Source of the DNA: a virus
IMG/VR virus record: IMGVR_UViG_3300044615_000294
Location: 1 to 64,000 of that record
DNA: 64,000 nucleotides
Direction: 5' to 3' (one strand)
Shown here: one piece after another, positions 1 through 64,000 of the stretch
Layout of the letters: every line of letters begins with the position of its first letter
Numbering within the stretch: position 1 is the first letter of the stretch
Position numbers and translations under genes: made by a program
Notes under the pieces: model-generated
Databases searched by the model: none
What the model saw: only the letters and a program-made list of their open reading frames with translations
Told to the model about the DNA's origin: nothing

Positions 1-1105
1 TTTGTACAATAAGAGATCTTTTTGGATCTGGTCCTTGGAACTCAACCTTACCATTGAAGAAGTTATAGATTTCTCCACGGAATAAGTCAAGAGTAAAGTT
101 ATTTTTGTTGTATACTCTTTTGAACGCGTTGTTCAACTGTTGCCAAAGTCCAACAGATAATCTGATATCATCTGGACCATCTTGACGAACTTTACCTCCT
201 TGTCCCCACATTAAGTAAGTCTCAATGTCAGTAGCAATTTTGCTCAAGTGAGCTGCTTCCATATTGGTCAAGAAAGTTCTAGAAAGATCACCGTTATCAA
301 ATGCTTTTTTAACAGCGTCTTTACCCATAACTTTAACCATATCCTCTAAAGATGTGATTGATGGATCTAAAACATTTTTGTCAAATGTTCTCCAGATCTC
401 AGTTACAGGAACTGTACCATCTGCATTCATACCACCTTTGATCATTAAGTCTGCTCTTGAAGAGATAGAATAATGTACGTGAGCTTCTGCACCACCAACA
501 AAGTTATAGTATTCACGGAATCCTGCATTAGTCATGATGTCAGAGAATCTTTCACCATACTCACCTCTTGCAGAACCTTTTCTAAAGAATCTTGTACCAT
601 TAGCCAAGAATCTGTTATCAAGGAATCTATTGTTGTCATTGTTTACCAACTGAACAGTGTAAACATAACCATCACCTAAAGGAAGAATATCTTCATCTGT
701 AATGTACATCTCCACACCATTGTATTTGTCATAAGTGATGATATCACCATGTCCAAACTCTCTGCGGCTTAATTTAATTCTGAAGGTTGTACCATCAACA
801 CCTTTAAAAGTGTTAAGTGGTTCAATATCCTCAAGTACATATGGAAGATCTGTAGAGACAGGAGTCTGCCACTTATACTCTCCACGAGCATTATCAACCA
901 TAATTACATTTTTGCCACCAAAGCTAGAAAGCTGGTAAAGCGGCATTTCTACTTTTTGAGCCATAGCCCAAAGGTCAACTGGACCTAAATCCATAGGTTC
1001 AGCATCTTTTAACATATTCACTAAGTGATAAGAGTCTACATGCGATGACGCTTGGTAGGCTGTGTCTCTTAGGAATATCCCATTGTTTAAAATTGGAGTT
1101 GCCAT
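1..1105 (-). CDS. Major capsid protein, crAss-like (3' part runs off the window start)
   Basis: Not in the ORF track. Manual translation from ATG at 1105 gives MATPILNNGIFLRDTAYQASSHVDSYHL...GEYKWQTPV...ETYLMWGQGG...GLWQQL, open to position 1. It follows portal and scaffold in the usual crAss-like order. Confidence 0.85.
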   Translation of the reverse strand, partial: MATPILNNGIFLRDTAYQASSHVDSYHLVNMLKDAEPMDLGPVDLWAMAQKVEMPLYQLSSFGGKNVIMVDNARGEYKWQTPVSTDLPYVLEDIEPLNTFKGVDGTTFRIKLSRREFGHGDIITYDKYNGVEMYITDEDILPLGDGYVYTVQLVNNDNNRFLDNRFLANGTRFFRKGSARGEYGERFSDIMTNAGFREYYNFVGGAEAHVHYSISSRADLMIKGGMNADGTVPVTEIWRTFDKNVLDPSITSLEDMVKVMGKDAVKKAFDNGDLSRTFLTNMEAAHLSKIATDIETYLMWGQGGKVRQDGPDDIRLSVGLWQQLNNAFKRVYNKNNFTLDLFRGEIYNFFNGKVEFQGPDPKRSLIVQ

Positions 1106-1133
1106 TTTTATATTTGTTTTTATTGTTACTTAA

Positions 1134-2381
1134 TTATCCTCTCTTGAAGAAATTTCCTCTTGAGATTGTTCTTTGTGGTTTTGCGGAAGAAGCTGTTGTT
1201 CTTCTTGGAGCCTCATCAGGCTCAACAATAGATGAACTAATTCTTCTACCTTGTTCCGTTTTTAATTGTCTTACTGCTTTTTCAGTAGCTTGTCTTGATC
1301 CTTGGTCTTTCATTTTATTTTTATAACCGTCTGGATCAGCAAGTAACCATAGTGCTTCTGCAATAAGATCGTGCCTTGGTTCTACAAACTGATACTTTTC
1401 TAACAAGTGCCCAAGTAAGTTTGTAGGTTTACCTGAAATAGAAGGATAGCTAGGCTGAACTAATCCTGAGAATAACATACCTTGAACTTTTCTATCTAAC
1501 TTGATTCCTCCAAGTTCTCCAGTAGAAAGTGTGTTATACACATTATCTTGGTATTGTTTTGCTGCTTGAGCTTGCTGTTCTCTTTTAATTTCTTGATCAG
1601 CTAATTGACGTTCAATTATTTCCTCTTGCATTCTATCCAATTTTGGTTTGAACTGTTGAGCTTTTTTCTCCAGTCTCCCCATGTCCATCCAATCTTCAAT
1701 TTCTGATTCTATCTCATCAGCTGTACCAAAGTTTGTTGCATATAAATATTGTCTTGCAATAACTACTTGATCATTCTCATCATAAGGATCTAGATCTCTC
1801 ATCTCTTCTACATGAGCAAGAGTTCTAAACAATCCTTTAAGATCAGTACCACCATCTGCAACATACTTAGCAGCAATTTGAAGTTCTTCTGGTAATGCTT
1901 GAAAAAATTCTTTTGGTGTATTTTCTCTAACTGCATTTTCTCTTTCTTGGAAGTTTGCTTCAAATAGTTCACGGAAATCTTTTGTAGTATAATCTTCTAA
2001 TGGTTTATCATCATCAAAAGGTACTAAAGATCCTTCCTCAATCATTTTACTTGCAAGTTCAGCAAGACCTGATTTGTCAACCTTTGGTCTTCCTTTATTA
2101 CCAGCGTCTTCTTCTTGAGAAATTAAACTATCTAACTCAGCAATAGTTTCTTCTACTTCTTCTTTCTTTTCTGCTTCTTCTTTAGAAACAGTCTTGTCAA
2201 GGAACGTTGTATCTACACTTTCTTTTGAAAACATAGTTTTTGGCTTTTCTTCATCTGCTGGTAGCATTACACTTTCTGCTCCTGGCATGCCAAACATTTC
2301 ATCTATGTTTACATCTACTTGTTCTACTCTTGTAGAGTCTTGTACTTGATCTTTATCAAGCACTTTGTCTAATTCATCCAT
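1134..2381 (-). CDS. Acidic coiled-coil protein between portal and capsid; putative scaffolding protein
   Basis: 415 aa, very D/E-rich N-terminus, position between portal and MCP. Confidence 0.6.
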   Translation of the reverse strand: MDELDKVLDKDQVQDSTRVEQVDVNIDEMFGMPGAESVMLPADEEKPKTMFSKESVDTTFLDKTVSKEEAEKKEEVEETIAELDSLISQEEDAGNKGRPKVDKSGLAELASKMIEEGSLVPFDDDKPLEDYTTKDFRELFEANFQERENAVRENTPKEFFQALPEELQIAAKYVADGGTDLKGLFRTLAHVEEMRDLDPYDENDQVVIARQYLYATNFGTADEIESEIEDWMDMGRLEKKAQQFKPKLDRMQEEIIERQLADQEIKREQQAQAAKQYQDNVYNTLSTGELGGIKLDRKVQGMLFSGLVQPSYPSISGKPTNLLGHLLEKYQFVEPRHDLIAEALWLLADPDGYKNKMKDQGSRQATEKAVRQLKTEQGRRISSSIVEPDEAPRRTTASSAKPQRTISRGNFFKRG

Positions 2382-2471
2382 ATTTGTTGGTTTTGTTTAT
2401 AATTTAATATAAGCAATAAACTTCAAAAATTTATCACCTCAAAATTATTTTTTTGCACTATATAGCTAATA

Positions 2472-5222
2472 TTATTTTTTATCTTTTGTTGATCCACCTT
2501 TGTCATATTTATTTTTATTGACTTGGGCAATTTGCAACTGTTTATCTGCTACTTCTCTTTGTGCATTTAGCTTCTCTCTTTCCAAATTCATCTTCTCTCT
2601 GTCAATAGTCATTCTATTGTCATCTTTAGTTTTTTGAAGTTCAGTCTGTGACTGATATTGTTGAGTAGCTCTAATGTCTTTCATAGCATCTGCATAGTCT
2701 GACATCTCATTTTTATTTACGTCAGCCATAGATCCATAACCAGCAGCTCTGATTTCTGCAACCAAGATATCTCTTTGTCTATCTTTTTCTTTCTCAGCAG
2801 CAACAGAATCAATTTTCATTTTCTCTATTTCCTGTTGAGATTTAATTTGTTCTTGTTGCATTTGCTGTTGCTGTTGCATTTCTTGTTCTTTCATCTCTTG
2901 TTGTTTTTGTTCAGAAGATTTAAGAACAGTATTAAGTTGTGCAATAGAGTCAGATTGAACAATTTTACCAAGATCATAGATAGAAGCCCCAGTAGTATTG
3001 TTCTGCATAGCCATTTGCTTAAGTTGTTCTAATACAGCTCTATGGTTTGCAGTAGTACTACAGAAGATATTAAGATCTCTCATTAATAGATCTGTACCAT
3101 TAATCTCAAAATTAACTTTCTCATCTGCTGTGGTTATATAAGTTAATCTTGTAGATGGTTTAGTTGAATGATAATATTGTGCTAGGTCAGTACGCATTTG
3201 GTGTACTCTAGGCATTAGATAATCACAGTGTTGGATAAAGAATACCTCTGTCTGTGCATAAGATGCTGCAGCTGCTTGTTCTACACCTGTAGCTGTCATC
3301 TGCGCTATCTGTTGACCCATTCTTTGTGGAGTAACACCAATTACTTCATATGCTTGTTGCTTAAAATGATTAGCTAACTGAATCCTAGACATTAATCTTT
3401 CTGTCTGAGATAGATCTAGTTTTTGGAAATGCTGGAAGTTTAATGCATTCTCTGTATTTGTAATAGATGTATCTAATGGTAACATCTGGAAGTTCTTCAT
3501 TGCAACATATGCCTTAGCATAGTTTCCTTTACCCCAGTCTTCACCAAGTGAATGTTTAGGTAAAGTATTCTGATCTAACATGATGATAGTACCAAGCTCA
3601 TCTACAAGGATATCAGCAATCTGATTGTTTACAATGTTGTATCCAATCTGATATGGCTTCATTAGATCAAGTAAAGCTGTAGATCTAGTATTTCTATCAG
3701 AGAATACAGAACCCTCTACAGGAAGCTTACATCCGTACAATGTGCTATCTCCTTTAAACTGGAAAGGAATTGGTCCAAGTTTGCTTTTATTTATTCCTAT
3801 GTACATTGGTGTAAATCCACCAGGATTATTCATACCCCAGAAACTAGGAATATTTGGTCCAATTTTAATTCCTCCCCAAACCTCATTAATCCAAATCCAG
3901 TCTATGTGTTCTCCATAGATTAGATTGTCTTTAGTTTTATTTTTGTTTAGTCTAGTATCATAGATTGGTTTAATAGTAGTTTCATAGTCTTCATCAACTA
4001 TATCCATCTTTACTTCACCATTATCATCTATAGAAATTAGATGCCCAACTTTTCTTTGTGATTTCCAATATATTGTAGTTACTCTTAATAAGTATGCAAT
4101 ACCTTGATCATAATAATCTTCTCCTTCAGAAAGTATTTGTGCAATAATATCTCCTCCACTATATACTGAGTTTGACATTGCAGTAGTATACTGTCTATAT
4201 GCTAATGAAGGCATGTTAACATTCCAGTCATGAGATTTAGTTCCATCATAGAATGTTCCATCATTCTGGTAACCACCAATTGTATAACCAGCAGATCTAA
4301 TTGGATATATAGCCTCTAGTGCTTTTAATTGCTCTTCATTAAGCAAGTAACCATATTTGTCAATAACATCTGATGGTGTCATCATATCTGTTTTACCAAC
4401 CCAGTTAGCTTGTGAGATATATCTTACATCAGGAGATTTGTGATAGAAAGTAACTACTGGATTCCAAAGTTCTACCTCATAGTCATCTTCCATCATTCTA
4501 AAATGCCAGAACTCTCTATCTGTAATAAGCATATCACGGAAAGCTCTTTCTTCTAGCTCATCCATTCTAAATCTTTCTACATCTACTTTGTGTTGGTGAG
4601 TAGCCCACTCTTCTATCATAGATCTGTAATCTTTCTTAAAGAACATTTCTATTTCAGGAAGAGACTTTAATTTTTCATCAGATGTTCCTTGTGTAAATTC
4701 TTCAGATGCCGGATCTAATCCTTGGTCCATTAATGCAGATGCTGTTTTTAATCTTGCATCTTCTAATAGAGTATCCTCTACCATCTTTCTCTTTTGCTCT
4801 AGCATCTCATTATATGAGAACTCATCTACAGCACGGTAAGTTAACTTAGTTGATCTTTTAGCAAATTCAGCTACTAAGACATTAATAACATTTGGAATAA
4901 TTGGATAGAACTTTAACTCTAATGCAGAAGCATCTTCCTTTGTAAGTAATTCTACTATATCTCTATACTCATTATTATCTTCTACAATATAATCTGATCT
5001 ATCTATGATACCTTTTGCAAGCTTATAGTTTTTCATTAGTCTTCTGGCATTTCTGCGGATTTGTTTTAATCCTTGCCATTCAACCCAGTCAAGATTCCAA
5101 GCAGCCCACTTTTCATCTTTTTCTTTTTTAGGTAAAAATTGTAAAGGTTGGGTAATAGTACCCATCCTATTGTTTTCAACTTTTGCTCCTTTCTTTAACT
5201 GTAATGCGTTATATACTTGCAT
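2472..5222 (-). CDS. Portal protein
   Basis: 916 aa directly after the terminase; YPIIPNVINVLVAEF segment and Q-rich coiled-coil C-terminus typical of crAss-like portals. Confidence 0.85.
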   Translation of the reverse strand: MQVYNALQLKKGAKVENNRMGTITQPLQFLPKKEKDEKWAAWNLDWVEWQGLKQIRRNARRLMKNYKLAKGIIDRSDYIVEDNNEYRDIVELLTKEDASALELKFYPIIPNVINVLVAEFAKRSTKLTYRAVDEFSYNEMLEQKRKMVEDTLLEDARLKTASALMDQGLDPASEEFTQGTSDEKLKSLPEIEMFFKKDYRSMIEEWATHQHKVDVERFRMDELEERAFRDMLITDREFWHFRMMEDDYEVELWNPVVTFYHKSPDVRYISQANWVGKTDMMTPSDVIDKYGYLLNEEQLKALEAIYPIRSAGYTIGGYQNDGTFYDGTKSHDWNVNMPSLAYRQYTTAMSNSVYSGGDIIAQILSEGEDYYDQGIAYLLRVTTIYWKSQRKVGHLISIDDNGEVKMDIVDEDYETTIKPIYDTRLNKNKTKDNLIYGEHIDWIWINEVWGGIKIGPNIPSFWGMNNPGGFTPMYIGINKSKLGPIPFQFKGDSTLYGCKLPVEGSVFSDRNTRSTALLDLMKPYQIGYNIVNNQIADILVDELGTIIMLDQNTLPKHSLGEDWGKGNYAKAYVAMKNFQMLPLDTSITNTENALNFQHFQKLDLSQTERLMSRIQLANHFKQQAYEVIGVTPQRMGQQIAQMTATGVEQAAAASYAQTEVFFIQHCDYLMPRVHQMRTDLAQYYHSTKPSTRLTYITTADEKVNFEINGTDLLMRDLNIFCSTTANHRAVLEQLKQMAMQNNTTGASIYDLGKIVQSDSIAQLNTVLKSSEQKQQEMKEQEMQQQQQMQQEQIKSQQEIEKMKIDSVAAEKEKDRQRDILVAEIRAAGYGSMADVNKNEMSDYADAMKDIRATQQYQSQTELQKTKDDNRMTIDREKMNLEREKLNAQREVADKQLQIAQVNKNKYDKGGSTKDKK

Positions 5223-5224
5223 AG

Positions 5225-7426
5225 TTATTTTATATTTTTAAATGGGGATTTTTTAAACACTGACCCATTTGTTAATCCACGGTTGCTGCCCATATGCCTA
5301 AATGGACTACTATTTAATTTAAACATTTTTTCTGACTTTTGCAAGTTTTTAGCAGTATCATCCATAATGACTTTTCTTGCATATCCTCTATTAGACTGCT
5401 GTATTCTCATGAAAGCAACTAATGCAGTAAATGCAACAAGTCTATCCACGTTGAGTCCTTCTACATATTCTTGCATCTCTTTGATTAACATTGGATCTGG
5501 AATTCTTTCTATTCCATATTTAGTTCTTACAATTGTTCCATCAGGTTTTGTTTCTACATCTAGTTCTTCTTTACAATACTCAATAACATAACTAAGCATG
5601 TGAGACTTGAATAAGTTACCAGTGTTTCTCCAACCATACTCCTGGTACACGTTAGTATTTGCACCAAGATCTTTAAGAAACATGATCTGTCCTTTTGGTA
5701 CAAGATATCTTTGCTTCTTTCTAGATATCATATACTGTATAAACAAAGACACGTTACTTTCTATAAGTGCCCATGCATTATACCATTCTATTATTAGTTC
5801 TAATCTCTGATGAGTTTTATTAATATCATCAAATCTACCACACCATGCGGCTACTATTCTATCTTGTTCAATGTAAGTTTCTGTTTCTACGCCAGTTACC
5901 TTCTGTACTTGAACAGGAGCTTTCATTATATATATTGAACATAGTGATTCTGAGGTAGTTGTTTTTCCTTCTGACACGGGGTCAATAGATGCATAATAGT
6001 CCCCAAATTGTATATCTTTAATTGGCCTTTCCCAAACAACTAATGTTCCTGTTTTATCTTCTAGTTTTTTAGATACAGGGAACTCCATAATTGGGAGTTT
6101 ATTTGTTTCCTTTACTGCAGGTTTGCCATTCTCATCATAGAATATATCTAAGAATTCATAGGCATATTCTTTCTCTTCTATTCTTCTTCTTTGTGCCGCT
6201 ACTAGATGTGGAGGAAATATAGATACTGATCTATGTGCAAATGCTTCCTCAATATTTCTAGGGTGCTGAGATATCCTTAACTGGTAATCTTCCGGAGATA
6301 ATTCTTTCTTCCATTTTTCAAATTGCTCTTCTAGGGCAATCAAAGCTTCTTCTACTTGTGAATTACCATATTGATCTATATGTGGTGGCATAGACCATTG
6401 CTCAGGAATAAACAAACCTGAGAGACCTTCTGTTCCTTTACTATCTATTAAATTAGTTTCTACAGCATAAATATCTTTTGAAGTAGGATTTAGGATCATA
6501 TCTTTGAGAGGATTACACTGAGATAAATCCCCCACTGAGCCCGCAGCTATAAACATACCTGTAGTAATTAAACCAGATCTCATTGCTGGTCTCATATACT
6601 CATATGTCTGATCCATCTTAGGAGCAATACCTGCCTCCTCATGGAAGAAGAACTTTACTGGACCCCCTACACCATTTGTAGGATCTTTCTCAAATGACAT
6701 ACCTTGCATAGTACCTTTGAGACCAACCTCATTCTTTCTATCTCCTTTTCTAACTTCTATCTTCTGTTGCCACATCATTACCTTATGTGGAGTCATTGGT
6801 CTATACCAAGCAGTATGCTCATTTAAGAATGCAGCATATTCATCCAAGAATTTCCAAGAGCCTTTCTCATTTATATAGTCTTTAAGACTTGCTCCTATCT
6901 TTAATGTGACCCCAGACTCAAACCAAATCTGGTTTAAAAGCTTAGCCATATGAAAGTAAGAGGAAGCTATCTGACGTTTCTTAAGAATAGCTACATGCTT
7001 GTAGTTGAGTTCTGCCAATAGTTCATAGAGGGCCATGTGATACTGTGCATCCCGTATTTTGGCAAAGTCAAAAATTTGCTGTTCTTTATCAAATATTGGT
7101 AGGAAGTTAAGCCACATGTAGTAGTCTCTAGTAAGGTACCATATGTTGTCTCCTGATTTATAGATAACTCCTCTCCTACATCTGAGTTTTTGTTCATCCC
7201 AGTAATTGATAAAATCTTTGGATTTAAATGGAGAGTCGCAGTAATACCCATTTTCTCTGAACTTTCTTGATTCAGAATTAAATAATAAGCTAGTTTCATC
7301 AAAGTTATATTTACCTGGTTCTTTAAATAAGTCTCTTAAAAACTTGGCAAACTCTTCTCTTGAAGAAAAGTCTGTAACAGTCCAAGTACCATTATCATAG
7401 GTTGGTATGTTTTCAAATATCTCCAT
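5225..7426 (-). CDS. terL: Terminase large subunit
   Basis: Walker A-like LKKRQIASS, Walker B FFFHEEAG, RNase H-like YYASIDPVSEG nuclease domain, C-terminal NVDRLVAF. Confidence 0.9.
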   Translation of the reverse strand: MEIFENIPTYDNGTWTVTDFSSREEFAKFLRDLFKEPGKYNFDETSLLFNSESRKFRENGYYCDSPFKSKDFINYWDEQKLRCRRGVIYKSGDNIWYLTRDYYMWLNFLPIFDKEQQIFDFAKIRDAQYHMALYELLAELNYKHVAILKKRQIASSYFHMAKLLNQIWFESGVTLKIGASLKDYINEKGSWKFLDEYAAFLNEHTAWYRPMTPHKVMMWQQKIEVRKGDRKNEVGLKGTMQGMSFEKDPTNGVGGPVKFFFHEEAGIAPKMDQTYEYMRPAMRSGLITTGMFIAAGSVGDLSQCNPLKDMILNPTSKDIYAVETNLIDSKGTEGLSGLFIPEQWSMPPHIDQYGNSQVEEALIALEEQFEKWKKELSPEDYQLRISQHPRNIEEAFAHRSVSIFPPHLVAAQRRRIEEKEYAYEFLDIFYDENGKPAVKETNKLPIMEFPVSKKLEDKTGTLVVWERPIKDIQFGDYYASIDPVSEGKTTTSESLCSIYIMKAPVQVQKVTGVETETYIEQDRIVAAWCGRFDDINKTHQRLELIIEWYNAWALIESNVSLFIQYMISRKKQRYLVPKGQIMFLKDLGANTNVYQEYGWRNTGNLFKSHMLSYVIEYCKEELDVETKPDGTIVRTKYGIERIPDPMLIKEMQEYVEGLNVDRLVAFTALVAFMRIQQSNRGYARKVIMDDTAKNLQKSEKMFKLNSSPFRHMGSNRGLTNGSVFKKSPFKNIK

Positions 7427-7941
7427 TACTGATCATATGCCATTCCTATTCCACCTCTTACTCTACTAGATTGTTCTTCCTGTAGATCTTTATATGCACC
7501 TTTAAAAGATGCTCTAATTGCTTCATAGTTTTTAGCAGCATTTACTAAAGCTGTAATATTACCATCTCGCCCGTGTGTGATAGGTGTAGTTTCCATGTAT
7601 CTACCTAATCTATCTAACATAGATGCAATTCCTTTATATGCTCTAGATGTAGGAGTTTCAAACATTCTCTGGCAAAACTGCAAGGCTATGTATATATCTT
7701 CATCTTCAGTAGAGAAGTCTGCTTCTATTTGATCTAGAATTAAAGACTCTTTATCTAAATCCGGAGTATAAAAGAATGGGTTTAGATCTGGATTAGGACA
7801 AGTCATATAGAATAAGTACTGATATATCTTGATATAATTATCAGGATAGTTATCCATAACCATCTTAAGAGCCTTTAGGGTATAGCAATGTTCTGTAGGA
7901 ATTACTTTACCATTCTGTATGTCAAATAGTTTTACTATCAT
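7426..7941 (-). CDS. Hypothetical protein upstream of terL (possible small terminase)
   Basis: 171 aa helical protein translationally coupled to terL; function from position only. Confidence 0.45.
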   Translation of the reverse strand: MIVKLFDIQNGKVIPTEHCYTLKALKMVMDNYPDNYIKIYQYLFYMTCPNPDLNPFFYTPDLDKESLILDQIEADFSTEDEDIYIALQFCQRMFETPTSRAYKGIASMLDRLGRYMETTPITHGRDGNITALVNAAKNYEAIRASFKGAYKDLQEEQSSRVRGGIGMAYDQ

Positions 7942-8771
7942 TTCTTTTTAATTTTATCTCTGTTATCATGTAAGTAGTGCATAATAGCAATTACCTCATC
8001 TTTTAAATATGGTATTTCCATTTGTACTACATCCTTAACTATTGGATCTCCGTTATCATCATAACTAGTTAAAGGATATCCATATTTATCTACACCATCT
8101 GTTTCAAATACTATATGATGGATAAACATTTTCCCTGGTTGTAATTTAGGATTATGCTTTAGTATCATGTACATATAGATGCTTAACTGCAGACTGTAGT
8201 GATTAAAATTACAATCATCTAAACTAGATACAGGAGAGAGCATTTTTTCAGATACTCCCTCCCAATCTTTGTAAGATTCAGTCTTAATCTCTTTATTAGT
8301 TTTATAGTCAATAATGTTTACTTTACCATTAACTACTTCTACGAGATCTGACTGACCACAGATGCCTGCTGATTTAAGATAAACCATATGCTCTGGATAC
8401 ACGCCTGGTTCTAGTTTTTGTGAAGGTGCCAACTTAATACCGTCATTTAAATCTGTTGGTTTAAACACAGGTACAGTTACACCTTCTCTTTCTATTGAAG
8501 CTAAAGAACATAAGTCAGCTTCTCTTTGGTTGTGATAAAAGGTACCAAGAGACATTGCTCTTTCTGATTCAGCATTCCAAATAGATACTATCTCCTTTGG
8601 GGTATAGCCATACCATTTAGATCTTTTATTCTTACAAACCTTCTTTGCTACTTTCTCAGCATCAAAGGGTATCTTAAAATGTGATACCAAAGTTGTTACA
8701 CTTATCCAATTAATCTCTGAGCCGTCATTGCTTTTATAGCTATGATCCTTGGCATTAAATACTATACTCAT
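7938..8771 (-). CDS. PD-(D/E)XK (Cas4/RecB-like) nuclease
   Basis: SVTTLV, GTFYHNQRE, GQSDLV...IIDYKTNK, YSLQLSIY motifs. Confidence 0.8.
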   Translation of the reverse strand: MSIVFNAKDHSYKSNDGSEINWISVTTLVSHFKIPFDAEKVAKKVCKNKRSKWYGYTPKEIVSIWNAESERAMSLGTFYHNQREADLCSLASIEREGVTVPVFKPTDLNDGIKLAPSQKLEPGVYPEHMVYLKSAGICGQSDLVEVVNGKVNIIDYKTNKEIKTESYKDWEGVSEKMLSPVSSLDDCNFNHYSLQLSIYMYMILKHNPKLQPGKMFIHHIVFETDGVDKYGYPLTSYDDNGDPIVKDVVQMEIPYLKDEVIAIMHYLHDNRDKIKKK

Positions 8772-9061
8772 AGCTTATCTAATTCTTCTTCTTGTTCTTC
8801 AGTAATTAAAGCATCCCATTTACCCAATGGACATGATGCAGATAGAGATCTAGTTTTAAAAGCAAGAGAACAACCACATTCATTACAGCATGGAGCTGTA
8901 CCTTTTACTGCACACTTCTTACCTTTTTCTGGACACTCATCACAAATATCATATCTGAGTCTAGAAATTTCTTCTACAGTCTCATCTCTAATAACTGAGT
9001 TTTTAATTCCTTCAAATATTTGAGATCTATTTTGCCAAATAAGATTAAGTACGTTTTTCAT
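8768..9061 (-). CDS. Small Cys-rich zinc-binding protein
   Basis: CDEC, CCNECGC and CPLGKW motifs. Confidence 0.6.
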   Translation of the reverse strand: MKNVLNLIWQNRSQIFEGIKNSVIRDETVEEISRLRYDICDECPEKGKKCAVKGTAPCCNECGCSLAFKTRSLSASCPLGKWDALITEEQEEELDKL

Positions 9062-9419
9062 CTTTTTTAATTTTTAAAAATTCTTGTTTTTTACTTTCCT
9101 GGTCTAATATCTTTGAATGTAACTTTATTAATAGATCTAACTTAACTTCCATTGCTTTTTTATTATGGTAAGCTTTAAATGTAGAAGTGTCATGATCATC
9201 AAGAGATTTTGTAATTTTCTCAATAGAACCTGATACTGCTTTTGGTTTTGCAACAAACTGTCCTAAACCATCTACATTTATTCTTGGGTATTCTAAGTTA
9301 GTAAGTAACTTTCTTACATCCTTATAATAAAACTCTACTAAGTCTTCTACTAAATCTTTATTTAAATTTAAATCTTCCGCAACTGCTTCATAGATTTTTT
9401 TAACCTTCTTGGGATTCAT
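9045..9419 (-). CDS. IHF/HU-like DNA-binding protein
   Basis: Helix pair followed by RINVDGLGQF, matching the HU/IHF 'I.i.gfG.F' strand; IHF homologues are typical in crAss-like capsid modules. Confidence 0.6.
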   Translation of the reverse strand: MNPKKVKKIYEAVAEDLNLNKDLVEDLVEFYYKDVRKLLTNLEYPRINVDGLGQFVAKPKAVSGSIEKITKSLDDHDTSTFKAYHNKKAMEVKLDLLIKLHSKILDQESKKQEFLKIKKDEKRT

Positions 9420-9777
9420 CTCCTAAAAATTTATAATCTAAAAGTATTGTTCCTTCTGTTTGTATCTTTAAATTGGGATTTAGTTTAATTAACTTTTTGT
9501 TAGATGCATCTTTTATCACTAAACTATTTTTCTCAGCTTTATTAACACTGTTTCTTACAGTCTGTGGAGATTTAAAGATTGGCTCTTCTTCTGAAGATGC
9601 ATCATAACAAAAGTCTGTTAATTCTATTGGTTCATTAAAACTTAGTAAAGTCAAGCAATTAAGATCAGAATCACTAAGATTAATTCTCTTAATGTAGCAG
9701 TGAGTGAGGATCTGAAACTTCACAATATCCCACTTAGGCATTTTTACACGCTTCTGTACTTGATTTACTATAGCCAT
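9400..9777 (-). CDS. Hypothetical protein (possible winged helix)
   Basis: ORF in operon; FKSPQTVRNSVNKAEKNSLV resembles a wHTH recognition helix. Confidence 0.5.
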   Translation of the reverse strand: MAIVNQVQKRVKMPKWDIVKFQILTHCYIKRINLSDSDLNCLTLLSFNEPIELTDFCYDASSEEEPIFKSPQTVRNSVNKAEKNSLVIKDASNKKLIKLNPNLKIQTEGTILLDYKFLGDESQEG

Positions 9778-9779
9778 GA

Positions 9780-10064
9780 CTAACCTCTTTTAAGCTTTCT
9801 TCCCTCAGATTTTACTGGTTCAGAAGCATCCTCTTGATCATCATCTTCTTCATTCTGTGGAGGATTCATCATCATAGCAAATTGATATTGAATACTTGAT
9901 CTTTTAAATCTTGTTTCATCAATTTCTAAAAGCATTTTTTCATAATCCAATTGAGATTTTAAATATGGCATTGACTCTTTGTAGAACTCAAACATTTTTT
10001 CTTTTTGTTCTGCTAATTGTTCTGGGGTCATTTCCATTTCTGGTTGTTGGTTTTTTGTTTCCAT
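9780..10064 (-). CDS. Hypothetical coiled-coil protein
   Basis: ORF preceded by a TATATTTG element at 10091-10098. Confidence 0.6.
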   Translation of the reverse strand: METKNQQPEMEMTPEQLAEQKEKMFEFYKESMPYLKSQLDYEKMLLEIDETRFKRSSIQYQFAMMMNPPQNEEDDDQEDASEPVKSEGRKLKRG

Positions 10065-10136
10065 AAGACATTAATTTATATTAGTTTACACAAATATATA
10101 TAAAATAAGTTTAAATAAAACAAGTTTAAATAAAAA

Positions 10137-10161
10137 ATCCAGGCATACTATATACCTGGAT
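10137..10161 (-). terminator. Intrinsic terminator
   Basis: ATCCAGG-N11-CCTGGAT stem followed on the minus strand by a T-run. Confidence 0.55.
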
Positions 10162-10184
10162 CACTTTACTTAGAGAAGAGTAAT

Positions 10185-10433
10185 TTATTTTTTCTTTTTT
10201 GCTACTGAACCACCTTTGGCCATATTTGACATCCAAGTTCTACCAGGAGCTGGTCCTGTTCTAGATCTTGTAGTTTTTCCTCTTAAGGTTCTAGTCTTAC
10301 CACATTTTGGTCTTCCAGGTCCACAACTTTCTTCTGTTGCCATTCCTAGTTCAGCTTTTTTAAGTTTTTTAATTGGTCCACCACTCATGTATTTGGAAGA
10401 CATAGATGTTGCTTTTGAGTTTGTTTTTTTCAT
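10185..10433 (-). CDS. Small basic K/R/G-rich protein (possible DNA-condensing or internal protein)
   Basis: 82 aa, highly basic, MxxGG repeats. Confidence 0.5.
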   Translation of the reverse strand: MKKTNSKATSMSSKYMSGGPIKKLKKAELGMATEESCGPGRPKCGKTRTLRGKTTRSRTGPAPGRTWMSNMAKGGSVAKKKK

Positions 10434-10435
10434 GA

Positions 10436-10594
10436 TTATCTGTTTTTTATAGTTAAGTTTAATATTGTAAGTAGATAAAAGTTTCTTGAGATGTCCATTT
10501 CAAATGTAAATATGTCTAATGATGATAATCTTATTCTAATCATTATTTTATCCCATTGCTTAGCGGACGATTTCCAAGAGTTTCTAAATTTCAT
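10436..10594 (-). CDS. Small hypothetical protein (52 aa)
   Basis: Manual translation MKFRNSWKSSAKQWDKIMIRIRLSSLDIF...; fills the gap after the amidase. Confidence 0.55.
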   Translation of the reverse strand: MKFRNSWKSSAKQWDKIMIRIRLSSLDIFTFEMDISRNFYLLTILNLTIKNR

Positions 10595-10595
10595 A

Positions 10596-11243
10596 TTATA
10601 GGTTTTTTAACATTTCTATTACTTTAGGATCTGGATACATATCACTCTTATCTTTTCTTACAGAGTTATGTGTATAGATTCCAGGTACTCCTTTGAATGC
10701 TTCTTTGTCAATAGCCCAGATTTCTGATCTATAAGTTTTAGGAATATCATATGTCTCACATAAATACTCTACTAATTGTCTTAAAGATTCTATCTGTGCA
10801 TCTGAATATTTGTACCAATATTTGGTACCTTTAAATGGTGTTTCTAATGTTGTAACATTTTCAGGTTTAACTACTCCATTTACATAGTTATAGTATTTAC
10901 CATTGCGGAGTTTTAATGGACCCCAGTTGCAAACTTCTATACCTACAGAAAGTTTATTAAGGTTCTGATACTTTGCACCATTCTTAGTAAAGTCTTCTGA
11001 ATCAACACCTAAATGCCAAGCCCAGTGTTTAGATGAGAAACATTGTACAATGTCCCCATTCTCACCAATAACAAATGCAGTTGCTATTCTTGTATCATTA
11101 CTATTCCAGTACCGTGATACAGCTACTGCATTTCCTCCACCTGCTGTATGATGCAGATAGATTTGTGTCTTCTTAGATTCTTCAGCAAAAAACTGATCTG
11201 AATCTAATCTTGCTTGTACTATTTTACTAATATCTAGTTTCAT
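10596..11243 (-). CDS. Endolysin, N-acetylmuramoyl-L-alanine amidase (Amidase_2)
   Basis: IYLHHTAG, AWHLG, SVGIEVCN, THNSVRKDKSD zinc-amidase motifs. Confidence 0.9.
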   Translation of the reverse strand: MKLDISKIVQARLDSDQFFAEESKKTQIYLHHTAGGGNAVAVSRYWNSNDTRIATAFVIGENGDIVQCFSSKHWAWHLGVDSEDFTKNGAKYQNLNKLSVGIEVCNWGPLKLRNGKYYNYVNGVVKPENVTTLETPFKGTKYWYKYSDAQIESLRQLVEYLCETYDIPKTYRSEIWAIDKEAFKGVPGIYTHNSVRKDKSDMYPDPKVIEMLKNL

Positions 11244-11740
11244 TAGTTCTTGATGTCTTTGTAAGTATCTGATGCGTCTTTTAAACCTTTTCTAAGTTTC
11301 TTTACAGTATCAAAGGTTTTACTAAGTATATTATTACCTGTAATATCAAACCAGTTTTCATTAATTGAAGCTAGTTCTATAAGTGAAAATATACCAAGTA
11401 AAATATTTGTAAGTATTGCGGGTACAGAAATTACAAAACTAAATCCTGTAAATTCAAGCAATCCATTAAGAAATGGAGTGAGTGCATAATAGTCTAAAGG
11501 AAACACAACACCTGCAGCAATATAATATCCTAAAGATTTGTAAATATATCCTTGTCTAAGAATTCTAGATTTAAATACTTCTCTATATTTTCTGTTAGAT
11601 TCTTTAGCTATTTTTCTAAGGGATACTAATTTAACTATTGTATCTACAAAGATTATAAACATTAAAACTATTACCATTATCTGGATAGGTGCAAAGAAAG
11701 ATGTAATTGTCAAAACTGCCAGTGTTATATTTGTTCTCAT
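11243..11740 (-). CDS. Holin (phage_holin_4_1-like)
   Basis: Several hydrophobic segments, ELASINEN motif, adjacent to the endolysin. Confidence 0.75.
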   Translation of the reverse strand: MRTNITLAVLTITSFFAPIQIMVIVLMFIIFVDTIVKLVSLRKIAKESNRKYREVFKSRILRQGYIYKSLGYYIAAGVVFPLDYYALTPFLNGLLEFTGFSFVISVPAILTNILLGIFSLIELASINENWFDITGNNILSKTFDTVKKLRKGLKDASDTYKDIKN

Positions 11741-12225
11741 ATTGTAGGTATTTGAGCTTTAATCAGACGGTATATAATATATAATATAATAATTATTAAC
11801 CATATACCACCCAACCATGCAAGGAAATTAACCCAACCGGGGATGTATTTTATCTTTTGTGGCTTTTGAGTTTTTGTTACAAGTTTGGTTTTGTAAATAG
11901 TATTGCCTCTTACAGTTCTGTAGATAGTATCTACACGGGCAATTACTTTGTATTTATTATCTCTTACTCTTGATTGTAGTTTGATAATAGTACCATCTTT
12001 CTCAGCAAGTCTAGAAGCATATACATTACCTAATGAGTCACAGAATAATGTATCTTCTATATATACAGTTTCTCCGGGAATATTAATAGTTGTATCTCTA
12101 ATTTGAGTAATAAATACGGTACTATCTTTTTGTGTACATAGTGGGCAGTATTTCTCAAGTCTTCTTTCTAATGAACAAGAAGTGATAAATACTAGTAATA
12201 AAGAATATAAGAATAACTTTTTCAT
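11737..12225 (-). CDS. Putative unimolecular spanin (lipoprotein with C-terminal transmembrane helix)
   Basis: Signal peptide with lipobox FITS-C, beta-rich middle, C-terminal TM (WLGGIWLIIIILYIIY); next to holin and endolysin. Confidence 0.65.
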   Translation of the reverse strand: MKKLFLYSLLLVFITSCSLERRLEKYCPLCTQKDSTVFITQIRDTTINIPGETVYIEDTLFCDSLGNVYASRLAEKDGTIIKLQSRVRDNKYKVIARVDTIYRTVRGNTIYKTKLVTKTQKPQKIKYIPGWVNFLAWLGGIWLIIIILYIIYRLIKAQIPTI

Positions 12226-12692
12226 TATGCGCCAAAGGTTCTTATGTCATACTTAATTACAAATCTCAATGTGCCATTTCCAAGAGTAGGGTTAACATCT
12301 CCCCAGGTTCTTAATACAATAGGTTTATTTATCCATGTACCATTATATTGATAGTTAACAGAATTAGCTGTATCAAGAGCACCTTCAAAATGTGTAAAGT
12401 GCATTGCTTTATTTCCAGCAGTTGTCATAAATCCTTTTTGCATAAACATGTTTCCTGTAGCATTTGGATTAATAAAGATATATGGATTGGCACCTGTACC
12501 AATAGTATATGGTGTTCCATTATCTGTAAACTCCATGGCAACTGAATAAATAGCATAATATTTATTTGCTCCTGGTGCAGGTAAAATTACTGCAGGACTT
12601 GATCCAGTACTTAAAATTTGAGCAGCAGATAAATTTACAACAGTTTCTGTTACACTGCTCCCACCACCACTTAATTGTATTAACGTACTCAT
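12225..12692 (-). CDS. Putative structural/fibre-associated protein
   Basis: Beta-rich, G/T-rich, in the late operon. Confidence 0.5.
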   Translation of the reverse strand: MSTLIQLSGGGSSVTETVVNLSAAQILSTGSSPAVILPAPGANKYYAIYSVAMEFTDNGTPYTIGTGANPYIFINPNATGNMFMQKGFMTTAGNKAMHFTHFEGALDTANSVNYQYNGTWINKPIVLRTWGDVNPTLGNGTLRFVIKYDIRTFGA

Positions 12693-12718
12693 TTGAATTA
12701 ATATATTTTATTTATAAC

Positions 12719-13960
12719 CTATCTACTTACTTCTTCCCAGTCCATTGATGCAAATACACTTTCATTATTTGTACCTGCTGTTAAAACTATTGTAAACTCA
12801 TAAGGAGTTCCTGTTAATCCATCTCTTTCTAATTGATTACTAAACAATGCAGCCTTTAATATATCAATAGATACACTTGTACTTGCTGTAGCTGTAAAAT
12901 ATCCTGATGCTATAATTCTTCCCCCTGCAAAAGCAGTTCCTGTTAAGTTATATTCTACAGAAGTATTCGCTCCTGCACTAATCCAAGTTCCACCTGTAGT
13001 TGTTCCTGATGATATTAATTGCCAATTGTAATTAGCAGATGTATTCCCTATTATAGAAACAGCTGTAGCTATAGCTATTCCATCTAATCTAGTTGATTTT
13101 AATCTTAATGAAACTATAGGATACAATGTGCCTGCCGTAGTTAAGGTCTTAGGTGTTGTTATTGGCGTACCTACAGCCTGTTGTAAGCCACGAAGTTCAT
13201 ATCCTCCTTCAGATAGTACAGTAGAACATATTTGTTTTAATCTACTTGATGAACCTGTAGCGGATGTATTTGTTATTTCATATCTAAGAGGCAATGATGC
13301 TGTAGTAATATATGTAGATGTGATTAAGTTAGCATGGTTGAATCTATGACAAACATAATAATTTCCATCTATAATAAATCCTATCCTAACTGTTCCCACA
13401 CCTAACCACTCCAAGTCCATAAATAAAATTTGAGCTTTTGTTAAATCAAGTGTAATACCACTAGGGCCTGATCCATCCATAGGGTCTACATTCCAATTTG
13501 CTTGAGCAACTGGATTATTTACTAATGATCCTGAAACAGAACTTCTTTCAACAAAACTTACTGCGCTGTCATTCTGTTCTAGATAATATCCATTAGATGC
13601 CCCATAATAACCCACTCTTTGTCTAAGCCCTGTCTTAGCAGCATTCATTACAAATGTATTAAGAACAAGAAGACTCTTACCAGGTTGATAAGAAAACACC
13701 TTTGTGGTTTCTCTAATAACTTCAGAACCTGATGCTGCTGTTACACCTAAGTTTATTAAACCTTCATTAGCATCAAATGTAGTAGACCCACTTACAGCAG
13801 TAGCTGTTGACCACAAATTATTATCTGCAAACCTATGACTAGAGTCAAATAATGTAAATGGTTCACTTACCCTAACTCTACCAAATGCATCTGTAAGCAT
13901 TGGGTATTGTGCAAGAATGTCATTAGAACCTGAACCTCCTATGGAAACTATAGTACTCAT
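12719..13960 (-). CDS. Putative virion fibre/receptor-binding protein
   Basis: 413 aa, T/S/G-rich; DAFGRVRVSEPFTLFDS, YQPGKS and EWLGVG motifs seen in aquatic phage structural proteins. Confidence 0.55.
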   Translation of the reverse strand: MSTIVSIGGSGSNDILAQYPMLTDAFGRVRVSEPFTLFDSSHRFADNNLWSTATAVSGSTTFDANEGLINLGVTAASGSEVIRETTKVFSYQPGKSLLVLNTFVMNAAKTGLRQRVGYYGASNGYYLEQNDSAVSFVERSSVSGSLVNNPVAQANWNVDPMDGSGPSGITLDLTKAQILFMDLEWLGVGTVRIGFIIDGNYYVCHRFNHANLITSTYITTASLPLRYEITNTSATGSSSRLKQICSTVLSEGGYELRGLQQAVGTPITTPKTLTTAGTLYPIVSLRLKSTRLDGIAIATAVSIIGNTSANYNWQLISSGTTTGGTWISAGANTSVEYNLTGTAFAGGRIIASGYFTATASTSVSIDILKAALFSNQLERDGLTGTPYEFTIVLTAGTNNESVFASMDWEEVSR

Positions 13961-13963
13961 TTC

Positions 13964-14302
13964 TTATACTATATAAGTAATTAAGAATGTAGTTCCTGTT
14001 GCATCATAAGTAATACCATTTAGATAGTTATTATTATCCGGAGCAAAATTTACAGTTGCTCCTGCAGGTAAGGTAACACCATTAACTAATCCAGCAGCAC
14101 CGCCAACATTGGCTATTGAAAAACCATATGTTATTGAAATACCTCCAGAACCAGTATCAGAAATAATTACAGGTGTTCTTTGTTGGGGAACACTGCTACC
14201 TATCAGGTAATCATAAATTCTTTGTATACCTTCTAATACTTTTAATTGCCAAGGAAAATTATTTCCCTTGTTTCCATAGTCTTTTAAATTTCCTATTGAC
14301 AT
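13964..14302 (-). CDS. Putative structural protein
   Basis: GNKGNNFPWQLKVLEG N-terminus plus a small beta-sandwich-like domain. Confidence 0.5.
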   Translation of the reverse strand: MSIGNLKDYGNKGNNFPWQLKVLEGIQRIYDYLIGSSVPQQRTPVIISDTGSGGISITYGFSIANVGGAAGLVNGVTLPAGATVNFAPDNNNYLNGITYDATGTTFLITYIV

Positions 14303-14307
14303 AATTT

Positions 14308-14424
14308 TTATTTTTTAACTTGTTGAACATACTTTGCTTTTTGTTCAGTAAACTTTTTAGCAATGTCTTTTACTTTATTACCATATTTAGCAAGCAAGTA
14401 TTCATTTAAATTAGTCTTTTTCAT
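14308..14424 (-). CDS. Small basic peptide (38 aa)
   Basis: Manual translation MKKTNLNEYLLAKYGNKVKDIAKKFTEQKAKYVQQVKK fills the intergenic gap. Confidence 0.4.
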   Translation of the reverse strand: MKKTNLNEYLLAKYGNKVKDIAKKFTEQKAKYVQQVKK

Positions 14425-14433
14425 AGTTACTTA

Positions 14434-15063
14434 TTAATTAATAAATTGTATTACTGTTCCTTGTGGTACTGCTATTGTAAAATCAATAACAACCTGTGCT
14501 TCAAAAGGTACAGGTCCTGTCATAACTAAAGTAAACCAATGATCTTCAGGAGCTGAGATTGTATTATCATCTGCAATAAATGATGATAATGTAGAAATTA
14601 AAGCTCCTGTTCCATCTTTTACAAGAACATTAAAGTTCATAGCAGATGCTACTGTATCATAAACATTTGTATCTGGTGCTAATATAACAGTATCTTCTCT
14701 TACTCTTAAAACATCAGCCGAACCAACTGCTACACCAATAAGATATGCATAACTTGCAGCTCCAGTTATTTCAGCTGTTCCTTGAATTCTGTATCTATCA
14801 TATACATCACCATTTGAAGTAGTAATAGTTCCAGTTATAGGAGTCATTGTTGCTTGTACTTCTGGATCAAGTGAACCTTCTATGAAAGTTACAGAAGGTT
14901 CTCCTACTACAGCAGCAAAGTCTTCAACAGAGATAGCCACTGCAAGATAACCATCATCGCGTCTTCCATCTTTTAAACCTACAGGTAAAAGTGTTTTGGC
15001 AGGGTCTACAGTAGTAACTTGTCTACCCCCACGGATCCAAGAGATAAAATTTAAAATATCCAT
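14434..15063 (-). CDS. Fibre/decoration protein, MDILNFISWI family paralogue
   Basis: Shares about 50 N-terminal aa with the next two ORFs. Confidence 0.6.
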   Translation of the reverse strand: MDILNFISWIRGGRQVTTVDPAKTLLPVGLKDGRRDDGYLAVAISVEDFAAVVGEPSVTFIEGSLDPEVQATMTPITGTITTSNGDVYDRYRIQGTAEITGAASYAYLIGVAVGSADVLRVREDTVILAPDTNVYDTVASAMNFNVLVKDGTGALISTLSSFIADDNTISAPEDHWFTLVMTGPVPFEAQVVIDFTIAVPQGTVIQFIN

Positions 15064-15105
15064 GATTGTTTATTATTAAGAGTTTATATTGACATAGTTT
15101 CTTAT

Positions 15106-15576
15106 TTAATTAATTATCATAAAGTGTACTCTAACTACATTGTTTAATGCGGCACCTCCAGCATTTGCTATTGTAACACTAAAAAATCCTGCTCCTATAG
15201 TACCAGTACTAACTACAGGAAAACTAGCAGCTGCTCCTGGATATTGCACTGACACAAGAATTCTTGAGTCAGCAGTAACATTATCATTATTAACATTGAA
15301 TGATGCTTTAGCATTTGCAGCTAATGTAGAAGATACAGTAGTGATTACACCATTGAATGTATTTAAAGTAACAGCAGTTGAAATAGAAGTCAACTGAGTT
15401 ACAGTACCATTATCATATAATGATTGTAGAGGAGCTGCATTAACTGCTAGTGGTAACCAACCGTCATCTCTAGAAGAATCTTGAGCCCCAATAGGTAATA
15501 GGTTAGTAACATCTGTAGGGAGAGTTTCTCTATAATTTCCTGCTTTAATCCAGGAGATAAAATTTAAAATATCCAT
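15106..15576 (-). CDS. Fibre/decoration protein, MDILNFISWI family paralogue
   Basis: Shared N-terminal domain, different beta-rich C-terminus. Confidence 0.6.
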   Translation of the reverse strand: MDILNFISWIKAGNYRETLPTDVTNLLPIGAQDSSRDDGWLPLAVNAAPLQSLYDNGTVTQLTSISTAVTLNTFNGVITTVSSTLAANAKASFNVNNDNVTADSRILVSVQYPGAAASFPVVSTGTIGAGFFSVTIANAGGAALNNVVRVHFMIIN

Positions 15577-15599
15577 GGTTATTTATTATTAAGATTTTA

Positions 15600-16616
15600 T
15601 TATGCTGATGCAACATTAATAATTCCTCCATCAGTTACTGTTACTAACCATCTTAAACCATTAGCAGAGCGCATTAGAATACCTTCACCTGGAGTTTCAA
15701 GTTCAATACTTTTAGTGTTTACAACAAGATTTGCAGAAGTAGTATCAGTTGGAACAGTATTACCTACAACAACTTGACCATTTGGAAATAGCATTAATTT
15801 CTCATTACCAATACCACCGCCACATGAAAACTTCATTACAACATTTTGAAAAGTATTGAAGTATATTGAATTATCCATTATAGGGTTCCCTGGAACTGGT
15901 GGATTTATTCCATATCCAAGAGCTGTTATATTAGTTGACATATTATTACTTAATGACCCACCAACAACAGTTGTTTGAGTTCTAATTCCCGCACTTGGTT
16001 GTAGACTGGTACTTTGTAAAATTCTTAATGCTTGACCAACAGTATTAACAGTATTAATACCAATTCTACCAAAATTATTTGTTAATGTAGAACTAGGTGT
16101 CCATTGTGCACCTGACCACAATAATGTTTGATATAATGCAGCACCATTAGCAATACTTCCACCACCTCCTGCTCCTGGAGGGCCTTGTGGACCTTGAATT
16201 CCTTGAGGACCTTGTGGACCAGTTGCTCCTTGAGAAGCTAATAAAGCCCAATTTCCAGGAGTTACGTTTGGAGCAGTTGTTCCTGATGTAGGAGCAATAC
16301 AAAACCAAGAAGCTCCAGCATAACCTACAGCATCATCAACAACATAAGATGCTCCTGATACCCATGCACCTTGCCAATTAAGACCTGCTGGTCCTACTGG
16401 TCCTGGTACACCTTGAGGTCCTATTGGGCCTTGTGCTCCTGGAGGAATTACAGCGGCAACTTGAGTTGCAAAGTTTTGTACAGAGATTCCTGCAGTTAAA
16501 TATGAGTCATCTCTTCTGTCATCCTTTAATGCAACAGGTAGCAAACTTGTTGCTGGATCAGCAGAAGTAACTACTCTACGACCTCTAATCCAAGAAATAA
16601 AATTTAAAATATCCAT
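15600..16616 (-). CDS. Collagen-like fibre protein, MDILNFISWI family paralogue
   Basis: Two Gly-X-Y tracts (GPQG...) flanking a WQGAW...Y...W carbohydrate-binding-like module. Confidence 0.7.
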   Translation of the reverse strand: MDILNFISWIRGRRVVTSADPATSLLPVALKDDRRDDSYLTAGISVQNFATQVAAVIPPGAQGPIGPQGVPGPVGPAGLNWQGAWVSGASYVVDDAVGYAGASWFCIAPTSGTTAPNVTPGNWALLASQGATGPQGPQGIQGPQGPPGAGGGGSIANGAALYQTLLWSGAQWTPSSTLTNNFGRIGINTVNTVGQALRILQSTSLQPSAGIRTQTTVVGGSLSNNMSTNITALGYGINPPVPGNPIMDNSIYFNTFQNVVMKFSCGGGIGNEKLMLFPNGQVVVGNTVPTDTTSANLVVNTKSIELETPGEGILMRSANGLRWLVTVTDGGIINVASA

Positions 16617-16720
16617 GACGTTTTGTTTTATAAATAATTTGTATACACTATATCTATAATATAATGAAAATTATTTAGATAACAAACTATTCAGAAACTA
16701 ATTCTTTAATATACAAAAAA

Positions 16721-16744
16721 ATCCCCAGCTTTGCAACCGGGGAT
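16721..16744 (-). terminator. Intrinsic terminator
   Basis: ATCCCC...GGGGAT stem with an adjacent A-run (T-run on the minus strand). Confidence 0.55.
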
Positions 16745-16784
16745 CATTTTGCTGTATTGCTAGAAACGAAGATAGAAACACAGA

Positions 16785-16979
16785 CTAGAGTAGTAGGCCA
16801 ATTGATAGTGCAATAGCTAACATAATAGCAATGCAAATATTTGCAATTTTAAAATCATCTTCATTAATTACATACTGCTGTGAGATTTTATCATACACAG
16901 GTTTATATAGTAAATGTGCTATTGCCCATAACATGGCAATAACTGTAAATAATATAATAATTGCAACTATTCTCATCAC
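16785..16979 (-). CDS. Small two-TM membrane protein
   Basis: Two hydrophobic helices. Confidence 0.55.
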   Translation of the reverse strand: MMRIVAIIILFTVIAMLWAIAHLLYKPVYDKISQQYVINEDDFKIANICIAIMLAIALSIGLLL

Positions 16980-17230
16980 TTCATTTTTAATAATTTCTCA
17001 GATAATAATAATGTTCTTGTGATTTCTCCAATTGCTTGGTCAAATAAAAGACTTTTTACTGGTGATCTATTTTCATTATAGTTATCCTTAAGATCTTCTG
17101 CTAATTTAGAGAAGGTCTTTCTCAATTCAATAATTTGTTCAGACTCATTGATCTCTTCTGAGTCTAAACCTACTAAGATATCCCCGAAAGAATATATCTT
17201 AGTTTCTTTAAAGGCTGCTTGTTCACTCAT
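16976..17230 (-). CDS. Helical-hairpin protein, weakly Acb2/Tad1-like
   Basis: SFGDILVGL...SLLFDQAIGEI pattern; resemblance by eye only. Confidence 0.4.
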   Translation of the reverse strand: MSEQAAFKETKIYSFGDILVGLDSEEINESEQIIELRKTFSKLAEDLKDNYNENRSPVKSLLFDQAIGEITRTLLLSEKLLKMK

Positions 17231-17535
17231 AATTTATCTATTCTTCGTTGTAAATATACTAAAGCTTTTTGTAAATCTTCTTTCTTAGTAGAAGTTTTTT
17301 TACCAGCTCTTACAATATACTTGATAACATTACCAAGATAAAAATCTTCATCTAATCCCCAAGATTCTAGTACATTAAATACCTCATAAGTATTTCCTGC
17401 TCCACCATAATACTGTGGTCTATCAAGATTTATGATCCTATCTTCAAGTGGTATCTGTTTAGATACTATCTTATCAAACGGTGTATACATTTTACTGCTA
17501 TACAGCTCTTCTGATTCTTCTGTTAAGTTTACCAT
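17227..17535 (-). CDS. DUF3310-like protein
   Basis: RPQYYGG...FYLGNVIKYIVRAGKK...EDLQKALVYLQR. Confidence 0.8.
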   Translation of the reverse strand: MVNLTEESEELYSSKMYTPFDKIVSKQIPLEDRIINLDRPQYYGGAGNTYEVFNVLESWGLDEDFYLGNVIKYIVRAGKKTSTKKEDLQKALVYLQRRIDKL

Positions 17536-17804
17536 ACTATTGCAATATCTCTTTCAGCTACCATTAGTTTAACTCCATCTTCTAGCTCTACCGCTTCAGA
17601 TGCTTGAAGTCCAATGATTCCCATATACACTTTATCCCCTACCTTTACTGATTCTACTTCATCCCCTACAGCATAAACTTCTAACTTAGTCCATGTCTTT
17701 CTCATGTCCATTTCAATAGCCATCTTGTCAGCTTCACTTAATTCAAATGGAGATTCTTTTACTTCTGGTTTATTTAATAAAACCCTTTTTCCTTTTAGTT
17801 GCAT
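17529..17804 (-). CDS. GroES-like co-chaperonin
   Basis: MQLKGKRVLL...VYAVGDEVESVKVGDKV...MVAERDIAIVW matches the GroES pattern; ATG at 17804 preferred over the track's 17909 start. Confidence 0.75.
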   Translation of the reverse strand: MQLKGKRVLLNKPEVKESPFELSEADKMAIEMDMRKTWTKLEVYAVGDEVESVKVGDKVYMGIIGLQASEAVELEDGVKLMVAERDIAIVW

Positions 17805-17924
17805 TTTATTGGTTTTTAATTTTTCAAATAATTCTCTAGCTTGCAGGTTGTCTTCTGCAAGAGTAGTAGCCTTTTCCCAAAGTACTTTTTCTTCTAGAGT
17901 CACTGACAAATATAAACAAAATAT

Positions 17925-18062
17925 TTATTTACCTTGTCCTCTATATAACTTTTTATATTTTTTACTAGACTTTAATTTACTAGTTTTAGATTTAGCATGT
18001 ACACCTGGACGGGATACTTTAGATGTCTCTAGCTTTGTGGTAAGTTCTTTTATTTTTGCCAT
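17925..18062 (-). CDS. Small basic protein (45 aa)
   Basis: Manual translation MAKIKELTTKLETSKVSRPGVHAKSKTSKLKSSKKYKKLYRGQGK. Confidence 0.6.
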   Translation of the reverse strand: MAKIKELTTKLETSKVSRPGVHAKSKTSKLKSSKKYKKLYRGQGK

Positions 18063-18097
18063 GATATAAATTATTAAGTACTATATAATATACTTAA

Positions 18098-18730
18098 TTA
18101 TTCGTTATCATAAAACATTCTTTCTGAATCTTCTGTATGCCACTTATCAAACCCCTCGCAATTATAATAATCTTTGTTCACCAAATAATCTGGTCTCTCA
18201 GGAAACGGCTTAGTAACAAAACTAGGCTCTGACCATTTGATTCTATTGTTTGGTTGTAGTGCTATCTGCCCGTTGTCAAGTAATATTACATGGTGGCTTT
18301 TATGCTCTAATGGATCTTCAGCTAAAGATATGTCAGTGTTAATATCTCCACTACCCCAGTTTATTGTAGCATAGTATTTACCAGGATAAAACTTATGATC
18401 CTTCATATACACTTCAACAGGAGTATCATAAAGATATGATAGATGTACTAGTGTAAAGTTATATGAGAAACAATTCCATATCTGTAGAAAGTGGAAAGGT
18501 AGATCTGGATCTGGTAACTCTGGTTCTGTCAGTAAGGCATGACTAGGTAGCTTATCTCGTAGCACGCCATTCTCTAACAATACCTGGAACAATGCAGCTT
18601 GTCCCGGTAGACATCTTACAGATATAATAACCCCCGGGGTAAATTCTCCATGACCTTTCTGATGTTGGTACATGTACTCATTCCTAACAAATACCTTGAG
18701 AGGAAAAAAGTTGTGTTCTATATATGCCAT
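18098..18730 (-). CDS. Hypothetical phage protein
   Basis: 210-aa clean ORF with typical codon usage. Confidence 0.7.
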   Translation of the reverse strand: MAYIEHNFFPLKVFVRNEYMYQHQKGHGEFTPGVIISVRCLPGQAALFQVLLENGVLRDKLPSHALLTEPELPDPDLPFHFLQIWNCFSYNFTLVHLSYLYDTPVEVYMKDHKFYPGKYYATINWGSGDINTDISLAEDPLEHKSHHVILLDNGQIALQPNNRIKWSEPSFVTKPFPERPDYLVNKDYYNCEGFDKWHTEDSERMFYDNE

Positions 18731-18731
18731 A

Positions 18732-19178
18732 TTATTTTCTTGAGAAGAAGTTCTTCTTTGGTGCTTCTACCTTGGTAGTCTTTAGTTTCTCAATAATCTT
18801 GTTTGCTTCTTCTTCAGCAAATCCAATTGCCTCTTCTTCTTTGTCTTTGATATTCCAGTTGTTTAGTAAAAGGCTCATGTGCATAGTTTCATGCATAACA
18901 GCTGTGGCTTTCTCTGTAGGACTATACTTCTTGAAAGTACCCATGTTCAAAAACAAGAATGGTTTGTATGGATCTTTAGCTGTTAGCTTCTTATCCGCGG
19001 GATCATAGTTAGTCCACCCATATATGTAAACACCATTGCCCTTAGTCTTGTCTACTTCTTCAGCTTGAGCATCCTGACGATTTAAACCATGCATTTCCGG
19101 GACATTGTAATAGTCAAATATCTCAGTGGCATCATTACCAATGAGTACTATATACTTGCCCATGTCAATCTTCTTCAT
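18732..19178 (-). CDS. Zincin-like metallopeptidase
   Basis: HETMH (HExxH) followed by downstream EEA. Confidence 0.6.
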   Translation of the reverse strand: MKKIDMGKYIVLIGNDATEIFDYYNVPEMHGLNRQDAQAEEVDKTKGNGVYIYGWTNYDPADKKLTAKDPYKPFLFLNMGTFKKYSPTEKATAVMHETMHMSLLLNNWNIKDKEEEAIGFAEEEANKIIEKLKTTKVEAPKKNFFSRK

Positions 19179-19193
19179 ATACTAATATACAAA

Positions 19194-19319
19194 TTATTTT
19201 GCACACTTACTATAGGCATCACACTTCTTAGTAGACTTACATCCCTGCATCATGTAGCCAATAGCAACTCCTACACATACACCTAATACATATAGGATAA
19301 ATAGTTTCCATTTTTCCAT
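19194..19319 (-). CDS. Small putative lipoprotein (41 aa)
   Basis: Manual translation MEKWKLFILYVLGVCVGVAIGYMMQGCKSTKKCDAYSKCAK; TATATTTG element just upstream at 19324-19331. Confidence 0.5.
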   Translation of the reverse strand: MEKWKLFILYVLGVCVGVAIGYMMQGCKSTKKCDAYSKCAK

Positions 19320-19765
19320 ATAACAAATATAACACAAATAACAAAGGCCCGGGCTTTCAACTCCAGACCTTTGTGCTATTTATTAACCCTTAAAAATAAC
19401 ATGACAAATATAAAATTAAATTTTTAAATTCCAAACGGGGGTAAAATTATTTTATTGAAGAGGATCTGGAGGGTGATGCTACAGACACCCCCGGGGGCCG
19501 CGCCAAACTGGGTACACCCCCCATAAATCTGAGGCAGCAATGTCATATTCTAGGTGCAAAAACAAAAAATATTCTACCAGGAAAAATATGTTAACCCATA
19601 CATGCTAGGTTACATGCTATGTAGTATAGTATATATAGTATATGTATATCTAATATGTGTTGTGTCAAGATCTATGCTTGCCGCTGTGCTACATCAATCT
19701 ATCTATGTATGTATATGTAATACAGTAACTGTGTCATACTATTCATAACCATTAAAACATTTATC

Positions 19766-19996
19766 ATGAAGATTTACTTTGCACTTATCACAGATTACTT
19801 AGGAAAACCTGTTCAACAATTAGCATACACTGCTACTGCTAAACACTCTGCATTCTTAGCACAAGAATACATTGACCATGTTCCACCTGCTTGCGGATTT
19901 ACAATATGCAAGAAATATGTAGATGCAAAACAAATAGCTAAGCTCCTTAACCAAGGGGCTTATGCCATACTCATAGTAACTGTGTTATACTATTAA
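19766..19996 (+). CDS. Early hypothetical protein
   Basis: ATG 25 nt after motif copy 1. Confidence 0.55.
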   Translation: MKIYFALITDYLGKPVQQLAYTATAKHSAFLAQEYIDHVPPACGFTICKKYVDAKQIAKLLNQGAYAILIVTVLYY

Positions 19997-20017
19997 TAAA
20001 CTTTAAAACTAAATACC

Positions 20018-20275
20018 ATGGACAAAGAAACTTTATACAAAGTAGTTGCTATGCTTGATGCAAGATACCAAGAGGCAGAAACATTTTTAGAAGATAATGA
20101 TTTAAATGATTTAGACTTTAATTATGTGCAAGGTTCCAAATTTGCACTTGCCGAATTCAAAGACCATTTACAAAAGGTTATTTATGCTGATGTATATGAC
20201 TCTGAACCACCAACTGAGTTTTGGGAACCAAGAAGACCAAGTGCTGATGAGTTAGAAGATGAGCTGCCTTTTTAA
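20018..20275 (+). CDS. Early acidic protein ending in DELPF (paralogue of next gene)
   Basis: After motif copy 2; followed by a GAGCTGCCTT/AAGGTGGCTC hairpin. Confidence 0.7.
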   Translation: MDKETLYKVVAMLDARYQEAETFLEDNDLNDLDFNYVQGSKFALAEFKDHLQKVIYADVYDSEPPTEFWEPRRPSADELEDELPF

Positions 20276-20337
20276 GGTGGCTCATTACAAATATAATAAC
20301 TATGTTATACTACTAATAAAATTTAAAACTAAATACT

Positions 20338-20535
20338 ATGGACACAAAAACTTTAATTGACGTAGTTGCAAGAATTGATGCAATGATAGAGTACTGTAAT
20401 TACACTGCCGTTAGTGAGGATTGGATAGAAGACTACGGTAATGGCTACAAAGACTCTTTAAAAGAGTTAAGTGAGCATCTACAAAAGGGTATAGATGCTG
20501 ATGTAGCTGCAATGGAAACAAACATGGGGATGTAA
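20338..20535 (+). CDS. Early acidic protein (paralogue of previous gene)
   Basis: MDxxTLxxVVAxxDA...HLQKxIxADV shared with 20018..20275. Confidence 0.7.
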   Translation: MDTKTLIDVVARIDAMIEYCNYTAVSEDWIEDYGNGYKDSLKELSEHLQKGIDADVAAMETNMGM

Positions 20536-20593
20536 CAATCCCCTTTTCATTATAACTGTGTCATACTACTAATAACCATTAAAATATAAAGTC

Positions 20594-20779
20594 ATGATTA
20601 AAACTATTCAGTATGTTTCTTTAAGTATCCTGTTAACAATCTTTCTAGAAGGTTTGTTAACTATGGGTTGGGCGTTTAACTTCAACAAGTATGGAGCATT
20701 TGCTTGGTTAGTTCAAGCAATTATACTTACTACAGTTGTTACAACAGCATTAAGGATTAGGCAAGAACAAGGGGATTAA
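20594..20779 (+). CDS. Early two-TM membrane protein
   Basis: After motif copy 4; two hydrophobic helices. Confidence 0.65.
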   Translation: MIKTIQYVSLSILLTIFLEGLLTMGWAFNFNKYGAFAWLVQAIILTTVVTTALRIRQEQGD

Positions 20780-20842
20780 TTTCCCCTTGTTTTAAATACA
20801 GTAACTGTGTTTTACTACTGTTAAACCATTAAATTATTTATT

Positions 20843-21004
20843 ATGTTAGTACAAAGTATTATTGCTCTTATTAGAGCTGAAATCATTAAGTCAGGACAAA
20901 AACCTGATAGCAAGTATCTTAACTCATTAACCAAGTTAAAGAGAAAAGACTTGTATGACCTACTCAATTCCTATAAACAGGAAAACAAGCTTATGGTTGA
21001 TTAA
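20843..21004 (+). CDS. Early small basic protein (53 aa)
   Basis: Manual translation MLVQSIIALIRAEIIKSGQKPDSKYL...; ATG 26 nt after motif copy 5; GGGG/CCCC hairpin follows. Confidence 0.65.
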   Translation: MLVQSIIALIRAEIIKSGQKPDSKYLNSLTKLKRKDLYDLLNSYKQENKLMVD

Positions 21005-21066
21005 GGGGGAAACCCCTTTTTTATTTAATACATAACTGTGCTTTACTAATCTTAAAATTTAAAACT

Positions 21067-21249
21067 ATGATTGCAAAACTTATCTTTACTTGGTACCTAC
21101 TAACAGGTACAGTTCAACCTGTAGACAATGTTGACGGAAGAACAATCTATGCTATGCCTGATTCTAATATAGAGTATGCTTATGAAGCAGAACTCATAGA
21201 GTATATAGAGACAGGAACATTTGAATACAATGAAGACTTGGAGGATTAA
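21067..21249 (+). CDS. Early acidic protein with hydrophobic N-terminus
   Basis: After motif copy 6. Confidence 0.65.
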   Translation: MIAKLIFTWYLLTGTVQPVDNVDGRTIYAMPDSNIEYAYEAELIEYIETGTFEYNEDLED

Positions 21250-21301
21250 TTCCTCTGAGTCTTAACTGTGTCTTACTATTATTAATTTAAAACTATTTAC
21301 T

Positions 21302-21583
21302 ATGAACAATTTAAAACCTTTCCATTCTCATGACTGTGAGAAATGCACACACTTAACATCTATATCTAAAGATGATTTAGAATATGATTTGTACTTCTGT
21401 ACAGGGGGCTTTGATGATGAGCCTTATTGCCATACTGTTATAGCAAGGTTTGGTGAATATGGAGCTTACATGTCAGGATTAGAGTTTTCAGATAAAGGTC
21501 CACTTAAAGAAGCTGCTATGCTTGCAATAGAAGCAGGACTCTTAGACCATGAAGTTTGGGTTGATCTAACTAGAAGAGATTGA
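21302..21583 (+). CDS. Early protein with HDCxxC metal-binding motif
   Basis: HSHDCEKC...DLYFC...TVIARFG...YMSG; after motif copy 7. Confidence 0.7.
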   Translation: MNNLKPFHSHDCEKCTHLTSISKDDLEYDLYFCTGGFDDEPYCHTVIARFGEYGAYMSGLEFSDKGPLKEAAMLAIEAGLLDHEVWVDLTRRD

Positions 21584-21639
21584 TAGGGGAGTAATCCCCT
21601 TTTAACCTTCTGTAAATAAAAACAATTAAACTATATACT

Positions 21640-21711
21640 ATGATAACAGCAATTCTTTGGGGATTTGTATTCTTGTTGGGATACATTAAGTACTGGTTGA
21701 TAAGGGGGTAA
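21640..21711 (+). CDS. 23-aa hydrophobic peptide
   Basis: MITAILWGFVFLLGYIKYWLIRG with an A-rich leader and a GGGG/CCCC hairpin over the stop. Confidence 0.4.
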   Translation: MITAILWGFVFLLGYIKYWLIRG

Positions 21712-21933
21712 TTCCCCTTTTCTTTTTTTGAAAAGTTAGCCAAGGAGTGTTAAGTATCCACACGGTGGAGCAAGTAGACTTTGGTACTGATAATCAGCCA
21801 CTTACAAAATGTGATGGTTTACCCAAAATACCCTCACACTAGTCCACCACACTTTTAGAGCTTCGCGTCTTTTTTATAACTGTGTTCTACTACTATTGTT
21901 GTTTTATTTATTAACCCATTAAAATTATTAAAA

Positions 21934-22221
21934 ATGGAAAAAATTGTAAGTGGTATTTTGGTTTCTTGTTCTGACAATGCTAAGGCTAATGTTAATGGTA
22001 CTCAGTACTACAACTGCACCGTTGAGTATAACGGGGAACAGTTCAGTGCTATTATGTACTCTACTGTTTATGACCGTGGCTTTACAATAGGCAGTACTGT
22101 TAACTTCAGTGTTAAAGTTACTGATGCTGCAACAGGTGACGTTATATTATCTGTGTTAGGTGCAGGTGCTAAACGTGCTACTGCTAATGCATTTGGCATT
22201 GAACTTCCTGCTATTGCATAG
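21934..22221 (+). CDS. Early protein, possible OB-fold
   Basis: After motif copy 8; beta-rich. Confidence 0.65.
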   Translation: MEKIVSGILVSCSDNAKANVNGTQYYNCTVEYNGEQFSAIMYSTVYDRGFTIGSTVNFSVKVTDAATGDVILSVLGAGAKRATANAFGIELPAIA

Positions 22222-22234
22222 TAGGTTCCGTATT

Positions 22235-22272
22235 AAACAGTGTGTGTCTACCAAGGCATGCACTGTTTTTTT
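22235..22272 (+). terminator. Intrinsic terminator
   Basis: ACAGTGTGTGTCT/AGGCATGCACTGT stem with G-U pairs followed by a T7 run. Confidence 0.7.
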
Positions 22273-22552
22273 AATACAGGAGCTACGCGTCTTTCTTTTA
22301 ACTGTGTTTTACTCCTCTTGTTGTTAGTTAACACCGGTCTACAACGCATTAACCCGGTCAACAGCTTTAAACACTTATGGATTAAAATAAATTCCGGAAT
22401 AAGTTAGTTTAAATAAGTGTATGTAACTAACTGATTATTAACCCCTCTTTATATCCTTACCTAATTATCTTACTGTATTTTACTATACTAGTATAGTATA
22501 GTTAAGGATTTTATATAGCTAACTTGTTACTTAACCCTTAATACATTTAACT

Positions 22553-22780
22553 ATGCATAGAGCTACTTACTTCCTATATGGAGTTCTATTCTCTCTTACA
22601 GTATATACTGTGTTTTACTCTATAGGAAAGACAGAGAGAAAGACTCCGGTCAAAGGTATAGACCGAGAATATTATTTAGAAGTTTCCCAAGATAGTATTT
22701 GGGTTGAATCTAGACAAGGTCAAATTTATAGTGGTAAATATACAGACTTAGACAGTCTTATTACCATTGATAACTTATAA
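22553..22780 (+). CDS. Hypothetical protein with N-terminal TM
   Basis: ORF track. Confidence 0.55.
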   Translation: MHRATYFLYGVLFSLTVYTVFYSIGKTERKTPVKGIDREYYLEVSQDSIWVESRQGQIYSGKYTDLDSLITIDNL

Positions 22781-22784
22781 TTAA

Positions 22785-23025
22785 TTGCAATATAGTTTCT
22801 AACAGCCAGTAATGGTCATCCGAAGGTAGAGCTATAAGTTGAGAAGGATATACTTATCTAGGTATTGCAACCTTGTGAGAGTACAGATGGTGTAGAGATT
22901 GTAGTATAATGGACGCATTATATGAGGCTCTATATTCTATACAGGGGTCAGTATAGTCTTAAATTTTGTAACCTGAAGAGGGTTTTATAATACTAATCCT
23001 AGCAATGAGATACCCCATTGTTAGG
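22785..23025 (+). ncRNA. Candidate structured ncRNA upstream of the ribozyme
   Basis: ORF-free; at least five stems, G-U pairs, a GTAA tetraloop and two complementary loop pairs (ATCC/GGAT; GGGT/ACCC). Confidence 0.45.
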
Positions 23026-23141
23026 TATTAATGCACCATTCCTGATTCCCAAGGTCAGGCAGTTGTAATAGACCAATATCGGGAATAGAAAGGCTTCTCA
23101 ACAGCACACTCTAATCTATTACAACTGAGTGCAGAGGGATA
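23026..23141 (+). ncRNA. Twister self-cleaving ribozyme (type P1, extended P5)
   Basis: P1 TAT/ATA; L1 UAA; P2 TGCA/TGCA; T2 CC/GG; P4 CCTGA/TCAGG around TCCCAAGG; 12-bp P5 CAGTTGTAATAG/CTATTACAACTG; GAGGG 3' strand. Confidence 0.72.
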
Positions 23142-23184
23142 ATCAACTTATAGAAACTTTATTTATCAACTTAAAATTACACTT

Positions 23185-23529
23185 ATGAACAAAACAGTCC
23201 CTTTTGGTTACCATTCATTTGGTAGTCACACTCTGATTAAACTTAACATGAATCTTACATTTGAAGATGCTGTCGAACTTAGAAAACTATATGATTTCAA
23301 TGTCATGTACTGTAATAGTAAAAAGAAACCACATCTCTATAGAATAGAAGGTGTTATTTCATGGAATAACAGTGATGGAGAAAAATATATTAGTTGGTTT
23401 GAAAAACTAAAAGTTTGCCGAATTAATGCTAAGATGCACAAACTTGCATGTAAGAAACAAGCACTGTTAGATAGTGCATTAGGTATGGAAAATTATATCC
23501 AACCTGTTGATTTAGATTTACCCTTTTAA
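23185..23529 (+). CDS. Hypothetical protein ending in DLDLPF
   Basis: ORF track. Confidence 0.6.
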   Translation: MNKTVPFGYHSFGSHTLIKLNMNLTFEDAVELRKLYDFNVMYCNSKKKPHLYRIEGVISWNNSDGEKYISWFEKLKVCRINAKMHKLACKKQALLDSALGMENYIQPVDLDLPF

Positions 23530-23540
23530 AATTTATGATT

Positions 23541-23678
23541 ATGAAAACAATTGGAATTGTATTATTATGGTTTGTATTTATTGGCATACTAGCATCTTTT
23601 GTTAGTTGTGCCAGCGGTCACCACTGTGACGCTTATGGTCAGACAAAGCAAGTAGAAACTAAAACTGTAAGCAAATGA
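23541..23678 (+). CDS. Small putative lipoprotein (45 aa)
   Basis: MKTIGIVLLWFVFIGILASFVSCASGHHCDAYGQ...; lipobox FVS-C; stop overlaps the next ATG. Confidence 0.6.
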   Translation: MKTIGIVLLWFVFIGILASFVSCASGHHCDAYGQTKQVETKTVSK

Positions 23679-23929
23679 TTTACAGTAAATTAAGAAAATT
23701 AGAACAGCAAAAGAGGGATATACAGTCCCTCATTATTGCTGCATACCAGTCAAGTGCAGATCCTGATGTTGTTATGATTAGAGTATCTGATTTACAGACA
23801 GACTTAGAATCTGTTAATGACGAGATACAGATGGAAGAAACATTTGTAAGACTCAAATGGGGTCTTGCATTCTTTGTTGTTGCATCATTGATATTAATTA
23901 TTGTTACACTATTTAAAACTTTATTATGA
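23675..23929 (+). CDS. Coiled-coil protein with C-terminal TM
   Basis: ORF track. Confidence 0.6.
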   Translation: MIYSKLRKLEQQKRDIQSLIIAAYQSSADPDVVMIRVSDLQTDLESVNDEIQMEETFVRLKWGLAFFVVASLILIIVTLFKTLL

Positions 23930-24216
23930 TTAAGCTTTTATTATTTATTTTATTGATTGCCAATACTGCATTTTCTGGAGTAGCAGATGATGGTATGTAT
24001 AACGGATTAACAAAGTCCGAGAAAAAGTTTGTAAAAAATATAGAGATTATGCAGCAAGAACATATTGTTAGTATAAAAAGACAAAGTCCTAGCTATATAT
24101 TGGTAGTTTTCCCAACTGCTAAATATTTACTAAATACAGCTACAGGATTTGTATCAAATGTTTGGATTCTCAGTGATGATGATCTTACTTGGGAAGAAAT
24201 GGGACCAGAATATTAA
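23926..24216 (+). CDS. Secreted hypothetical protein
   Basis: Signal peptide ending ANTAFS. Confidence 0.6.
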   Translation: MIKLLLFILLIANTAFSGVADDGMYNGLTKSEKKFVKNIEIMQQEHIVSIKRQSPSYILVVFPTAKYLLNTATGFVSNVWILSDDDLTWEEMGPEY

Positions 24217-24217
24217 T

Positions 24218-24225
24218 TATATTTG
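24218..24225 (+). promoter_or_regulatory. Bacteroidota -7 promoter element TAnnTTTG upstream of the tRNA
   Basis: TATATTTG(C). The same element lies upstream of genes at 48166 (+) and at 10091, 17907, 19324 and 35453 (-). Confidence 0.55.
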
Positions 24226-24280
24226 CGTGCACCTCCAACCGCAGTAAGCAGACAAAAGGTGTAATAGTCTGTTTAATATT

Positions 24281-24354
24281 GGTCCTGTAGCTCAGCTGGA
24301 TAGAGCAACTGCCTTCTAAGCAGTAGGTCTTTGGTTCGAATCCAAACAGGATCA
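24281..24354 (+). tRNA. tRNA-Arg (anticodon TCT)
   Basis: GGTCCTG/CAGGATC acceptor stem, TAGCTCAGCTGGATAGAGC D-arm, ACTGC-CTTCTAA-GCAGT anticodon arm, GGTTCGAATCC T-arm; CCA not encoded. Confidence 0.95.
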
Positions 24355-24378
24355 CTGTTATTAACCAAAATCACTTAT

Positions 24379-24606
24379 ATGGATTACAATGAAAAACTTA
24401 TAACATCTGTCATGGGATTTGACTTTAAAGTTTCTATTAAAGATGAGCATAACCAGTTGGTTAAACAAGGTATAAAATATACCATACAGAGAAAACAAGG
24501 TACTATAAATGCATTTAAGCAAAGAGTAACTGATAAGAAATGGTTTACCCATTTTAATGATGGTCTATATAACAAGATATTAGACTACAGAAAAAACAAT
24601 GACTAG
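24379..24606 (+). CDS. Hypothetical protein
   Basis: ATG at 24379 used because the track's 24331 start overlaps the tRNA. Confidence 0.6.
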   Translation: MDYNEKLITSVMGFDFKVSIKDEHNQLVKQGIKYTIQRKQGTINAFKQRVTDKKWFTHFNDGLYNKILDYRKNND

Positions 24607-24763
24607 ATACTTAAGATAGTGTATTCCTGCGAATATGCTTTTCCTGACCAAATAATAGGGGGATTAAGTTCCCCCTTTTATTGTTAGCTATATATTGCAT
24701 TATATTATTTTTCAGAAGCAATTGTACTTGATTTTATCACGTATTTTTACTACAGAATAAATA

Positions 24764-25036
24764 ATGTTATATCAGTTACCAAACGGGAAGGTTGTGCATC
24801 TAAGCATAGAGGAATTTCTAGATCTTACAGATCTTGATATACAGTTCTTAATGTCTATAGATTATGGTGAACATATCATAGACCCTTTTACCGGTTCTGC
24901 TGTTGAGAAAAACACCAGAGAAAAATATATTGATACAGACTTTCTTCCACTAGAAGATTATGACCTTAATGATATACCATCAGAGGATTTACCATTTGAT
25001 GATATCATTGACTTAGAGGATCCACTGGATAACTAG
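24764..25036 (+). CDS. Very acidic small protein
   Basis: MLYQLPNGKVVHLSIEEFLDLTD...; D/E-rich. Confidence 0.7.
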   Translation: MLYQLPNGKVVHLSIEEFLDLTDLDIQFLMSIDYGEHIIDPFTGSAVEKNTREKYIDTDFLPLEDYDLNDIPSEDLPFDDIIDLEDPLDN

Positions 25037-25153
25037 TATTGCTAATCGCGATATGCAATACTAACCACTTATCACTTAGCATGAGTAACTAATGATATAG
25101 TAAATCTACACTCAACAATCTATTTATTTATTTATTTATTAAAACCAAGAATT

Positions 25154-25627
25154 ATGAATTCAACAGTTAAAGTTGTAGCTGATGCTACTACAGGTGCAGT
25201 AGTTAGAGTTTCTGAAACCAATCCAGAGTTTGCTTCTGTAAGATTAGAGCAAGTACGTACAGTAATTGGAAACAATAACTTTATTGAGCGTAAAACAGTT
25301 TCTACCTTATTACAAGGTGCAACTGCTGACTTAACAGCAATGGGCTTTTATGCAGGTCAAGAGTTACCAGGTACTATTGTTATTGAAGAGTCTTTAACTC
25401 CATTTAACAAAAAGAATCCTGAGCGTGATCTTAAAATTGCTGGTGAGACAGGAATTATCTGTAGTGTAGGTGGTCAGCCAATTTACCGAAGAGCAGTATT
25501 TTCTACTGCATCTAATGCAACAGATACACTTATTAAGCATGATAATGTAGAGCAATTGCGTTCTGCATATTCTTCAGCAAATAGTTCTGCTATCAGAAAT
25601 GCGGCAGGACAAGACTTTAATATCTAA
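25154..25627 (+). CDS. Conserved hypothetical protein (possible ssDNA-binding OB-fold)
   Basis: Strong codon bias, own terminator at about 25650-25675. Confidence 0.6.
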   Translation: MNSTVKVVADATTGAVVRVSETNPEFASVRLEQVRTVIGNNNFIERKTVSTLLQGATADLTAMGFYAGQELPGTIVIEESLTPFNKKNPERDLKIAGETGIICSVGGQPIYRRAVFSTASNATDTLIKHDNVEQLRSAYSSANSSAIRNAAGQDFNI

Positions 25628-25695
25628 GATATTGGGTTGATGAAGTAATTGGGGGTGGGTAACTGCCCCCTTTTATTTTTTATGATTATTAATTT

Positions 25696-26196
25696 ATGAA
25701 AAAAATGTATAAAATGGAAAAGTTAAAACAGCAGGTTAAAAATTATCAGTTAAATGCAGGTAAAACATACATGCAGTATGAATCAGATGGATACTCTCAG
25801 TATCAGAATTATTTATATAAGCGTGCTTTGTATGGCCTAAATGCGCTGACAAAAGAAGAGCTAGACACAATGTGTAGCAAAAAGAAACAAAGAATACTAA
25901 ATGTATATAAGCGTGCTCAAAGAGTACTTAATGTTTTTAAACAACAAGTTACTAATCAGTATAGCAATTATATATTCCAAACTTTGTTCCCCAAAAGTCC
26001 ATGGACAGAAGCTATGATAGCTTATTCTGAGGTAGATGAGAAGTATACTAATACTTTAACTTTTAAAGATTTAAACATTGGAAAGAGTGATATTATCAGT
26101 ATCTTTATGTCTGAAGGTATACTTCCTAAAAACTTTTTAAGTTTACAGGAAGCACCGGTCACTTTACCAAGACTAAAGAATGCAGCAAAAGCTTAA
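25696..26196 (+). CDS. Hypothetical protein
   Basis: ORF track. Confidence 0.65.
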   Translation: MKKMYKMEKLKQQVKNYQLNAGKTYMQYESDGYSQYQNYLYKRALYGLNALTKEELDTMCSKKKQRILNVYKRAQRVLNVFKQQVTNQYSNYIFQTLFPKSPWTEAMIAYSEVDEKYTNTLTFKDLNIGKSDIISIFMSEGILPKNFLSLQEAPVTLPRLKNAAKA

Positions 26197-26590
26197 AGAA
26201 TGTGACGGTTGTGGAAAAGAAACCGTTATATGGAAGAACCATGGGGGATTCAAGTATTGTAAATATTGTTGGAGTTGCCAAAATCCCAAGAATAAAGATA
26301 ATATACAGAAACCAACTGATTATAAAATCCCCCAGGTTTCTTCTAAAAGGAAGAAAAAAGATGCAGAGTATCTTAAACTTAGACAAAGATATCTTACAGA
26401 CTTCAGTCTATGTCAGATAGCAGTAAAAGATTGTAGTATTAATGCCACAGATGTACACCATACATACGCTGGTGCTAATAGAGATGCTTTTTATTTGGTG
26501 CAGTCCACGTGGCTTGCCGTTTGTAGAAATTGTCATGACTGGGTTCATGCACATCCAAAAGAGTCTAGGGCTCTTGGCTATTTAAAATAA
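26180..26590 (+). CDS. HNH endonuclease with zinc ribbons
   Basis: CDGC...CKYC; DVHH...VCRNCHDWVH. Confidence 0.75.
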   Translation: MQQKLKECDGCGKETVIWKNHGGFKYCKYCWSCQNPKNKDNIQKPTDYKIPQVSSKRKKKDAEYLKLRQRYLTDFSLCQIAVKDCSINATDVHHTYAGANRDAFYLVQSTWLAVCRNCHDWVHAHPKESRALGYLK

Positions 26591-26600
26591 CTTAAAAAAT

Positions 26601-27344
26601 ATGATTATGAATTTGATTGGAAAAGAACTAAAATTAAAATTAACTACTGATTATTCAAAGTTTGCAGTACTTCCTATGAATAGAGGAATTGATAGCAAAC
26701 ATGTACAAAAGATGATTTCATCTATTAGATTAATGGGAGTAATAAGACCAGTAGTAACAACTACTACTAATGTTATTGAAGGAGAAACAAAGACTTATAT
26801 TATTGATGGTCAGCATCTTGCTACAGCACTAGAAAGAGAAGGTTTGTCAATACCACATGTTGATATTGCTGTTGAATCTGAAGAAGATTTAGTTGAAAAG
26901 ATGGCTTATTTAAATAACTCAAGCAAGTCTTGGGATTTAATGAACTACATCAATGCATGGAAAATGATCCGCCCAGATTACATGAAGTTATTCAAATGGA
27001 AAAACATGTATGATATAGAAATAACCATGCTAGCTGCAATTGGTATTAATAATGCAGGAATTAGAAATACTACTTCTAGCATTAAAACTGGTAATTTCCA
27101 AATTACTAATCCAAAAGCAGAAGATATGTGCAAAGCATTTAATGATATCTTCTTGAAGATTGGTATGTCAGACAGAAGTGTTAAGTTTCAGTTTCTTGCA
27201 GCATTCTTGCAGGCATATGGAACATATAATCACACAAAAGTTATGTCTAATATTGAAAAACATATGAAGACAGTTAAACTACTGACTGATGGAGATTCTA
27301 CTGGTGCATACATTAGAACTAAAATCTTTAATTTGCCAAAATAA
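26601..27344 (+). CDS. ParB/Srx-like N-terminal domain protein
   Basis: NRGIDSKHV...YIIDGQHLATAL...LNNSSKSW. Confidence 0.7.
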   Translation: MIMNLIGKELKLKLTTDYSKFAVLPMNRGIDSKHVQKMISSIRLMGVIRPVVTTTTNVIEGETKTYIIDGQHLATALEREGLSIPHVDIAVESEEDLVEKMAYLNNSSKSWDLMNYINAWKMIRPDYMKLFKWKNMYDIEITMLAAIGINNAGIRNTTSSIKTGNFQITNPKAEDMCKAFNDIFLKIGMSDRSVKFQFLAAFLQAYGTYNHTKVMSNIEKHMKTVKLLTDGDSTGAYIRTKIFNLPK

Positions 27345-28429
27345 TGGAGAGACAGGAAATACAAGATGAAGCTTTAAAGGCTACTGAGGGTAAACAGAAA
27401 TGCACTATTGTACTTGGTACAGGTGTAGGTAAAACTCTTGTAGGCTTAAAGCATATGGAGAAACATTATTCCCCATTGCAAAGTATTCTGATTGTTGCTC
27501 CCAAACTGTCTATCATTAGCTCATGGAGATATGAGGCTGAGAAATTTGGATTAAGTAACGTATTAGAAAATGCTACTTTCTCTACTTATCTTAGCTTAAA
27601 TAAACATAACCCTAATGACTTTGATGCAGTTTATTTTGATGAAGTGCATAGTTTATTAGATAGTCATAGACCATTTCTAAATAGTTTTACAGGGAGAGTG
27701 CTGGGTTTAACCGGCACTCCACCTAAACATAAAAACTCTGAGAAAGGTAGAATAGTATCTGAATATTGTCCAGTTGTCTTTACATTTAAGGCAGATGATG
27801 CAATAGAATCAGGTATTATTAATGATTATCAGATAATTGTGCATGAAGTTGATATAAGTACAGAAAAGAACTATAAAGTAGAGACAAAGAATAAATCATT
27901 TATGACTTCTGAAGCTCTAAATTATACTTATTGGGGTACAAGGATTGATACATCAGCGGGGCAAACTCACATACTTAGAGTAATGAGAATGAAAGCTATG
28001 ATGGAGTATCCAAGTAAAGAAAGATATGCTAGAGAACTATTAAAGAGTATTAATAGTAAGTGTATTGTATTTGCTAATACTCAAGATCAAGCAGATAGAA
28101 TGTGTACACATAGTTATCATAGTAATAACCCTGATTCTGAAACAAATTTGCAGGATTTTAAGGCTGGTAATATTACAAAGCTCTCATGTGTATTGCAATT
28201 AAATGAGGGTGTAAATATTCCAGGATTAAAACAGGGAATTATTATGCATGCATATGGGAATGAGCGTAAGGCTAGTCAGAGAATAGGAAGACTTTTGCGC
28301 TTAAACCCAAATGATAAAGCTATTGTGCACATACTATGTTATATAGGAACTGTAGATGAAAAGTGGGTTAAAGAAGCTTTGGAAGATTTTGATCAAAGCA
28401 AGATTGTGTGGCGGAAGTATAATCTATAA
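27344..28429 (+). CDS. Superfamily 2 (DExH) helicase
   Basis: GTGVGKT, DEVH, GLTGT, LNEGVNIP, QRIGRLLR. Confidence 0.9.
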   Translation: MERQEIQDEALKATEGKQKCTIVLGTGVGKTLVGLKHMEKHYSPLQSILIVAPKLSIISSWRYEAEKFGLSNVLENATFSTYLSLNKHNPNDFDAVYFDEVHSLLDSHRPFLNSFTGRVLGLTGTPPKHKNSEKGRIVSEYCPVVFTFKADDAIESGIINDYQIIVHEVDISTEKNYKVETKNKSFMTSEALNYTYWGTRIDTSAGQTHILRVMRMKAMMEYPSKERYARELLKSINSKCIVFANTQDQADRMCTHSYHSNNPDSETNLQDFKAGNITKLSCVLQLNEGVNIPGLKQGIIMHAYGNERKASQRIGRLLRLNPNDKAIVHILCYIGTVDEKWVKEALEDFDQSKIVWRKYNL

Positions 28430-28444
28430 TTAGTATATTATTAT

Positions 28445-28699
28445 ATGGAAGAAAGTGTAACACATAAGATTATTCTGCATAATGATGACAAGAACACATT
28501 TGCATATGTAATGGCTTGTCTTATAAGATTTTGTGAACACCATCCTACACAGGCAGAGCAGTGTGCTTTGCTTGTGCATGAGATGGGAAAGTGTACAGTA
28601 AAGTATGGAGATTTTCTTACTATGTTGGAAATTTCACAAAGTCTGCGTAATTTAGATCTCAAAACAACAGTAGAGGAAAATGCGGGCAATATGTATTGA
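28445..28699 (+). CDS. clpS: ClpS N-end rule adaptor
   Basis: KIILHNDDKNTFAYVMACL...AEQCALLVHEMGKC. Confidence 0.85.
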   Translation: MEESVTHKIILHNDDKNTFAYVMACLIRFCEHHPTQAEQCALLVHEMGKCTVKYGDFLTMLEISQSLRNLDLKTTVEENAGNMY

Positions 28700-28955
28700 T
28701 GCTTCAAATAAACCAAGCAAGGTACCTGATAATGAGTGGGTTATAGAGGGTGAAGTATATACTATCACAAGAGTGGTAAGAATGGGATTACAGGATAACA
28801 AGTTTGGCGTACTTCTTAAAGAAGTTAAACTATCATCAAACTCTTTTCCATATGAACTCTATGATGCAGAAAGATTCTTACCTATGGATTTATTATCACA
28901 GGCATTTGAAGAAACAAAAGAAACAGTTAAAGAAGCTGACTTAGAACTAATTTAA
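28680..28955 (+). CDS. Hypothetical protein
   Basis: ORF track. Confidence 0.6.
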   Translation: MRAICIDASNKPSKVPDNEWVIEGEVYTITRVVRMGLQDNKFGVLLKEVKLSSNSFPYELYDAERFLPMDLLSQAFEETKETVKEADLELI

Positions 28956-28960
28956 ATTTT

Positions 28961-29449
28961 ATGGGAGATGATGTGTTGGCACTTTATAAAGTTGCGAATA
29001 AAGATATTGTAGATATCATTGAGGAGTTTAATCTTACATCTACTACAAGGGAAAGAGGGACAGTATATAAAAGATACTATCTATATGATGTTTTAACAAA
29101 GAGAAGACATCTTACAACTGGTATGACTGGTAAGTTTTTTGGAAAAGATCATTCATCTGTTATTCATGGAATTAAACAACATGAGTTTTGGTGGAAGGTA
29201 AAGGACAAAGGATATATTTCTCAAGTAAATACAATACATGAAGCATTAAAGAATGAAGTTATTCATGATGGCAAGTATGGTATTGAAATAAAACATCTTG
29301 GTGAAGAGGAAACCAAAGTTATCATTACTGGCAACTTTGATTGGAGAGTATTGGAAAAACTTCCAAGTAGATTAACAAAAGAAGAATTAATTAAAATGTT
29401 TAAGGAACATGGGAAGAATGAAAGAAGCATTCATTCAAATAATGAATGA
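28961..29449 (+). CDS. DnaA C-terminal-like HTH protein
   Basis: GKFFGKDHSSVIHG resembles DnaA domain IV (GRDHTTVIH). Confidence 0.65.
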   Translation: MGDDVLALYKVANKDIVDIIEEFNLTSTTRERGTVYKRYYLYDVLTKRRHLTTGMTGKFFGKDHSSVIHGIKQHEFWWKVKDKGYISQVNTIHEALKNEVIHDGKYGIEIKHLGEEETKVIITGNFDWRVLEKLPSRLTKEELIKMFKEHGKNERSIHSNNE

Positions 29450-29630
29450 TAATAATGGTATACCAGAGGATATGACTCTGGCTGATTTCTTGAAAATGAA
29501 AGAATTAAATATCTATAATTGGCAAGAGTATGAAAGAGCGCAAGAAAGAACCAGATTACAATCTAATAAACAAACAGATCTGGGAGAGACTGCAAAAGAT
29601 TCTGAAGGAAAGTCCCTCAGAAGAAAGTAA
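29409..29630 (+). CDS. Hypothetical protein
   Basis: ORF track. Confidence 0.5.
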   Translation: MGRMKEAFIQIMNDNNGIPEDMTLADFLKMKELNIYNWQEYERAQERTRLQSNKQTDLGETAKDSEGKSLRRK

Positions 29631-29651
29631 AACAATTAAAAAACCAAAAAA

Positions 29652-30098
29652 ATGAAAAGTTTATTATTAAGTTTATCTTTAGTGTTAGTTAGTGTTTGTT
29701 ATTCACAAACAAAAGTTGTTACCAAGGAAAAAGAATATCTTGAATTACAAACACTAAAATATGAAATTTATTACGGCAGTACCAATACAAAGTATTATAC
29801 ATATACTTTTATGTCTGGATATGAATACCCAACTATACGGGAGGGTTATTACAGTTATGGTATTTTTACAAGATTGAGTGATTTAACTAAATTTTACACT
29901 GAGCTTTCTAACTTAGAAACTCAAGAAGATGGTTTATATAAGTTATCTCTAGTAGTATCAGGATTGGGTAATATTTATGCAGATAAATCATCTGAAAGAA
30001 TTACATTGCATAGTGAAAATAAAATCTTGAAATACAAAACATTCACAATGAGTGATATAAAAGAAGATTTAGAATTATTAAGTTCAATGCAAGAATAA
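29652..30098 (+). CDS. Secreted protein with Bacteroidota-type signal peptide
   Basis: MKSLLLSLSLVLVSVCYS-Q (Gln after the predicted cleavage site). Confidence 0.6.
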   Translation: MKSLLLSLSLVLVSVCYSQTKVVTKEKEYLELQTLKYEIYYGSTNTKYYTYTFMSGYEYPTIREGYYSYGIFTRLSDLTKFYTELSNLETQEDGLYKLSLVVSGLGNIYADKSSERITLHSENKILKYKTFTMSDIKEDLELLSSMQE

Positions 30099-30100
30099 TT

Positions 30101-30295
30101 GTGAAACACTTTGTTAAATATCTTATGGTATGGATAAGCCAAAACTTGTCCATACCTTTTTGGATGGTAGGGCATATACATTTATCCGTGAATGTATATG
30201 CTGACATCCATGAGATATTAATGTCTTTAGGTATGAACATCATAGTAGCTATAGGATTTACTATAGATTACTTAGAACAGAGAAAACAGAAATGA
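30101..30295 (+). CDS. Small membrane protein
   Basis: ORF track. Confidence 0.55.
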   Translation: MKHFVKYLMVWISQNLSIPFWMVGHIHLSVNVYADIHEILMSLGMNIIVAIGFTIDYLEQRKQK

Positions 30296-30654
30296 AAACA
30301 ATTTTATTATTAGTAATGCTATTTAGTTTTGCTGATCCAATCCCAACTGTTATTAAGGGTACGGTCAGCTATTATGGACAACATTGGACAGGTAGGAAAA
30401 CAGCATCAGGAGAAACATTTTATGCAGATAGTTTAACATGTGCACACAAGACTTACAAGTTTGGAACTTTATTAAAGGTGACAAACCTAAAGAATGATTC
30501 AGTAATATTTGTAAAGGTTAATGATAGACTACCAAAGTCATCACACTTTATTGCAGATTTAAGTTATGGATGTGCCAAGAAATTAAATTTTGTAAAGTCT
30601 GGAATAATATCTGTAACTTTAGAGATTGTTGATACAGTCAAAATAAACAAATGA
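30292..30654 (+). CDS. RlpA-like double-psi beta-barrel (lytic transglycosylase family) protein
   Basis: SYYG...GRKTASGE...TCAHKT..FGT.LKVTN...VKVNDR...IADLS; signal peptide. Confidence 0.85.
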   Translation: MKTILLLVMLFSFADPIPTVIKGTVSYYGQHWTGRKTASGETFYADSLTCAHKTYKFGTLLKVTNLKNDSVIFVKVNDRLPKSSHFIADLSYGCAKKLNFVKSGIISVTLEIVDTVKINK

Positions 30655-30887
30655 TTATGAGTGATATGACAATGTGCCATGGGTTTGATTGCCCGGTAAA
30701 AGAAAAATGTAAAAGATTCAGTTCTATACCTAATGAGCATTGGCAGGCATACTTCCTAAATCCACCATATACTATTACAGATAAGGTATTTGAATGTAAT
30801 ATGTTCTGGGGAGATACACAAGATGCTATTATGAAACAGCTAATGGGTATAGTTACTGGTAAAGATGGAGAAGAATTACCTGAATAA
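30651..30887 (+). CDS. Small Cys-rich protein
   Basis: DMTMCHGFDCPVKEKCKRF...C. Confidence 0.65.
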   Translation: MIMSDMTMCHGFDCPVKEKCKRFSSIPNEHWQAYFLNPPYTITDKVFECNMFWGDTQDAIMKQLMGIVTGKDGEELPE

Positions 30888-31015
30888 TATCAGGTTATAG
30901 GCTTATAAACTTAAAAAACTTGACAAATTTTAAGTCTATAAACTTTTTATTTTGTCGCAAATATGGGAGATACTTGCGACATAATTAATTGAGAAACCTT
31001 TAAACAACAAGACAT

Positions 31016-31264
31016 ATGAAAAAACAAACAGCAGTAGAGTGGTTAAGACGAGAAACTATACAATTACTTGCTCAAGCTATGCAAGGAACATTAAATATAG
31101 ATACACTTAAAGGTGATGTTTATAGAATAGTAACTCAAGCCAAAGAAATGGAGAAAGAGCAAATTGTAAATGCTTATAACGATTGTGAATGGACTGGGGA
31201 CCATGAAGATGGAGAACAATACTACAATGAAACCTTTAACAAATCAATTAATAATAAGGGGTAA
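31016..31264 (+). CDS. Hypothetical protein, QTAVEWL...KEMEKEQI family
   Basis: Recurrent Bacteroidota-phage small protein pattern. Confidence 0.65.
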   Translation: MKKQTAVEWLRRETIQLLAQAMQGTLNIDTLKGDVYRIVTQAKEMEKEQIVNAYNDCEWTGDHEDGEQYYNETFNKSINNKG

Positions 31265-31294
31265 AAGTTGCCCCATTAATAAAATAGAAATGAT

Positions 31295-31516
31295 ATGAAA
31301 GCAAAATTAACATTCAATCTACCGGAAGATCAAGCAGAATTTGATTTTGCTACACAAGGTAGTAATATGTACTCAGCATTATGGGATATATCTCAAGAGC
31401 TGAGAACACTATGGAAGTATGAAGAACTTAAGCAAGAAGAATGGGATATGGTAGAAAGAATCCGGAATAAGTTTTTTGAGATACTAGATGATAACCAGAT
31501 AAAATTAGATAAGTAA
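31295..31516 (+). CDS. Hypothetical protein
   Basis: MKAKLTFNLPED pattern. Confidence 0.65.
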   Translation: MKAKLTFNLPEDQAEFDFATQGSNMYSALWDISQELRTLWKYEELKQEEWDMVERIRNKFFEILDDNQIKLDK

Positions 31517-31534
31517 CTAAATAAACCAACACAT

Positions 31535-31753
31535 ATGATTATTTTAAGGAAAGGAGAGGACAAGCAGGGTTACAGAGTATTAATGGTAAAACTTACACCA
31601 ATGTCAGAGACAAGATTCTCTGTACAGAAGAAAGTTAAATTCTTATGGTTCTTTACTAGATGGGAAGATGTGTTAGATAAACACGGAATGCCCAAGATAT
31701 TTGATTCCAATAAGAATGCATCAGCTTTTATTAACTTTCAGAAACGTTGGTAG
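31535..31753 (+). CDS. Hypothetical protein
   Basis: ORF track. Confidence 0.55.
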   Translation: MIILRKGEDKQGYRVLMVKLTPMSETRFSVQKKVKFLWFFTRWEDVLDKHGMPKIFDSNKNASAFINFQKRW

Positions 31754-32610
31754 AGAAAGTTACTAGAAAAACTATGAAGATTAGACCAAGCGGGAGGAGC
31801 ACTGATTTCATTGCTCCTTCTTTTGGTCATGGCTGTTTGTATAACTGTTCTTACTGTTATATGAAGAGACATAAGCCGGAAGGATTATCTATAGCAACAA
31901 ATCCTATGGATATTCTGACAGCAATTAACAATCATGTTTGGTTTGCTGATGTTGAGAAGCCTAATCAAACAGGAGAATATATTACTTATGACATCTCATG
32001 CAATGAAGACTTTGCTTTACATGCTAAGTATCATGACTGGGAAAGAATATTTGAGTATTTTAGAGATCATCCACTTGCTATGGGTTCATTTGCTACTAAG
32101 TATGTGAATAAAGAATTTCTTAAGTTTAATCCACAAGGTAAGATTAGAATAAGGTTTAGTCTTATGCCTGAGCATTTAAGACAAATCTTAGAACCTAATA
32201 CTTCAACTATACCAGAAAGAATTAAGGCTGTTAAAAAATTTCAAGATGCTGGTTACGATGTTCATTTAAATTTTAGTCCGGTTATAGTAGAAAAAGATTG
32301 GTTGTTTTACTATGGATTTTTATTTAAAGAAATTGCAATTGCTGCTAAAGATATATTTAAGTGGAATGAAGGTGTCAAAGCAGAAGTAATATTTCTTACA
32401 CATAATGCAAAAAAACATGAGTATAATTTGGAACATAAAATTCCTGGCGAGGACCTTATTTGGAAGCCAGAAATCCAAGAAACCAAAATATCCCAGTATG
32501 GAGGAGAGAACATTAGATATGTATCATCAGACAAATCCAGATATATTGAAGAATTTAGAAAACTTCATGCTGATATTATACCCTGGAACACCATTAGGTA
32601 TATTTTCTAA
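31747..32610 (+). CDS. Spore photoproduct lyase-like radical SAM protein
   Basis: GCLYNCSYCY (CxxxCxxC), SFATKYVN, RIRFSLMP, ERIKA, VHLNFSPVI, YGGENIRY as in the SplB family. Confidence 0.85.
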   Translation: MVEKVTRKTMKIRPSGRSTDFIAPSFGHGCLYNCSYCYMKRHKPEGLSIATNPMDILTAINNHVWFADVEKPNQTGEYITYDISCNEDFALHAKYHDWERIFEYFRDHPLAMGSFATKYVNKEFLKFNPQGKIRIRFSLMPEHLRQILEPNTSTIPERIKAVKKFQDAGYDVHLNFSPVIVEKDWLFYYGFLFKEIAIAAKDIFKWNEGVKAEVIFLTHNAKKHEYNLEHKIPGEDLIWKPEIQETKISQYGGENIRYVSSDKSRYIEEFRKLHADIIPWNTIRYIF

Positions 32611-32620
32611 ACTAAAATTT

Positions 32621-33028
32621 ATGAGAGATACAAAAGAAATGCTAAAACTTGTGGCAGCAATTGCCGAAGAACATTATAATATTACTGATGGTGCAGATGG
32701 TAATCTGAACTACCTATGGTATATGTACCATAAAGGGTCTAAGAAGGATGAGTTCCGCCCTTTTGTATATATGGCCGAGTTAATGTTACTTAATAAGTAT
32801 AATTATCTAAATGATGCTGAGATAAGAAACATCATAAGCATGATGAAATCAGAAGATGGAGACAATCTTGCTATAGTAACATTAAGCATACAGAATCTAA
32901 GAGATTTAAGAATCAAAGAACACGGGATATATTCTAAAGAGAATGAAGTATACAAAGATTTAAAATATACATATGCTTTTGAAATTTTGAATCATACTGT
33001 GTTTATGCAAACAATGGCAGAAAAATAA
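32621..33028 (+). CDS. Hypothetical protein
   Basis: ATG at 32621 after an A-rich leader; the track's upstream extension overlaps the SPL-like gene. Confidence 0.6.
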   Translation: MRDTKEMLKLVAAIAEEHYNITDGADGNLNYLWYMYHKGSKKDEFRPFVYMAELMLLNKYNYLNDAEIRNIISMMKSEDGDNLAIVTLSIQNLRDLRIKEHGIYSKENEVYKDLKYTYAFEILNHTVFMQTMAEK

Positions 33029-33033
33029 ATAGA

Positions 33034-33210
33034 ATGGCAAATTTAAAAAAAGAGTATGTCATCAGGGAGATGAGACTTAAGAACAAAAATATAGCTGACA
33101 TGGTTCCAAGAGTAATTGAGGACTATGTTAAAACTAAATATAAGTGTTCAACTTATTTGGCCAAACAAATTTCTAAAGAATTAACAAATGACGGAACAAG
33201 AACTAGTTGA
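33034..33210 (+). CDS. Small basic protein (58 aa)
   Basis: Manual translation MANLKKEYVIREMRLKNK... Confidence 0.5.
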   Translation: MANLKKEYVIREMRLKNKNIADMVPRVIEDYVKTKYKCSTYLAKQISKELTNDGTRTS

Positions 33211-33451
33211 CTTTGGCTTTGATAAAGTAGAAGTCACAGATAATGAAAGCCAGAACGGCTATGATTATTATTATTATATATTAGATTTATTACCAGGTCT
33301 AAGTTTAATTTCATCAGCAAGTGATGAAAGCCTAGATGGTGAATGGAAGGTATATAACTTTGATTGGGATACTAAATCAGAATTAGCTAAACCTGCTATA
33401 GAGCATCTGATCCAGGTTGCAGTCCATCAAGGGTATCAACGTCATCAGTAA
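33188..33451 (+). CDS. Acidic hypothetical protein
   Basis: ORF track. Confidence 0.6.
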   Translation: MTEQELVDFGFDKVEVTDNESQNGYDYYYYILDLLPGLSLISSASDESLDGEWKVYNFDWDTKSELAKPAIEHLIQVAVHQGYQRHQ

Positions 33452-33707
33452 TTTTAGATAGCTGTGCTTTTTCTGCTAGGATGTTAAACATTATCATAGC
33501 AGCAGCAGACTTATAACAATCATCTATTTCAGTTTGAACTATATCCATAGGAACGGGAGTTGTTAAAACTTCTCCTGTTCTTAAATGGATTCTAGTACCT
33601 GCATCAGTATTCCTTACATTAACAAATGAGGTTCTGGTAATGTGAGTTATATTGAGATGCTCAATATACTCTCCATCTTTGTCTTTTAGTACTATTGGTA
33701 GGAACAT
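33396..33707 (-). CDS. Hypothetical protein
   Basis: Coupled to the upstream phosphoesterase gene. Confidence 0.6.
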   Translation of the reverse strand: MFLPIVLKDKDGEYIEHLNITHITRTSFVNVRNTDAGTRIHLRTGEVLTTPVPMDIVQTEIDDCYKSAAAMIMFNILAEKAQLSKITDDVDTLDGLQPGSDAL

Positions 33708-34732
33708 TAGATAATTGTGTTGTCTTCTATTTTGTAATTATTTACGGACACTAAATTATCAATTTTTGTTAGAATAGCAAACCCATGGTTCCATTCATTT
33801 ATTTCCATGTAATCTGGTGCTAGTTCACATAGACATCCAAGACTGTATGCTCTTATTGTACTAGACTCACCAGTTCCATAAACTCTTTGTGAGCTTTGAG
33901 AACTTTTATGAAAGTGATTTACAATACAATTGGTTTTAAGTCTCATTAAAGCAGTTCTTGCTGGTACTACACCACCTGCTCCAGGAATCTTATCACCATG
34001 CTCTATAAGGAAGTCACCAAAGATAACTTTGGTTCTGAATGGAAGATACTCTATTTTGTATTCAGCAACATGTAAGATTACATCTAACCTGAATTCATCC
34101 ATGTCAAGTAACTCAGATGCTTTTATTCTAAGATATCTTTCAAACCTGTTCTCATGGTTACCTGGTATAAAGTAAATGGGAATGTCTGGGAATCTAGAGC
34201 GAATATATTCAAAGAACTGTTTACCGGCTTCTATTTCATTTTTAAAGTGAACCTTTCTAGGATCTTTCTCATGGAAAGAAAGCTGATAGAAGTCTAATAA
34301 GTCTCCATTGATTAAGATGCTGTCCACGCCTTCTGCTTCCATTTTATCACAAGCAGTTTCTATAGCATCTTCATCATGGTATGGTATATGGAGATCACCA
34401 ATAACACCAAGTTTTCTACATCCTGTAGGGAATGTAAATGTTCCTCTTTTTTCTGATAAGGATGTAGGTAGGGATACAAAATTTTGCATTACTTTTGTTT
34501 TAAGTTCTTTTTGAAACTCTTTATTGTTTAAATGTTTTCTGTGATAATTTCCCATTTGACCTCTATAGTATCTTACTCTACTGTATACATTTTCAAAGGC
34601 TATAAAGTAAGCTTCATTTTCAGAATAGATTTTTTTTGCTAGAGTTTTACTTGGTGATTTAGGAAATTTTTCAAGATATTCTAAAATAATTTTAGTTGTC
34701 TCTTTAGCATTGTTGGATAATTTGTTTTCCAT
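33707..34732 (-). CDS. Calcineurin-like metallophosphoesterase with N-terminal HTH-like region
   Basis: GDLHIPYH, NGDLLD, GNHE, HGD, HFH motifs. Confidence 0.85.
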   Translation of the reverse strand: MENKLSNNAKETTKIILEYLEKFPKSPSKTLAKKIYSENEAYFIAFENVYSRVRYYRGQMGNYHRKHLNNKEFQKELKTKVMQNFVSLPTSLSEKRGTFTFPTGCRKLGVIGDLHIPYHDEDAIETACDKMEAEGVDSILINGDLLDFYQLSFHEKDPRKVHFKNEIEAGKQFFEYIRSRFPDIPIYFIPGNHENRFERYLRIKASELLDMDEFRLDVILHVAEYKIEYLPFRTKVIFGDFLIEHGDKIPGAGGVVPARTALMRLKTNCIVNHFHKSSQSSQRVYGTGESSTIRAYSLGCLCELAPDYMEINEWNHGFAILTKIDNLVSVNNYKIEDNTII

Positions 34733-34763
34733 AAGTACATTATAATATACAAAAAATAATCAT

Positions 34764-35138
34764 ATGTTTAGTTTCAAACTTACAAAGAAGAATGGAAATT
34801 TAGTGCATATTAATGAAAGCACAAAGATTTCTTATCAATTATTTCTTGATAAACTTCAAGAGGGTCAGGAAGTTGAGGTCTTTATGGGACTGACTTCAGA
34901 CAATGGTAGCTTAGCACAACTAGCTAAGATACATGCATGCATTAGAGAATTAGCCAAAGAATCAGGCTATACATTTGATGAGATGAAATTTATAGTTAAA
35001 AAGCATTCAGGCCTCTGTTATGATGGAGGTGGTGCAGAATACTGTAAATCTTTTAAAGAATGTAGTAAAGATGAATTAGCAATGGCAATAGAATCTGCTA
35101 TTGAAATTGGAAGAGATTTAAATATTAATCTTGCTTAA
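34764..35138 (+). CDS. Hypothetical protein (NinB-like)
   Basis: SLAQLAKIHACIRELAKESGYTFDEMK pattern. Confidence 0.55.
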   Translation: MFSFKLTKKNGNLVHINESTKISYQLFLDKLQEGQEVEVFMGLTSDNGSLAQLAKIHACIRELAKESGYTFDEMKFIVKKHSGLCYDGGGAEYCKSFKECSKDELAMAIESAIEIGRDLNINLA

Positions 35139-35436
35139 CAGCAGACTTAATTACGTCATCTATATCTTTTTCTTCAAATTGATTTGTTTTATCAGCTTGA
35201 GCTTCTATTTCAGCTAATAAAAGAAAAATAGTTTTAAATGCAAACTCTTGTTCTGTATGTGGATCATTATCTGAATTTTTATCTGTTACTTTTTTGATAA
35301 GTTCAGTAATTTTTTCATTATCAAGCTCTTGCTTAAAAATGTACATCAGAGTTTTCTTTAACATTAGATAAAACACTTTATTGATTTTGATTTCAATAAT
35401 TGCATTATCTTTTATTTCTTTAACCTTTTCACCCAT
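35125..35436 (-). CDS. Hypothetical protein
   Basis: Own TAAATTTG element at 35453-35460. Confidence 0.6.
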   Translation of the reverse strand: MGEKVKEIKDNAIIEIKINKVFYLMLKKTLMYIFKQELDNEKITELIKKVTDKNSDNDPHTEQEFAFKTIFLLLAEIEAQADKTNQFEEKDIDDVIKSAVKQD

Positions 35437-35467
35437 AGTATTAATCTTTTAACAAATTTAATAAAAA

Positions 35468-36181
35468 ATGAAGATAGAATTAGAAATTGATAGTTTTAAA
35501 CAAAAAATATTTGAAAAACTACAACCAAGTGGTTGGGGTACTGTGTTTAAATCTTATATATTTAGTAGTGATTTTGAAGAGTTACTTACTAGATTATATA
35601 AAATGTCAAGCAGTGGAGAAAGATTCACTCCAGGATTGAAAGATGTGTTTAGAGCATTTGAAGAATGTCCTTATGATGAATTAAAGCTAGTAGTTGTGGG
35701 TCAAGATCCATATCCTACATTAGGTGTGGCAGATGGTATTGCATTTAGTTGTAGTAAGACAAATGCATTGCAGCCTAGTCTACGGTATATGCTTGATGAG
35801 ATTAATAGAACTATCTATAATGGTGAACAGCTATCTACAGATGTTGATTTAACCAGATGGTCAAACCAGGGTATACTAATGCTTAATACATCTCTCACAA
35901 CTGAAGTGGGTAAAATAGGAAAGCACTATCATGTATGGGAAGGATTTGTTGGATTTTTATTTGACCATCTTAATCATAATAAAAAAGAACTTACATATCT
36001 TTACCTGGGTAAAAAAGCACAAGAGTGGGCAGAATATGTTGGAGATAATAACCACAAAGTATTTGCAAGCCATCCAGCAAGTGCAGCTTACAACAAACAG
36101 AGAGAGTGGAATTCAGATAATGCATTCTTAAAGGTGCAACATCTAGTTGCAGAAACAACAGGATATAATATTAATTGGTAG
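35468..36181 (+). CDS. ung: Uracil-DNA glycosylase family 1
   Basis: GQDPY, GIAFS, PSL, QGILMLN, HPAS motifs. Confidence 0.92.
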   Translation: MKIELEIDSFKQKIFEKLQPSGWGTVFKSYIFSSDFEELLTRLYKMSSSGERFTPGLKDVFRAFEECPYDELKLVVVGQDPYPTLGVADGIAFSCSKTNALQPSLRYMLDEINRTIYNGEQLSTDVDLTRWSNQGILMLNTSLTTEVGKIGKHYHVWEGFVGFLFDHLNHNKKELTYLYLGKKAQEWAEYVGDNNHKVFASHPASAAYNKQREWNSDNAFLKVQHLVAETTGYNINW

Positions 36182-36182
36182 T

Positions 36183-36770
36183 ATGGAAGATATATTTTTA
36201 AAATTTGTTAGGGAGAAAATAACACCCAATAGTTATTATGTTTTGCATTGTATAAAGAATAAGATGGTACCATCTTCATTTGTAAACAAGGAATTAGAAA
36301 CTAAAAGATTAATATCTGAAAATTGGATAAATGATGACTTGTCATTAACAGATAAAAGTATTATCTTTACTACTGAAATTGAAGGCTTCTTTAAGAAGTC
36401 TAAAAAGAAAACATCTAGAAACTTACTGGGAGATAATTTTGAAGACAGCATTAAGAAGTATACTGAAATATTTCCTGCCGTCAAGTTATCTAGTGGTAAG
36501 TACGCAAGATCTAATCCTAAAAACTTAGAGAATGCATTTAGATGGTTCTTTGAAACTTATGATTATGACTGGGAAATAGTTTTGTTAGCAACAAAGAAAT
36601 ATGTTTTGGAATACAGAGAGATTAGTTATCAATATATGAGAACATCTCAATATTTTATTAGAAAGCAAAACACAGACAAAACTTGGGACTCAGATTTAGC
36701 TGATTATTGTGAAATGATTATAAACAAACCAGATGATGAGATAATATTTATTAAAGAAAGACTATTTTGA
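36183..36770 (+). CDS. Hypothetical protein (possible replication initiator or helicase loader)
   Basis: Near DnaB; ATG at 36183. Confidence 0.5.
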   Translation: MEDIFLKFVREKITPNSYYVLHCIKNKMVPSSFVNKELETKRLISENWINDDLSLTDKSIIFTTEIEGFFKKSKKKTSRNLLGDNFEDSIKKYTEIFPAVKLSSGKYARSNPKNLENAFRWFFETYDYDWEIVLLATKKYVLEYREISYQYMRTSQYFIRKQNTDKTWDSDLADYCEMIINKPDDEIIFIKERLF

Positions 36771-36955
36771 TACATATAAATTTAAAGAAGTTACTTATTG
36801 GGATTATTGGGAGTGTGTGTTTGTATCTAATAATTAACAATTACATTATAGAAGTGAGCATTTTACAGTATGTAGCTATAGAAGCTATAATTACTTTGTC
36901 TCACTATTTATATGAAAGAATTCAACCTTCAATAGAAGGTACTCCAGAAGATTAA
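36767..36955 (+). CDS. Small membrane protein
   Basis: Two hydrophobic segments. Confidence 0.5.
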   Translation: MIHINLKKLLIGIIGSVCLYLIINNYIIEVSILQYVAIEAIITLSHYLYERIQPSIEGTPED

Positions 36956-36965
36956 TCTATAGAAT

Positions 36966-37940
36966 ATGTATAATAATGCGAGCCCTTTAAAGGCTGTGAG
37001 TGAAAGAGATGCTCTTAAAAAAGCTCTCTACAAAATGAAAGCTAGACACAATGGTGAATTAAAATCATTGAAGACAGCTTGGGTGAATTTTAATAATGCT
37101 TTTTGTGATGGTCTAGAATGGAGAACTATTACAGTTGTTGGTGCAAGACCAGGAACAGGTAAAACTTTATTTATGGAACAATTGGTTAATGATGTCATAA
37201 AGATTAATCCTGACCAAAAGTTCAGAATACTAAAGTTTCAGTTTGAGATGCTGGATGAGACAAATGGTATTAGAAAATTGTCTATGAATGTTGGTTCTGA
37301 TTACAATACTCTGATGAGTAAGGAGAAGCCTGTGGACAAAGGTGTTTTTCAAAAGTGTGTGCAGTTTTATGAAAGTACTGCAAGTTATGACATAGTAGAT
37401 GTGGTGTATGATCCATGTACAGTGGATGAGATGTGTGCTACTATTCATGCTTATATGGAGAAGCATAAAAGTGAAGATGGATTTACAAACACTTTAGTTA
37501 CTATAGATCACTCAGCTTTATTTAAAGTTGGTAAGGGGCAGAAGGATAAGTTTGAGATGCTCTATGGTTTAGGTGAAGCCCTTACAGAAATGAAGAAGAA
37601 GTTTCCTGTGGCATTCTTAGTTCTTAGTCAGTTAAACAGAAATGTTGAAACTATAGAAAGGGCTAAAGATGGTACATATGGAAACTATATTCTAGATTCT
37701 GATTTATATGGTTCTGATGCTTTATTACAACATGCAGATGTAGTGCTTGGTATTAACCGTCCCTTTAATAGAAGGATTAAATTCTATGGACCTGAGAAGT
37801 ATATTATCAATGACCCAGATTTGTTAGTATTTCACATACTAAAGTCTAGAAATGGCTACATGGGCATGAACTTCTTCAAGTTAGATAGAGATGTCATGAG
37901 GATTATGGAAGTTGATGCACCACCTACATCATCGCATTAA
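36966..37940 (+). CDS. dnaB: DnaB-like replicative helicase
   Basis: GARPGTGKT, FEM, IDH, LSQLNR, SDLYGSDALLQHAD, KSRNG. Confidence 0.92.
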   Translation: MYNNASPLKAVSERDALKKALYKMKARHNGELKSLKTAWVNFNNAFCDGLEWRTITVVGARPGTGKTLFMEQLVNDVIKINPDQKFRILKFQFEMLDETNGIRKLSMNVGSDYNTLMSKEKPVDKGVFQKCVQFYESTASYDIVDVVYDPCTVDEMCATIHAYMEKHKSEDGFTNTLVTIDHSALFKVGKGQKDKFEMLYGLGEALTEMKKKFPVAFLVLSQLNRNVETIERAKDGTYGNYILDSDLYGSDALLQHADVVLGINRPFNRRIKFYGPEKYIINDPDLLVFHILKSRNGYMGMNFFKLDRDVMRIMEVDAPPTSSH

Positions 37941-37951
37941 AATTAAAAATT

Positions 37952-38527
37952 ATGTATAACAGAAAAGACAAAGAAAGAGAGTTGATGGAACATCACTCTA
38001 AGTTTTTAGAAAAACTAACCGGTGGTTATCAGTTTACAGCTAAGACTGCATTCTATAGCAAGGGTAAGTTTGGAAGACAGATTCAGTTTTTTGAGAATGA
38101 ATTAAACAAGGGAACTGATATCTATGTAGAATTAGTGGACATTGAGAGGGATGCAAGAGGAGCTGAGATAAATATGGTTCCTATGTTTTGGGAGAGACCA
38201 CTATTCAAGTATAGATACAATCCCTATTTTAAGGAAGAGTATGAAGTTAAGACTTCTACAAATTCTAGAGGCGAGGAGTATTCTGCATATGTTATTCCAA
38301 CTTCAGAACTTGTTTGTGTAAACAAAGGGTCTGAAGAAATTCCTTATAATAGCTATGAGACACAGAGAACTGAAGAGCCAAAAGAACAAAAGAAGCTAAG
38401 TGTCTTTCCAGATTTTGAGGAAGAGTTTGTTCCTAAGCTCAAGACTCAAGAAACTGATGAAGATGTATCTAGCATTCTTTTGCAAATTGCTGAAGGTTTT
38501 CAAAAACTAGCACAAAAATTTAAGTAA
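37952..38527 (+). CDS. Hypothetical protein
   Basis: ORF track. Confidence 0.65.
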   Translation: MYNRKDKERELMEHHSKFLEKLTGGYQFTAKTAFYSKGKFGRQIQFFENELNKGTDIYVELVDIERDARGAEINMVPMFWERPLFKYRYNPYFKEEYEVKTSTNSRGEEYSAYVIPTSELVCVNKGSEEIPYNSYETQRTEEPKEQKKLSVFPDFEEEFVPKLKTQETDEDVSSILLQIAEGFQKLAQKFK

Positions 38528-38528
38528 A

Positions 38529-39248
38529 ATGGGTATAGTACTTCCAACTAAAAAAGTAAAAGCTAACAGGGTTAATCCTAAAAGATTAATTGTGTATTCA
38601 AAGCCTAAAACAGGTAAGACAACTGCATTTGCAGGTCTTGAAGATAATTTAATTATTGACTTAGAAAATGGTGCAGACTATGTGGAAGCACTTAAAGTCA
38701 AAGCTAATAATCTTCAGGAGTTAAAAGAAGTTGGCAAAGCAATCAAAGATGCTGGTTATCCATATCAATATATTACTATTGATACTGTGACAGCTTTGGA
38801 AGATATGGTTATGCCACTTGCAATTAACTTATATAAGCAAACGCCAATGGGTAAGAATTATTCTGGAGACAGTATTCTTACATTGCCTAATGGTGCGGGT
38901 TACTTATATGTTAGGCAAGCATTCTTTCAAGTTTTAGATTTTATTGATACCTTAGCTCCCCATATTATTTTATCTGGTCACATTAAGGACAAGCAGGTAG
39001 ATGATAAAGGAGAGATGGTTATGTCTGCAAACATAGATTTGACGGGCAAGATAAAATCTCTAATTTGTGCTAACGCAGATGCAATTGGTTATATGTATAG
39101 AAAGGGTAATGAAACCATTCTTAGCTTTAAAACTAATGAAGAAGTGACTTGTGGCGCAAGGCCAGAGCACTTGCAGAATGAAGAAATAGTAATTTCTGAG
39201 ATGAAAGATGGTAAGTTAAAGACTTACTGGAATAAAGTGTATAAATAA
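38529..39248 (+). CDS. AAA_24/Sak4-like P-loop ATPase (recombinase)
   Basis: YSKPKTGKTT, IIDLENG, ITIDTVT, ILSGH, ADAIGYM. Confidence 0.8.
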   Translation: MGIVLPTKKVKANRVNPKRLIVYSKPKTGKTTAFAGLEDNLIIDLENGADYVEALKVKANNLQELKEVGKAIKDAGYPYQYITIDTVTALEDMVMPLAINLYKQTPMGKNYSGDSILTLPNGAGYLYVRQAFFQVLDFIDTLAPHIILSGHIKDKQVDDKGEMVMSANIDLTGKIKSLICANADAIGYMYRKGNETILSFKTNEEVTCGARPEHLQNEEIVISEMKDGKLKTYWNKVYK

Positions 39249-39262
39249 TAAAAACAAACAAA

Positions 39263-39955
39263 ATGGGTTTAAGTACAAAAGATCTAGTAAATGAGAATGG
39301 TGGTGGTGGAATGGCAAAAACTATTGCTCCAGGAAACCACACATTAAAAATCAACAGTGTAGTGTTAGAAGACTTTCAATTTATTGATGGTGCAAAACAC
39401 TTAGTACTAAATGTTGAAACAGAACCAATTGAAGGATTTGAAGGTTTTCTGATTGATAAAGATGATGAAAGCAAAGGAAAATATAAAGGTCAAATTGGTC
39501 GGGTAAAAGCTAGTCAATATGCATTTGCTGATGGACAAACAAAGTCTGGAATTAAAATTCAAAGAGATAGATCTTTGATGATGTTCTTGGCTAACTTGTC
39601 TAAGGCAACTGGAATAATGAAATGGTTTGAGGAGCAAGATAACAAGTTTAATACAATTGAAGATTTTGTAAAGAACTTTAGTAACAATGCTCCACTTAAA
39701 GATAAGTATCTAGATTTTTGTGTTGCCGGTAAGGAATATGAAAACAAGTCTGGCTATACTGCATATGACATGTGGTTACCAAAAGCAGAAAACAATAAGT
39801 ATGCTTATGGTGAAGAAGGTTCTGATAGAATTCTTAAGTATGATGAAGCAAAGTATCTTAAGAAACTTGAGGTAAAGCCAGTAGATAACTTTGGTGATGA
39901 TGATGATGACTTTCCAACACCAGGTAAAACATCTTCAGATTTTAGTTTAGATTAA
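39263..39955 (+). CDS. Putative single-stranded DNA-binding protein
   Basis: Follows the Sak4-like gene; acidic C-terminal tail. Confidence 0.55.
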   Translation: MGLSTKDLVNENGGGGMAKTIAPGNHTLKINSVVLEDFQFIDGAKHLVLNVETEPIEGFEGFLIDKDDESKGKYKGQIGRVKASQYAFADGQTKSGIKIQRDRSLMMFLANLSKATGIMKWFEEQDNKFNTIEDFVKNFSNNAPLKDKYLDFCVAGKEYENKSGYTAYDMWLPKAENNKYAYGEEGSDRILKYDEAKYLKKLEVKPVDNFGDDDDDFPTPGKTSSDFSLD

Positions 39956-39967
39956 CAACTCCTAGAT

Positions 39968-39991
39968 AAAGGGGTTGTAATGGCCCCTTTA
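39968..39991 (+). terminator. Intrinsic terminator
   Basis: AAAGGGGTT-GTAA-TGGCCCCTTTT. Confidence 0.65.
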
Positions 39992-40011
39992 TTTACTTAA
40001 ATTGGGTTGCT

Positions 40012-40995
40012 ATGATTTCTACAAAGAATTTAATATATGATTTAGCTGATGTCCCAAGAGAATGGGCATTTGAACATTATCTTAACCTAACAGAAAAGCT
40101 TACAGGACAAGATATTAAAATGAAATCAATATTTAATCCACGGGAGAAGACACCTTCTATGTGTATTTATATTGACAGAAATAATATCTATAGGTTCAAA
40201 GATTTTTCTTCAGGTAATGGTGGTGATTCTATTGCTCTTGTCCAAAGTCTATTTAATTTACCCACTAGAGGTTCCGCAAGTTATAAGATTATAGAAGACT
40301 ATAACCAGTATGTTTTAAACAATGGTCATAATCCTATAAAGTCTTATAAGCAACACAGTAAGTTTAAAGTTACTGATTATGAAATGCGGCACTGGAATAC
40401 TCTTGATCAGAAGTATTGGATGGGATATCACATTGGTTCTAGATTATTGTCTAGATATAATGTGGTTCCACTAGAATATTATGTGATGACAAAGACAGAT
40501 GAAAATGATGTTGTGTCAAATATAACTATTAAGGGTAACTATATCTATGGTTATTTTAGAGAGGACGGGAATCTTTATAAGATTTATCAGCCAAAAGTAA
40601 AAGACAGTAAATTTATCAAGGTAAGAGATTATATACAAGGTACTGAGCAATTAGTATTTGATAAACCCTATTTGATTATTACATCTTCACTTAAAGATTT
40701 AATGGCATATCAAAAACTAAAGATTAGTAATTCAGAAGCAATTGCACCAGATAGTGAGAATACTATGATACCAGAGAATATAATGAGTAGCATTAGTTCT
40801 AAGTATCAGAAAGTATGTGTGTTGTTTGATAATGATGAGGCTGGTATAAAAGCTGCGGAGAAGTACAAATCTAGATATGGTTTTGAGTATGTTGTTCTAG
40901 AGATGGAGAAGGATTTATCAGATGCTATTAAAGTACATGGTATAGATAAAGTTAGAGACAATCTATTACCGTTATTAAAACAAGCATTATTATGA
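40012..40995 (+). CDS. DNA primase (DnaG/TOPRIM)
   Basis: EKTPSM, FKDFSSG.GGD, LFDNDEAG, KDLSD. Confidence 0.88.
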   Translation: MISTKNLIYDLADVPREWAFEHYLNLTEKLTGQDIKMKSIFNPREKTPSMCIYIDRNNIYRFKDFSSGNGGDSIALVQSLFNLPTRGSASYKIIEDYNQYVLNNGHNPIKSYKQHSKFKVTDYEMRHWNTLDQKYWMGYHIGSRLLSRYNVVPLEYYVMTKTDENDVVSNITIKGNYIYGYFREDGNLYKIYQPKVKDSKFIKVRDYIQGTEQLVFDKPYLIITSSLKDLMAYQKLKISNSEAIAPDSENTMIPENIMSSISSKYQKVCVLFDNDEAGIKAAEKYKSRYGFEYVVLEMEKDLSDAIKVHGIDKVRDNLLPLLKQALL

Positions 40996-41420
40996 GTAAA
41001 TGGTCATACCAAGGACAAGACTTTGAAAGCTCCATGATTCCAGAAGGAGCAGAAGGTTTTGTGTATGAGATGCAGGCTATAATAAATGGAAAGCTTGTAA
41101 GGTATGTTGGAAAGAAGAACTTTTATTCTACGACAAAGAAGAGAATGGGTAAGAGAGCTGTAGCACAATTACAGGATAAGAGAACTAAGAAATATACCAT
41201 ACAAAAGAAGCTATCATATATAGATTATTATAGTAGCAATGCAGAATTAAAGGCTGCACATAAAGCCGGAATAGAAATTAGAAGATATATCATTAAGATA
41301 TGTTTCTCTAAGACTGAACTTACTTATTATGAGACTAAGTATCAGTTTATAAGAGAAGTACTTGAGAGTGATGAGTTTCTAAATGGAAATATTCTAGGCA
41401 GGTTTTACAAATTCAAATAA
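40992..41420 (+). CDS. GIY-YIG-like nuclease
   Basis: GFVY...RYVGKK...YYSS...E...LNGNI. Confidence 0.7.
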   Translation: MSKWSYQGQDFESSMIPEGAEGFVYEMQAIINGKLVRYVGKKNFYSTTKKRMGKRAVAQLQDKRTKKYTIQKKLSYIDYYSSNAELKAAHKAGIEIRRYIIKICFSKTELTYYETKYQFIREVLESDEFLNGNILGRFYKFK

Positions 41421-41422
41421 TT

Positions 41423-41824
41423 ATGACAGAAGAACAATTAATGGAAGTCTTGATCCAATTGGCGGATCAGGGGGTTACTGGTATTAAGGTACATTATGAT
41501 GGTAGTGGAGATAGTGGAGCTATTGAAGGTATAGTATATACAGATATAGAAGATGCAAACTTTTCTGATATTGATCTTGTAAGTGCATGGGATCAAGACA
41601 AGAATCTTGCAGAATTAAACTCTAGTGCATATGCAACTATTCAGAATTTTGCTCATGAAACAATACTTGATAATATTGAAGATTGGTGGAATAATGAAGG
41701 TGGTTATGGGGAGTTGTTAATTAAAGTTCCTTCAGGTGAGTATCTTGTAAATAACAATATCAGAAGCATGAAAGTTGAAGAGTATAATCATCATGGTAAC
41801 TTATTTAAAAAAACAGAAGAATAA
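41423..41824 (+). CDS. Acidic protein with YDGSGDSG motif (DUF6878-like)
   Basis: YDGSGDSG...DWWNNEGGYG. Confidence 0.65.
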   Translation: MTEEQLMEVLIQLADQGVTGIKVHYDGSGDSGAIEGIVYTDIEDANFSDIDLVSAWDQDKNLAELNSSAYATIQNFAHETILDNIEDWWNNEGGYGELLIKVPSGEYLVNNNIRSMKVEEYNHHGNLFKKTEE

Positions 41825-42165
41825 TGTCACATCCTTGGCAACATGCAAGATCTTCAGCTAGAAAGTTTGGAGGTTTTCCAATTGATTACATAAAAATTCA
41901 TGAGTGGTTTGATGAAACTAAGGCTTGGATAGGACATAGTAAGCATAGAATGTTCCGTCACCATAGTGAGGGAATATTTGAATGTGAGAAAAAGTTTGGG
42001 CCAAGTTTTGAAAATTCAGAGGGTAAAACAGTATATACAAGATATGTTGGAGAACAACATGTAAAAGAGGATTGCAATGGTTATATACCAAGTGCAAAAG
42101 AGTGGGTGGATAATATAAATACACCTACAGAATGGATGATAAAAACTTTAAAAATTGAAGACTAA
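41824..42165 (+). CDS. His-rich protein (DUF6915-like)
   Basis: HPWQHARSSARKFGG...IHEWFDETK...HRMFRHHSEGI...EQHVKED. Confidence 0.7.
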   Translation: MSHPWQHARSSARKFGGFPIDYIKIHEWFDETKAWIGHSKHRMFRHHSEGIFECEKKFGPSFENSEGKTVYTRYVGEQHVKEDCNGYIPSAKEWVDNINTPTEWMIKTLKIED

Positions 42166-42494
42166 TGGAAGATGTAAAGACAATTGAATTAAAAAATGAG
42201 AAAATCAGAATTGTTTTCACAAATGAAGAAAATCCTGATGAATCACAATTAGTGATGACATTTACTGTAACAAAAGATGGAGAAAAAAAGATAACCTCAG
42301 TAGGATTAGACACTTCTCTTATTAATAGAGAAGTATCATTTATGGGTGAAATGTATATGAAAACTATTGATCTTTTATATACTGTGAAAGAAATATTTGA
42401 TTTAGGTCAAACATATGAGGGACTACATGTATTAACTAGAGCAGAATATAAAGAATATGTAACAAAAGTATTGGGACATAAAATTGAAGACTAA
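42165..42494 (+). CDS. Hypothetical protein flanked by 17-bp direct repeats
   Basis: AAAATTGAAGACTAATG at 42151 and 42480. Confidence 0.6.
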   Translation: MEDVKTIELKNEKIRIVFTNEENPDESQLVMTFTVTKDGEKKITSVGLDTSLINREVSFMGEMYMKTIDLLYTVKEIFDLGQTYEGLHVLTRAEYKEYVTKVLGHKIED

Positions 42495-42922
42495 TGATTT
42501 TAAGTAGAGATGAAGTTAAAAATTTAGTAAATATGATGAAGTCATCAGATAAAGAGAATCACTATCTGGTGTATAAAGTTTTAGAAGATTTAGATTTAGA
42601 AACAAATCTTGGAGAAGTACTAGTTATTTTTAGATATGGTAACTATAGGTTAGATGAGTGGGAAGAGGATTGTCCAAAGGTTTATGATTTTATAATAAAT
42701 AAACTACATGATTACAATGGTGGATGGGATTCAAAACCTACTACAAGTGATATCTTATCATTACTGACCAAGAATAATGCTTCTAAAGATTCTATAGAAT
42801 TGTTTCTAGAGTACTTTATGATGAATCTTGGTAGAATGTTGGACAATATGGGATATCCAACAGACAAGTTTGAATTAACAGTTAAATTAAAAGACAATGG
42901 ACAAACAGCAAAGTCTAAGTAA
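42494..42922 (+). CDS. Hypothetical protein
   Basis: ORF track. Confidence 0.6.
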   Translation: MILSRDEVKNLVNMMKSSDKENHYLVYKVLEDLDLETNLGEVLVIFRYGNYRLDEWEEDCPKVYDFIINKLHDYNGGWDSKPTTSDILSLLTKNNASKDSIELFLEYFMMNLGRMLDNMGYPTDKFELTVKLKDNGQTAKSK

Positions 42923-44075
42923 AATTAGTAAAGAGCTAATGTTGAGAGAGCCCTATTATGGGTTCTTTCTTATTATGCTCAACAAAATGTGGAGAAAAGA
43001 TCTTCCTACGGCAGGTGTGAGTAAGAATGGTATCAACTATCAGTTGGCTATCAATGAGGAGTTTTGGACAAGTCTTAGTGAGAAGCATCAAATGGGATTG
43101 CTTAAGCATGAGTTATTGCATATTGCTTTTGGACATTTAGTGAGTTTTGGTTCTTTTAGAAACAAGAAACTTGCTAATGTTGCAATGGACATGGAGATCA
43201 ATCAGTATATTGATCCAGAATATTTGCCAGATGGAGGTATAGATATAAATAACTATGAAGATCTTGATCTTGATATTAAAGCAGGTTGTAGATATTATTA
43301 TGATAAACTACAACAGCTTAAAGATGAGAAAGACAAGAACGGTACATGTGGAAATGAGGAGATGGATAAGTTGCTAGACAACATAGACAATGGAGATGTT
43401 CCTGATCATAGTACATGGGAAGAGTTTGATGATCTTAGTGAAGCTGAGAAAAAACTAATTGAGAAGCAAATTCAAAAAGTTTTAGCAGATGCTAAAGAAC
43501 AAACTATTAAGAAGCGGGGGAATGTTCCAGGTGAGATAGAAGGTGTTATAATTATTGAAGAAATAGTTAAACCTAAATTTGACTGGAGAAGTTATGTCAG
43601 AAGATTTTCTGGTACAAGTACTAAAGTATTTACCAAGAAGATTAGAAGAAAAGAGAATAGAAGGTATGATGAAAATCCTGGCCTTAAAATTAAAATGAAA
43701 CAGCATATGTTGTTGGCCATTGATACTTCAGGTTCTGTAAGTGATGCAGAGTTAAATGAATTTATGAATGAGATACACCATATCTATAAAGCTGGAGTAG
43801 ATATTACAATAGTTCAATGTGACACAAGTATTAATTCTATAGAAGAATACAAAGGTAAGAATGAACTAAATGTAAAAGGTAGAGGTGGGACTGAGTTTGA
43901 TCCAGTTCTAGATTATTATAATGCTAACCAAAAGAAATATACAAGCCTGGTGTATTTTACTGACGGAGAGTGTTATACATCTGTAAAGCCAAAAGGACGT
44001 ATCCTGTGGGTTTTGTCAGAGAGATCAAGTATGAATGAAAGTTTACCAGGTCATGTAATTAAATTAGAACTATAA
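42897..44075 (+). CDS. Metallopeptidase-VWA protein (DUF2201-like)
   Basis: HELLH and N.AMD.EIN; MIDAS DTSGS, GRGGT.F, YFTDG. Confidence 0.88.
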   Translation: MDKQQSLSKISKELMLREPYYGFFLIMLNKMWRKDLPTAGVSKNGINYQLAINEEFWTSLSEKHQMGLLKHELLHIAFGHLVSFGSFRNKKLANVAMDMEINQYIDPEYLPDGGIDINNYEDLDLDIKAGCRYYYDKLQQLKDEKDKNGTCGNEEMDKLLDNIDNGDVPDHSTWEEFDDLSEAEKKLIEKQIQKVLADAKEQTIKKRGNVPGEIEGVIIIEEIVKPKFDWRSYVRRFSGTSTKVFTKKIRRKENRRYDENPGLKIKMKQHMLLAIDTSGSVSDAELNEFMNEIHHIYKAGVDITIVQCDTSINSIEEYKGKNELNVKGRGGTEFDPVLDYYNANQKKYTSLVYFTDGECYTSVKPKGRILWVLSERSSMNESLPGHVIKLEL

Positions 44076-44086
44076 AAAGAAAAACT

Positions 44087-45256
44087 ATGAGCACAGTACA
44101 ATTAAACGTAGAAGAGTTAAAAGGATTTATCCGCCATATGGTTGCAAACAACCAGTATATCCAAAGCCAAGGAAAAGTTCCAGTGGCAATTAATATTGAA
44201 GGTGATGCCGGTCTTGGTAAGACTTCAGCTATCATGCAGTTAGGTAAAGAACTTGACATGGATGTAGTAAAGCTTAATTTATCTCAGATAGAAGAATTAG
44301 GTGACTTAGTTGGTTTTCCTGTTAAAGAATTCTTGGTAAGAAATCAAGAAGGTAAAGAGCGTTGGATAAATGAAGCTCAGATTCAAGGAGCTCTTAATGC
44401 TAAGTTTACTGTTGTAGATAAGAGAATGGCTCATGCTGCTCCAGAGTGGATTCAAGGTAAAGGTGAAGGTGGTTTCTTGGTATTGGATGACTATACTCGT
44501 GCAGACCATAGATTTATGCAAGCCACTATGGAGATCTTAGATAGACAAGAATATGTTTCTTGGAAGCTACCTAAGAACTGGCACGTAATCTTAACCACTA
44601 ATCCAGACAATGGTGACTATAATGTTACTTCTTTGGATGTTGCTCAGAAGACCAGATTTATTTCTGTAGAGATGAAGTATGATGTTAATGTGTGGGGTAA
44701 ATGGGCTGAGACAGCAGGAATAGATGGTAGATGTATTAACTTTATGTTGATGCACCCAGAGCTTGTAACTCAAAGAGTTAATCCAAGAGCTATTACTACG
44801 TTCTTTAATGCTATCAGTTCTATTCCAAAGTTTGAAGATAATCTTCCACTAATCCAAATGATTGGTGAAGGTTCTGTTGGTGCTGACTTTAGTTCTATGT
44901 TTACTATGTTTATTAACAATAAACTAGATAAGATTATCTCTCCGGATGATATTCTTAACAAGGATGAAGCATATGTAATGGGAGCTTTGACAAGTGCAGT
45001 TGGTAAAGATGATGATTTCAGGGCAGATATTTCAAGTGTAATTGCAACCAGATTGGTTAATTATTCACTTGTTATGGCTGAGAAAGGTTCTGTTGCTGCA
45101 CCTATTATTGACAGATTAGCTAAGCTTACTACAGACTGTGAAGCATTTACAAATGACTTGAGATATTATATGATCAAAGAGATTGTAAATGGAAACAAGG
45201 TGAAGTTTGCTAAACTCATGCAGAATACTAATGTGGTGAAGATGGCTATCAGCTAA
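44087..45256 (+). CDS. MoxR-like AAA+ ATPase
   Basis: GDAGLGKT, LVLDDYTRA, LTTNP, DVAQKTRF. Confidence 0.85.
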   Translation: MSTVQLNVEELKGFIRHMVANNQYIQSQGKVPVAINIEGDAGLGKTSAIMQLGKELDMDVVKLNLSQIEELGDLVGFPVKEFLVRNQEGKERWINEAQIQGALNAKFTVVDKRMAHAAPEWIQGKGEGGFLVLDDYTRADHRFMQATMEILDRQEYVSWKLPKNWHVILTTNPDNGDYNVTSLDVAQKTRFISVEMKYDVNVWGKWAETAGIDGRCINFMLMHPELVTQRVNPRAITTFFNAISSIPKFEDNLPLIQMIGEGSVGADFSSMFTMFINNKLDKIISPDDILNKDEAYVMGALTSAVGKDDDFRADISSVIATRLVNYSLVMAEKGSVAAPIIDRLAKLTTDCEAFTNDLRYYMIKEIVNGNKVKFAKLMQNTNVVKMAIS

Positions 45257-45354
45257 AACAGTGATAGAACATTTACCCCTTTAATCAAACATCAAACAAA
45301 TTAATAACTAAGATGGGGGAAGGTAATGCTTCCCCTATTCTTTATAAAACAAGT

Positions 45355-46605
45355 ATGGAAAAATACGTTCATATAGAATTACATGGTGAGAATCACCATA
45401 GTCATATTAGTGGATTCAATGTAAAAGTTATAGAAGCATTAGGAACAGATGTTCCGGATTTTGTAAATTCAAAAGGATATGTTCCTAAACAAGGAGACAT
45501 GATATATTTATTACCTGGCGTAAATATTCCCCGGGTAAAACTAAAAGATTTAGCTTTAAATCTTGGTATTAGAGTTGTCAGAGATCCAGAGAAAGCCAAT
45601 ATTATATTCAGTGGTAAGAGCAGTATGGGCAAGATGACAGGTTCTAGTTGGTATTATATTGCAGATGCAGAACTTATTCTTAATCGTGTTAAAGAAATTT
45701 GTGATGACGGGTATTATATTGAGAAATTAGAAACAGCTATTGAAGGATCAGGTGCTACTAAAATTTGTTCAGATTGGTCAGACATGAGAAATTGTTTAGC
45801 AAGTAATCATAGTCACTATGACAGTGGTTATATCTATGCTGTTGAAGAAGACCATGCAGATACATATAATGCAATGCAAGGTAAACCAATTTATAATGAG
45901 ACAGAGTTAATTACTAATATCAATGGTGATGACTCTACTATAATAGATGAAGAAGTTTTTCAGCAATTGAAAAATATGTTTGAGAGCTCAGACAGTGACA
46001 ATCATATTTTAGCTATGGAGATTATGGCAAACTCTCATTATGAGAAGAGTGTTCTTTATCTGCAAATGCTATTGAGCAATTATTGTTATCAGATCAGTAA
46101 CTCTCATACTAAGAGTCATGTGAACTTTAAATCAATGCTTAGTTATTTTAATTGGATTCCAAGAAATATTGGTAACAGAAATGCAGAGAAGATTGTTGAG
46201 ATCATTGATGAGAAAGGTTTACTTACTGTAGATATGATAAAGAGATTGTATAAAGAATATACTCATTCTATTCATGGGAATATTAATTATAGTGATGTAT
46301 TTGAGGCTAAAGAGATTACTATCAAACAAGAGTATCTTGATAAGCTTAATCTATCTTCTCTAAATTTAATTAATCCTGAGCCTGAAGAAAATCTTGAGGT
46401 CACAGATCCGGTGGATGAAATAGTTACAGATGAACTTATAGAAGCTGCATTAACTAATATTAACCGCAATGAACTCAAGTCAGAGTTAATAACTCTTGAA
46501 GAAGAAATATTAGCTGAAAAAGATTTGGCCACTTTTAAAGAAGAAGAATCAAATAACAATCAAATAGAAGAAACAAATGACGGGAATGACCTTGACTGGT
46601 TCTGA
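45355..46605 (+). CDS. Hypothetical protein with BRCT-like N-terminal segment and acidic tail
   Basis: IYLLPGVNIPRVKLK...GIRVVRDPEKANII; ATG at 45355 preferred because 45313 lies inside a hairpin. Confidence 0.55.
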   Translation: MEKYVHIELHGENHHSHISGFNVKVIEALGTDVPDFVNSKGYVPKQGDMIYLLPGVNIPRVKLKDLALNLGIRVVRDPEKANIIFSGKSSMGKMTGSSWYYIADAELILNRVKEICDDGYYIEKLETAIEGSGATKICSDWSDMRNCLASNHSHYDSGYIYAVEEDHADTYNAMQGKPIYNETELITNINGDDSTIIDEEVFQQLKNMFESSDSDNHILAMEIMANSHYEKSVLYLQMLLSNYCYQISNSHTKSHVNFKSMLSYFNWIPRNIGNRNAEKIVEIIDEKGLLTVDMIKRLYKEYTHSIHGNINYSDVFEAKEITIKQEYLDKLNLSSLNLINPEPEENLEVTDPVDEIVTDELIEAALTNINRNELKSELITLEEEILAEKDLATFKEEESNNNQIEETNDGNDLDWF

Positions 46606-47596
46606 GGAACTAGAGAAGTTTTATAAAGAGAAGTTTTATTTCAGCTATAGTAGTCTGAGTAAACTTCTTTATTCTCCCGTGGCATTCTATAATCATTATG
46701 TGCTCAAGAAGAAAGAAGACATTGTGGGACCCCATCTGGTAGCAGGTAGGGTTCTGCACTGTCTCTTATTTGAAGAGGATAAGTATGATGATTATTTTAC
46801 AAGCCTTCCGGGAAAACTACCAACTGATAGTCAGAAAAAAATTATTGATAATATTTTCAAGATACACTTGTCAGTAGAAAATAATACATTATCTTTGGAA
46901 GACTATTCAGCAGATATACTCACAGAGCTACTCACAGCTAATCTTTATCAGACACTCAAGACAGACCAACAGAGACTTGATAAAATACTCACAGAAGAAA
47001 ACAAAAATTACTTTAAGTTCTTAAAAGAAAGTCAAGACAAACTAGTAGTTGATGAACCTACTCTAAGTGGCTGTAGAGAAGGTGTTATGGTTCTAAAATC
47101 CAATCCGGAAATTAGACAGCTACTACAACTTGACAGGACAGAGGAAGATACTCATCTAGAAGTTTACAGTGAGTTGCTTGTAAATATAGATGTAGATTAT
47201 CTACCTTATGGTTTTAAGGGAATTATAGATAATCTTGTGATAGATAAAGAATCTAAGACAGTCTTTATTAATGACCTTAAGACAACGGGTAAATCTCTTT
47301 TAGAATTCCCGGACTCTGTGCAGTATTACAAGTATTGGTTACAAGCCGTGGTATATGAGAAACTTGTGTTTCATAAATTTCTAAAAGACTTACCTGATCT
47401 GGATGAGTGGAAATTGTATTTTACATTTATTGTAATAGACAAGTACAACCAAGCTTATCCATTCCAAGTCTCAGGAGAGACAATGGCCATATGGCAACAA
47501 GACTTTGATGACATAATGGATATGGCAAAGTATCATTATGAAAGCAAAGACTTTACACTGCCATATGATTTAATTATGGGTAATGTAAAATTGTAG
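46577..47596 (+). CDS. PD-(D/E)XK exonuclease (RecE/ExoVIII-like)
   Basis: FSYSSL, GRVLHC, KGIIDNL, INDLKTT, YWLQAVVY. Confidence 0.8.
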   Translation: MTGMTLTGSEELEKFYKEKFYFSYSSLSKLLYSPVAFYNHYVLKKKEDIVGPHLVAGRVLHCLLFEEDKYDDYFTSLPGKLPTDSQKKIIDNIFKIHLSVENNTLSLEDYSADILTELLTANLYQTLKTDQQRLDKILTEENKNYFKFLKESQDKLVVDEPTLSGCREGVMVLKSNPEIRQLLQLDRTEEDTHLEVYSELLVNIDVDYLPYGFKGIIDNLVIDKESKTVFINDLKTTGKSLLEFPDSVQYYKYWLQAVVYEKLVFHKFLKDLPDLDEWKLYFTFIVIDKYNQAYPFQVSGETMAIWQQDFDDIMDMAKYHYESKDFTLPYDLIMGNVKL

Positions 47597-47601
47597 AAAT
47601 T

Positions 47602-48168
47602 ATGGTAATTAATGCACTGTATAGTAAATACTTTCAAAAGTCCAAGATATTCTTATATCCGCTCTTGGGCATTAAAAGGGGGACAAGTGTAACTCCAGAT
47701 GAGACTTATCTCAGTTGGAATGAAAAATATTCTCCCGAGGATATGAAGTTGGTGTGTGTTTATAAAACAAGAACAGATTCAGAGTATATAAACTTTGAAG
47801 CTAATGTTTTACTTAAGCACAACAGATTATATGATTATGTGAAAGTTAATGAGTCAAGCAGTGTATTTATATTTGATTTTTCAGATCTTAAAAATGATTG
47901 GGATTATTTCTCTAGCGGAAAATATAGTAAGCTAGACAATAAGATCAAAAACAAAATCTTAGATTTCTTTGAGAAGAACAGCGGTAATTATGTTTATGTC
48001 CACAGCTTTTTGTATCCAAATAAATGGTATCAAAGATATGCTGAGTTATTAAATGTAAGTAAAGATCTGCTAGAAGAAGTTGGTGAGTTGTGTGATATAC
48101 CAGATTTAGATAAAGAAAATTTACTAATTATGGTTGCAGATTTGGAAAATATAAGAATTCTAGAGTAA
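47602..48168 (+). CDS. Hypothetical protein
   Basis: ORF track. Confidence 0.65.
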   Translation: MVINALYSKYFQKSKIFLYPLLGIKRGTSVTPDETYLSWNEKYSPEDMKLVCVYKTRTDSEYINFEANVLLKHNRLYDYVKVNESSSVFIFDFSDLKNDWDYFSSGKYSKLDNKIKNKILDFFEKNSGNYVYVHSFLYPNKWYQRYAELLNVSKDLLEEVGELCDIPDLDKENLLIMVADLENIRILE

Positions 48169-48195
48169 ATTTGTAATAATTAAAAAACCAAAAAA

Positions 48196-48558
48196 ATGAG
48201 TGAAAAATCAATGATGCTAGTTCAATCAAGCTGGCAAGAAAACCAAACCTTTAGACTTATCCCTATCACGGATAATTGTCCTTATGTAGAATGTATCTTT
48301 GATCCAGGTACAAAAGTATTTGTTATTATCTCTAAAACTACAAAGCAGAGTTTACACATGCTTCCTAAGTTAGATGATTACGGACAAGTAATTACTGGTT
48401 CAAAAGGAACTAAACAAGACAGACATAAGATTGAAGTATTTCAGGAGTTCTATATTGAGAATGCTGAAGCTATCACAGAGATAGTAGAGCATTTTGCAAT
48501 TAACGCCAAGAAATTTAACTACAAGTCTTTCATGGCTGAAGAAACAAAATCTAAGTAA
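48196..48558 (+). CDS. Hypothetical protein
   Basis: TAAATTTG element upstream, terminator downstream. Confidence 0.65.
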   Translation: MSEKSMMLVQSSWQENQTFRLIPITDNCPYVECIFDPGTKVFVIISKTTKQSLHMLPKLDDYGQVITGSKGTKQDRHKIEVFQEFYIENAEAITEIVEHFAINAKKFNYKSFMAEETKSK

Positions 48559-48569
48559 TTTAGGTCACG

Positions 48570-48599
48570 ATGGGGTGGCTTAGGTTGCCCCATTTTTTT
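48570..48599 (+). terminator. Intrinsic terminator
   Basis: ATGGGGTGGC-TTAG-GTTGCCCCAT followed by a T-run. Confidence 0.75.
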
Positions 48600-48630
48600 A
48601 TACACGGGGAAACAGCTTAACTGAATTATT

Positions 48631-50529
48631 ATGAGGCAACACTATGTAATGGACTATGAAACTTTATGCTCTTGTTTCATAGCAGTCTTTGAAGGAGTAA
48701 AATCTGAAGAGCCAATAATCTTTACTATTCACGAAAGCAAAAATGAGATTCTAGAACTGGTAACTTTTCTAGAAAGGAACATTGCATATGATGAATGGCA
48801 TGTAAGTTTTAATGGTATTGGATTTGATAGCCAAATAACTGAACACATCTTAAGAAATAAAGAGCAGCTTCTTGAGCAATCTGGTGATACTATTGCTAGA
48901 TTCATCTATAGAAAAGCACAAGATGTAATTAATAGAAGTAACAATGGTGAGTTCCAGGAGTATTCTCCCAGGGACCTAAGCATCAGACAACTTGATGTAT
49001 TTAAACTAAACCATTGGGACAACAATGCAAAAAGATCTAGCTTAAAGTGGATACAGTATACTATGGACTGGCACAACATTATTGATATGCCCATTCATCA
49101 TACTACTGAAGTTACTACAGAACAAATACCTGAGATAATCAGATACTGTATTAATGATGTTAAGTCTACTAAGCAGATCATGTTTCTGTGTAAAGATCAA
49201 ATAGATCTGCGGAGACAACTAACAGATGAGTATGGAATAGATCTATACTCAGCATCTGAACCAAGAATATCTAAAGAGTTGTTTTTATTGTTCCTTAGTA
49301 AGCAAACTGGAATCAAGAAATATGAGCTCAGACAGATGAGAACTAATAGGTTAAAGATCACAGTCCGTGATATTATACTACCTTATATAGAATTTAAGAC
49401 AGCTACTTTTCAAAATCTTTTGAAGAAGTTTCAGGATGTGGTTATATATCCAGGTGAAACTAAAGGTGGTTTTAAATATTCTGTAAGGTATAAAGGTGTA
49501 CAGACAGACTTTGGTCTTGGTGGTGTTCATGGTGCACGCTCTACTAAAGTATATGAGGCTAATCAGGAGATGATAATAATGACGTCTGACGTTACTAGTT
49601 TCTATCCCAATCTAGCTATTAGAAATAAGTGGGCTCCTGCACATTTACCTAAAGAAGAATTTTGTAATCTGTATGAATGGTTCTTTGAGGAAAGGAAAAA
49701 GATTCCTAAGAAAGACCCGAAGAATTATGTGTACAAGATTATCTTGAACTCTACCTATGGTTTATCTAATGATGAGAACAGTTTCTTGTATGACCCAGAG
49801 TTTACTATGAGAATCACTATTAATGGTCAGCTTAGTCTTACTATGTTGTATGAGATGATCTGTGAAGAGATTCCTAATGCACTTCCACTTATGCAAAACA
49901 CAGATGGTTTGGAGACAATGATCCCTAAACATTATGAAGATAAGTATATGGAAATCTGCAGAAGGTGGGAGAAGCTAACCAATCTACAGCTGGAGCATGA
50001 TAAGTATTCTAAGATTATCCTAGGTGATGTGAATAATTACATTGCTATTACAGAAGATGCTAAATCTAAATGTAAGGGTAGGTTTGAGTTTGCTAATCTT
50101 GCTATGCATAAGAACAAGAGTTTTCTTGTTATTCCTAAAGCAATACATGCTTATTTTGTAGATGGTATCAAGCCTGAAGACTTTATTAAATCTAACACAA
50201 ATATATTTGACTTCTGTGGTGGTGTAAAAATCAAGGGAGACTGGAATTTTTATGAGCACAAGGTGGTTAGTGGAGAGTATTTAATTGAAAAAGTACAACA
50301 TACTATCAGATATTTTATATCTAACACAGGTAGTAAGGTGATTAAGAAGAACAATACTGACAACAGAGAAATACAAATTGAGGCTGGCAAATGGTTACAG
50401 ACTCTGATGATAGACTATAAGGATAAACCTTTTAGTGAATATGATATTAATTATGATTATTATTTGGACAAGATCAATAAGGAGATCCGTGATCTTGAAC
50501 CTATTGTAACACAACTTAGTTTATTTTAA
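48631..50529 (+). CDS. Family B DNA polymerase with 3'-5' exonuclease
   Basis: DYE, FNGIGFD, YCINDV (exonuclease); DVTSFYPN, KIILNSTYG, NTDG (polymerase); ends QLSLF. Confidence 0.92.
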   Translation: MRQHYVMDYETLCSCFIAVFEGVKSEEPIIFTIHESKNEILELVTFLERNIAYDEWHVSFNGIGFDSQITEHILRNKEQLLEQSGDTIARFIYRKAQDVINRSNNGEFQEYSPRDLSIRQLDVFKLNHWDNNAKRSSLKWIQYTMDWHNIIDMPIHHTTEVTTEQIPEIIRYCINDVKSTKQIMFLCKDQIDLRRQLTDEYGIDLYSASEPRISKELFLLFLSKQTGIKKYELRQMRTNRLKITVRDIILPYIEFKTATFQNLLKKFQDVVIYPGETKGGFKYSVRYKGVQTDFGLGGVHGARSTKVYEANQEMIIMTSDVTSFYPNLAIRNKWAPAHLPKEEFCNLYEWFFEERKKIPKKDPKNYVYKIILNSTYGLSNDENSFLYDPEFTMRITINGQLSLTMLYEMICEEIPNALPLMQNTDGLETMIPKHYEDKYMEICRRWEKLTNLQLEHDKYSKIILGDVNNYIAITEDAKSKCKGRFEFANLAMHKNKSFLVIPKAIHAYFVDGIKPEDFIKSNTNIFDFCGGVKIKGDWNFYEHKVVSGEYLIEKVQHTIRYFISNTGSKVIKKNNTDNREIQIEAGKWLQTLMIDYKDKPFSEYDINYDYYLDKINKEIRDLEPIVTQLSLF

Positions 50530-50531
50530 TT

Positions 50532-51767
50532 ATGCCAAAGAAAATTGCTGAATGTACAAAGGCGCACTTAGTTAGTGTGCCTTTACCAAACCATGGTGCT
50601 ACTTATACTGTAATTAGTCACCAATCTGTAATGGATTATGTATATACTGAGCTTGCTGCTGCAGGCTTTGGAGTTGTTAGTGAAGAGTACAGATGTACTG
50701 CTGATGGACAAATTGCTCATGGGATTTACAAGTTGAATTTCAACAATGACCCTGAGCTATCAATGATGTTTGCATGGACAAACAGTTATAACAAACAAGT
50801 AAGATTTAAGTGTGGTGTGGGTGGTTATATCAACCTAACAGGTACTACTATGGTATGTGGGGATATGGGAAGCTGGGCCAGAAAACATACTGGTACTGCG
50901 GATGAAGAGACAGTTAAAACCATACAAGAGCAAATAGCTAATGCACACATGTATTATAATCAGCTATGTTCTGACAAAGAATCTATGAAAGGTATTACTC
51001 TAAACAAGAGAAAACAAGCTCAGCTACTAGGTATCCTATTTGCGGAGTATCAGATTCTTACTACAGAGCAGGCTAGTATTGTAAGACAACAAATGGATAG
51101 ACCAAGTCATGTTTATGCTGATAGTAATAGCTTATGGGCATTCTATAACTATGTGACTATTGCATTACAGCATTCACATCCTAAGACTTGGATGGAAGAC
51201 CAACGTGTCTTGCATTATTTTATTTCTACCGTAAATAATTTTCAGCAGTGCAGTGCACCTGCACAGGTAGTTCCTGTAGTTGCACCTCAAGAGGAAGAAG
51301 TTATTGAAGCTACAGAAGCTTTTACTGACCCTAATCAGATAACAATCTTTGATGTTATAGCTGAAGAAGAGGCAAAAGAAGCTGAGGCAACTCAAATAAC
51401 TTATACTGACCCTGCTGGTAATACTTTTGAATCAATAGATTTTCACAATGAAGTTGTTAATAACTACACTGAAGATCCAGAAGATGAAGAAGATTTAAAT
51501 GATTGGATGAATCTACCACTAGAATCAGATGATGCAGATAATGCACCTATGTATATTCCAGATGAGAATCAAGAGTATACAGGTGAGAATGCTTCTCATA
51601 TGAGTTTGGAAGTTTCTCCTGAAGAAAGAGATAAAGCAGAACTGGATATTATAAATGCTGAAGAAGCTAAAGAATATCAAGAAGATGCAGTAAGAGCTGC
51701 TAACTTTGATGATTTAATTTTTAACATTAATGATGAAGAAGATGATGATACATCTGACTTCTTCTAA
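50532..51767 (+). CDS. DUF932-like protein with long acidic tail
   Basis: TYTVISH...WTNSYNKQ...RKHTG...SLWAFYNYVT. Confidence 0.6.
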   Translation: MPKKIAECTKAHLVSVPLPNHGATYTVISHQSVMDYVYTELAAAGFGVVSEEYRCTADGQIAHGIYKLNFNNDPELSMMFAWTNSYNKQVRFKCGVGGYINLTGTTMVCGDMGSWARKHTGTADEETVKTIQEQIANAHMYYNQLCSDKESMKGITLNKRKQAQLLGILFAEYQILTTEQASIVRQQMDRPSHVYADSNSLWAFYNYVTIALQHSHPKTWMEDQRVLHYFISTVNNFQQCSAPAQVVPVVAPQEEEVIEATEAFTDPNQITIFDVIAEEEAKEAEATQITYTDPAGNTFESIDFHNEVVNNYTEDPEDEEDLNDWMNLPLESDDADNAPMYIPDENQEYTGENASHMSLEVSPEERDKAELDIINAEEAKEYQEDAVRAANFDDLIFNINDEEDDDTSDFF

Positions 51768-51802
51768 AGATACCTGTATGGGTAAATAAACAACAACGAA
51801 AA

Positions 51803-51842
51803 GATGGGGGAATGGCTTAGGCTGTTCCCCTATTTTTTTTTT
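51803..51842 (+). terminator. Intrinsic terminator
   Basis: GGGGAATGGC-TTAG-GCTGTTCCCC followed by a T-run. Confidence 0.75.
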
Positions 51843-51853
51843 AATTTTACAAC

Positions 51854-52264
51854 ATGAAAGAACAATTAAAAGCAGTGGCAGAGTTCCACAAAGCATTCAA
51901 ACAAAAAGATGGTAAGTGGCCACAACCACTTGAGCAGAGTGAGTATGTATTAAGACATGCTCTAATGAAAGAGGAAAATGATGAATACCTAGAAGCCTGT
52001 GAGAAGAACTCTCTTGTAGAAATAGCAGATGCTCTTGGGGATCAGTTATATATTCTCTGCGGTACTATTCTAAAACATGGTATGCAAGATGTAATAATAG
52101 ATGTATTTAATGAGATACAAGCTAGTAACATGAGTAAATTAGGTGATGATGGTAAGCCTGTGCTTAGAGAAGATGGAAAAATACTTAAGGGTCCTGGTTA
52201 TTTCAGACCAAATCTTAGTAAATTTATAAACCAATCATATGAAAAAAAAGAAAATGAAAATTGA
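51854..52264 (+). CDS. MazG-like nucleotide pyrophosphohydrolase
   Basis: EENDEYLEA...EIADALGDQLYI...SNMSKL...REDGKILKG. Confidence 0.85.
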   Translation: MKEQLKAVAEFHKAFKQKDGKWPQPLEQSEYVLRHALMKEENDEYLEACEKNSLVEIADALGDQLYILCGTILKHGMQDVIIDVFNEIQASNMSKLGDDGKPVLREDGKILKGPGYFRPNLSKFINQSYEKKENEN

Positions 52265-52430
52265 ATTTAATGGTCAGGAGCTATATATCAACTTTGTATC
52301 AGAAGATAGTAGCTATGTTCTTGTAAGCAAAGACAAAGAAGGTACACTTGGTAAGTTTAAACTTGATACAAGTGAACTTGTAGGAGTTGATGTAAGTAAA
52401 CTTAAAAAAGTTAAAAAGGGGAAGAGATAA
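52239..52430 (+). CDS. Small hypothetical protein
   Basis: ORF track. Confidence 0.5.
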   Translation: MKKKKMKIEFNGQELYINFVSEDSSYVLVSKDKEGTLGKFKLDTSELVGVDVSKLKKVKKGKR

Positions 52431-52447
52431 TCTTCCCCTTATTTTTT
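52415..52447. terminator. Bidirectional terminator at the convergent junction
   Basis: AAGGGGAAGA-GATAA-TCTTCCCCTT with A/T runs on both sides. Confidence 0.7.
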
Positions 52448-55400
52448 TACTTTAAATTTTCAAACATTTGGTATTTCTTAATAGCCCAAATAGCACCTTC
52501 ATCAAAGTTTTCTTGACCTTCAATACCAAGATCTATTACATTTTTACCTTTAAGACCATACATTGAACCAAGGTGATTCCAAAGCTTGTATTGTCCTTGT
52601 CTTTGCCACTTATATGGTCCAACATCTTGGCTATATCTTGCTTCTCCCTCATTACCCGCTCCAATATTATAAAGATCTTGACCTATCTTAGTGTACAATA
52701 CAACTGTATTATCTAATGCTATTGTCGTTGTTTTAAAATATTTTGTTCCTTGCTCTGGAAGATAGACAGGTATAAAAGATTCATTTTCCATTTTAGTCAT
52801 TATCAAAAGATAAAGTAAATGATTCTCAAGTTGACCTTGTGTTGTAGTTGCTCTTGCTTTTAATTTTTTCCACTTATCTTCATCATCTGGATCATAACCA
52901 AAATACCATGAACCAATAATCATTGCTAATAAGAAGTATCCAACATTTTCAATAATTACTTTTTTGGCTGCAGCTTTTTCATCTTCAGTCATTATTGCGG
53001 TATCTTTACCTACTGATCTAATGAGTCTTAATGCATTTTGCATAGTATTCATGTAATAACCTTTATCTAAAGTATTAGTGTCCCAGTTATATACATACCC
53101 ACCTAGATTACCTTTATCAGTATCTATTTGGTATTTATCAAGAAACATTCCTGTAGCAAATCTTTTATAAAAAGTAAATGCGCGGTACCCTAAATATTTT
53201 TCAGCTTGTGGTGTATCAAATACATCCATTAAACCTGTTGTCTTTTTCTGTGCAGATTGTAATAAGAATTTCATATTTAAAAATCCTTCCATGTTACCCA
53301 CAGTGATTTTATCTCCAGGCTCAAGTTTTGATATATCAGTTATACCACTTCTTTTTTTAACTTGTTCAGCTGTTATATTATATCTTTTAGCAATGCTTTC
53401 AAAAGTATCTCCTCTCTTATACTCATGCTCTACTTTTTTATAGTCATACATTGGATCAATACCATCTTTTAATTTTAAAATTCCTCTATCATCTGTTTCC
53501 CATGCATCAGCATAAGCTATATCTTCAGAAGAACCAGCTTGTGGAATGTATTTGTTATACATCATGCCCCAGAACATCTCTAGAGCAGCCTCAAGTTCCA
53601 TTGTTCTTCTAAAGTCATAAGCATATGTTAAATCTGCTAAGTCTTTTAGTTTTGATCTTGATGATGATTTACCAAAGTTTTTACCAAACATTGCTGTAGG
53701 ATCCATCCTTTCTACTAACTGTATGTCAGCTGATTTAATTCCTTGCTCATATACATCTTTAAATACCCAGAACATTGCAGATTGTTTGGCTTTTGCATAC
53801 CCCTTTGCTAATGACATTGGTGTAACATTTTTACCACCTGCTGCATATATAGCATTTTGATAAAGCATCCCCCAACGGTTTTTAATAGCTGACTGTGGAT
53901 CAAATGCAATAAATGCTCTTGAAGATCTTCTAAATAATCCTTGAATAATTTTAGTTAACCATGCATTTTCTTCATCAAATGTTCCAGTAGTTTTACCATA
54001 AAAGATTTTTTTAACTTGATGTTTTACTGCACCTAATCTTCTATTATCATCTTTAGATAAGAACTTCCTTTTACGTGTTCTTTGAAATTCTTGTTGATCA
54101 ATATTTGTTAAATCTTTAATACCATTTTGAGAAAGGACACTTTCCAAAGCTTTAGCAATTGGTTCATTTTCCAATAATACTTTTTGTTCTTCTAAGGATA
54201 AAAGATAATCATACATCCCCCGTAATACATCTTTAGAAACACGTTTTTGATCTAAATTGTATAAGCCTCTAATTCTAACTTTATTAACTGGTCTTCCATC
54301 TAAGTCTGTTGGAACCAAATTAAAATTAACATCATGATTAAATCCAAACTCTGCATCATCTACATCTTTACCAAACCATGTTTTCCATAAACCTTTAAAT
54401 CCACCAACTCTATCTATCAAATTTTCTTTAGCTTCTCCAGACGCAACATATTCTAAATTACCTCTTTTTCTAAACCTTGGCATTTCTAAGTACAATCTAC
54501 TTGAAACAGGTTTATTTTTTTGAATTTGAATCATAGATTCAGTTATAGCATTTAATAAATCAAATTCTGGCCCACCAGCATTTTTCATTTCTTCATATTC
54601 TTCATTTTGATATTTTTTATCAAATGCTGAATTTGGATCACCAATATTATACTCTCTAGGTAAATAGTTACCTTTATTATCTACAATAGTACCTACATAA
54701 TTATCCCAACTTTCACCTCTTGGTATTGTTAAAAATTCACTTTTTATTCTACTCTTAGTATATTTACCAGCTGGTCTTCCTATAATTTTTCTTTCTGTCT
54801 TAGTTAAAGGGTCAATGATTTCTGTTACAACATAATGATCAGGATTGTTTGGAATCTTCATTGTCCAGGCTGCAATTCTAAAGTTTTTAATTACATTCCT
54901 ATTTAAGTCCACATCATATACTTCCTTTTGATAATGATTTCTACCATACCATTTTGCAAACTCTGGATTTTCTAAAGCTTTAACTAAATTTTCTCCATTT
55001 ATCCATTTATCTGCATTATCTGTAGTCATTTCAGGAAGTTCCATATCTCTTATAGCATAATTAAATGCTTCAAGATAATAGTCTGTTGGAATTTTACTTT
55101 CAAGTTCTCTTAATTCTGCAAATCTTGATTTAAGTGCTGCTAATTCTGCAGGAGTTAAACCCATCTCATTTTTAATAGAAAGGATTTCTGCATAATCTTT
55201 TCTTTCTTCTGGAGTTAATTGAGTTCCAGCAGCGGCTTTTGCAATATAAGAGTCATATCTAGATGTTTGATCTTTTGTTAATCCAGTTTTTCTATCAAAC
55301 TGTTCTTCCAATCTTACTATTTCATCTTCTATTTTCTTTAAAAGATTAATTTGTTCAGGAGAAAGGTTTAATCCATTAGGTTGCCCGTTAGCATCTGATG

Positions 55401-58400
55401 TAGAGGTAGATAAATTAAATCTAGTTTTATAAAGTTCAGCTAAGTCTAATGCTATTTGAGATTTTTTATCAGCAACCTTTGCAGTTATTTTTCTGATCTC
55501 CTCTAATATTCTTTTTCTTTCAGCATAAAACTTAGATGTATACGCTGTTTTAAAATTAGACCTTAAGAATTTATCAATCTGCTTTTGATATTCATTTTTA
55601 GTTTCCCCTTCTTTAGGTTCAGCTTCCGGGTCTATACCTTTGGCTATCAATCTATTATGAAAATTATCTAGATCTTTTTGTACTCTATCTGAATCTATAT
55701 CATAGTCATACATGTTTCTTGACAGCTCTCTGTGTTTTTTTCTTAGCAAAACTCTTTGAAGTTCTTCACCTTCTTTTGGCTCACCTTGTAAATTGTATAT
55801 ATCAAATAATCTGTTGTACTCTAATCTTGCTTGTTCTTCTGAATCATTAAAGTCATATAAGTCTTCTAAGTCTAAAAAGTTTACATTCTTTAATGTATTC
55901 ATTTTAGATAAAGCATTTTGCCTTTCTACATATGAATCAAAAGCAATTTTAGGAGAAATTGTTATTTCTTGTCCTGTAAAAGGATCTGTTACTACAGCTC
56001 CTGTATTCCAAATTTTTTGAATGTCATAGAATTCTTTTGTATATCTTCTATGCATATACTTTTCTTCAAAGTCTTGAATAGCTTGATAAGCATCTTTCAT
56101 AGCCTGCTTATCATTTTTAGCCCTAGCTTCTTGAAAATTATTTTGAAGTTTAGCTAAATCATATCTATAGTTTTTAAACTTATTCTTAAATGTCCAAACT
56201 TCTTTTTCTTGAAAGTCTCCATTGTTATCCACATAACCAACTTTATCTAAAAACAATAGCATGTCACCAAGCTGATTTGTTTTATATGGTTGATAACCAA
56301 CAGCATTTAATAATGGTAGTAACTTATATGTTATTTCATCTGCCTGATCTTGTGCAGCTTGTTGAGCTTCAAATATTTTAGTCTTTACAAATCTTGTAAA
56401 TGAACCAGCAATTGGATCATCCATGTTTGCATACGGAGTAATAAATGCTGTGTAGAATGATAAATCTCCTCTCTCCCCTCTTAAGTATTCTTCAATTTGT
56501 TTTTTACCTAAGCGTTTAAACATATACTCATTTACTGCTTTAACAACTAGCTTAGCTCTTCTAGGAGTTATATCAGTTAACTTAAGGTCTTTCAATGTAT
56601 AGGTCTCTCTATCTTCAGTGTTAATTACATTTTCTATAAAGTTATTTACATCTTCTTCAGAGTAACCTTCTGCTTTTAAAATTATACCAACTCTTTCTTT
56701 TAAACTTTTTTCAATAGAATCTTGCATTAACTCTGTTTCATCTGCAAAGAAGTCAGAGATAAACTTAAATTCTATTTCCGCTATTTTTTTATTAGCATTT
56801 TCAACTGAGTTTTGTATTGAGTTAAGAGTCTTATAAAACAAAGTTTCCTTATCAAGAGGTAAATCTTTTAACTTATCAAGCAGAACCTGTTGATTTTGTA
56901 AAGATGTTTTATAATAAATAACTCTTGAAATATTTTCATTAGTTTGACTTTCTACTTTTGTCAAGTCATCAAGAATTTTTTCAATGCTTTCAACAAATGT
57001 TTCTATTTCATTTAATGAGTTTGTAAGTGCTAATGCTCTAAGTCTTGTTTCAGATTCTATATCTTCTACAGCTCTAATAACATTTTCTGGATCTATATCT
57101 TCTGCTTTTACATTTACTGTTTGATACTTAGAAAGTTCTTCACGGATGTAATTTAAAATTTTTGTTCCGCCACTTTTAACTAATAGGTCCTTTACTTTAA
57201 ATGGAACTTGCTTCAAACTATTAAGCTGACGCATGTTATTATCATAGATTCTATTAATCTCTTCTTGTAATCTTTCAACTGGAATACCTTTAAGCTCATT
57301 AATCCTTCTAGCTACTTCACTTTCTAGTTTTTTAAACTCAGGATTATTAACATTAAAAATTTCAAAAGATTCAATCTGAAACTCCTCATTAGCAAGCATA
57401 TTGGCTAATTGATCTAAAGTAGTACTTTGACTTAGTTTATTTAAATTAATCTTTGCTGCCACCTTTGGACTAAATGCTTTTCTAATAACTTTCTTAATAG
57501 CAAACATTAGTTTATCTAAGAACTTTTTAAAAGCTGAAGATGGAGCTGTCCCCTTTCTTTCAATAGAGGTAACTAATGCTTCCCTCATAAATGCTTTTGA
57601 TCCCTTTTGAAGTTTGGGATATAGTCTTTCTATATATGCTATAACATCCATACCTTCTGGAGTCATACTTAATTCAGCATATAGATTATTAAATAGCTCA
57701 GGGTTTTCTTGTTCAATACCTTTTATTAAAGGATGTGCAAATTCGTGTAGTACATTATCTACTGATAGATTACCTTCTACAAAATATACTTTATTGCCAA
57801 AGAAGAATGCTGGTTCTCCATCATATTCTGTTGCAGTATTTTTTAATAATATTTCTGCAGCTTCAGGAGTTACTAACTCCCATTCTACATTCATGGCATC
57901 TGATAATTTATCAGCAAGCGTAGTAGCAATTTCTATTGCTCTTTCACTTTCAGCATTATATGTATCTGCAGAAGCTTCTTCAGCTGTCATTCTTGTTACA
58001 ATAGCAGCTTGTCTTCTAAACTCTGCTTCTGTAATGTTTGGATCCACACCTAATGTTTCTTCAGAGTTTCTGCCAAATAAATAATCATCTGTATAATCTA
58101 CACCTGCTCTTTTAGCATCTTCCTCTTGTATCTTTCTAGCCTCCTCTTCATATAATTCTTGTTCAGGAGTTTTCTCTTTAAACTCTGGTTTTATATAAGC
58201 CCCTGTCTTAATTATATTTTCTAAATCTGACACAGGTTTATTTGATTGAGTAGCATCTACAATTCTAGACTGCGCTCTTTCTATTTTACCTTCAATGTCT
58301 AATTTACCTTTAACCTTTCTAAGACCCCAAGTATTTAAATCTGCTTGACCAATTTGTTCTAGATTGTATAACATGTATACTGTCGAAATATTATTGGCTT

Positions 58401-58674
58401 TGTTATAGTTATTTTTTGTAGAGACAGCTTTCATCAAACTAATCTTTTGACTGTAGCTTATCTCTTTAGGGAAACTTTTACCAATTTCTTCTTTAACTTT
58501 AGAAATTGGAACTAAACCTAATGCTTCTTTAACATTTTTATTTTTAATGAAATCATTATAGCTAGGTGTTTCACTATTAAAAAATTCCTGAATAAGATTA
58601 GAGACTTTTGTTTCTCCAAAATCTTTTACCATTTTTTGTACATCAGGATCACCAAAGTTTAAACAGAATGACAT
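52447..58674 (-). CDS. Giant virion (ejected cargo) protein with zincin motif and LysM domain
   Basis: 2075 aa; VLHEFAHP at about 57733-57747; LysM HEYKRGDTFESIAKRYNIT...LEPGDKITV at about 53300-53430. Confidence 0.75.
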   Translation of the reverse strand: MSFCLNFGDPDVQKMVKDFGETKVSNLIQEFFNSETPSYNDFIKNKNVKEALGLVPISKVKEEIGKSFPKEISYSQKISLMKAVSTKNNYNKANNISTVYMLYNLEQIGQADLNTWGLRKVKGKLDIEGKIERAQSRIVDATQSNKPVSDLENIIKTGAYIKPEFKEKTPEQELYEEEARKIQEEDAKRAGVDYTDDYLFGRNSEETLGVDPNITEAEFRRQAAIVTRMTAEEASADTYNAESERAIEIATTLADKLSDAMNVEWELVTPEAAEILLKNTATEYDGEPAFFFGNKVYFVEGNLSVDNVLHEFAHPLIKGIEQENPELFNNLYAELSMTPEGMDVIAYIERLYPKLQKGSKAFMREALVTSIERKGTAPSSAFKKFLDKLMFAIKKVIRKAFSPKVAAKINLNKLSQSTTLDQLANMLANEEFQIESFEIFNVNNPEFKKLESEVARRINELKGIPVERLQEEINRIYDNNMRQLNSLKQVPFKVKDLLVKSGGTKILNYIREELSKYQTVNVKAEDIDPENVIRAVEDIESETRLRALALTNSLNEIETFVESIEKILDDLTKVESQTNENISRVIYYKTSLQNQQVLLDKLKDLPLDKETLFYKTLNSIQNSVENANKKIAEIEFKFISDFFADETELMQDSIEKSLKERVGIILKAEGYSEEDVNNFIENVINTEDRETYTLKDLKLTDITPRRAKLVVKAVNEYMFKRLGKKQIEEYLRGERGDLSFYTAFITPYANMDDPIAGSFTRFVKTKIFEAQQAAQDQADEITYKLLPLLNAVGYQPYKTNQLGDMLLFLDKVGYVDNNGDFQEKEVWTFKNKFKNYRYDLAKLQNNFQEARAKNDKQAMKDAYQAIQDFEEKYMHRRYTKEFYDIQKIWNTGAVVTDPFTGQEITISPKIAFDSYVERQNALSKMNTLKNVNFLDLEDLYDFNDSEEQARLEYNRLFDIYNLQGEPKEGEELQRVLLRKKHRELSRNMYDYDIDSDRVQKDLDNFHNRLIAKGIDPEAEPKEGETKNEYQKQIDKFLRSNFKTAYTSKFYAERKRILEEIRKITAKVADKKSQIALDLAELYKTRFNLSTSTSDANGQPNGLNLSPEQINLLKKIEDEIVRLEEQFDRKTGLTKDQTSRYDSYIAKAAAGTQLTPEERKDYAEILSIKNEMGLTPAELAALKSRFAELRELESKIPTDYYLEAFNYAIRDMELPEMTTDNADKWINGENLVKALENPEFAKWYGRNHYQKEVYDVDLNRNVIKNFRIAAWTMKIPNNPDHYVVTEIIDPLTKTERKIIGRPAGKYTKSRIKSEFLTIPRGESWDNYVGTIVDNKGNYLPREYNIGDPNSAFDKKYQNEEYEEMKNAGGPEFDLLNAITESMIQIQKNKPVSSRLYLEMPRFRKRGNLEYVASGEAKENLIDRVGGFKGLWKTWFGKDVDDAEFGFNHDVNFNLVPTDLDGRPVNKVRIRGLYNLDQKRVSKDVLRGMYDYLLSLEEQKVLLENEPIAKALESVLSQNGIKDLTNIDQQEFQRTRKRKFLSKDDNRRLGAVKHQVKKIFYGKTTGTFDEENAWLTKIIQGLFRRSSRAFIAFDPQSAIKNRWGMLYQNAIYAAGGKNVTPMSLAKGYAKAKQSAMFWVFKDVYEQGIKSADIQLVERMDPTAMFGKNFGKSSSRSKLKDLADLTYAYDFRRTMELEAALEMFWGMMYNKYIPQAGSSEDIAYADAWETDDRGILKLKDGIDPMYDYKKVEHEYKRGDTFESIAKRYNITAEQVKKRSGITDISKLEPGDKITVGNMEGFLNMKFLLQSAQKKTTGLMDVFDTPQAEKYLGYRAFTFYKRFATGMFLDKYQIDTDKGNLGGYVYNWDTNTLDKGYYMNTMQNALRLIRSVGKDTAIMTEDEKAAAKKVIIENVGYFLLAMIIGSWYFGYDPDDEDKWKKLKARATTTQGQLENHLLYLLIMTKMENESFIPVYLPEQGTKYFKTTTIALDNTVVLYTKIGQDLYNIGAGNEGEARYSQDVGPYKWQRQGQYKLWNHLGSMYGLKGKNVIDLGIEGQENFDEGAIWAIKKYQMFENLK

Positions 58675-58679
58675 AATCT

Positions 58680-61600
58680 TTATCTTTTACATTTCATATA
58701 ATAATCTAGAGCATCCATTATATCTAGATCTGGATTTTTAACTTCTTCATTTGCAAACCAATCTTTAAACTCTTTTGAATTTAATACAATGGTTTTATTT
58801 TGATTTTCCAAAGTTAAATTATTTTCTTCTTCTTCTTGACTAAATAAATCTAATTGTTCTCCTGGTCCAGGTTTTTGAGTACCTCTAAGCTCTTCTCTAA
58901 CTTCCATAAGTAATTTTGGAAACTCTTTACCCCATTTAGTTTTATCTTGAGTATGTGTAAGAGTAGCATTACCTGTAGCAAGTAATTTAGCAAGGGCATC
59001 TGGATTTTGTTCAAAAGAAAGTGTAAGTATATTTTTCATTACTCCTGATGAATCTCTATCCCAAGTTGCAGTTGATAAATCTTTAATTTTAGCTCCTAAA
59101 CTTTTTGCTTGAGCTCCAGTTGCAGTTTTTAATTTTTCAAGTATCTCTAAATTTTCTTTACTTGCAGGAGCACCTAATAAAACAGCATTTGTAAAAAATA
59201 TTTTCATAGCTTGGAAAGCACCTTCAGGAGTTCTGAATGTTTGACCATTAAGCGTTACAGCTCTGTCAGCAAAATTACTTAACTCAGCATTTTCTCCTGT
59301 ACCAGCATAAATATTGATTTTAATATCAGATCCTGGTAAATTAGTACTAGGTTGAGTAGTAATTAGTTTATCAAAATTCTCATTAAATACTATATTAGAA
59401 GGTATTGGTCCTGCATTAATAAACATATCTGCCATTTCTTGACCTGTATAACCATTAAGATTAGTTCCAGAGTAATCAGATACTAAAAATTCTTTAGTTG
59501 GATTTTCTTTAGCATACTCATACAACTTTTTAACACCCTCTATAATTTCTTGAGGAGTTTTACTTTTCTTTTTTCCAGGACTAGTTACAGTAGTTATACC
59601 CCATGCTTTTCCTGAATCAGACAATCTATTATCCATTTTTTCACCTTGCTTAACACCAGCAATTCTGTATGCAACTAATGCTGCTCCTCCTGTACCTTTA
59701 GAAGGATTTCCATTAATACCAAGTGGATTAGAACCAAATACAAATATTTGATTAGGCTGTAAACTTGTTACTTTTCCTGAATAAGTTTTTCTTTCAGTAG
59801 GTTGAGTAGTAGGTGCAGTAGCTTTTCTCCAAGTACCGATAGGTTGACCATCAATTTTTATCTCAGAATAATTATATCCTTTAGCTTCAAGATTTTGATA
59901 CAATCTTTTTTCACCAGTATTATAACTACTTGAATCTATGTAAGCTTTATTATCTGTAAGAATAGTAGCTCCAGCTTCTATGGCTTTAATTGCTTCTCTG
60001 ATAGTTTTATCTTGTTCTCTTTTAACAACGGTTGCATCACCTCTTAGTCCAGGAACAGATACAAAGATTACATCTGTACCACTATATTTACCAGTATTTG
60101 CTAAAGTACCAGCTTGTTCTCTATAGATCTGTGTAGTACTACGTTTACCATCTTTACCAACTATACCTTCTCCAAAACCAATAAACTGTGTAGCTATGCT
60201 CGCTTTTGTTACAGCTTTAGCATCTTTAACTCCCGCTTGAGGAATAACTGTAAATCTGTCTTTCTTTTCAAATGTTGGAGTAGTAGATACAAATGCAGCT
60301 GATACAAAGTTTTTAAAGATTCTATTTCTAGGATTCATACTTATATTAAATACTCTATCCATGTATCTTTGTTTATCTTCAAAGTTTTGGTTGTTAAAGT
60401 CTACTGCTGCATTATTCATAATTGCAACATAGTCTTCAAATGGTAAGATTTCATTAAAACCAAATCTACTATACCCTACTCCATTCTGATATACTGCAAC
60501 AAGTGGTAGTGCACGGAACATGTCACTGATGTACTTATTTTGTATTGGATCAGCTACTTTAGATACATTAGGATCAGCTAGATCTTTAATGTTTTGATAG
60601 TATTGTTCTGCCACATTTCCTTTACTTAATAATCTAGAATTATTTAAAGTAAGAATTTTCTGACCATCTTTAACTTCTGGAATAGATAGTTGTGATAATA
60701 AACTATATTTATCTTTTAACTCAGGATGTTGATTTATAATATCAAAAATATCTTCTGCAAATGAGTATCCTGTATTTTGGAAGAACACATCTTTTGTAAA
60801 GTATTTAGCTAAAATATCTGAAGGAATGTTTAACAAATCTTTTTCAGATTGTACATACCCCACCATATAATTTTGGAACACAGAATTAACCATGTTATTT
60901 TTTATATCAGATATGAATGTTTCAGTATCACCAAATCTTTTTACTATTTGAAAACTATTAGTCTTTATAAGACTTATAATGATATCACTTATGTCTTTTG
61001 AATTTCTTAATGGAAACACTGGCTGTACTAAATCCTGAACAATTTGATTGTCAAAAAATGTAGATAAGATAGATTCTTTTCTTAAAGCTTTTACTACTTT
61101 ACCTTCTACTCTTGAGTCATTTTCAATTTCATCAAGAAGTACATTTCTATTAATTACTTGCTGTAAAGTTTTAGATATTGCAGTATCCGGATTAGATAAT
61201 CTCATTAACTCTTGGTATCCTGAGAACTGTTTTTCTAATTCTAATACATGAAGTAATGTAGCAATTTGATGATCTCTAAATTTAGGGTCATTTGGATTAT
61301 CAAGAATTTTATTTAAATCTTCAATATTAAATTGCCCATCTTCATTTAAGATGTTACCTTTTTCTATAAGAGCGTCTAATGCTTTTTGTTCTTCTCTAAC
61401 TAACTTTGGTGCTTCTTTTGAATCAACAATAAATTTTGATAACACTCTAGCTGCTGCAACTTCTTTATCAGGAATTTTTATTTCTAGACCACTTTGACTA
61501 ATTTTAGTTCTAGGTATACCGCTGTTGTCAGTAATAAGATCTGAGTAAGAACTTTTTAAAAGTCTTTGTTCTTTTGCATACTCCCTTACTAATGGTTGTG

Positions 61601-64000
61601 ACAAAAACTTAATTGCATATTCTCTTGTAACTCCTGACTTAAATAACATAGCCATTAACCCAATCATTTCTTCATTACCTTGGATAAAGAATATCCATGC
61701 ATTTTTCTCAACATCCACAGAACCATTCATTAATTGTGAATATAGTTCTGATATTAAATCTCCATCTACTGTAGTAATATCTGAAAGTGATATTCTACCA
61801 TCTTTAGTTTTATTATGAGGTAATAATATTCTTGATTCTCTTCCTTTTTGTTTTTTATAGGTGTATGTTTTAGGCATTGCTGCACCTAAAGTATTTAGTA
61901 CCGGGTGTAAAGCATTGTAGATAGCTACAATACCCAATACCCTCTTACCAATCATATTTGCTTCATGCTTGTGTAAGTTGTATAATGGCTCTAATACTCT
62001 AGTGGGGCTAATAGCTTTTTCACCTTTTGTGTTTAGTCTTCTATCTTCACCATGATAGTTTTTAAATCTATCATAGTCTGTTACCTTGTCTTCTAATTTA
62101 TCTGCCAATTCATCTTTCAAAAGATATGTAGCATTTGGTCTAACAAGAGATGCATAGTTCTCTGGTAAACTAAGTATGTTAGATAGGCTAGTAATTAGTT
62201 TATTCTCTAAAGCTGCCTTTTGAGTACTCAGTAATCTAGCAGTCATTTGCTTTCCTTCTTCTGTATCTTTATTTTGATCAATAAGATTTTGAAGTCTCTC
62301 ATTAGACATTGCTGATTCTATAAACTTTCCAGATTTATCCAATGATGGCATAAATGTAGTAAGTTTATCAACGTCAAAGTCAGCTCCTGACTTAGCAACT
62401 ATTTCTGATGGTGGTATAATAATTGGACCAGCAGCCTCATCTAAGAACTCATATACTTCCATATATTCCATAGAGTTAAGGCCTTGCACAGGAATCCTAA
62501 CAGCAATCATGGTAATTGCTTTTCTATTAGCTCCATCATTTGCATTTAACCATTCATCATCTTTAATAGCCTGGTTTAGCCTTTCTCTTGTACCAATTTT
62601 TTCCCCTTTGTAATCTAAGTTTAAAAGATTAACAAAGTCTCCCTGAAGAGCAATAGCAACTTTCATTGCTGAAGTTCTATCTTTATCATAGTTATAGAAA
62701 GGTAAGTTATTAGTTCCCATGAACTTTCTTACTTGTTCTACATCAGCTTTATCAAATTGAATTTGATTATCCCAGATACCATTAGTCATTGCACTAGATA
62801 CCTGTACTAATGCTTCACCTTTGATTTTTTGTCTTACTAATCTTTTTTCAATTAATGAAACAATAATTTTTTCAATCTCATCTGCTCTTAAATGGAAAGA
62901 TAAATCTGTTTTCAAAGAGTTATCTGGATTCATATTGATAAACTCAATATGGTGTTCTGGGATATTCTTTCTACCCAACTCTCTTTGTACAAGCTCTAAG
63001 AAGTTTTTAAAATTTCCAATGTATTTACCATCTTCAAACTTATAACCAATCTCATTAAGTAGTTCCATTTTTAAGAACTCACCATATGCATCTACTGCAT
63101 CTTCATAATCTTTAACTAAAACTTGATTTTTAACTGTAAGTTCACCATTTCTATATAAGTTAGATAGGATAAGTTTTCTTAACTGAGTAGCAAATACTGT
63201 TTTGTTTTTATAAGATACAGGAACTTTAGTAACATCTTTAAGATACTCAAGGTATACTGTGTTTGGAGTAAACTTAATATCTGTCTTTAATGATTTTTGT
63301 TCATCATCATTATAAATTTTATCAGCTACTGCTTTTCCTTTTTCATTAACCTCAGATGTAACACTACCAACTTTAGAACCAGTCTGGAAAGTAACATACT
63401 GAATGTTTTCCTTAATCATTTGCTTATGTAAAGATTCTAAATCAGAATTCTTTATCATTGATGGAATAAGAGGAGCTAAGGCAAACTTATGCATTGCCAT
63501 TACTGGTAGTGATGTATTAGCCAAGTGTCCAAAATTTTGCACTTTATATACCGGGAATGCTTCAATAATATCAGAATACTTAACAGGTTCTTTTCTTATT
63601 ACCTTTACATATAATTGTTCTTGTAAATCACTCCACTGGTTAGATGCAATTTTAAGATTTCTATAAGCATCAAATGTAATCCATCCTTGACCATCTCCTT
63701 CCTCCATTTTTCCATAAGGCTTAAGATCCTGAGCCACACGCATTTCTACTTCCTCAGATAGTTTATCAGCTGGAACTTTTCCTTTAAGTCTCTCTGTATA
63801 ATCTTTTCTTAATTCTCTTTCAATTATAGGAGAATAAACAGATTCTCTCACAATATCTTGAATAATGGCAGAATTAAATTTACCTGTGTAAGCAAGAGTT
63901 TCTAATCCTTCTGCTTGTGCATAAGATAATTTACCATTCAATCCAGTTAAATAATTTCTTATTGACTGATCTGTTCTAATCTTTAATCCACCAGAAGTTC
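58680..64000 (-). CDS. Virion RNA polymerase (crAss-type) with C-terminal accessory domains including NADAR; 5' end beyond the window
   Basis: RIPVQG and GADFDVDKL catalytic motif at 62367-62381. The frame stays open upstream of the track's TTG start (TSGGLKIRTDQSIRNYLTG) to 64000. Confidence 0.88.
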   Translation of the reverse strand, partial: TSGGLKIRTDQSIRNYLTGLNGKLSYAQAEGLETLAYTGKFNSAIIQDIVRESVYSPIIERELRKDYTERLKGKVPADKLSEEVEMRVAQDLKPYGKMEEGDGQGWITFDAYRNLKIASNQWSDLQEQLYVKVIRKEPVKYSDIIEAFPVYKVQNFGHLANTSLPVMAMHKFALAPLIPSMIKNSDLESLHKQMIKENIQYVTFQTGSKVGSVTSEVNEKGKAVADKIYNDDEQKSLKTDIKFTPNTVYLEYLKDVTKVPVSYKNKTVFATQLRKLILSNLYRNGELTVKNQVLVKDYEDAVDAYGEFLKMELLNEIGYKFEDGKYIGNFKNFLELVQRELGRKNIPEHHIEFINMNPDNSLKTDLSFHLRADEIEKIIVSLIEKRLVRQKIKGEALVQVSSAMTNGIWDNQIQFDKADVEQVRKFMGTNNLPFYNYDKDRTSAMKVAIALQGDFVNLLNLDYKGEKIGTRERLNQAIKDDEWLNANDGANRKAITMIAVRIPVQGLNSMEYMEVYEFLDEAAGPIIIPPSEIVAKSGADFDVDKLTTFMPSLDKSGKFIESAMSNERLQNLIDQNKDTEEGKQMTARLLSTQKAALENKLITSLSNILSLPENYASLVRPNATYLLKDELADKLEDKVTDYDRFKNYHGEDRRLNTKGEKAISPTRVLEPLYNLHKHEANMIGKRVLGIVAIYNALHPVLNTLGAAMPKTYTYKKQKGRESRILLPHNKTKDGRISLSDITTVDGDLISELYSQLMNGSVDVEKNAWIFFIQGNEEMIGLMAMLFKSGVTREYAIKFLSQPLVREYAKEQRLLKSSYSDLITDNSGIPRTKISQSGLEIKIPDKEVAAARVLSKFIVDSKEAPKLVREEQKALDALIEKGNILNEDGQFNIEDLNKILDNPNDPKFRDHQIATLLHVLELEKQFSGYQELMRLSNPDTAISKTLQQVINRNVLLDEIENDSRVEGKVVKALRKESILSTFFDNQIVQDLVQPVFPLRNSKDISDIIISLIKTNSFQIVKRFGDTETFISDIKNNMVNSVFQNYMVGYVQSEKDLLNIPSDILAKYFTKDVFFQNTGYSFAEDIFDIINQHPELKDKYSLLSQLSIPEVKDGQKILTLNNSRLLSKGNVAEQYYQNIKDLADPNVSKVADPIQNKYISDMFRALPLVAVYQNGVGYSRFGFNEILPFEDYVAIMNNAAVDFNNQNFEDKQRYMDRVFNISMNPRNRIFKNFVSAAFVSTTPTFEKKDRFTVIPQAGVKDAKAVTKASIATQFIGFGEGIVGKDGKRSTTQIYREQAGTLANTGKYSGTDVIFVSVPGLRGDATVVKREQDKTIREAIKAIEAGATILTDNKAYIDSSSYNTGEKRLYQNLEAKGYNYSEIKIDGQPIGTWRKATAPTTQPTERKTYSGKVTSLQPNQIFVFGSNPLGINGNPSKGTGGAALVAYRIAGVKQGEKMDNRLSDSGKAWGITTVTSPGKKKSKTPQEIIEGVKKLYEYAKENPTKEFLVSDYSGTNLNGYTGQEMADMFINAGPIPSNIVFNENFDKLITTQPSTNLPGSDIKINIYAGTGENAELSNFADRAVTLNGQTFRTPEGAFQAMKIFFTNAVLLGAPASKENLEILEKLKTATGAQAKSLGAKIKDLSTATWDRDSSGVMKNILTLSFEQNPDALAKLLATGNATLTHTQDKTKWGKEFPKLLMEVREELRGTQKPGPGEQLDLFSQEEEENNLTLENQNKTIVLNSKEFKDWFANEEVKNPDLDIMDALDYYMKCKR

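Follow-up and report, generated by a model that had tools for sequence, protein, structure and literature searches.

Near phage genes, self-cleaving ribozymes cluster together with unexplained structured RNAs, and the biological role of these ribozymes is still termed elusive (PMC6765202), and the locus described here raises the question of what the non-coding sequence beside such a ribozyme is and does. A first-pass annotation of the window (the whole stretch of 64,000 nucleotides that we analyzed) had placed a single structured RNA of approximately 245 nt here, made of two domains and ending at the cut site of a twister ribozyme. The window forms part of a 91-kb IMG/VR virus record whose gene content (portal, terminase, DNA polymerase, helicase and primase; ~33% G+C) is that of a tailed phage, and the phage that carries the locus is a freshwater one of ~113 kb. 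The gap in question is 404 nt long (22781-23184) and, by the ORF list, is indeed free of any ORF of at least 30 aa; it separates two small early ORFs on the + strand, p75 (22553-22780) and p114 (23185-23529), for neither of which PHROG gave a known family. Homologues of p75 occur on 16 viral contigs, and blastn of the gap, p75 and p114 against GenBank phages returned zero matches. A 15-nt phage motif with nine exact occurrences between 19726 and 22313 has none inside the gap, and a generic sigma-70 promoter and terminator scan of the gap gave background levels only; the gap is thus most simply read as part of a polycistronic + strand transcript. Its non-coding string sits in the 3' UTR of p75, and its far end is a conserved, A/U-rich leader of p114 (AACUUAUAGAAACUU..., 23143-23184, +) that also stands 3' of the twister in many relatives.

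The pairings drawn for the two domains, checked pair by pair, are all present in the sequence. Domain 1 is closed by TTGCAATA (22785-92) with TATTGCAA (22863-70), and encloses TAG(T)TTCTA (22793-801) with TAGAGCTA (22827-34), the hairpin CCA-GTAA-TGG (22806-15), TAAGT (22835-39) with ACTTA (22852-56), and GGAT (22846-49) with ATCC (22818-21). Domain 2, hereafter D2, holds GTGTAGAG (22890-97) with CTCTATAT (22928-35), TATAATG-GACG-CATTATA (22905-22), CTATAC-AGGGGTCA-GTATAG (22937-56) and CCTAGCAATG-AGATACCC-CATTGTTAGG (22998-23025). The annotation had recognised no family for either, and Rfam 15 agrees: across 22300-23400 it returned no match to domain 1, D2 or the twister even at E <= 10, the only match being a chance one to a snoRNA outside the region, and D2 homologues at two other loci (L068, L231) likewise matched nothing. 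Neither domain is a tRNA or tRNA-like by ARAGORN or the Rfam tRNA model. The sole tRNA of the window, tRNA-Arg(UCU) at 24281-24355, lies about 1.1 kb downstream and is conserved in most relatives.

To see how these elements are arranged elsewhere, we fetched 27 loci from viral contigs with p75 and p114 as anchors. The interval between the anchors is hypervariable, measuring 111 nt in one locus (L021) and 400-2500 nt, with differing inserted genes, in the others. The short version (L021:3226-3336) is an 'empty site' that holds one long hairpin, and the RNA string of the window is therefore, in its entirety, cargo that a phage can do without here. Elsewhere, blocks of the window gap recur independently of one another. 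In the window and its closest relative (L013) the order is A-D2-twister, A being domain 1; in L018/L010, L219 and L222 it is A-B-D2-twister with identical junction sequences, so that domain 1 and D2 are split by a module B of 105-150 nt. As the domains are independent in this way, and D2 also follows unrelated ORFs, the single ~245-nt RNA had to be given up. The best-supported reading of these comparisons is that the 245 nt would be a string of independent RNA modules, placed in the p75 3' UTR and p114 leader, and not one RNA family. The chain opens with domain 1 (module A) and continues with what a deletion has left of module B, then D2 and a twister-like ribozyme.

The modules coincide with mosaic breakpoints and flank early genes, which suggests that they are shuffled by recombination. 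T4-type phages offer a parallel in the promoter-early stem-loop (PeSL), reportedly described by Arbiol et al. in 2010 as a set of mobile regulatory cassettes. There, too, small early genes that are hypervariable lie between short, conserved stretches of non-coding DNA at which mosaic breakpoints fall, but the modules at our locus are elaborate RNAs and ribozymes rather than units of a promoter plus a stem-loop, and the gap carries no promoter motif.

Module B is a widespread uncatalogued RNA family. It is three-way-junction-like, with an outer stem (UACUCUCA/UGAGAGUA), the string UCCAA(UU)GCAGG, a variable middle and a hairpin CAAGG-RUUGCAA-CCUUG, and across 43 distinct full copies (examples are L010:2155-2269 and L231:313-364, both +) its ends and junctions are nearly invariant around a middle of 0-150 nt. 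The stems show some covariation: an outer-stem C-G pair becomes U-A in L221, and the hairpin has a G-U variant in L222/L066. The window and L013 retain only the last 14-20 nt of the module, in the window as a remnant (TTGCAA plus CCTTGTGAGAGTAC, 22865-22884, +) made up of the loop, the 3' strand of the hairpin and the 3' strand of the outer stem. The junction lies at a TTGCAA that ends A and recurs in the loop of B, so the 5' part of B was lost by deletion between these two short repeats. One minimal copy of B matches the DUF2693 RNA motif (RF02956) with 28 bits (E 6e-4 on 181 nt), far under the gathering score of 81.3 and with part of the score coming from sequence upstream of B; other copies of B gave no match at E <= 1. 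The two share an outer stem around a variable middle and a UYGCAA-loop hairpin followed by the outer 3' strand and AC, a likeness that is relevant to module B alone and not to domain 1 or D2. At one locus a free-standing HNH endonuclease gene (L068:2344-2907, -) lies between module B and D2, flanked by direct repeats of GTGAGAGTAC.

Is D2 then a real RNA fold? Pattern scans of IMG/VR and JGI metagenomes yielded homologues of 70-93% identity, and a covariance model built on seven sequences retrieves 16 distinct sequences at E <= 1e-27. RNAalifold on the first seven gave four hairpins with compensatory changes in 11 of 34 pairs; with all 16, 96.5% of the alignment cells are paired and 15 pairs have changed on both sides. 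None of 500 shuffles matched the observed covariation, and sliding one partner by 1-3 columns left only 25-51% of cells paired. Folding energy alone is a weak indicator here (z = -1.67 against shuffles). At several pairs, A-U and G-U replace one another when the + strand is read, which identifies that strand as the one that folds, and D2 is co-oriented with all flanking genes. Judged by these compensatory changes, D2 (22890-23025, +) is a genuine, new and uncatalogued structured RNA of the + strand.

Its first hairpin, H1 (22890-22935), consists of an outer stem (22892-97/22928-33) and an inner stem (22904-11/22916-23) around a conserved asymmetric internal loop, capped by an invariant GACG; all of its cells (100%) are paired, four pairs have changed on both sides, and several are + strand G-U pairs. 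H2 (CUAUAC/GUAUAG, 22937-22956) carries the conserved loop AGRGGUCA and compensatory changes in three of its six pairs, and H3 (22971-22982), with an invariant GAAG loop, has them in three of four. H4 (22998-23025) has 10 bp, four pairs with compensatory changes and the loop AGAUACCC, and ends 4 nt before the predicted ribozyme cut; at its 5' foot stands the single-stranded ACUAAUCC (22992-22999), identical in 16 of 16 sequences. The invariant single-stranded parts are thus GACG, AGRGGUCA, GAAG, the GAU(A/C)C of the last loop, the UGAGG of the H1 internal loop, and ACUAAUCC, for which a search by eye found no conserved pairing partner. The complementarity noted earlier between the last two loops is present, and it is accompanied by one correlated change: G at 22945 (G78) occurs with ACCC in the H4 loop, and A with ACCU or CCU. 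The helix between the H2 and H4 loops is 85% paired as aligned, but its register is ambiguous in one clade; a loop-loop contact is likely.

The distribution of D2 argues that it stands on its own. It is preceded by module B in the window-type loci and in L200, L221, L225, L222 and L235, and by the HNH gene in L068; in L177, L207, L226, L228, L220 and L224 it begins 10-20 nt after an ORF stop, in four lineages with nothing between. On its other side comes a twister in most lineages, UAC plus a U-run and then a gene in L231/L235, and module B directly in L220/L224. D2 can thus do without the twister and can precede or follow module B, which makes it an autonomous module; the genes that flank it differ and are unrelated between loci, which argues against a riboswitch-type regulon. 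When the D2 model was run on twister-bearing loci, the sole strong match besides a window-type copy (L105) was L068; weaker matches (L065, L078, L096, L125) were set aside as due to the module B remnant plus an H4-like hairpin rather than a full D2. Among prokaryote genomes the D2 pattern matched once, on a 3.5-kb contig of a lake MAG that also carries domain 1 and module B; we read this contig as phage DNA, so that no host can be inferred from it.

Two known kinds of RNA resemble D2 in part. Short strings like the R and S elements of a group I intron core (GUAGAGAUUGUAG, AAGAUAC), and the HNH gene beside D2 in L068, are reminiscent of an intron, a reading that we rejected: Intron_gpI gave no match at E <= 10, the covariation describes four plain independent hairpins with no P3/P7 pseudoknot, and D2 and module B occur in either order or apart, with no exons to join. 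The closer comparison is with the orphan RAGATH-type motifs. D2 resembles them as a conserved structured RNA in intergenic arrays, beside twister and hatchet ribozymes and near phage accessory genes, and like them it was found through ribozyme association, but it matches no catalogued motif (Rfam 15, E <= 10) and comes from large freshwater phages rather than Firmicute prophages. These motifs, orphan structured RNAs associated with self-cleaving ribozymes, are reportedly due to Weinberg et al. in 2015. Upstream of one D2 copy, L231:968-1121 bears a weak likeness to RAGATH-8 RNA (17 bits against a gathering score of 86.7, E 0.06) that is probably chance.

Domain 1 (module A, 22785-22870, +) presents a different picture. 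This near-invariant block of 86 nt, possibly a three-way-junction RNA whose fold is unproven, always lies directly 3' of the p75 stop codon, is single-copy and confined to that one locus, and is absent from the 'empty site' relative. All copies are at least 98% identical, even where p75 itself is only 69-97% identical, and the identity continues across the final ~60-70 nt of p75, a stretch that is exchanged jointly with domain 1; identity running into the 3' end of p75 in this way points to recent exchange. The predicted fold energy (22781-22874) is at the shuffled level on either strand (z = -0.08). Variation is limited to four transitions, one outside the pairs and three within predicted + strand pairs, each of which interchanges G-U and A-U; under a simple random-transition model, three pair-preserving changes of four have p ~0.06, which is suggestive only. 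Two degenerate pattern scans of IMG/VR for diverged copies recovered only near-identical ones, too alike for covariation to be judged, and chance matches in GC-rich coding DNA. The proposal of a real structured RNA therefore holds for D2, with its 16 homologues and 15 pairs changed on both sides, and does not extend to domain 1, where the z score and four variable sites give no such footing; likewise the argument from G-U pairs for structure at the RNA level on the plus strand stands for D2 at least, domain 1 being unproven. Homologue collection with covariation, suggested as a check in the first-pass annotation, thus came out strongly for one domain and met near-identical copies in the other. 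For the modular-RNA reading this is a weak point, as domain 1 brings it neither thermodynamic nor convincing comparative support.

Much of this could be expected if domain 1 and the TTGCAA-bounded junctions were DNA-level features, such as recombination linkers or protein-binding palindromes, that serve cassette exchange and have no RNA function. The near-identity beside a diverged p75 and its extension into the p75 3' end would fit, as would a fold no better than shuffles on both strands; domain 1 is also bounded by ATTGCAAT and TATTGCAA, with mosaic breakpoints falling exactly 3' of TTGCAA. Yet three of the four substitutions swap G-U and A-U within predicted + strand pairs, ATTGCAA is not enriched in the window, domain 1 is single-copy at one fixed locus, unlike a mobile element, and the idea is inapplicable to D2 with its wealth of compensatory changes. 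We regard the DNA-level explanation as rather improbable overall, and a more specific MITE-like or operator role for TTGCAA was rejected, because neither an excess of the word nor a second copy of domain 1 was found. Domain 1 was co-transferred with the end of p75, and may be an RNA.

Directly after D2 comes a twister-like ribozyme of type P1 with a large insert (23026-23142, +) and a predicted cut between U23029 and A23030. At least 119 viral stretches contain its 3' core (CAACTGAGTGCAGAGGG). The strands of P1 are the trinucleotides immediately 5' of the cut-site U and 3' of GAGGG(G); among 129 distinct copies, 76 have all three pairs, against a mean of 36 and a maximum of 48 in the shuffled control. 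P4 exists in at least nine compensatory versions, P2 changes from UGCAC/GUGCA to UGUAC/GUACA (C-G to U-A), and the CCC/GGG pseudoknot is invariant bar one copy, which has CAC/GUG. The energy of the region is also below that of shuffles (z = -2.47). Like twister type P1 (RF03160; Roth et al. 2014, as reviewed in PMC6765202), the element combines a U^AA cut site, P2, P4 with a UUCCCAAGG loop, the CCC/GGG pseudoknot, an optional large stem and a 3' GAGGG, and all stems co-vary. It differs in that P1 has only 3-4 bp, in that the second pseudoknot would apparently be CC/GG, invariant across copies, instead of the usual GC/GC, and in being missed by Rfam: the twister-P1, -P3 and -P5 models matched neither the window copy nor a compact 68-nt copy at E <= 10. 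The covariation of P1, P2, P4 and CCC/GGG supports a twister-type fold well, and on that comparative evidence we take it for a twister variant, so far uncatalogued and represented by no fewer than 129 distinct copies. D2 itself lies outside the twister. The compact variant (L015:4028-4095) is the one in which CAC/GUG replaces CCC/GGG, and several loci (L011, L012, L015, L040, L059) carry two or more twisters within ~1 kb.

How D2 meets the ribozyme bears directly on function. The last hairpin had been thought to overlap twister P1 and perhaps to compete with it, but the conserved P1 is only 3-4 nt long and follows the hairpin: its 5' strand is UAU at 23026-28 with the cut-site U at 23029, wholly 3' of H4, and in the minimum-energy fold of the whole gap both helices are present and adjacent, so that they coexist. 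Nor is a hairpin in this place peculiar to D2. Hairpins of at least 5 bp ending 2-6 nt before the cut are found in 55 of 108 distinct upstream contexts, compared with 130 of 600 random positions; many of them look terminator-like, and H4 fills this general slot. The sequences upstream of twisters otherwise fall into 67 unrelated clusters, with D2 making up six of the 108 contexts. Two recurrent elements were seen in the same position: UAAUCC, which besides the foot of H4 stands at the 5' foot of other hairpins that abut twisters (~15 of 108 contexts), and a 'module C' hairpin, CCURAGCAUG..AAACUGCUY, directly before many twister cuts and before module B (L006:1100-1142, L007:1020-1061, L119, L120).

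D2 thus ends exactly where the twister-like ribozyme should cut, and a ribozyme-defined 3' end is plausible from this arrangement. The account that we favor, to which we give somewhat better than an even chance, is that D2 serves as the structured 3'-terminal domain of the upstream message, its end set by cleavage at 23029/23030, in a gap of shufflable modules. The modules would be transcribed together with the flanking genes on the + strand; H4, immediately 5' of the 3-4 bp P1, could stack on P1, and the ribozyme would cut between U23029 and A23030. At its new 3' end the p75 message would carry the D2 fold, then four nucleotides and a 2',3'-cyclic phosphate, while the p114 message would begin with a 5'-OH twister body. 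D2 would then act in cis, its structured 3' end being the equivalent of a terminator hairpin with a protective or insulating role. Such a model fits proposals that bacterial twisters and hammerheads process polycistronic transcripts and have 3'-UTR effects (PMC6765202), with consequences for message stability. Several observations sit less well with it. A simple protective hairpin needs no four hairpins with invariant loops; D2 is also found without a twister; by the criterion used, only about half of the twisters have an abutting hairpin; and the Rfam twister models do not score the variant, even in its compact form. As D2 stands upstream of only six of the 108 twister contexts, protection or insulation cannot be its whole function, and its invariant loops suggest an additional, specific binding partner.

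The same invariance might instead mean that D2 is released, or works, as a stand-alone trans-acting ncRNA, for example by titrating a protein of the host or the phage as a decoy or sponge, perhaps in anti-defence, with the twister only trimming its 3' end. All four loops and ACUAAUCC stay constant while the stems co-vary, the flanking genes vary by locus as if D2 were gene-independent, D2 lies in a hypervariable early accessory region, and in several loci the structured module B directly 5' of it could mark a processing site. In the window, however, where B is deleted, no promoter motif or known cleavage site lies 5' of D2, four lineages start D2 10-20 nt past an ORF stop with nothing between, no discrete RNA has been observed, and contigs from RNA libraries bridge B into D2. 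We consider a trans-acting role unlikely, if the most credible of the alternatives. For the ribozyme-matured ncRNA of the annotation, it is the ribozyme-defined 3' end that stays plausible; the discrete small RNA finds no support, as no promoter-like motif or known processing site marks a 5' end.

The RNA-library contigs (X19, X20, X22 and X23, from four metatranscriptome studies) cover pieces of A, D2 and the twister; they include stretches that cross from A into B and from the end of B into D2, in mosaic contexts of the kind expected. These contigs give neither ends nor strand, DNA carry-over is possible and uncovered bins are uninformative, so they are a weak hint of expression, and for the 3'-end model they leave the ends unshown. 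In library X20, one contig lies inside the twister (window 23049-23136) with Illumina adapter remnants on both sides, which suggests an insert of ~88 nt.

Could D2 instead control the cut? A switch governing cleavage had been put forward as the other possible role, and in its fullest form D2 would be a ligand- or protein-responsive sensor that gates cleavage by the twister or, at loci with a U-run in its place, termination. H4 takes part both in the D2 tertiary fold, through its contact with the H2 loop, and in the neighborhood of P1; in L231/L235 it is followed by UAC and a U-run, like an expression platform; and the window taken alone has longer alternative pairings, GUUAGG with the 3' tail and GGGGUCAG with CUGAUUCCC. 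The P1 that shows covariation lies clear of H4, however, and the alternative pairings are lost in relatives, where P4 changes to CUCAC/GUGAG and other versions while the D2 loop stays GGUCAG, without co-variation, and the 3' tails differ; by eye, the pairing of the D2 loop GGGGUCAG with the twister CUGAUUCCC exists with one P4 version only. A comparison of the D2 loci against riboswitch criteria revealed no conserved mutually exclusive pairings and no coherent regulated gene set; the downstream genes are unrelated, unlike riboswitch regulons, and D2 also occurs 5' of module B. The switch idea therefore finds no support in these comparisons, and we judge a sensor role quite unlikely, although, if true, D2 gating the adjacent twister would be the first natural allosteric twister.

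A final alternative is that D2 or domain 1 itself represents a self-cleaving ribozyme of a new class, in the kind of neighborhood where ribozyme classes are known to cluster. New classes have historically been discovered through association with ribozyme clusters (PMC6765202), which is a point in favor of the idea here, and the same intergenic arrays of relatives hold hatchets (81-83 bits) as well as many twisters; stems that vary around constant junctions and loops also suit such a class. But no cleavage site is identifiable in the sequence, D2 exceeds most small ribozymes in size, two self-cleaving elements side by side would be redundant, and domain 1 lacks fold support, so that we hold a new ribozyme class to be very unlikely. 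Even pooled, with D2 as a sensor or protein-binding domain gating the twister on one hand and D2 or module B as a new self-cleaving class in a ribozyme-rich phage array on the other, these ideas have a slim chance. The hatchets were found by Rfam upstream in these arrays (L006:194-330, L007:258-395, L009:166-303), and together with the twisters they mean that related phages carry at least two ribozyme classes.

Returning to D2 as a 3'-terminal domain, the locus places a well-supported new RNA fold exactly at a predicted ribozyme-made 3' end, and it contributes two RNA families, D2 and B, and a twister variant of at least 129 distinct copies, all of them uncatalogued. Its relatives form a natural comparison series, from the empty site through A-D2-twister and A-B-D2-twister to D2 without a twister and D2 before B. 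The locus thereby permits direct tests of whether ribozymes punctuate phage operons, whether neighboring folds stabilize the resulting messages, and whether such modules drive the shuffling of cassettes.

Follow-up and report, generated by a model that had tools for sequence, protein, structure and literature searches.

The locus

The window, the whole stretch of DNA analysed here (64,000 nucleotides, positions 1 to 64,000 of IMG/VR virus record IMGVR_UViG_3300044615_000294), is part of a 91-kb phage record whose genes encode a portal protein, a large terminase, a DNA polymerase, a helicase, and two giant minus-strand open reading frames (ORFs), a set that suggests a crAss-like phage. The stretch is present in lake-water metagenomes, and small shares of it are found in six metatranscriptome runs. 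A 2.6-kb region of small ORFs carries nine exact, co-oriented copies of TAACTRTGYYHTACT (19726-22313, plus strand), which are confined to this region and resemble promoter or leader repeats specific to the phage. Approximately 700 nt past the last exact copy lies the element described here, which precedes an ORF of 114 amino acids, a tRNA-Arg(UCU) gene, and replication genes (Table 1). The 114-aa ORF matches no PHROG or Pfam family. A tRNA gene is also found roughly 1-3 kb downstream of the element in loci L088 and L098.

An ORF-free module occupies positions 22865-23025 (plus strand), upstream of the predicted cut site, and begins with TGCAACCUUGUGAGAGUA, a motif that is also located at varying distances 5' of the element in loci L078, L104, L114, L269, L296, L314, and L318. 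The module is 100% identical in L310 and L351, the flanks of which are about 80% identical or unrelated. Contigs from three metatranscriptome runs match 22865-22995 without mismatch, and the likeness begins at 22865. The module may be a separate structured RNA that is freed by the cut, or a promoter and leader. Directly 3' of the element is AACUUAUAGAAACUUUAU (23143-23160, plus strand), which is common to L078, L092, L104, and L310. This motif is positioned 27 nt before the ATG at 23185, a spacing of the class seen for the TAACTRTG repeats, and may serve the downstream gene as a leader or promoter element.

Table 1. Parts of the element, neighbouring features, and relatives of unusual form (window coordinates unless a locus is named)
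Feature	Position	Strand	Details
P0-like hairpin	22998..23025	+	arms CCUAGCAAUG 22998-23007 and CAUUGUUAGG 23016-23025, loop AGAUACCC; from read-out and MFE fold
P1, 5' strand	23026..23028	+	UAU; partner AUA 23139-23141
L1, 5' strand	23029..23031	+	U-A-A; candidate general acid A23030; predicted scissile bond U23029/A23030
P2, 5' strand	23032..23036	+	UGCAC; partner GUGCA 23129-23133
L2 invariant C	23037..23037	+	sole base remaining for T2; candidate partner G23053 or G23054
Linker, T2 to P4	23038..23040	+	AUU; site of P3 in canonical twisters
P4 hairpin	23041..23059	+	CCUGA 23041-45; loop U23046 and UCCCAAGG 23047-54; UCAGG 23055-59
T1 strand in P4 loop	23048-50	+	CCC; complementary to GGG 23136-38
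P5	23060..23127	+	arms CAGUUGUAAUAG 23060-71 and CUAUUACAACUG 23116-27; 44-nt loop 23072-23115
P5/P2 junction	23128	+	unpaired A; A in 81/82 aligned sequences
P2, 3' strand	23129..23133	+	GUGCA
L1, 3' strand	23134..23138	+	GAGGG; candidate general base G23134 (role from PMC11662667); T1 GGG 23136-38
P1, 3' strand	23139..23141	+	AUA; GUA in L351, P1 kept through a U.G pair
First downstream ORF	23185..23529	+	114 aa; starts 43 nt 3' of the element
tRNA-Arg	24281-24355	+	anticodon UCU; 71 bits
Giant ORF	52447-58674	-	2075 aa; LysM domain
Giant ORF	58680-63941	-	1753 aa, cut by the window end; NADAR domain near C-terminus, E 3.8e-11
L4-insert members	L310:6779-7073	+	also L142, L154, L215, L260, L263, L267, L274, L284, L297, L305, L323, L327, L331, L336, L340
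Plain-hairpin relatives			L185, L262 (two copies), L268, L295, L307, L313, L339

A twister-like core

An initial annotation of this DNA read positions 23026-23141 as a twister-like ribozyme with a large P5 insert and a P1 of only 3 bp. Its sequence string agrees with the window letter by letter, and the proposed architecture is borne out: the UAA, GAGGG, and UCCCAAG segments match the cores of published twisters. The element is a copy of a large twister-type family that is located between genes of uncultured lake phages, and its resemblance to twisters is far beyond chance. The 20-mer core ACCATTCCTGATTCCCAAGG has one occurrence in the window, against 0.00 in shuffled versions of it.

Schistosoma (Sma) twisters are tabulated as the series P1, UAA, P2, GC, P3, P4, (G)UCCCAAGC, P4, GUAAA, P2, GAGGG, P1 (PMC8501958, Table 1). 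The unpaired letters and element order in the window correspond to this table through UAA, P2, L2, P4, the UCCCAAGC loop, P4, L2, P2, and GAGGG (PMC8501958). By its letters, the 5' side of L1 (U23029-A23030-A23031) conforms to the N-A-A of twisters, and its 3' side, GAGGG, directly follows P2, as it does in twisters. L1 is flanked by a P1 and a P2 that both covary. P4 is capped by UCCCAAG (23047-23053), a twister-type loop, and the loop letters are those of the published L4, GUCCCAAGC, save the last base. Published work on twisters assigns to these core letters the roles of general acid (A), general base (G), and pseudoknot strands (PMC11662667). The cut that had been predicted between U23029 and A23030 agrees, by homology, with the position in published twisters.

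The P4-loop CCC is complementary to the GGG of GAGGG (T1), and these three pairs are invariant in the alignment described below, so covariation speaks neither for nor against them. A second pseudoknot of two pairs, in which GC in L2 faces GC in the loop, is not found in this element. Because T1 and the remaining T2 pair never vary, the putative double pseudoknot, the hallmark of the twister fold, is proposed from complementarity and from analogy to known twisters.

The peripheral helices have precedents. A hairpin of 10 bp lies immediately 5' of P1, at the position of P0, a known optional twister stem (PMC6154101, PMC11662667). Both P0 and P5 are optional, occurring in 21% and 1% of twisters, respectively (PMC6154101). 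Imperfections of P1 are harmless in known twisters, in which this helix is dispensable, and the rare tested twisters with a P5 stem-loop all cleaved above 0.8 (PMC11662667).

The fold of 22994-23145, with the upstream hairpin included, has a z score of -4.2 relative to shuffles. In the minimum-free-energy fold, P0 is lengthened by UAAU (22994-97) pairing with AUUA (23027-30), which masks U23029/A23030. This predicted extension could compete with the active fold. Hairpins at the P0 position elsewhere differ in sequence, for example CCUAUUA/UAAUAGG in L289, CCUAAUA/UAUUAGG in L297, and UAAGCA/UGCUUA in L284, L168, and L328.

A large family in viral contigs

Searches of viral contigs began with an exact 16-mer of the loop region and continued with degenerate patterns in which P4, P5, or the 5' half was left free. 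These pattern scans place the same core and covarying helices in more than 200 contigs. After an unrelated coding family and chance matches had been taken out, the matches listed were parsed into 183 unique copies that lack a loop insert and a further 28 unique copies that contain one. Also among the matches listed, the fetched loci hold 231 instances, and 19 loci contain two or three copies.

The structure was evaluated by using an 82-sequence MAFFT alignment (A1). Within its helices, 93.7% of cells are paired, compared with 80.6% in shuffles, and the covariation score is 0.407, compared with 0.161 (0/500 shuffles reach either value). Sliding the 3' partners by one to three columns reduces pairing to 31-49%. 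All five P4 pairs change on both sides and 99.5% of their cells are paired in A1. Among the matches listed, P4 exists in more than 20 fully complementary versions, including CUCAC/GUGAG (57 copies), CCUGA/UCAGG (30), UCUAC/GUAGA (22), and CUAUC/GAUAG (16). The large P5 insert of the initial annotation is likewise real, with arms at 23060-71 and 23116-27. Its eight basal pairs all covary in A1 (96.7% paired), and its base alternates among CAGUUG/CAACUG, CAAUUG/CAAUUG, CAGAUG/CAUCUG, CUGUUA/UAACAG, and more.

The three pairs assigned to P1, a weak helix, each show changes on both sides, with 68.7% of cells paired in A1. P2 is 99.8% paired, with two of five pairs covarying (third pair C:G 64, U:A 16; fifth pair C:G 68, U:A 11; A1), and alternates between UGCA/UGCA and UGUA/UACA across the family. 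The linker at 23038-40 is variable, reading AUU in 137, AUAA in 24, ACAA in 15, and other letters in 7 of the 183 copies among the matches listed. Because G.U pairs outnumber A.C combinations in the helices of A1 (60 versus 14), the plus strand is the RNA.

Many invariant columns of A1 were fixed by the search patterns. The core letters were also counted in samples that had left them free. UAA is found in 82/82 sequences of A1 and in 56-57 of 58 members of a 3'-anchored sample in which it was free. Together with the UCCCAAGG loop, which is invariant in A1 and was left free in that sample, the range is 56-58/58. GAGGG is present in 82/82 sequences of A1 and in about 107 of 110 members of a 5'-anchored sample in which it was free. 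The U beside L4 that had been called extra, U23046, is indeed there; it is not extra, being invariant among the 82 aligned sequences, and its position had been left free in the scan pattern.

A covariance model for the family (R1), derived from A1, gives the window copy a score of 103 bits (E about 2e-25). In the window and the 91-kb record, R1 reveals no second copy, so this phage carries a single one. GenBank phage records gave no blastn match to three queries, and thus the family is not known from any cultured phage. A literature search found no description of this phage branch.

P2, T2, and the Rfam models

The initial annotation assigned four pairs to P2 and read a compensatory CC/GG in place of the usual T2 pairs. 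Neither assignment holds. P2 has five pairs, because the first C of L2, C23036, covaries with the base that precedes the 3' UGCA, G23129. Among the matches listed, this position pair is C:G in 148 copies, U:A in 25, U.G in 4, and mismatched in 6 (183 copies). A scan for copies with a letter other than C at the first L2 position gave 31 real matches, all with U, and in 27 of these 31 the base before the 3' UGCA is A. The corresponding scan at the second L2 position returned only 17 chance matches that lack P4 and the 3' core.

Both C23037 and the loop GG are invariant in A1. Since this C is all that is left to pair with a loop G, T2 yields no covariation evidence. By analogy to twisters, C23037 and the loop G would form at most one T2 pair. 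A stack of five P2 pairs and one T2 pair thus appears to replace the canonical four and two.

The twister-P1 covariance model of Rfam, which had been expected to recognize the element, gave no match at any threshold tried. With Rfam 15 (4227 models; gathering score of RF03160, 67.2 bits), none of the models recognized the element when the window was run through cmscan at the gathering score, which gave only tRNAs and noise. At E<=10, none of them, twister-P1, -P3, -P5, and twister-sister included, recognized the element in 361 nt around the site or its relatives in five homologous short-insert loci; a search of five whole records with RF03160 also found none. A natural 56-nt member in which P5 is a short hairpin (L131:2893-2950) has no Rfam match at E<=10, so the miss is not merely due to the big insert. 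We judge it to be a limit of the Rfam models, because this insert-poor member is missed and the family-specific model scores 103 bits.

Inserts and unusual copies

The P5 insert is present in every copy and ranges from 11 to 254 nt among the matches listed. The 160 P5 interiors compared fall into 134 clusters, and 13 of the 20 multi-member clusters span different P4 backgrounds (among the matches listed). No relative of the window's P5 loop is found among the fetched loci, and one other near-identical copy occurs in viral contigs, in L351, alongside the same upstream module. A conserved P5 cargo was considered and is not supported, the interiors being mostly unique and the window loop being found in only one other contig.

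A subclass of 28 unique copies (among the matches listed) contains a branched, conserved insert between the 5' strand of P4 and UCCCAAGG. The insert consists of GUGGAUAUAAAGACUUCUUAG and CUAAGAUGUGAAACCAC, separated by variable letters, followed by a hairpin of CUGAUUAA and UUAAUCAG. A member of this subclass matched no Rfam family in cmscan. The insert might brace the structure or act as a control domain.

Copies are sometimes arranged back-to-back, 0-1 nt apart, as in L215 and L236 (915-1091 and 1091-1318), L231 (2543-2693 and 2694-2860), and L331 (2738-2882 and 2883-3132), and also at L026:9400-9545. If both neighbours cut, they would set free a complete ribozyme unit together with its insert, as an RNA bearing 5'-OH and 2',3'-cyclic phosphate ends. 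It is conceivable, if rather doubtful, that the P5 and L4 inserts are payloads or control modules on a self-processing twister carrier, a swappable RNA platform of lake crAss-like phages. Such payloads would include a ligand- or protein-responsive cleavage switch, or small RNAs freed by back-to-back ribozymes.

In several loci (Table 1), the 3' half of the element (the 3' strand of P4, P5, and GUGCAGAGGG) is joined to a 5' half that is merely complementary, such as CCUCUGCAC, with neither UAA nor the UCCCAAGG loop. These plain long hairpins cannot be twisters and may be decayed or re-purposed relatives.

Genomic context and hosts

Copies of the family lie between genes and share their orientation. 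Within 2 kb of the copies, 304,851 ORF bases are on the same strand and 41,130 on the opposite strand (7:1; fetched loci, among the matches listed), and a same-strand ORF of at least 80 aa overlaps only 8 of 231 copies (among the matches listed). The median distance to the start of the next downstream ORF is 99 nt (25th percentile, 45 nt; among the matches listed), and the distance in the window is 43 nt. Homologues of the 114-aa ORF follow the element in only three other loci, and the downstream proteins fall into 121 clusters (both among the matches listed), so that no single gene is served; a tie to a particular downstream gene is thereby ruled out.

Over 22700-23700, relatives' contigs from four metatranscriptome runs cover the core and both flanks and none stops at 23029/23030, such contigs being proof neither of RNA ends nor of transcription. 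The motif also occurs in seven contigs of metagenome-assembled genomes (MAGs), mostly of Bacteroidota, that are binned as Chitinophagaceae, Sediminibacterium, and Bacteroidia, as well as Chloroflexia and Phycisphaerales. Bacteroidota are probable hosts, a lead only, because these may be phage contigs that were binned by error.

Proposed self-cleavage and alternative explanations

We consider it likely, with a probability of roughly three in four, that the element self-cleaves between U23029 and A23030 in the manner of twisters, by analogy to which the position is predicted. The plus-strand transcript would adopt a variant of the type-P1 layout, with P0, P1, P2, P4, and a large P5 and without P3. 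The CCC of the P4 loop would pair with the GGG of GAGGG (T1) and a loop G with C23037 (the shortened T2), a fold that would place A23030 and G23134 at the U23029-A23030 bond. Cleavage of this bond by internal transesterification would leave the upstream RNA with a terminal P0 hairpin and a 2',3'-cyclic phosphate. The downstream RNA would start with a 5'-OH and the folded ribozyme, the next start codon lying 43 nt further on. The role might be to separate transcripts of the early cassette from the next gene block independently of host enzymes. The context makes early-transcript processing that gives the downstream mRNA a 5'-OH plausible. Given the intergenic, co-oriented placement of the family, the best-supported reading is that the RNA cuts itself and so parts the upstream from the downstream segment with no need of host RNases.

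An alternative is that the RNA derives from a twister and no longer cleaves, serving as a scaffold or a protein-binding handle that displays the variable inserts of P5 or, in relatives, of L4. The occurrence of the 3' half with 5' halves that lack UAA and the UCCCAAGG loop is in keeping with this idea, since pairing with merely complementary 5' halves indicates that the P5-bearing stem survives without the twister core. The absence of one canonical T2 pair and the recurrence of a few P5 interiors in different P4 backgrounds (the 13 of 20 clusters noted above, among the matches listed) point the same way. However, the nucleotides that are tied to catalysis or to the pseudoknots (both A residues of UAA, the first G of GAGGG, CCC/GGG, and the A residues of the loop) are invariant in more than 100 diverse copies, which is hard to explain without catalysis, and P5 interiors that are nearly all unique (134 clusters of 160, among the matches listed) give little sign of a conserved cargo. 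We regard a non-cleaving RNA as unlikely.

The element might instead be a dispersed DNA repeat, a recombination junction at which phages shuffle modules, with no function as RNA. Homology with relatives does break inside the element or exactly at its edge. L310 is 100% identical to the window over 22865-23041 and then diverges inside the ribozyme, with another P4, a loop insert, and another P5, and L351 shares the upstream module and the ribozyme, including the P5 loop, up to a point exactly after GAGGG. The ribozyme interiors differ at the same locus in close relatives, and the conserved cores thus serve as crossover points as well. A repeat that functions only as DNA would not, however, preserve Watson-Crick complementarity through more than 20 P4 sequences, favour G.U over A.C on one strand, or maintain a 7:1 co-orientation with genes. 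Because neither the compensatory changes nor the strand asymmetry can be explained by a role in DNA only, we regard crossover as a side effect and consider this explanation highly improbable. Finally, a chance likeness to the twister motif in AT-rich intergenic DNA, to which the lack of an Rfam match might point, is refuted by hundreds of homologues with covariation, by a core 20-mer expected 0.00 times in window shuffles, and by the R1 E-value of about 2e-25.

Comparison with known ribozymes

The twister class was reportedly described by Roth et al. in 2014. The window copy on its own is a modest find, one ordinary member of its family. As a whole, the family forms a distinct branch by sequence, and phage genomes hold hundreds of its natural variants. 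Because the current Rfam models miss this branch, surveys based on Rfam undercount phage ribozymes. The co-oriented sites are fixed, many of them following a hairpin directly and preceding a start codon by about 45 nt, and they allow a direct test of enzyme-free mRNA processing and end protection. Nature's exchange of a T2 pair for a P2 pair, like its insertion of domains into P5 and L4, provides ready-made structure-function experiments on the twister fold.

Compared with type-P1 twisters (RF03160; Sma-1-15 in PMC8501958; Osa-1-4 and env22 in PMC6154101), the window element has the same order of elements and the same CCC/GGG complementarity. It also shares the optional P0 and P5, and its short, imperfect P1 is of a kind that twisters tolerate (PMC11662667). 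In contrast to type-P1 twisters, its fifth P2 pair displaces one T2 pair, so that the GC of L2 becomes C or U followed by C, and its loop ends in GG rather than GC. P3, which is present in 78% of known twisters, is absent from the family, whereas P5, found in 1% of known twisters (PMC6154101), occurs in every family copy listed. A subclass with a conserved, branched insert in L4 further distinguishes the family from known twisters. Among the matches listed, contigs of uncultured phages and a few MAG contigs are the only places where the family has been seen so far.

Twister-sister ribozymes show some similarity to twisters in loops and helices and are phage-associated too. They are without the twister double pseudoknot and have other conserved nucleotides near the cut site (PMC6154101), where the window element has the twister letters. 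The twister-sister model did not match the window element at E<=10.

Bacterial and phage twister and hammerhead ribozymes near phage genes have been reported by the Weinberg group (summarized in PMC6765202 and PMC10085705), and they share with the present family a placement between co-oriented genes of phage-related DNA, sometimes with several copies adjacent. Those motifs are canonical, mostly from Firmicutes, and located near genes of Mu-like phages (PMC6765202, PMC10085705), whereas the present family is a sequence-distinct branch from lake phages of crAss-like gene content. The function of bacterial and phage twister ribozymes is an open question in the field (PMC6765202, PMC10085705). In sum, the element belongs to a known ribozyme class and represents a new branch of it, twister-like, outside the Rfam families as modelled, and one canonical T2 pair short.

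What the first reader, a model, noticed from the sequence alone, without database searches (positions are those of the whole stretch)
58880..60270. Virion RNA polymerase carries a C-terminal payload of candidate ADP-ribose-erasing anti-defence domains
Seen: after the helical RNAP body come three self-contained alpha/beta modules. (i) About 59825-60265: KASIATQFIGFG...VIFVSVPG...GATILTD, possibly SLOG/Rossmann-like. (ii) About 59365-59790: PNQIFVFGSNPLGING...GGAALVA...AWGITT...NPTKEFLVS, resembling the small macrodomain-like 'IFVFGSN' phage family. (iii) About 58880-59320: LSNF...TFRTPEGAFQAMK...AKSLG...WD...MK...FEQNP..L..LLATG..L...WG..L..VREEL, a NADAR/YbiA domain. Known: crAss-like RNAPs are packaged and injected with the genome; NADAR and macrodomains reverse DNA ADP-ribosylation by the anti-phage toxins DarT1 (guanine) and DarT2 (thymine). 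Inference: the injected polymerase also delivers counter-defence enzymes that act before any phage gene is expressed.
Basis: partly seen in the sequence, partly recalled or inferred. Interest (0 to 1): 0.88.

Follow-up and report, generated by a model that had tools for sequence, protein, structure and literature searches.

The report
ADP-ribose eraser cassette on crAss polymerase
A lake-water crAss-like phage ends its giant, probably virion-packed RNA polymerase with three swappable modules: a real NADAR ADP-ribose remover, a macrodomain-fold module and a conserved domain of unknown function. They look like a ready-made counter-defence kit, which is a new variant of the known "polyvalent protein" strategy.

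Summary
The stretch is the C-terminus of a 3438-aa ORF (record 58680-68996, minus strand) and is the orthologue of phi14:2 virion RNAP gp66, with DFDVD aligned to DFDID.

- **Module iii** is a bona fide NADAR (Pfam 2e-12). It keeps the Glu/Lys pair that is essential in T4 AdfN and the phage-type His.
- **Module i** is not a SLOG by any test. It is a widespread conserved alpha/beta domain (490 representatives) with no fold match, and it mostly occurs without NADAR or macro.

The modules lie between the RNAP body and a conserved 61-aa Cys-terminated tail, separated by TTQP linkers. Relatives with bodies 89-98% identical carry other payloads (AlkB-like, none, unknown). A lake-metagenome contig lacks the macro module, with the joint inside an exact 14-bp repeat. 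DarT-DarG(macro) pairs occur in Bacteroidota, the presumed host phylum (DarT in 34 of 401 genomes).

Delivery by injection and anti-DarT activity remain inferences. The scan has already reported the same theme in at least seven other crAss-like genomes. Verdict: new variant of a known kind, moderate interest.

The parts
58680..64000 (-). C-terminal 1772 codons plus stop of the 3438-aa giant gene. It continues to 68996 in the record and is the orthologue of crAss-type virion RNAP gp66.
   Evidence: ORF listing and translation. BLASTP to phi14:2 gp66 gives E 2e-24 over residues 1626-2508 against 859-1683. tblastn hits crAss-like RNAP genes.
62367..62381 (-). DFDVD, the catalytic DxDxD motif of the RNAP.
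   Evidence: Aligned to gp66 1361-DFDID-1365. All three Asp are essential in gp66 (10.1101/2020.03.07.982082). Coordinates checked.
59820..60272 (-). Module i: a conserved alpha/beta domain of unknown function, not a demonstrable SLOG.
59798..59811 (-). Upstream copy of the exact 14-bp repeat TAGGTTGAGTAGTA (plus-strand letters), encoding the TTQP linker between modules i and ii.
   Evidence: It is one side of the joint in a natural deletion variant.
59355..59789 (-). Module ii: an A1S_2505_Nterm-family domain with a macrodomain fold, of the 'TV' subtype.
59348..59361 (-). Downstream copy of the 14-bp repeat, encoding the TTQP linker between module ii and NADAR.
58890..59324 (-). Module iii: a NADAR domain of the phage gp30.3/AdfN type. 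Catalytic Glu is at 59223-59225 and Lys at 59202-59204.
   Evidence: Pfam PF08719 2.2e-12, above the gathering score. PDB YbiA 2b3w 2.9e-7. Alignment with T4 AdfN and YbiA. Coordinates checked.
58683..58865 (-). Conserved 61-aa C-terminal tail ending ...CKR (Cys at 58689-58691). It is kept in relatives whatever payload they carry.
   Evidence: 62-100% identical in 12 relatives with different payloads. 168 of 188 giant homologues have a Cys in the last 6 residues. A contig of run X14 breaks off at 58866.

Best explanation
The 3438-aa protein is this phage's virion RNA polymerase built as a polyvalent protein. It has an N-terminal region with an HExxH motif, the two-barrel RNAP body, a payload slot, and a conserved Cys-terminated tail.

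In this strain the slot holds three modules: an unknown conserved domain, a TARG1/DarG-like macrodomain-fold module and a phage-type NADAR. TTQP linkers join them, and the repeated DNA that encodes the linkers coincides with the points where modules are gained or lost in frame.

Most likely the whole chain is packaged and enters the cell with the genome. The NADAR, and possibly the macro module, would then remove ADP-ribose from nucleic-acid bases before any phage gene is expressed. NADAR would act on guanine adducts of the DarT1 or YarT type, and the macro module, if active, on thymine adducts of the DarT2 type.

Shown here: the identity of the carrier, the domain families and folds, the NADAR catalytic residues, cassette swapping, and DarTG2 in the presumed host phylum. 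Inferred: packaging of the payload, injection, enzymatic activity, the actual substrate, and the host phylum itself, which is assumed from the literature on crAss-like phages.
For: - **Carrier.** gp66 orthology with the catalytic motif aligned. phi14:2 g065-g068 are annotated as virion proteins from MS/MS. gp66 is virion-borne and transcribes early genes (PMC7886860).
- **NADAR.** Pfam above the gathering score. The Glu and Lys equal AdfN E36 and K43, which are essential for anti-DarTG1 activity. The His is of the phage gp30.3 class. All NADAR classes tested hydrolyse G-ADPr DNA (PMC11125620).
- **Cassette behaviour.** Bodies are 89-98% identical over the aligned stretch, which spans all 2900 aa in six of the twelve relatives. 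Their payloads differ: module i followed directly by the tail, 300 aa of unknown sequence, NADAR+AlkB-like, and others. [TS]TQP occurs only in the payload region, and the copies checked sit at module borders. A lake contig at depth 59.7 joins 59347 to 59798 with 14 shared letters.
- **Partner domains.** In relatives these act on nucleic acids or NAD: AlkB-like, RecD/PIF1 helicases, ART-PolyVal, cpYpsA.
- **Target exists in Bacteroidota.** DarT is in 34 of 401 genomes of the phylum, and the six best loci are DarT-DarG(macro) pairs.
- **Substrate logic.** gp66 needs single-stranded templates, which is the DNA form that DarT2 is documented to modify (PMC11543638). Whether DarT1 shares that preference was not checked.
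Against: - There are no virion proteomics for this phage. The HExxH region could process the chain, although N4 vRNAP is packaged unprocessed (PMC5512222).
- Module ii is missed by Pfam Macro. Profile-profile alignment to DarG macro is only local and weak (prob 9.9%). It has Val at the family's TK position, so it may bind rather than hydrolyse.
- NADAR activity in vitro does not guarantee protection in vivo: T4 NADAR and YbiA failed to rescue DarT1 toxicity in one study (PMC11125620).
- Only DarTG2-type partners were seen in the six Bacteroidota loci examined. DarT1-NADAR pairs were not looked for.
- The host is unknown. Bacteroidota was assumed from what is published about crAss-like phages.
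- Iyer et al. (PMC9503650) argue that phage Macro, NADAR and SLOG domains mainly target small ADPr-derived signals.
- A few RNAP copies per virion may be too little enzyme.
Confidence: 0.58

Rival explanations
1. The payload degrades small diffusible ADP-ribose-derived molecules, such as cyclic ADPR-type immune signals or toxic ADPr phosphates, rather than repairing ADP-ribosylated DNA.
For: Iyer et al. 2022 (PMC9503650) argue this for phage Macro, NADAR and SLOG domains, from their co-occurrence and from the dominance of TIR/SIR2-type NADase immunity in prokaryotes. The same paper notes that such genes may be head-packaged for early action.
Against: NADARs characterised so far act on base-linked ADPr, and AdfN counters DarTG1. 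The closest structural neighbours of module ii are TARG1 and DarG, which are DNA-ADPr hydrolases. Partner modules in relatives are nucleic-acid enzymes: AlkB-like domains and SF1 helicases. An enzyme tethered to a polymerase is poorly placed to clear a diffusible signal.
Confidence: 0.15
2. The modules are not delivered. Either the C-terminus is cleaved off before packaging, for example by the HExxH domain, or the protein's payload acts only late, inside the already infected cell.
For: An HEAWH motif lies in the N-terminal part. P1 DdrB is processed before packaging (PMC5512222). The gp66 authors leave proteolytic activation open.
Against: The payload sits between the RNAP body and a tail conserved at 62-100% identity whatever the payload, which argues that the tail must stay connected. 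N4 vRNAP with its MPTase is packaged unprocessed. Late genes for late-acting counter-defence would arrive too late against DarT.
Confidence: 0.12
3. One or more modules are non-catalytic: binding, spacer or folding units used for packaging or ejection, or ADPr/nucleic-acid readers. In particular, module ii would be a binder and module i a nucleic-acid-binding or structural domain.
Against: Module i has a dozen invariant polar residues (N, D, S, Y, N, E), which is typical of an active site. The NADAR catalytic residues are intact. TV-type macro modules with the loop insert keep a conserved basic residue in that insert.
Confidence: 0.1
4. The erasers protect the phage from its own injected ADP-ribosyltransferase, acting as a self-antidote.
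For: Some giant relatives combine ART-PolyVal (PF18760) with NADAR.
Against: No ART-PolyVal was found in this record, which is 77% complete, nor in this protein.
Confidence: 0.04

Closest known systems
Polyvalent proteins of phages and conjugative elements (Iyer, Burroughs, Anand, de Souza, Aravind 2017, PMC5512222), including N4 virion RNAP with its zincin-like MPTase
   Same: A giant virion-associated protein that strings unrelated enzymatic domains. It has an HExxH region plus a virion RNAP, its architecture varies strongly between relatives, and it is predicted to act on entry.
   Different: The carrier is the two-barrel crAss-type RNAP, not the T7-like N4 enzyme. The payload is NADAR plus a macro-fold module, which that paper does not list for RNAP carriers (NADAR is not mentioned). 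The slot is defined by TTQP linkers and a conserved tail.
T4 gp30.3 / AdfN, the phage NADAR that neutralises DarTG1 (PMC11257639 / PMC11825919; PMC11125620)
   Same: The NADAR fold family, the catalytic Glu and Lys, and the phage-type His in the last strand.
   Different: AdfN is a free-standing early gene product. Here the domain is fused into a virion protein. It is about 29% identical to AdfN. Its activity and target are untested.
DarG / TARG1 macrodomains and phage DarG2-like antitoxin mimics (PMC13309987 abstract; PDB 5m3e, 4j5q)
   Different: No significant sequence match to Pfam Macro. There is a six-residue insert in the Gly-rich loop. Val stands where most of the family has the 'TK' Lys, which probably corresponds to DarG K80 / TARG1 K84. 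The two residue numbers are from my own knowledge and the equivalence is inferred.
Cellulophaga phage phi14:2 gp66 virion RNAP (10.1101/2020.03.07.982082)
   Same: An orthologous catalytic core with the DxDxD motif aligned. It is flanked by other giant genes in the same orientation.
   Different: gp66 has 2180 aa and the alignment found no counterpart of the C-terminal payload. This protein has about 770 extra N-terminal residues and about 530 C-terminal payload residues.
Uncultured phage cr126_1 (Steigviridae), 2402-aa 'DUF1768 domain-containing protein' next to the RNAP subunit gene (MT774391)
   Same: A NADAR 52% identical, inside a giant protein of the crAss transcription block. This shows that public annotation already flags such fusions.
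   Different: There the NADAR is N-terminal, on a separate giant protein and not on the catalytic subunit. No publication in the searched library discusses it.

Membership tests
NADAR superfamily (Pfam PF08719) | Match to the family HMM above the curated cut-off | tested here: met
   47.9 bits against a cut-off of 35.1, E 2.2e-12. Also found in the six-frame search of the record.
NADAR superfamily (Pfam PF08719) | Catalytic Glu and Lys of the E-x6-K motif (AdfN E36/K43; E. coli C7 NADAR E88/K95) | tested here: met
   In the motif TPEGAFQAMK, E and K are invariant columns in the alignment with T4 AdfN and YbiA. Their essentiality comes from PMC11257639 and PMC11543638.
NADAR superfamily, phage gp30.3 class | His, instead of Glu or Asp, in the last strand | tested here: met
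   'LTH' aligns with AdfN 'LKH' and YbiA 'VEH'. Thr stands at the YbiA Glu position and the His is kept. The class definition is from PMC11125620. The weaker hit to Pfam Phage_30_3 (E 1e-4) is below its cut-off.
NADAR superfamily | De-ADP-ribosylation of guanine in DNA | not testable with these tools
   Needs an enzyme assay.
Macrodomain superfamily | Three-layer macro fold | tested here: met
Macrodomain superfamily | Recognition by the Pfam Macro HMM (PF01661) | tested here: not met
   No match at E<=0.1 in the record, while controls ring in 9 of 14 genomes. No Pfam hit at E<=10.
Macrodomain, DarG/TARG1 (ALC1-like) class | Catalytic Lys after the central strand (DarG K80, TARG1 K84; numbers from my own knowledge) | tested here: inconclusive
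   134 of 206 family copies have 'TK' there, while this one and 69 others have 'TV'. The equivalence to the DarG 'PTK' Lys is inferred from the sequence pattern. hhalign aligned only the N-terminal 37 columns.
NCBIfam NF049995 A1S_2505_Nterm | HMM match above the cut-off | tested here: met
   60.5 bits against 45, E 1.6e-16, covering profile positions 1-109 of 109.
crAss-type virion RNAP (gp66 orthologues) | Two-barrel RNAP core with a DFDxD motif homologous to gp66 | tested here: met
   BLASTP E 2e-24, with DFDVD aligned to DFDID.
crAss-type virion RNAP (gp66 orthologues) | Presence in the virion and injection | not testable with these tools
   Known for phi14:2 from MS/MS annotation. For this phage it is inferred by orthology only.
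Polyvalent proteins (PMC5512222) | Several unrelated effector domains in one giant phage protein, with an architecture that varies among relatives | tested here: met
   The 188 giant homologues show 40 different arrangements of the five elements scored. Pfam partners are listed.

The most novel reading that the evidence does not exclude
The erasers work in cis. Tethered to a polymerase that needs single-stranded template, which is the DNA form DarT2 is documented to modify, the NADAR (G-ADPr), the macro module (T-ADPr) and, in sister strains, AlkB-like modules (alkylated bases) would clear blocking lesions just ahead of the enzyme. That would be transcription-coupled direct reversal of base damage on an injected genome. 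Module i would be a further, still unknown, lesion-reversal or nucleic-acid-handling enzyme.
Probability: 0.15. Interest if true: 0.8.

Novelty: new variant of a known kind. Interest (0 to 1): 0.55.

Why it matters
crAss-like phages dominate gut viromes and, as seen here, also recur in lakes. If their injected polymerase doubles as a carrier for exchangeable counter-defence enzymes, that would explain why these giant genes evolve so fast. It would give a direct read-out of which host defences matter in nature, because the payload alleles are polymorphic within single lake samples. It would also supply a catalogue of uncharacterised effector domains to test, module i and the A1S_2505-type macro modules among them. 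The TTQP linker word is a natural in-frame domain-swapping joint. The concept itself, virion-delivered polyvalent effectors together with phage NADAR and macro antitoxin mimics, is already published, so this extends it and does not open a new category.

Tried and rejected
- **Sequence-level link of module ii to solved macrodomains.** phmmer and a profile search of the PDB gave only noise. PADLOC gave no DarG hit. hhalign to six Bacteroidota DarG macrodomains aligned only 37 N-terminal columns at 9.9% probability.
- **Residue-level superposition of the model on TARG1 or DarG.** This was not possible because model coordinates are not exposed. The Lys equivalence therefore stays an inference.
- **Literature.** No paper in the library links crAss-like or Crassvirales RNAP with NADAR, DUF1768, macro or polyvalent proteins. 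Yutin 2021 mentions only 'large multidomain proteins'.
- **P0002 against phi14:2 gp65.** Only marginal similarity (E 0.06).
- **PHROGs on neighbouring minus-strand genes.** No hits.
- **Self-antidote idea.** No ART-PolyVal was found in the record.
- **Relatives of the virus record.** The genome search could not draw them. A phylum sample had to be centred on a Lacinutrix genome reached through a module-ii homologue.
- **Read laying joints with short sides.** Several inside NADAR in run X13, and 58866 to 59348 in X14 (side 29), were not used as evidence for clean deletions.

Full report
**What is there**

The window is the first 64 kb of a 91,341-bp IMG/VR virus record (CheckV completeness 77%). 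The finding lies at the 3' end of a minus-strand ORF that the window truncates. In the record the ORF runs 58680-68996 and encodes 3438 aa. tblastn places the protein among the giant RNAP genes of crAss-like phages.

BLASTP aligns residues 1626-2508 to residues 859-1683 of Cellulophaga phage phi14:2 gp66 (E 2e-24). The motif SGADFDVDKL falls on TGSDFDIDKM, that is, on the catalytic 1361-DFDID-1365. gp66 is a virion protein that transcribes early genes, and all three Asp are essential. g065-g068 of phi14:2 are annotated from MS/MS as virion proteins.

The gene order matches the crAss "transcription block". A 2231-aa gene lies upstream, and a 2075-aa gene lies downstream, separated by 5 nt. A converging plus-strand block ends in DNA polymerase and MazG. 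The DNA recurs in some 18 lake-water metagenome runs.

**The three modules**

*Module iii* (58890-59324) is a NADAR:
- Pfam PF08719 gives E 2.2e-12, above the gathering score. PDB YbiA 2b3w gives 2.9e-7, and the NADAR 8bau is also hit.
- In an alignment with T4 gp30.3 (AdfN) and E. coli YbiA, the SNF motif and the Glu and Lys of TPEGAFQAMK are invariant. These equal AdfN E36 and K43, whose mutation abolishes anti-DarTG1 activity.
- In the last strand it has Thr-His where YbiA has Glu-His and AdfN has Lys-His. This is the histidine class described for phage NADARs.

*Module ii* (59355-59789) is a macrodomain by fold, but not by sequence:
- It matches NCBIfam NF049995 "A1S_2505 family phage non-structural protein, N-terminal" (E 1.6e-16) and phrog_2072. 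Pfam has nothing for it.
- With a 34-sequence alignment it folds at pLDDT 89.

There are three caveats. The Pfam Macro model does not see it. Profile-profile alignment to six Bacteroidota DarG macrodomains covers only the first strand, the Asn and the Gly-rich loop (37 columns, probability 9.9%). Finally, 134 of 206 family copies read "TK" after the central strand, which resembles the DarG "PTK", but this copy and 69 others read "TV" and mostly carry a six-residue insert in the Gly-rich loop. Whether this subtype hydrolyses or only binds ADP-ribose is open.

*Module i* (59820-60272) is a real, conserved domain of unknown function:
- It has 490 representative homologues, 103 of them at E<=1e-30. 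It occurs at any position in giant proteins and as free proteins of 140-240 aa.
- A dozen positions are invariant, most of them polar or aromatic.
- No test supports the SLOG guess.
- Of 150 proteins retrieved through module i alone, 131 carry neither NADAR nor module ii. It is therefore not specifically an "ADP-ribose" module. Its Pfam-recognisable partners are NADAR, AlkB-like oxygenase, DUF7831, SF1 helicases, cpYpsA and ART-PolyVal.

**A payload slot with exchangeable cassettes**

A search with the C-terminal region found 1761 giant proteins (1890-6017 aa) that share parts of it. Scanning 188 of them shows the modules in 40 different arrangements. The exact series found here occurs only in this protein and an identical copy.

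Twelve relatives have bodies 89-98% identical to this protein over the aligned stretch, which spans all 2900 aa in six of them, yet carry different payloads:
- module i followed directly by the tail;
- module i plus 300 aa of unknown sequence;
- module i, NADAR and an AlkB-like domain;
- module i, NADAR and about 650 aa of unknown sequence.

All of them keep the same 61-aa tail ending in CKR, at 62-100% identity. In these proteins [TS]TQP occurs only in the payload region, and the copies I checked sit at module borders.

In this gene the two TTQP linkers that flank module ii are encoded by an exact 14-bp repeat, at 59348-59361 and 59798-59811. Contigs of a lake metagenome include one at depth 59.7 that joins 59347 to 59798. 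It skips 450 nt, and 14 letters are shared by both sides. This is the macro-less allele, and macro-bearing contigs lie beside it at lower depth. In another run the dominant contigs break off at 58866, 59348 and 59812, which are the module borders. Two other first-stage notes on this genome flagged the repeat, and I confirm them.

**Plausibility of the proposed target**

No host could be determined, so I took Bacteroidota as the presumed host phylum, following the literature on crAss-like phages. The phylum sample was centred on a Lacinutrix genome reached through a module-ii homologue. DarT (PF14487) is present in 34 of 401 sampled genomes of that phylum. In the six best loci the adjacent gene of about 355 aa carries an N-terminal Pfam Macro domain, which makes these DarTG2-type pairs. 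DarT1-NADAR pairs were not examined.

gp66-type RNAPs transcribe single-stranded or denatured DNA but not duplex DNA. DarT2 is documented to modify single-stranded DNA; I did not check whether DarT1 shares that preference. An eraser tethered to the polymerase would therefore sit where the damage hurts most. That last step is my speculation.

**What is not shown**

- Packaging of the payload. An HEAWH motif in the N-terminal part could process the chain.
- Injection.
- Any enzymatic activity.
- The substrate. One study found that T4 NADAR and YbiA hydrolyse G-ADPr in vitro but do not rescue DarT1 toxicity. Iyer et al. favour small ADPr-derived signals as targets of phage Macro, NADAR and SLOG domains.

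**Comparison with what is known**

The design is that of the "polyvalent proteins" of Iyer et al. 2017, who already list the N4 virion RNAP with its MPTase. Phage NADAR (AdfN) and DarG2-like macro antitoxin mimics are known counter-defences. Public annotation already marks a "DUF1768 domain-containing" giant protein next to the RNAP subunit of crAss-like phage cr126_1.

I found no paper that describes ADP-ribose erasers on crAss-type RNAPs. This scan, however, has reported the same theme in at least seven other crAss-like genomes, with the same verdict. The session adds the following for this locus:
- the natural presence/absence polymorphism at the linker repeat;
- the TK/TV split of the macro-like family;
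- the demotion of module i from "SLOG eraser" to an unknown and largely independent domain;
- the DarTG2 frequency in Bacteroidota.

**Verdict**

This is a new variant of a known kind. Interest is 0.55.

Noticed in passing
window 58689-58691 (Cys, third-last residue of the RNAP) and 58663-58665 (Cys4 of the downstream 2075-aa protein); record 68982-68984 (Cys5 of the RNAP): The giant proteins are almost free of cysteine (0.08% over 188 homologues), yet 168 of 188 have a Cys in the last 6 residues and 92 of 188 in the first 8. Many free-standing module-i proteins also start 'MAC...' and end with a Cys.
   Followed up: partly
window 59348-59361 and 59798-59811: An exact 14-bp direct repeat encodes the two TTQP linkers around the macro module. 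A lake-metagenome contig (run X13, depth 59.7) carries the precise 450-nt deletion between them.
   Followed up: yes
window 53299-53418 (minus strand, residues 1753-1792 of the 2075-aa protein): A LysM peptidoglycan-binding domain (Pfam E 1e-7) lies near the C-terminus of the giant protein downstream of the RNAP. That fits a protein that crosses or anchors in the cell wall during ejection.
   Followed up: no
record about 66.8 kb (residues about 715-720 of the 3438-aa protein; outside the window): An HEAWH (HExxH) zincin-like motif sits in the N-terminal part of the RNAP protein, in a stretch conserved in many giant homologues. Pfam was run only on the window's C-terminal 1772 aa, so this region was not scanned for a peptidase family.
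   Followed up: partly
loci L018, L020-L024 (Nostoc and Scytonema plasmids and contigs) and many Bacteroidales MAGs: The A1S_2505-type macro-fold domain is also common in bacterial genomes, including cyanobacterial plasmids. Its genomic context there was not examined.
   Followed up: no
L088-L093 (Bacteroidota genomes): DarT is followed by a protein of about 355 aa with an N-terminal Macro domain. One of these also has a SocA/Panacea-like C-terminal part (E 1.6e-4, below the Pfam cut-off). DarT is found in 34 of 401 sampled genomes of the phylum.
   Followed up: partly
relatives P0014 (residues 3067-3366) and P0009 (about 3240-3900): The payload segments of near-identical RNAPs have no Pfam match at all, so they are further uncharacterised cassette domains.
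   Followed up: no
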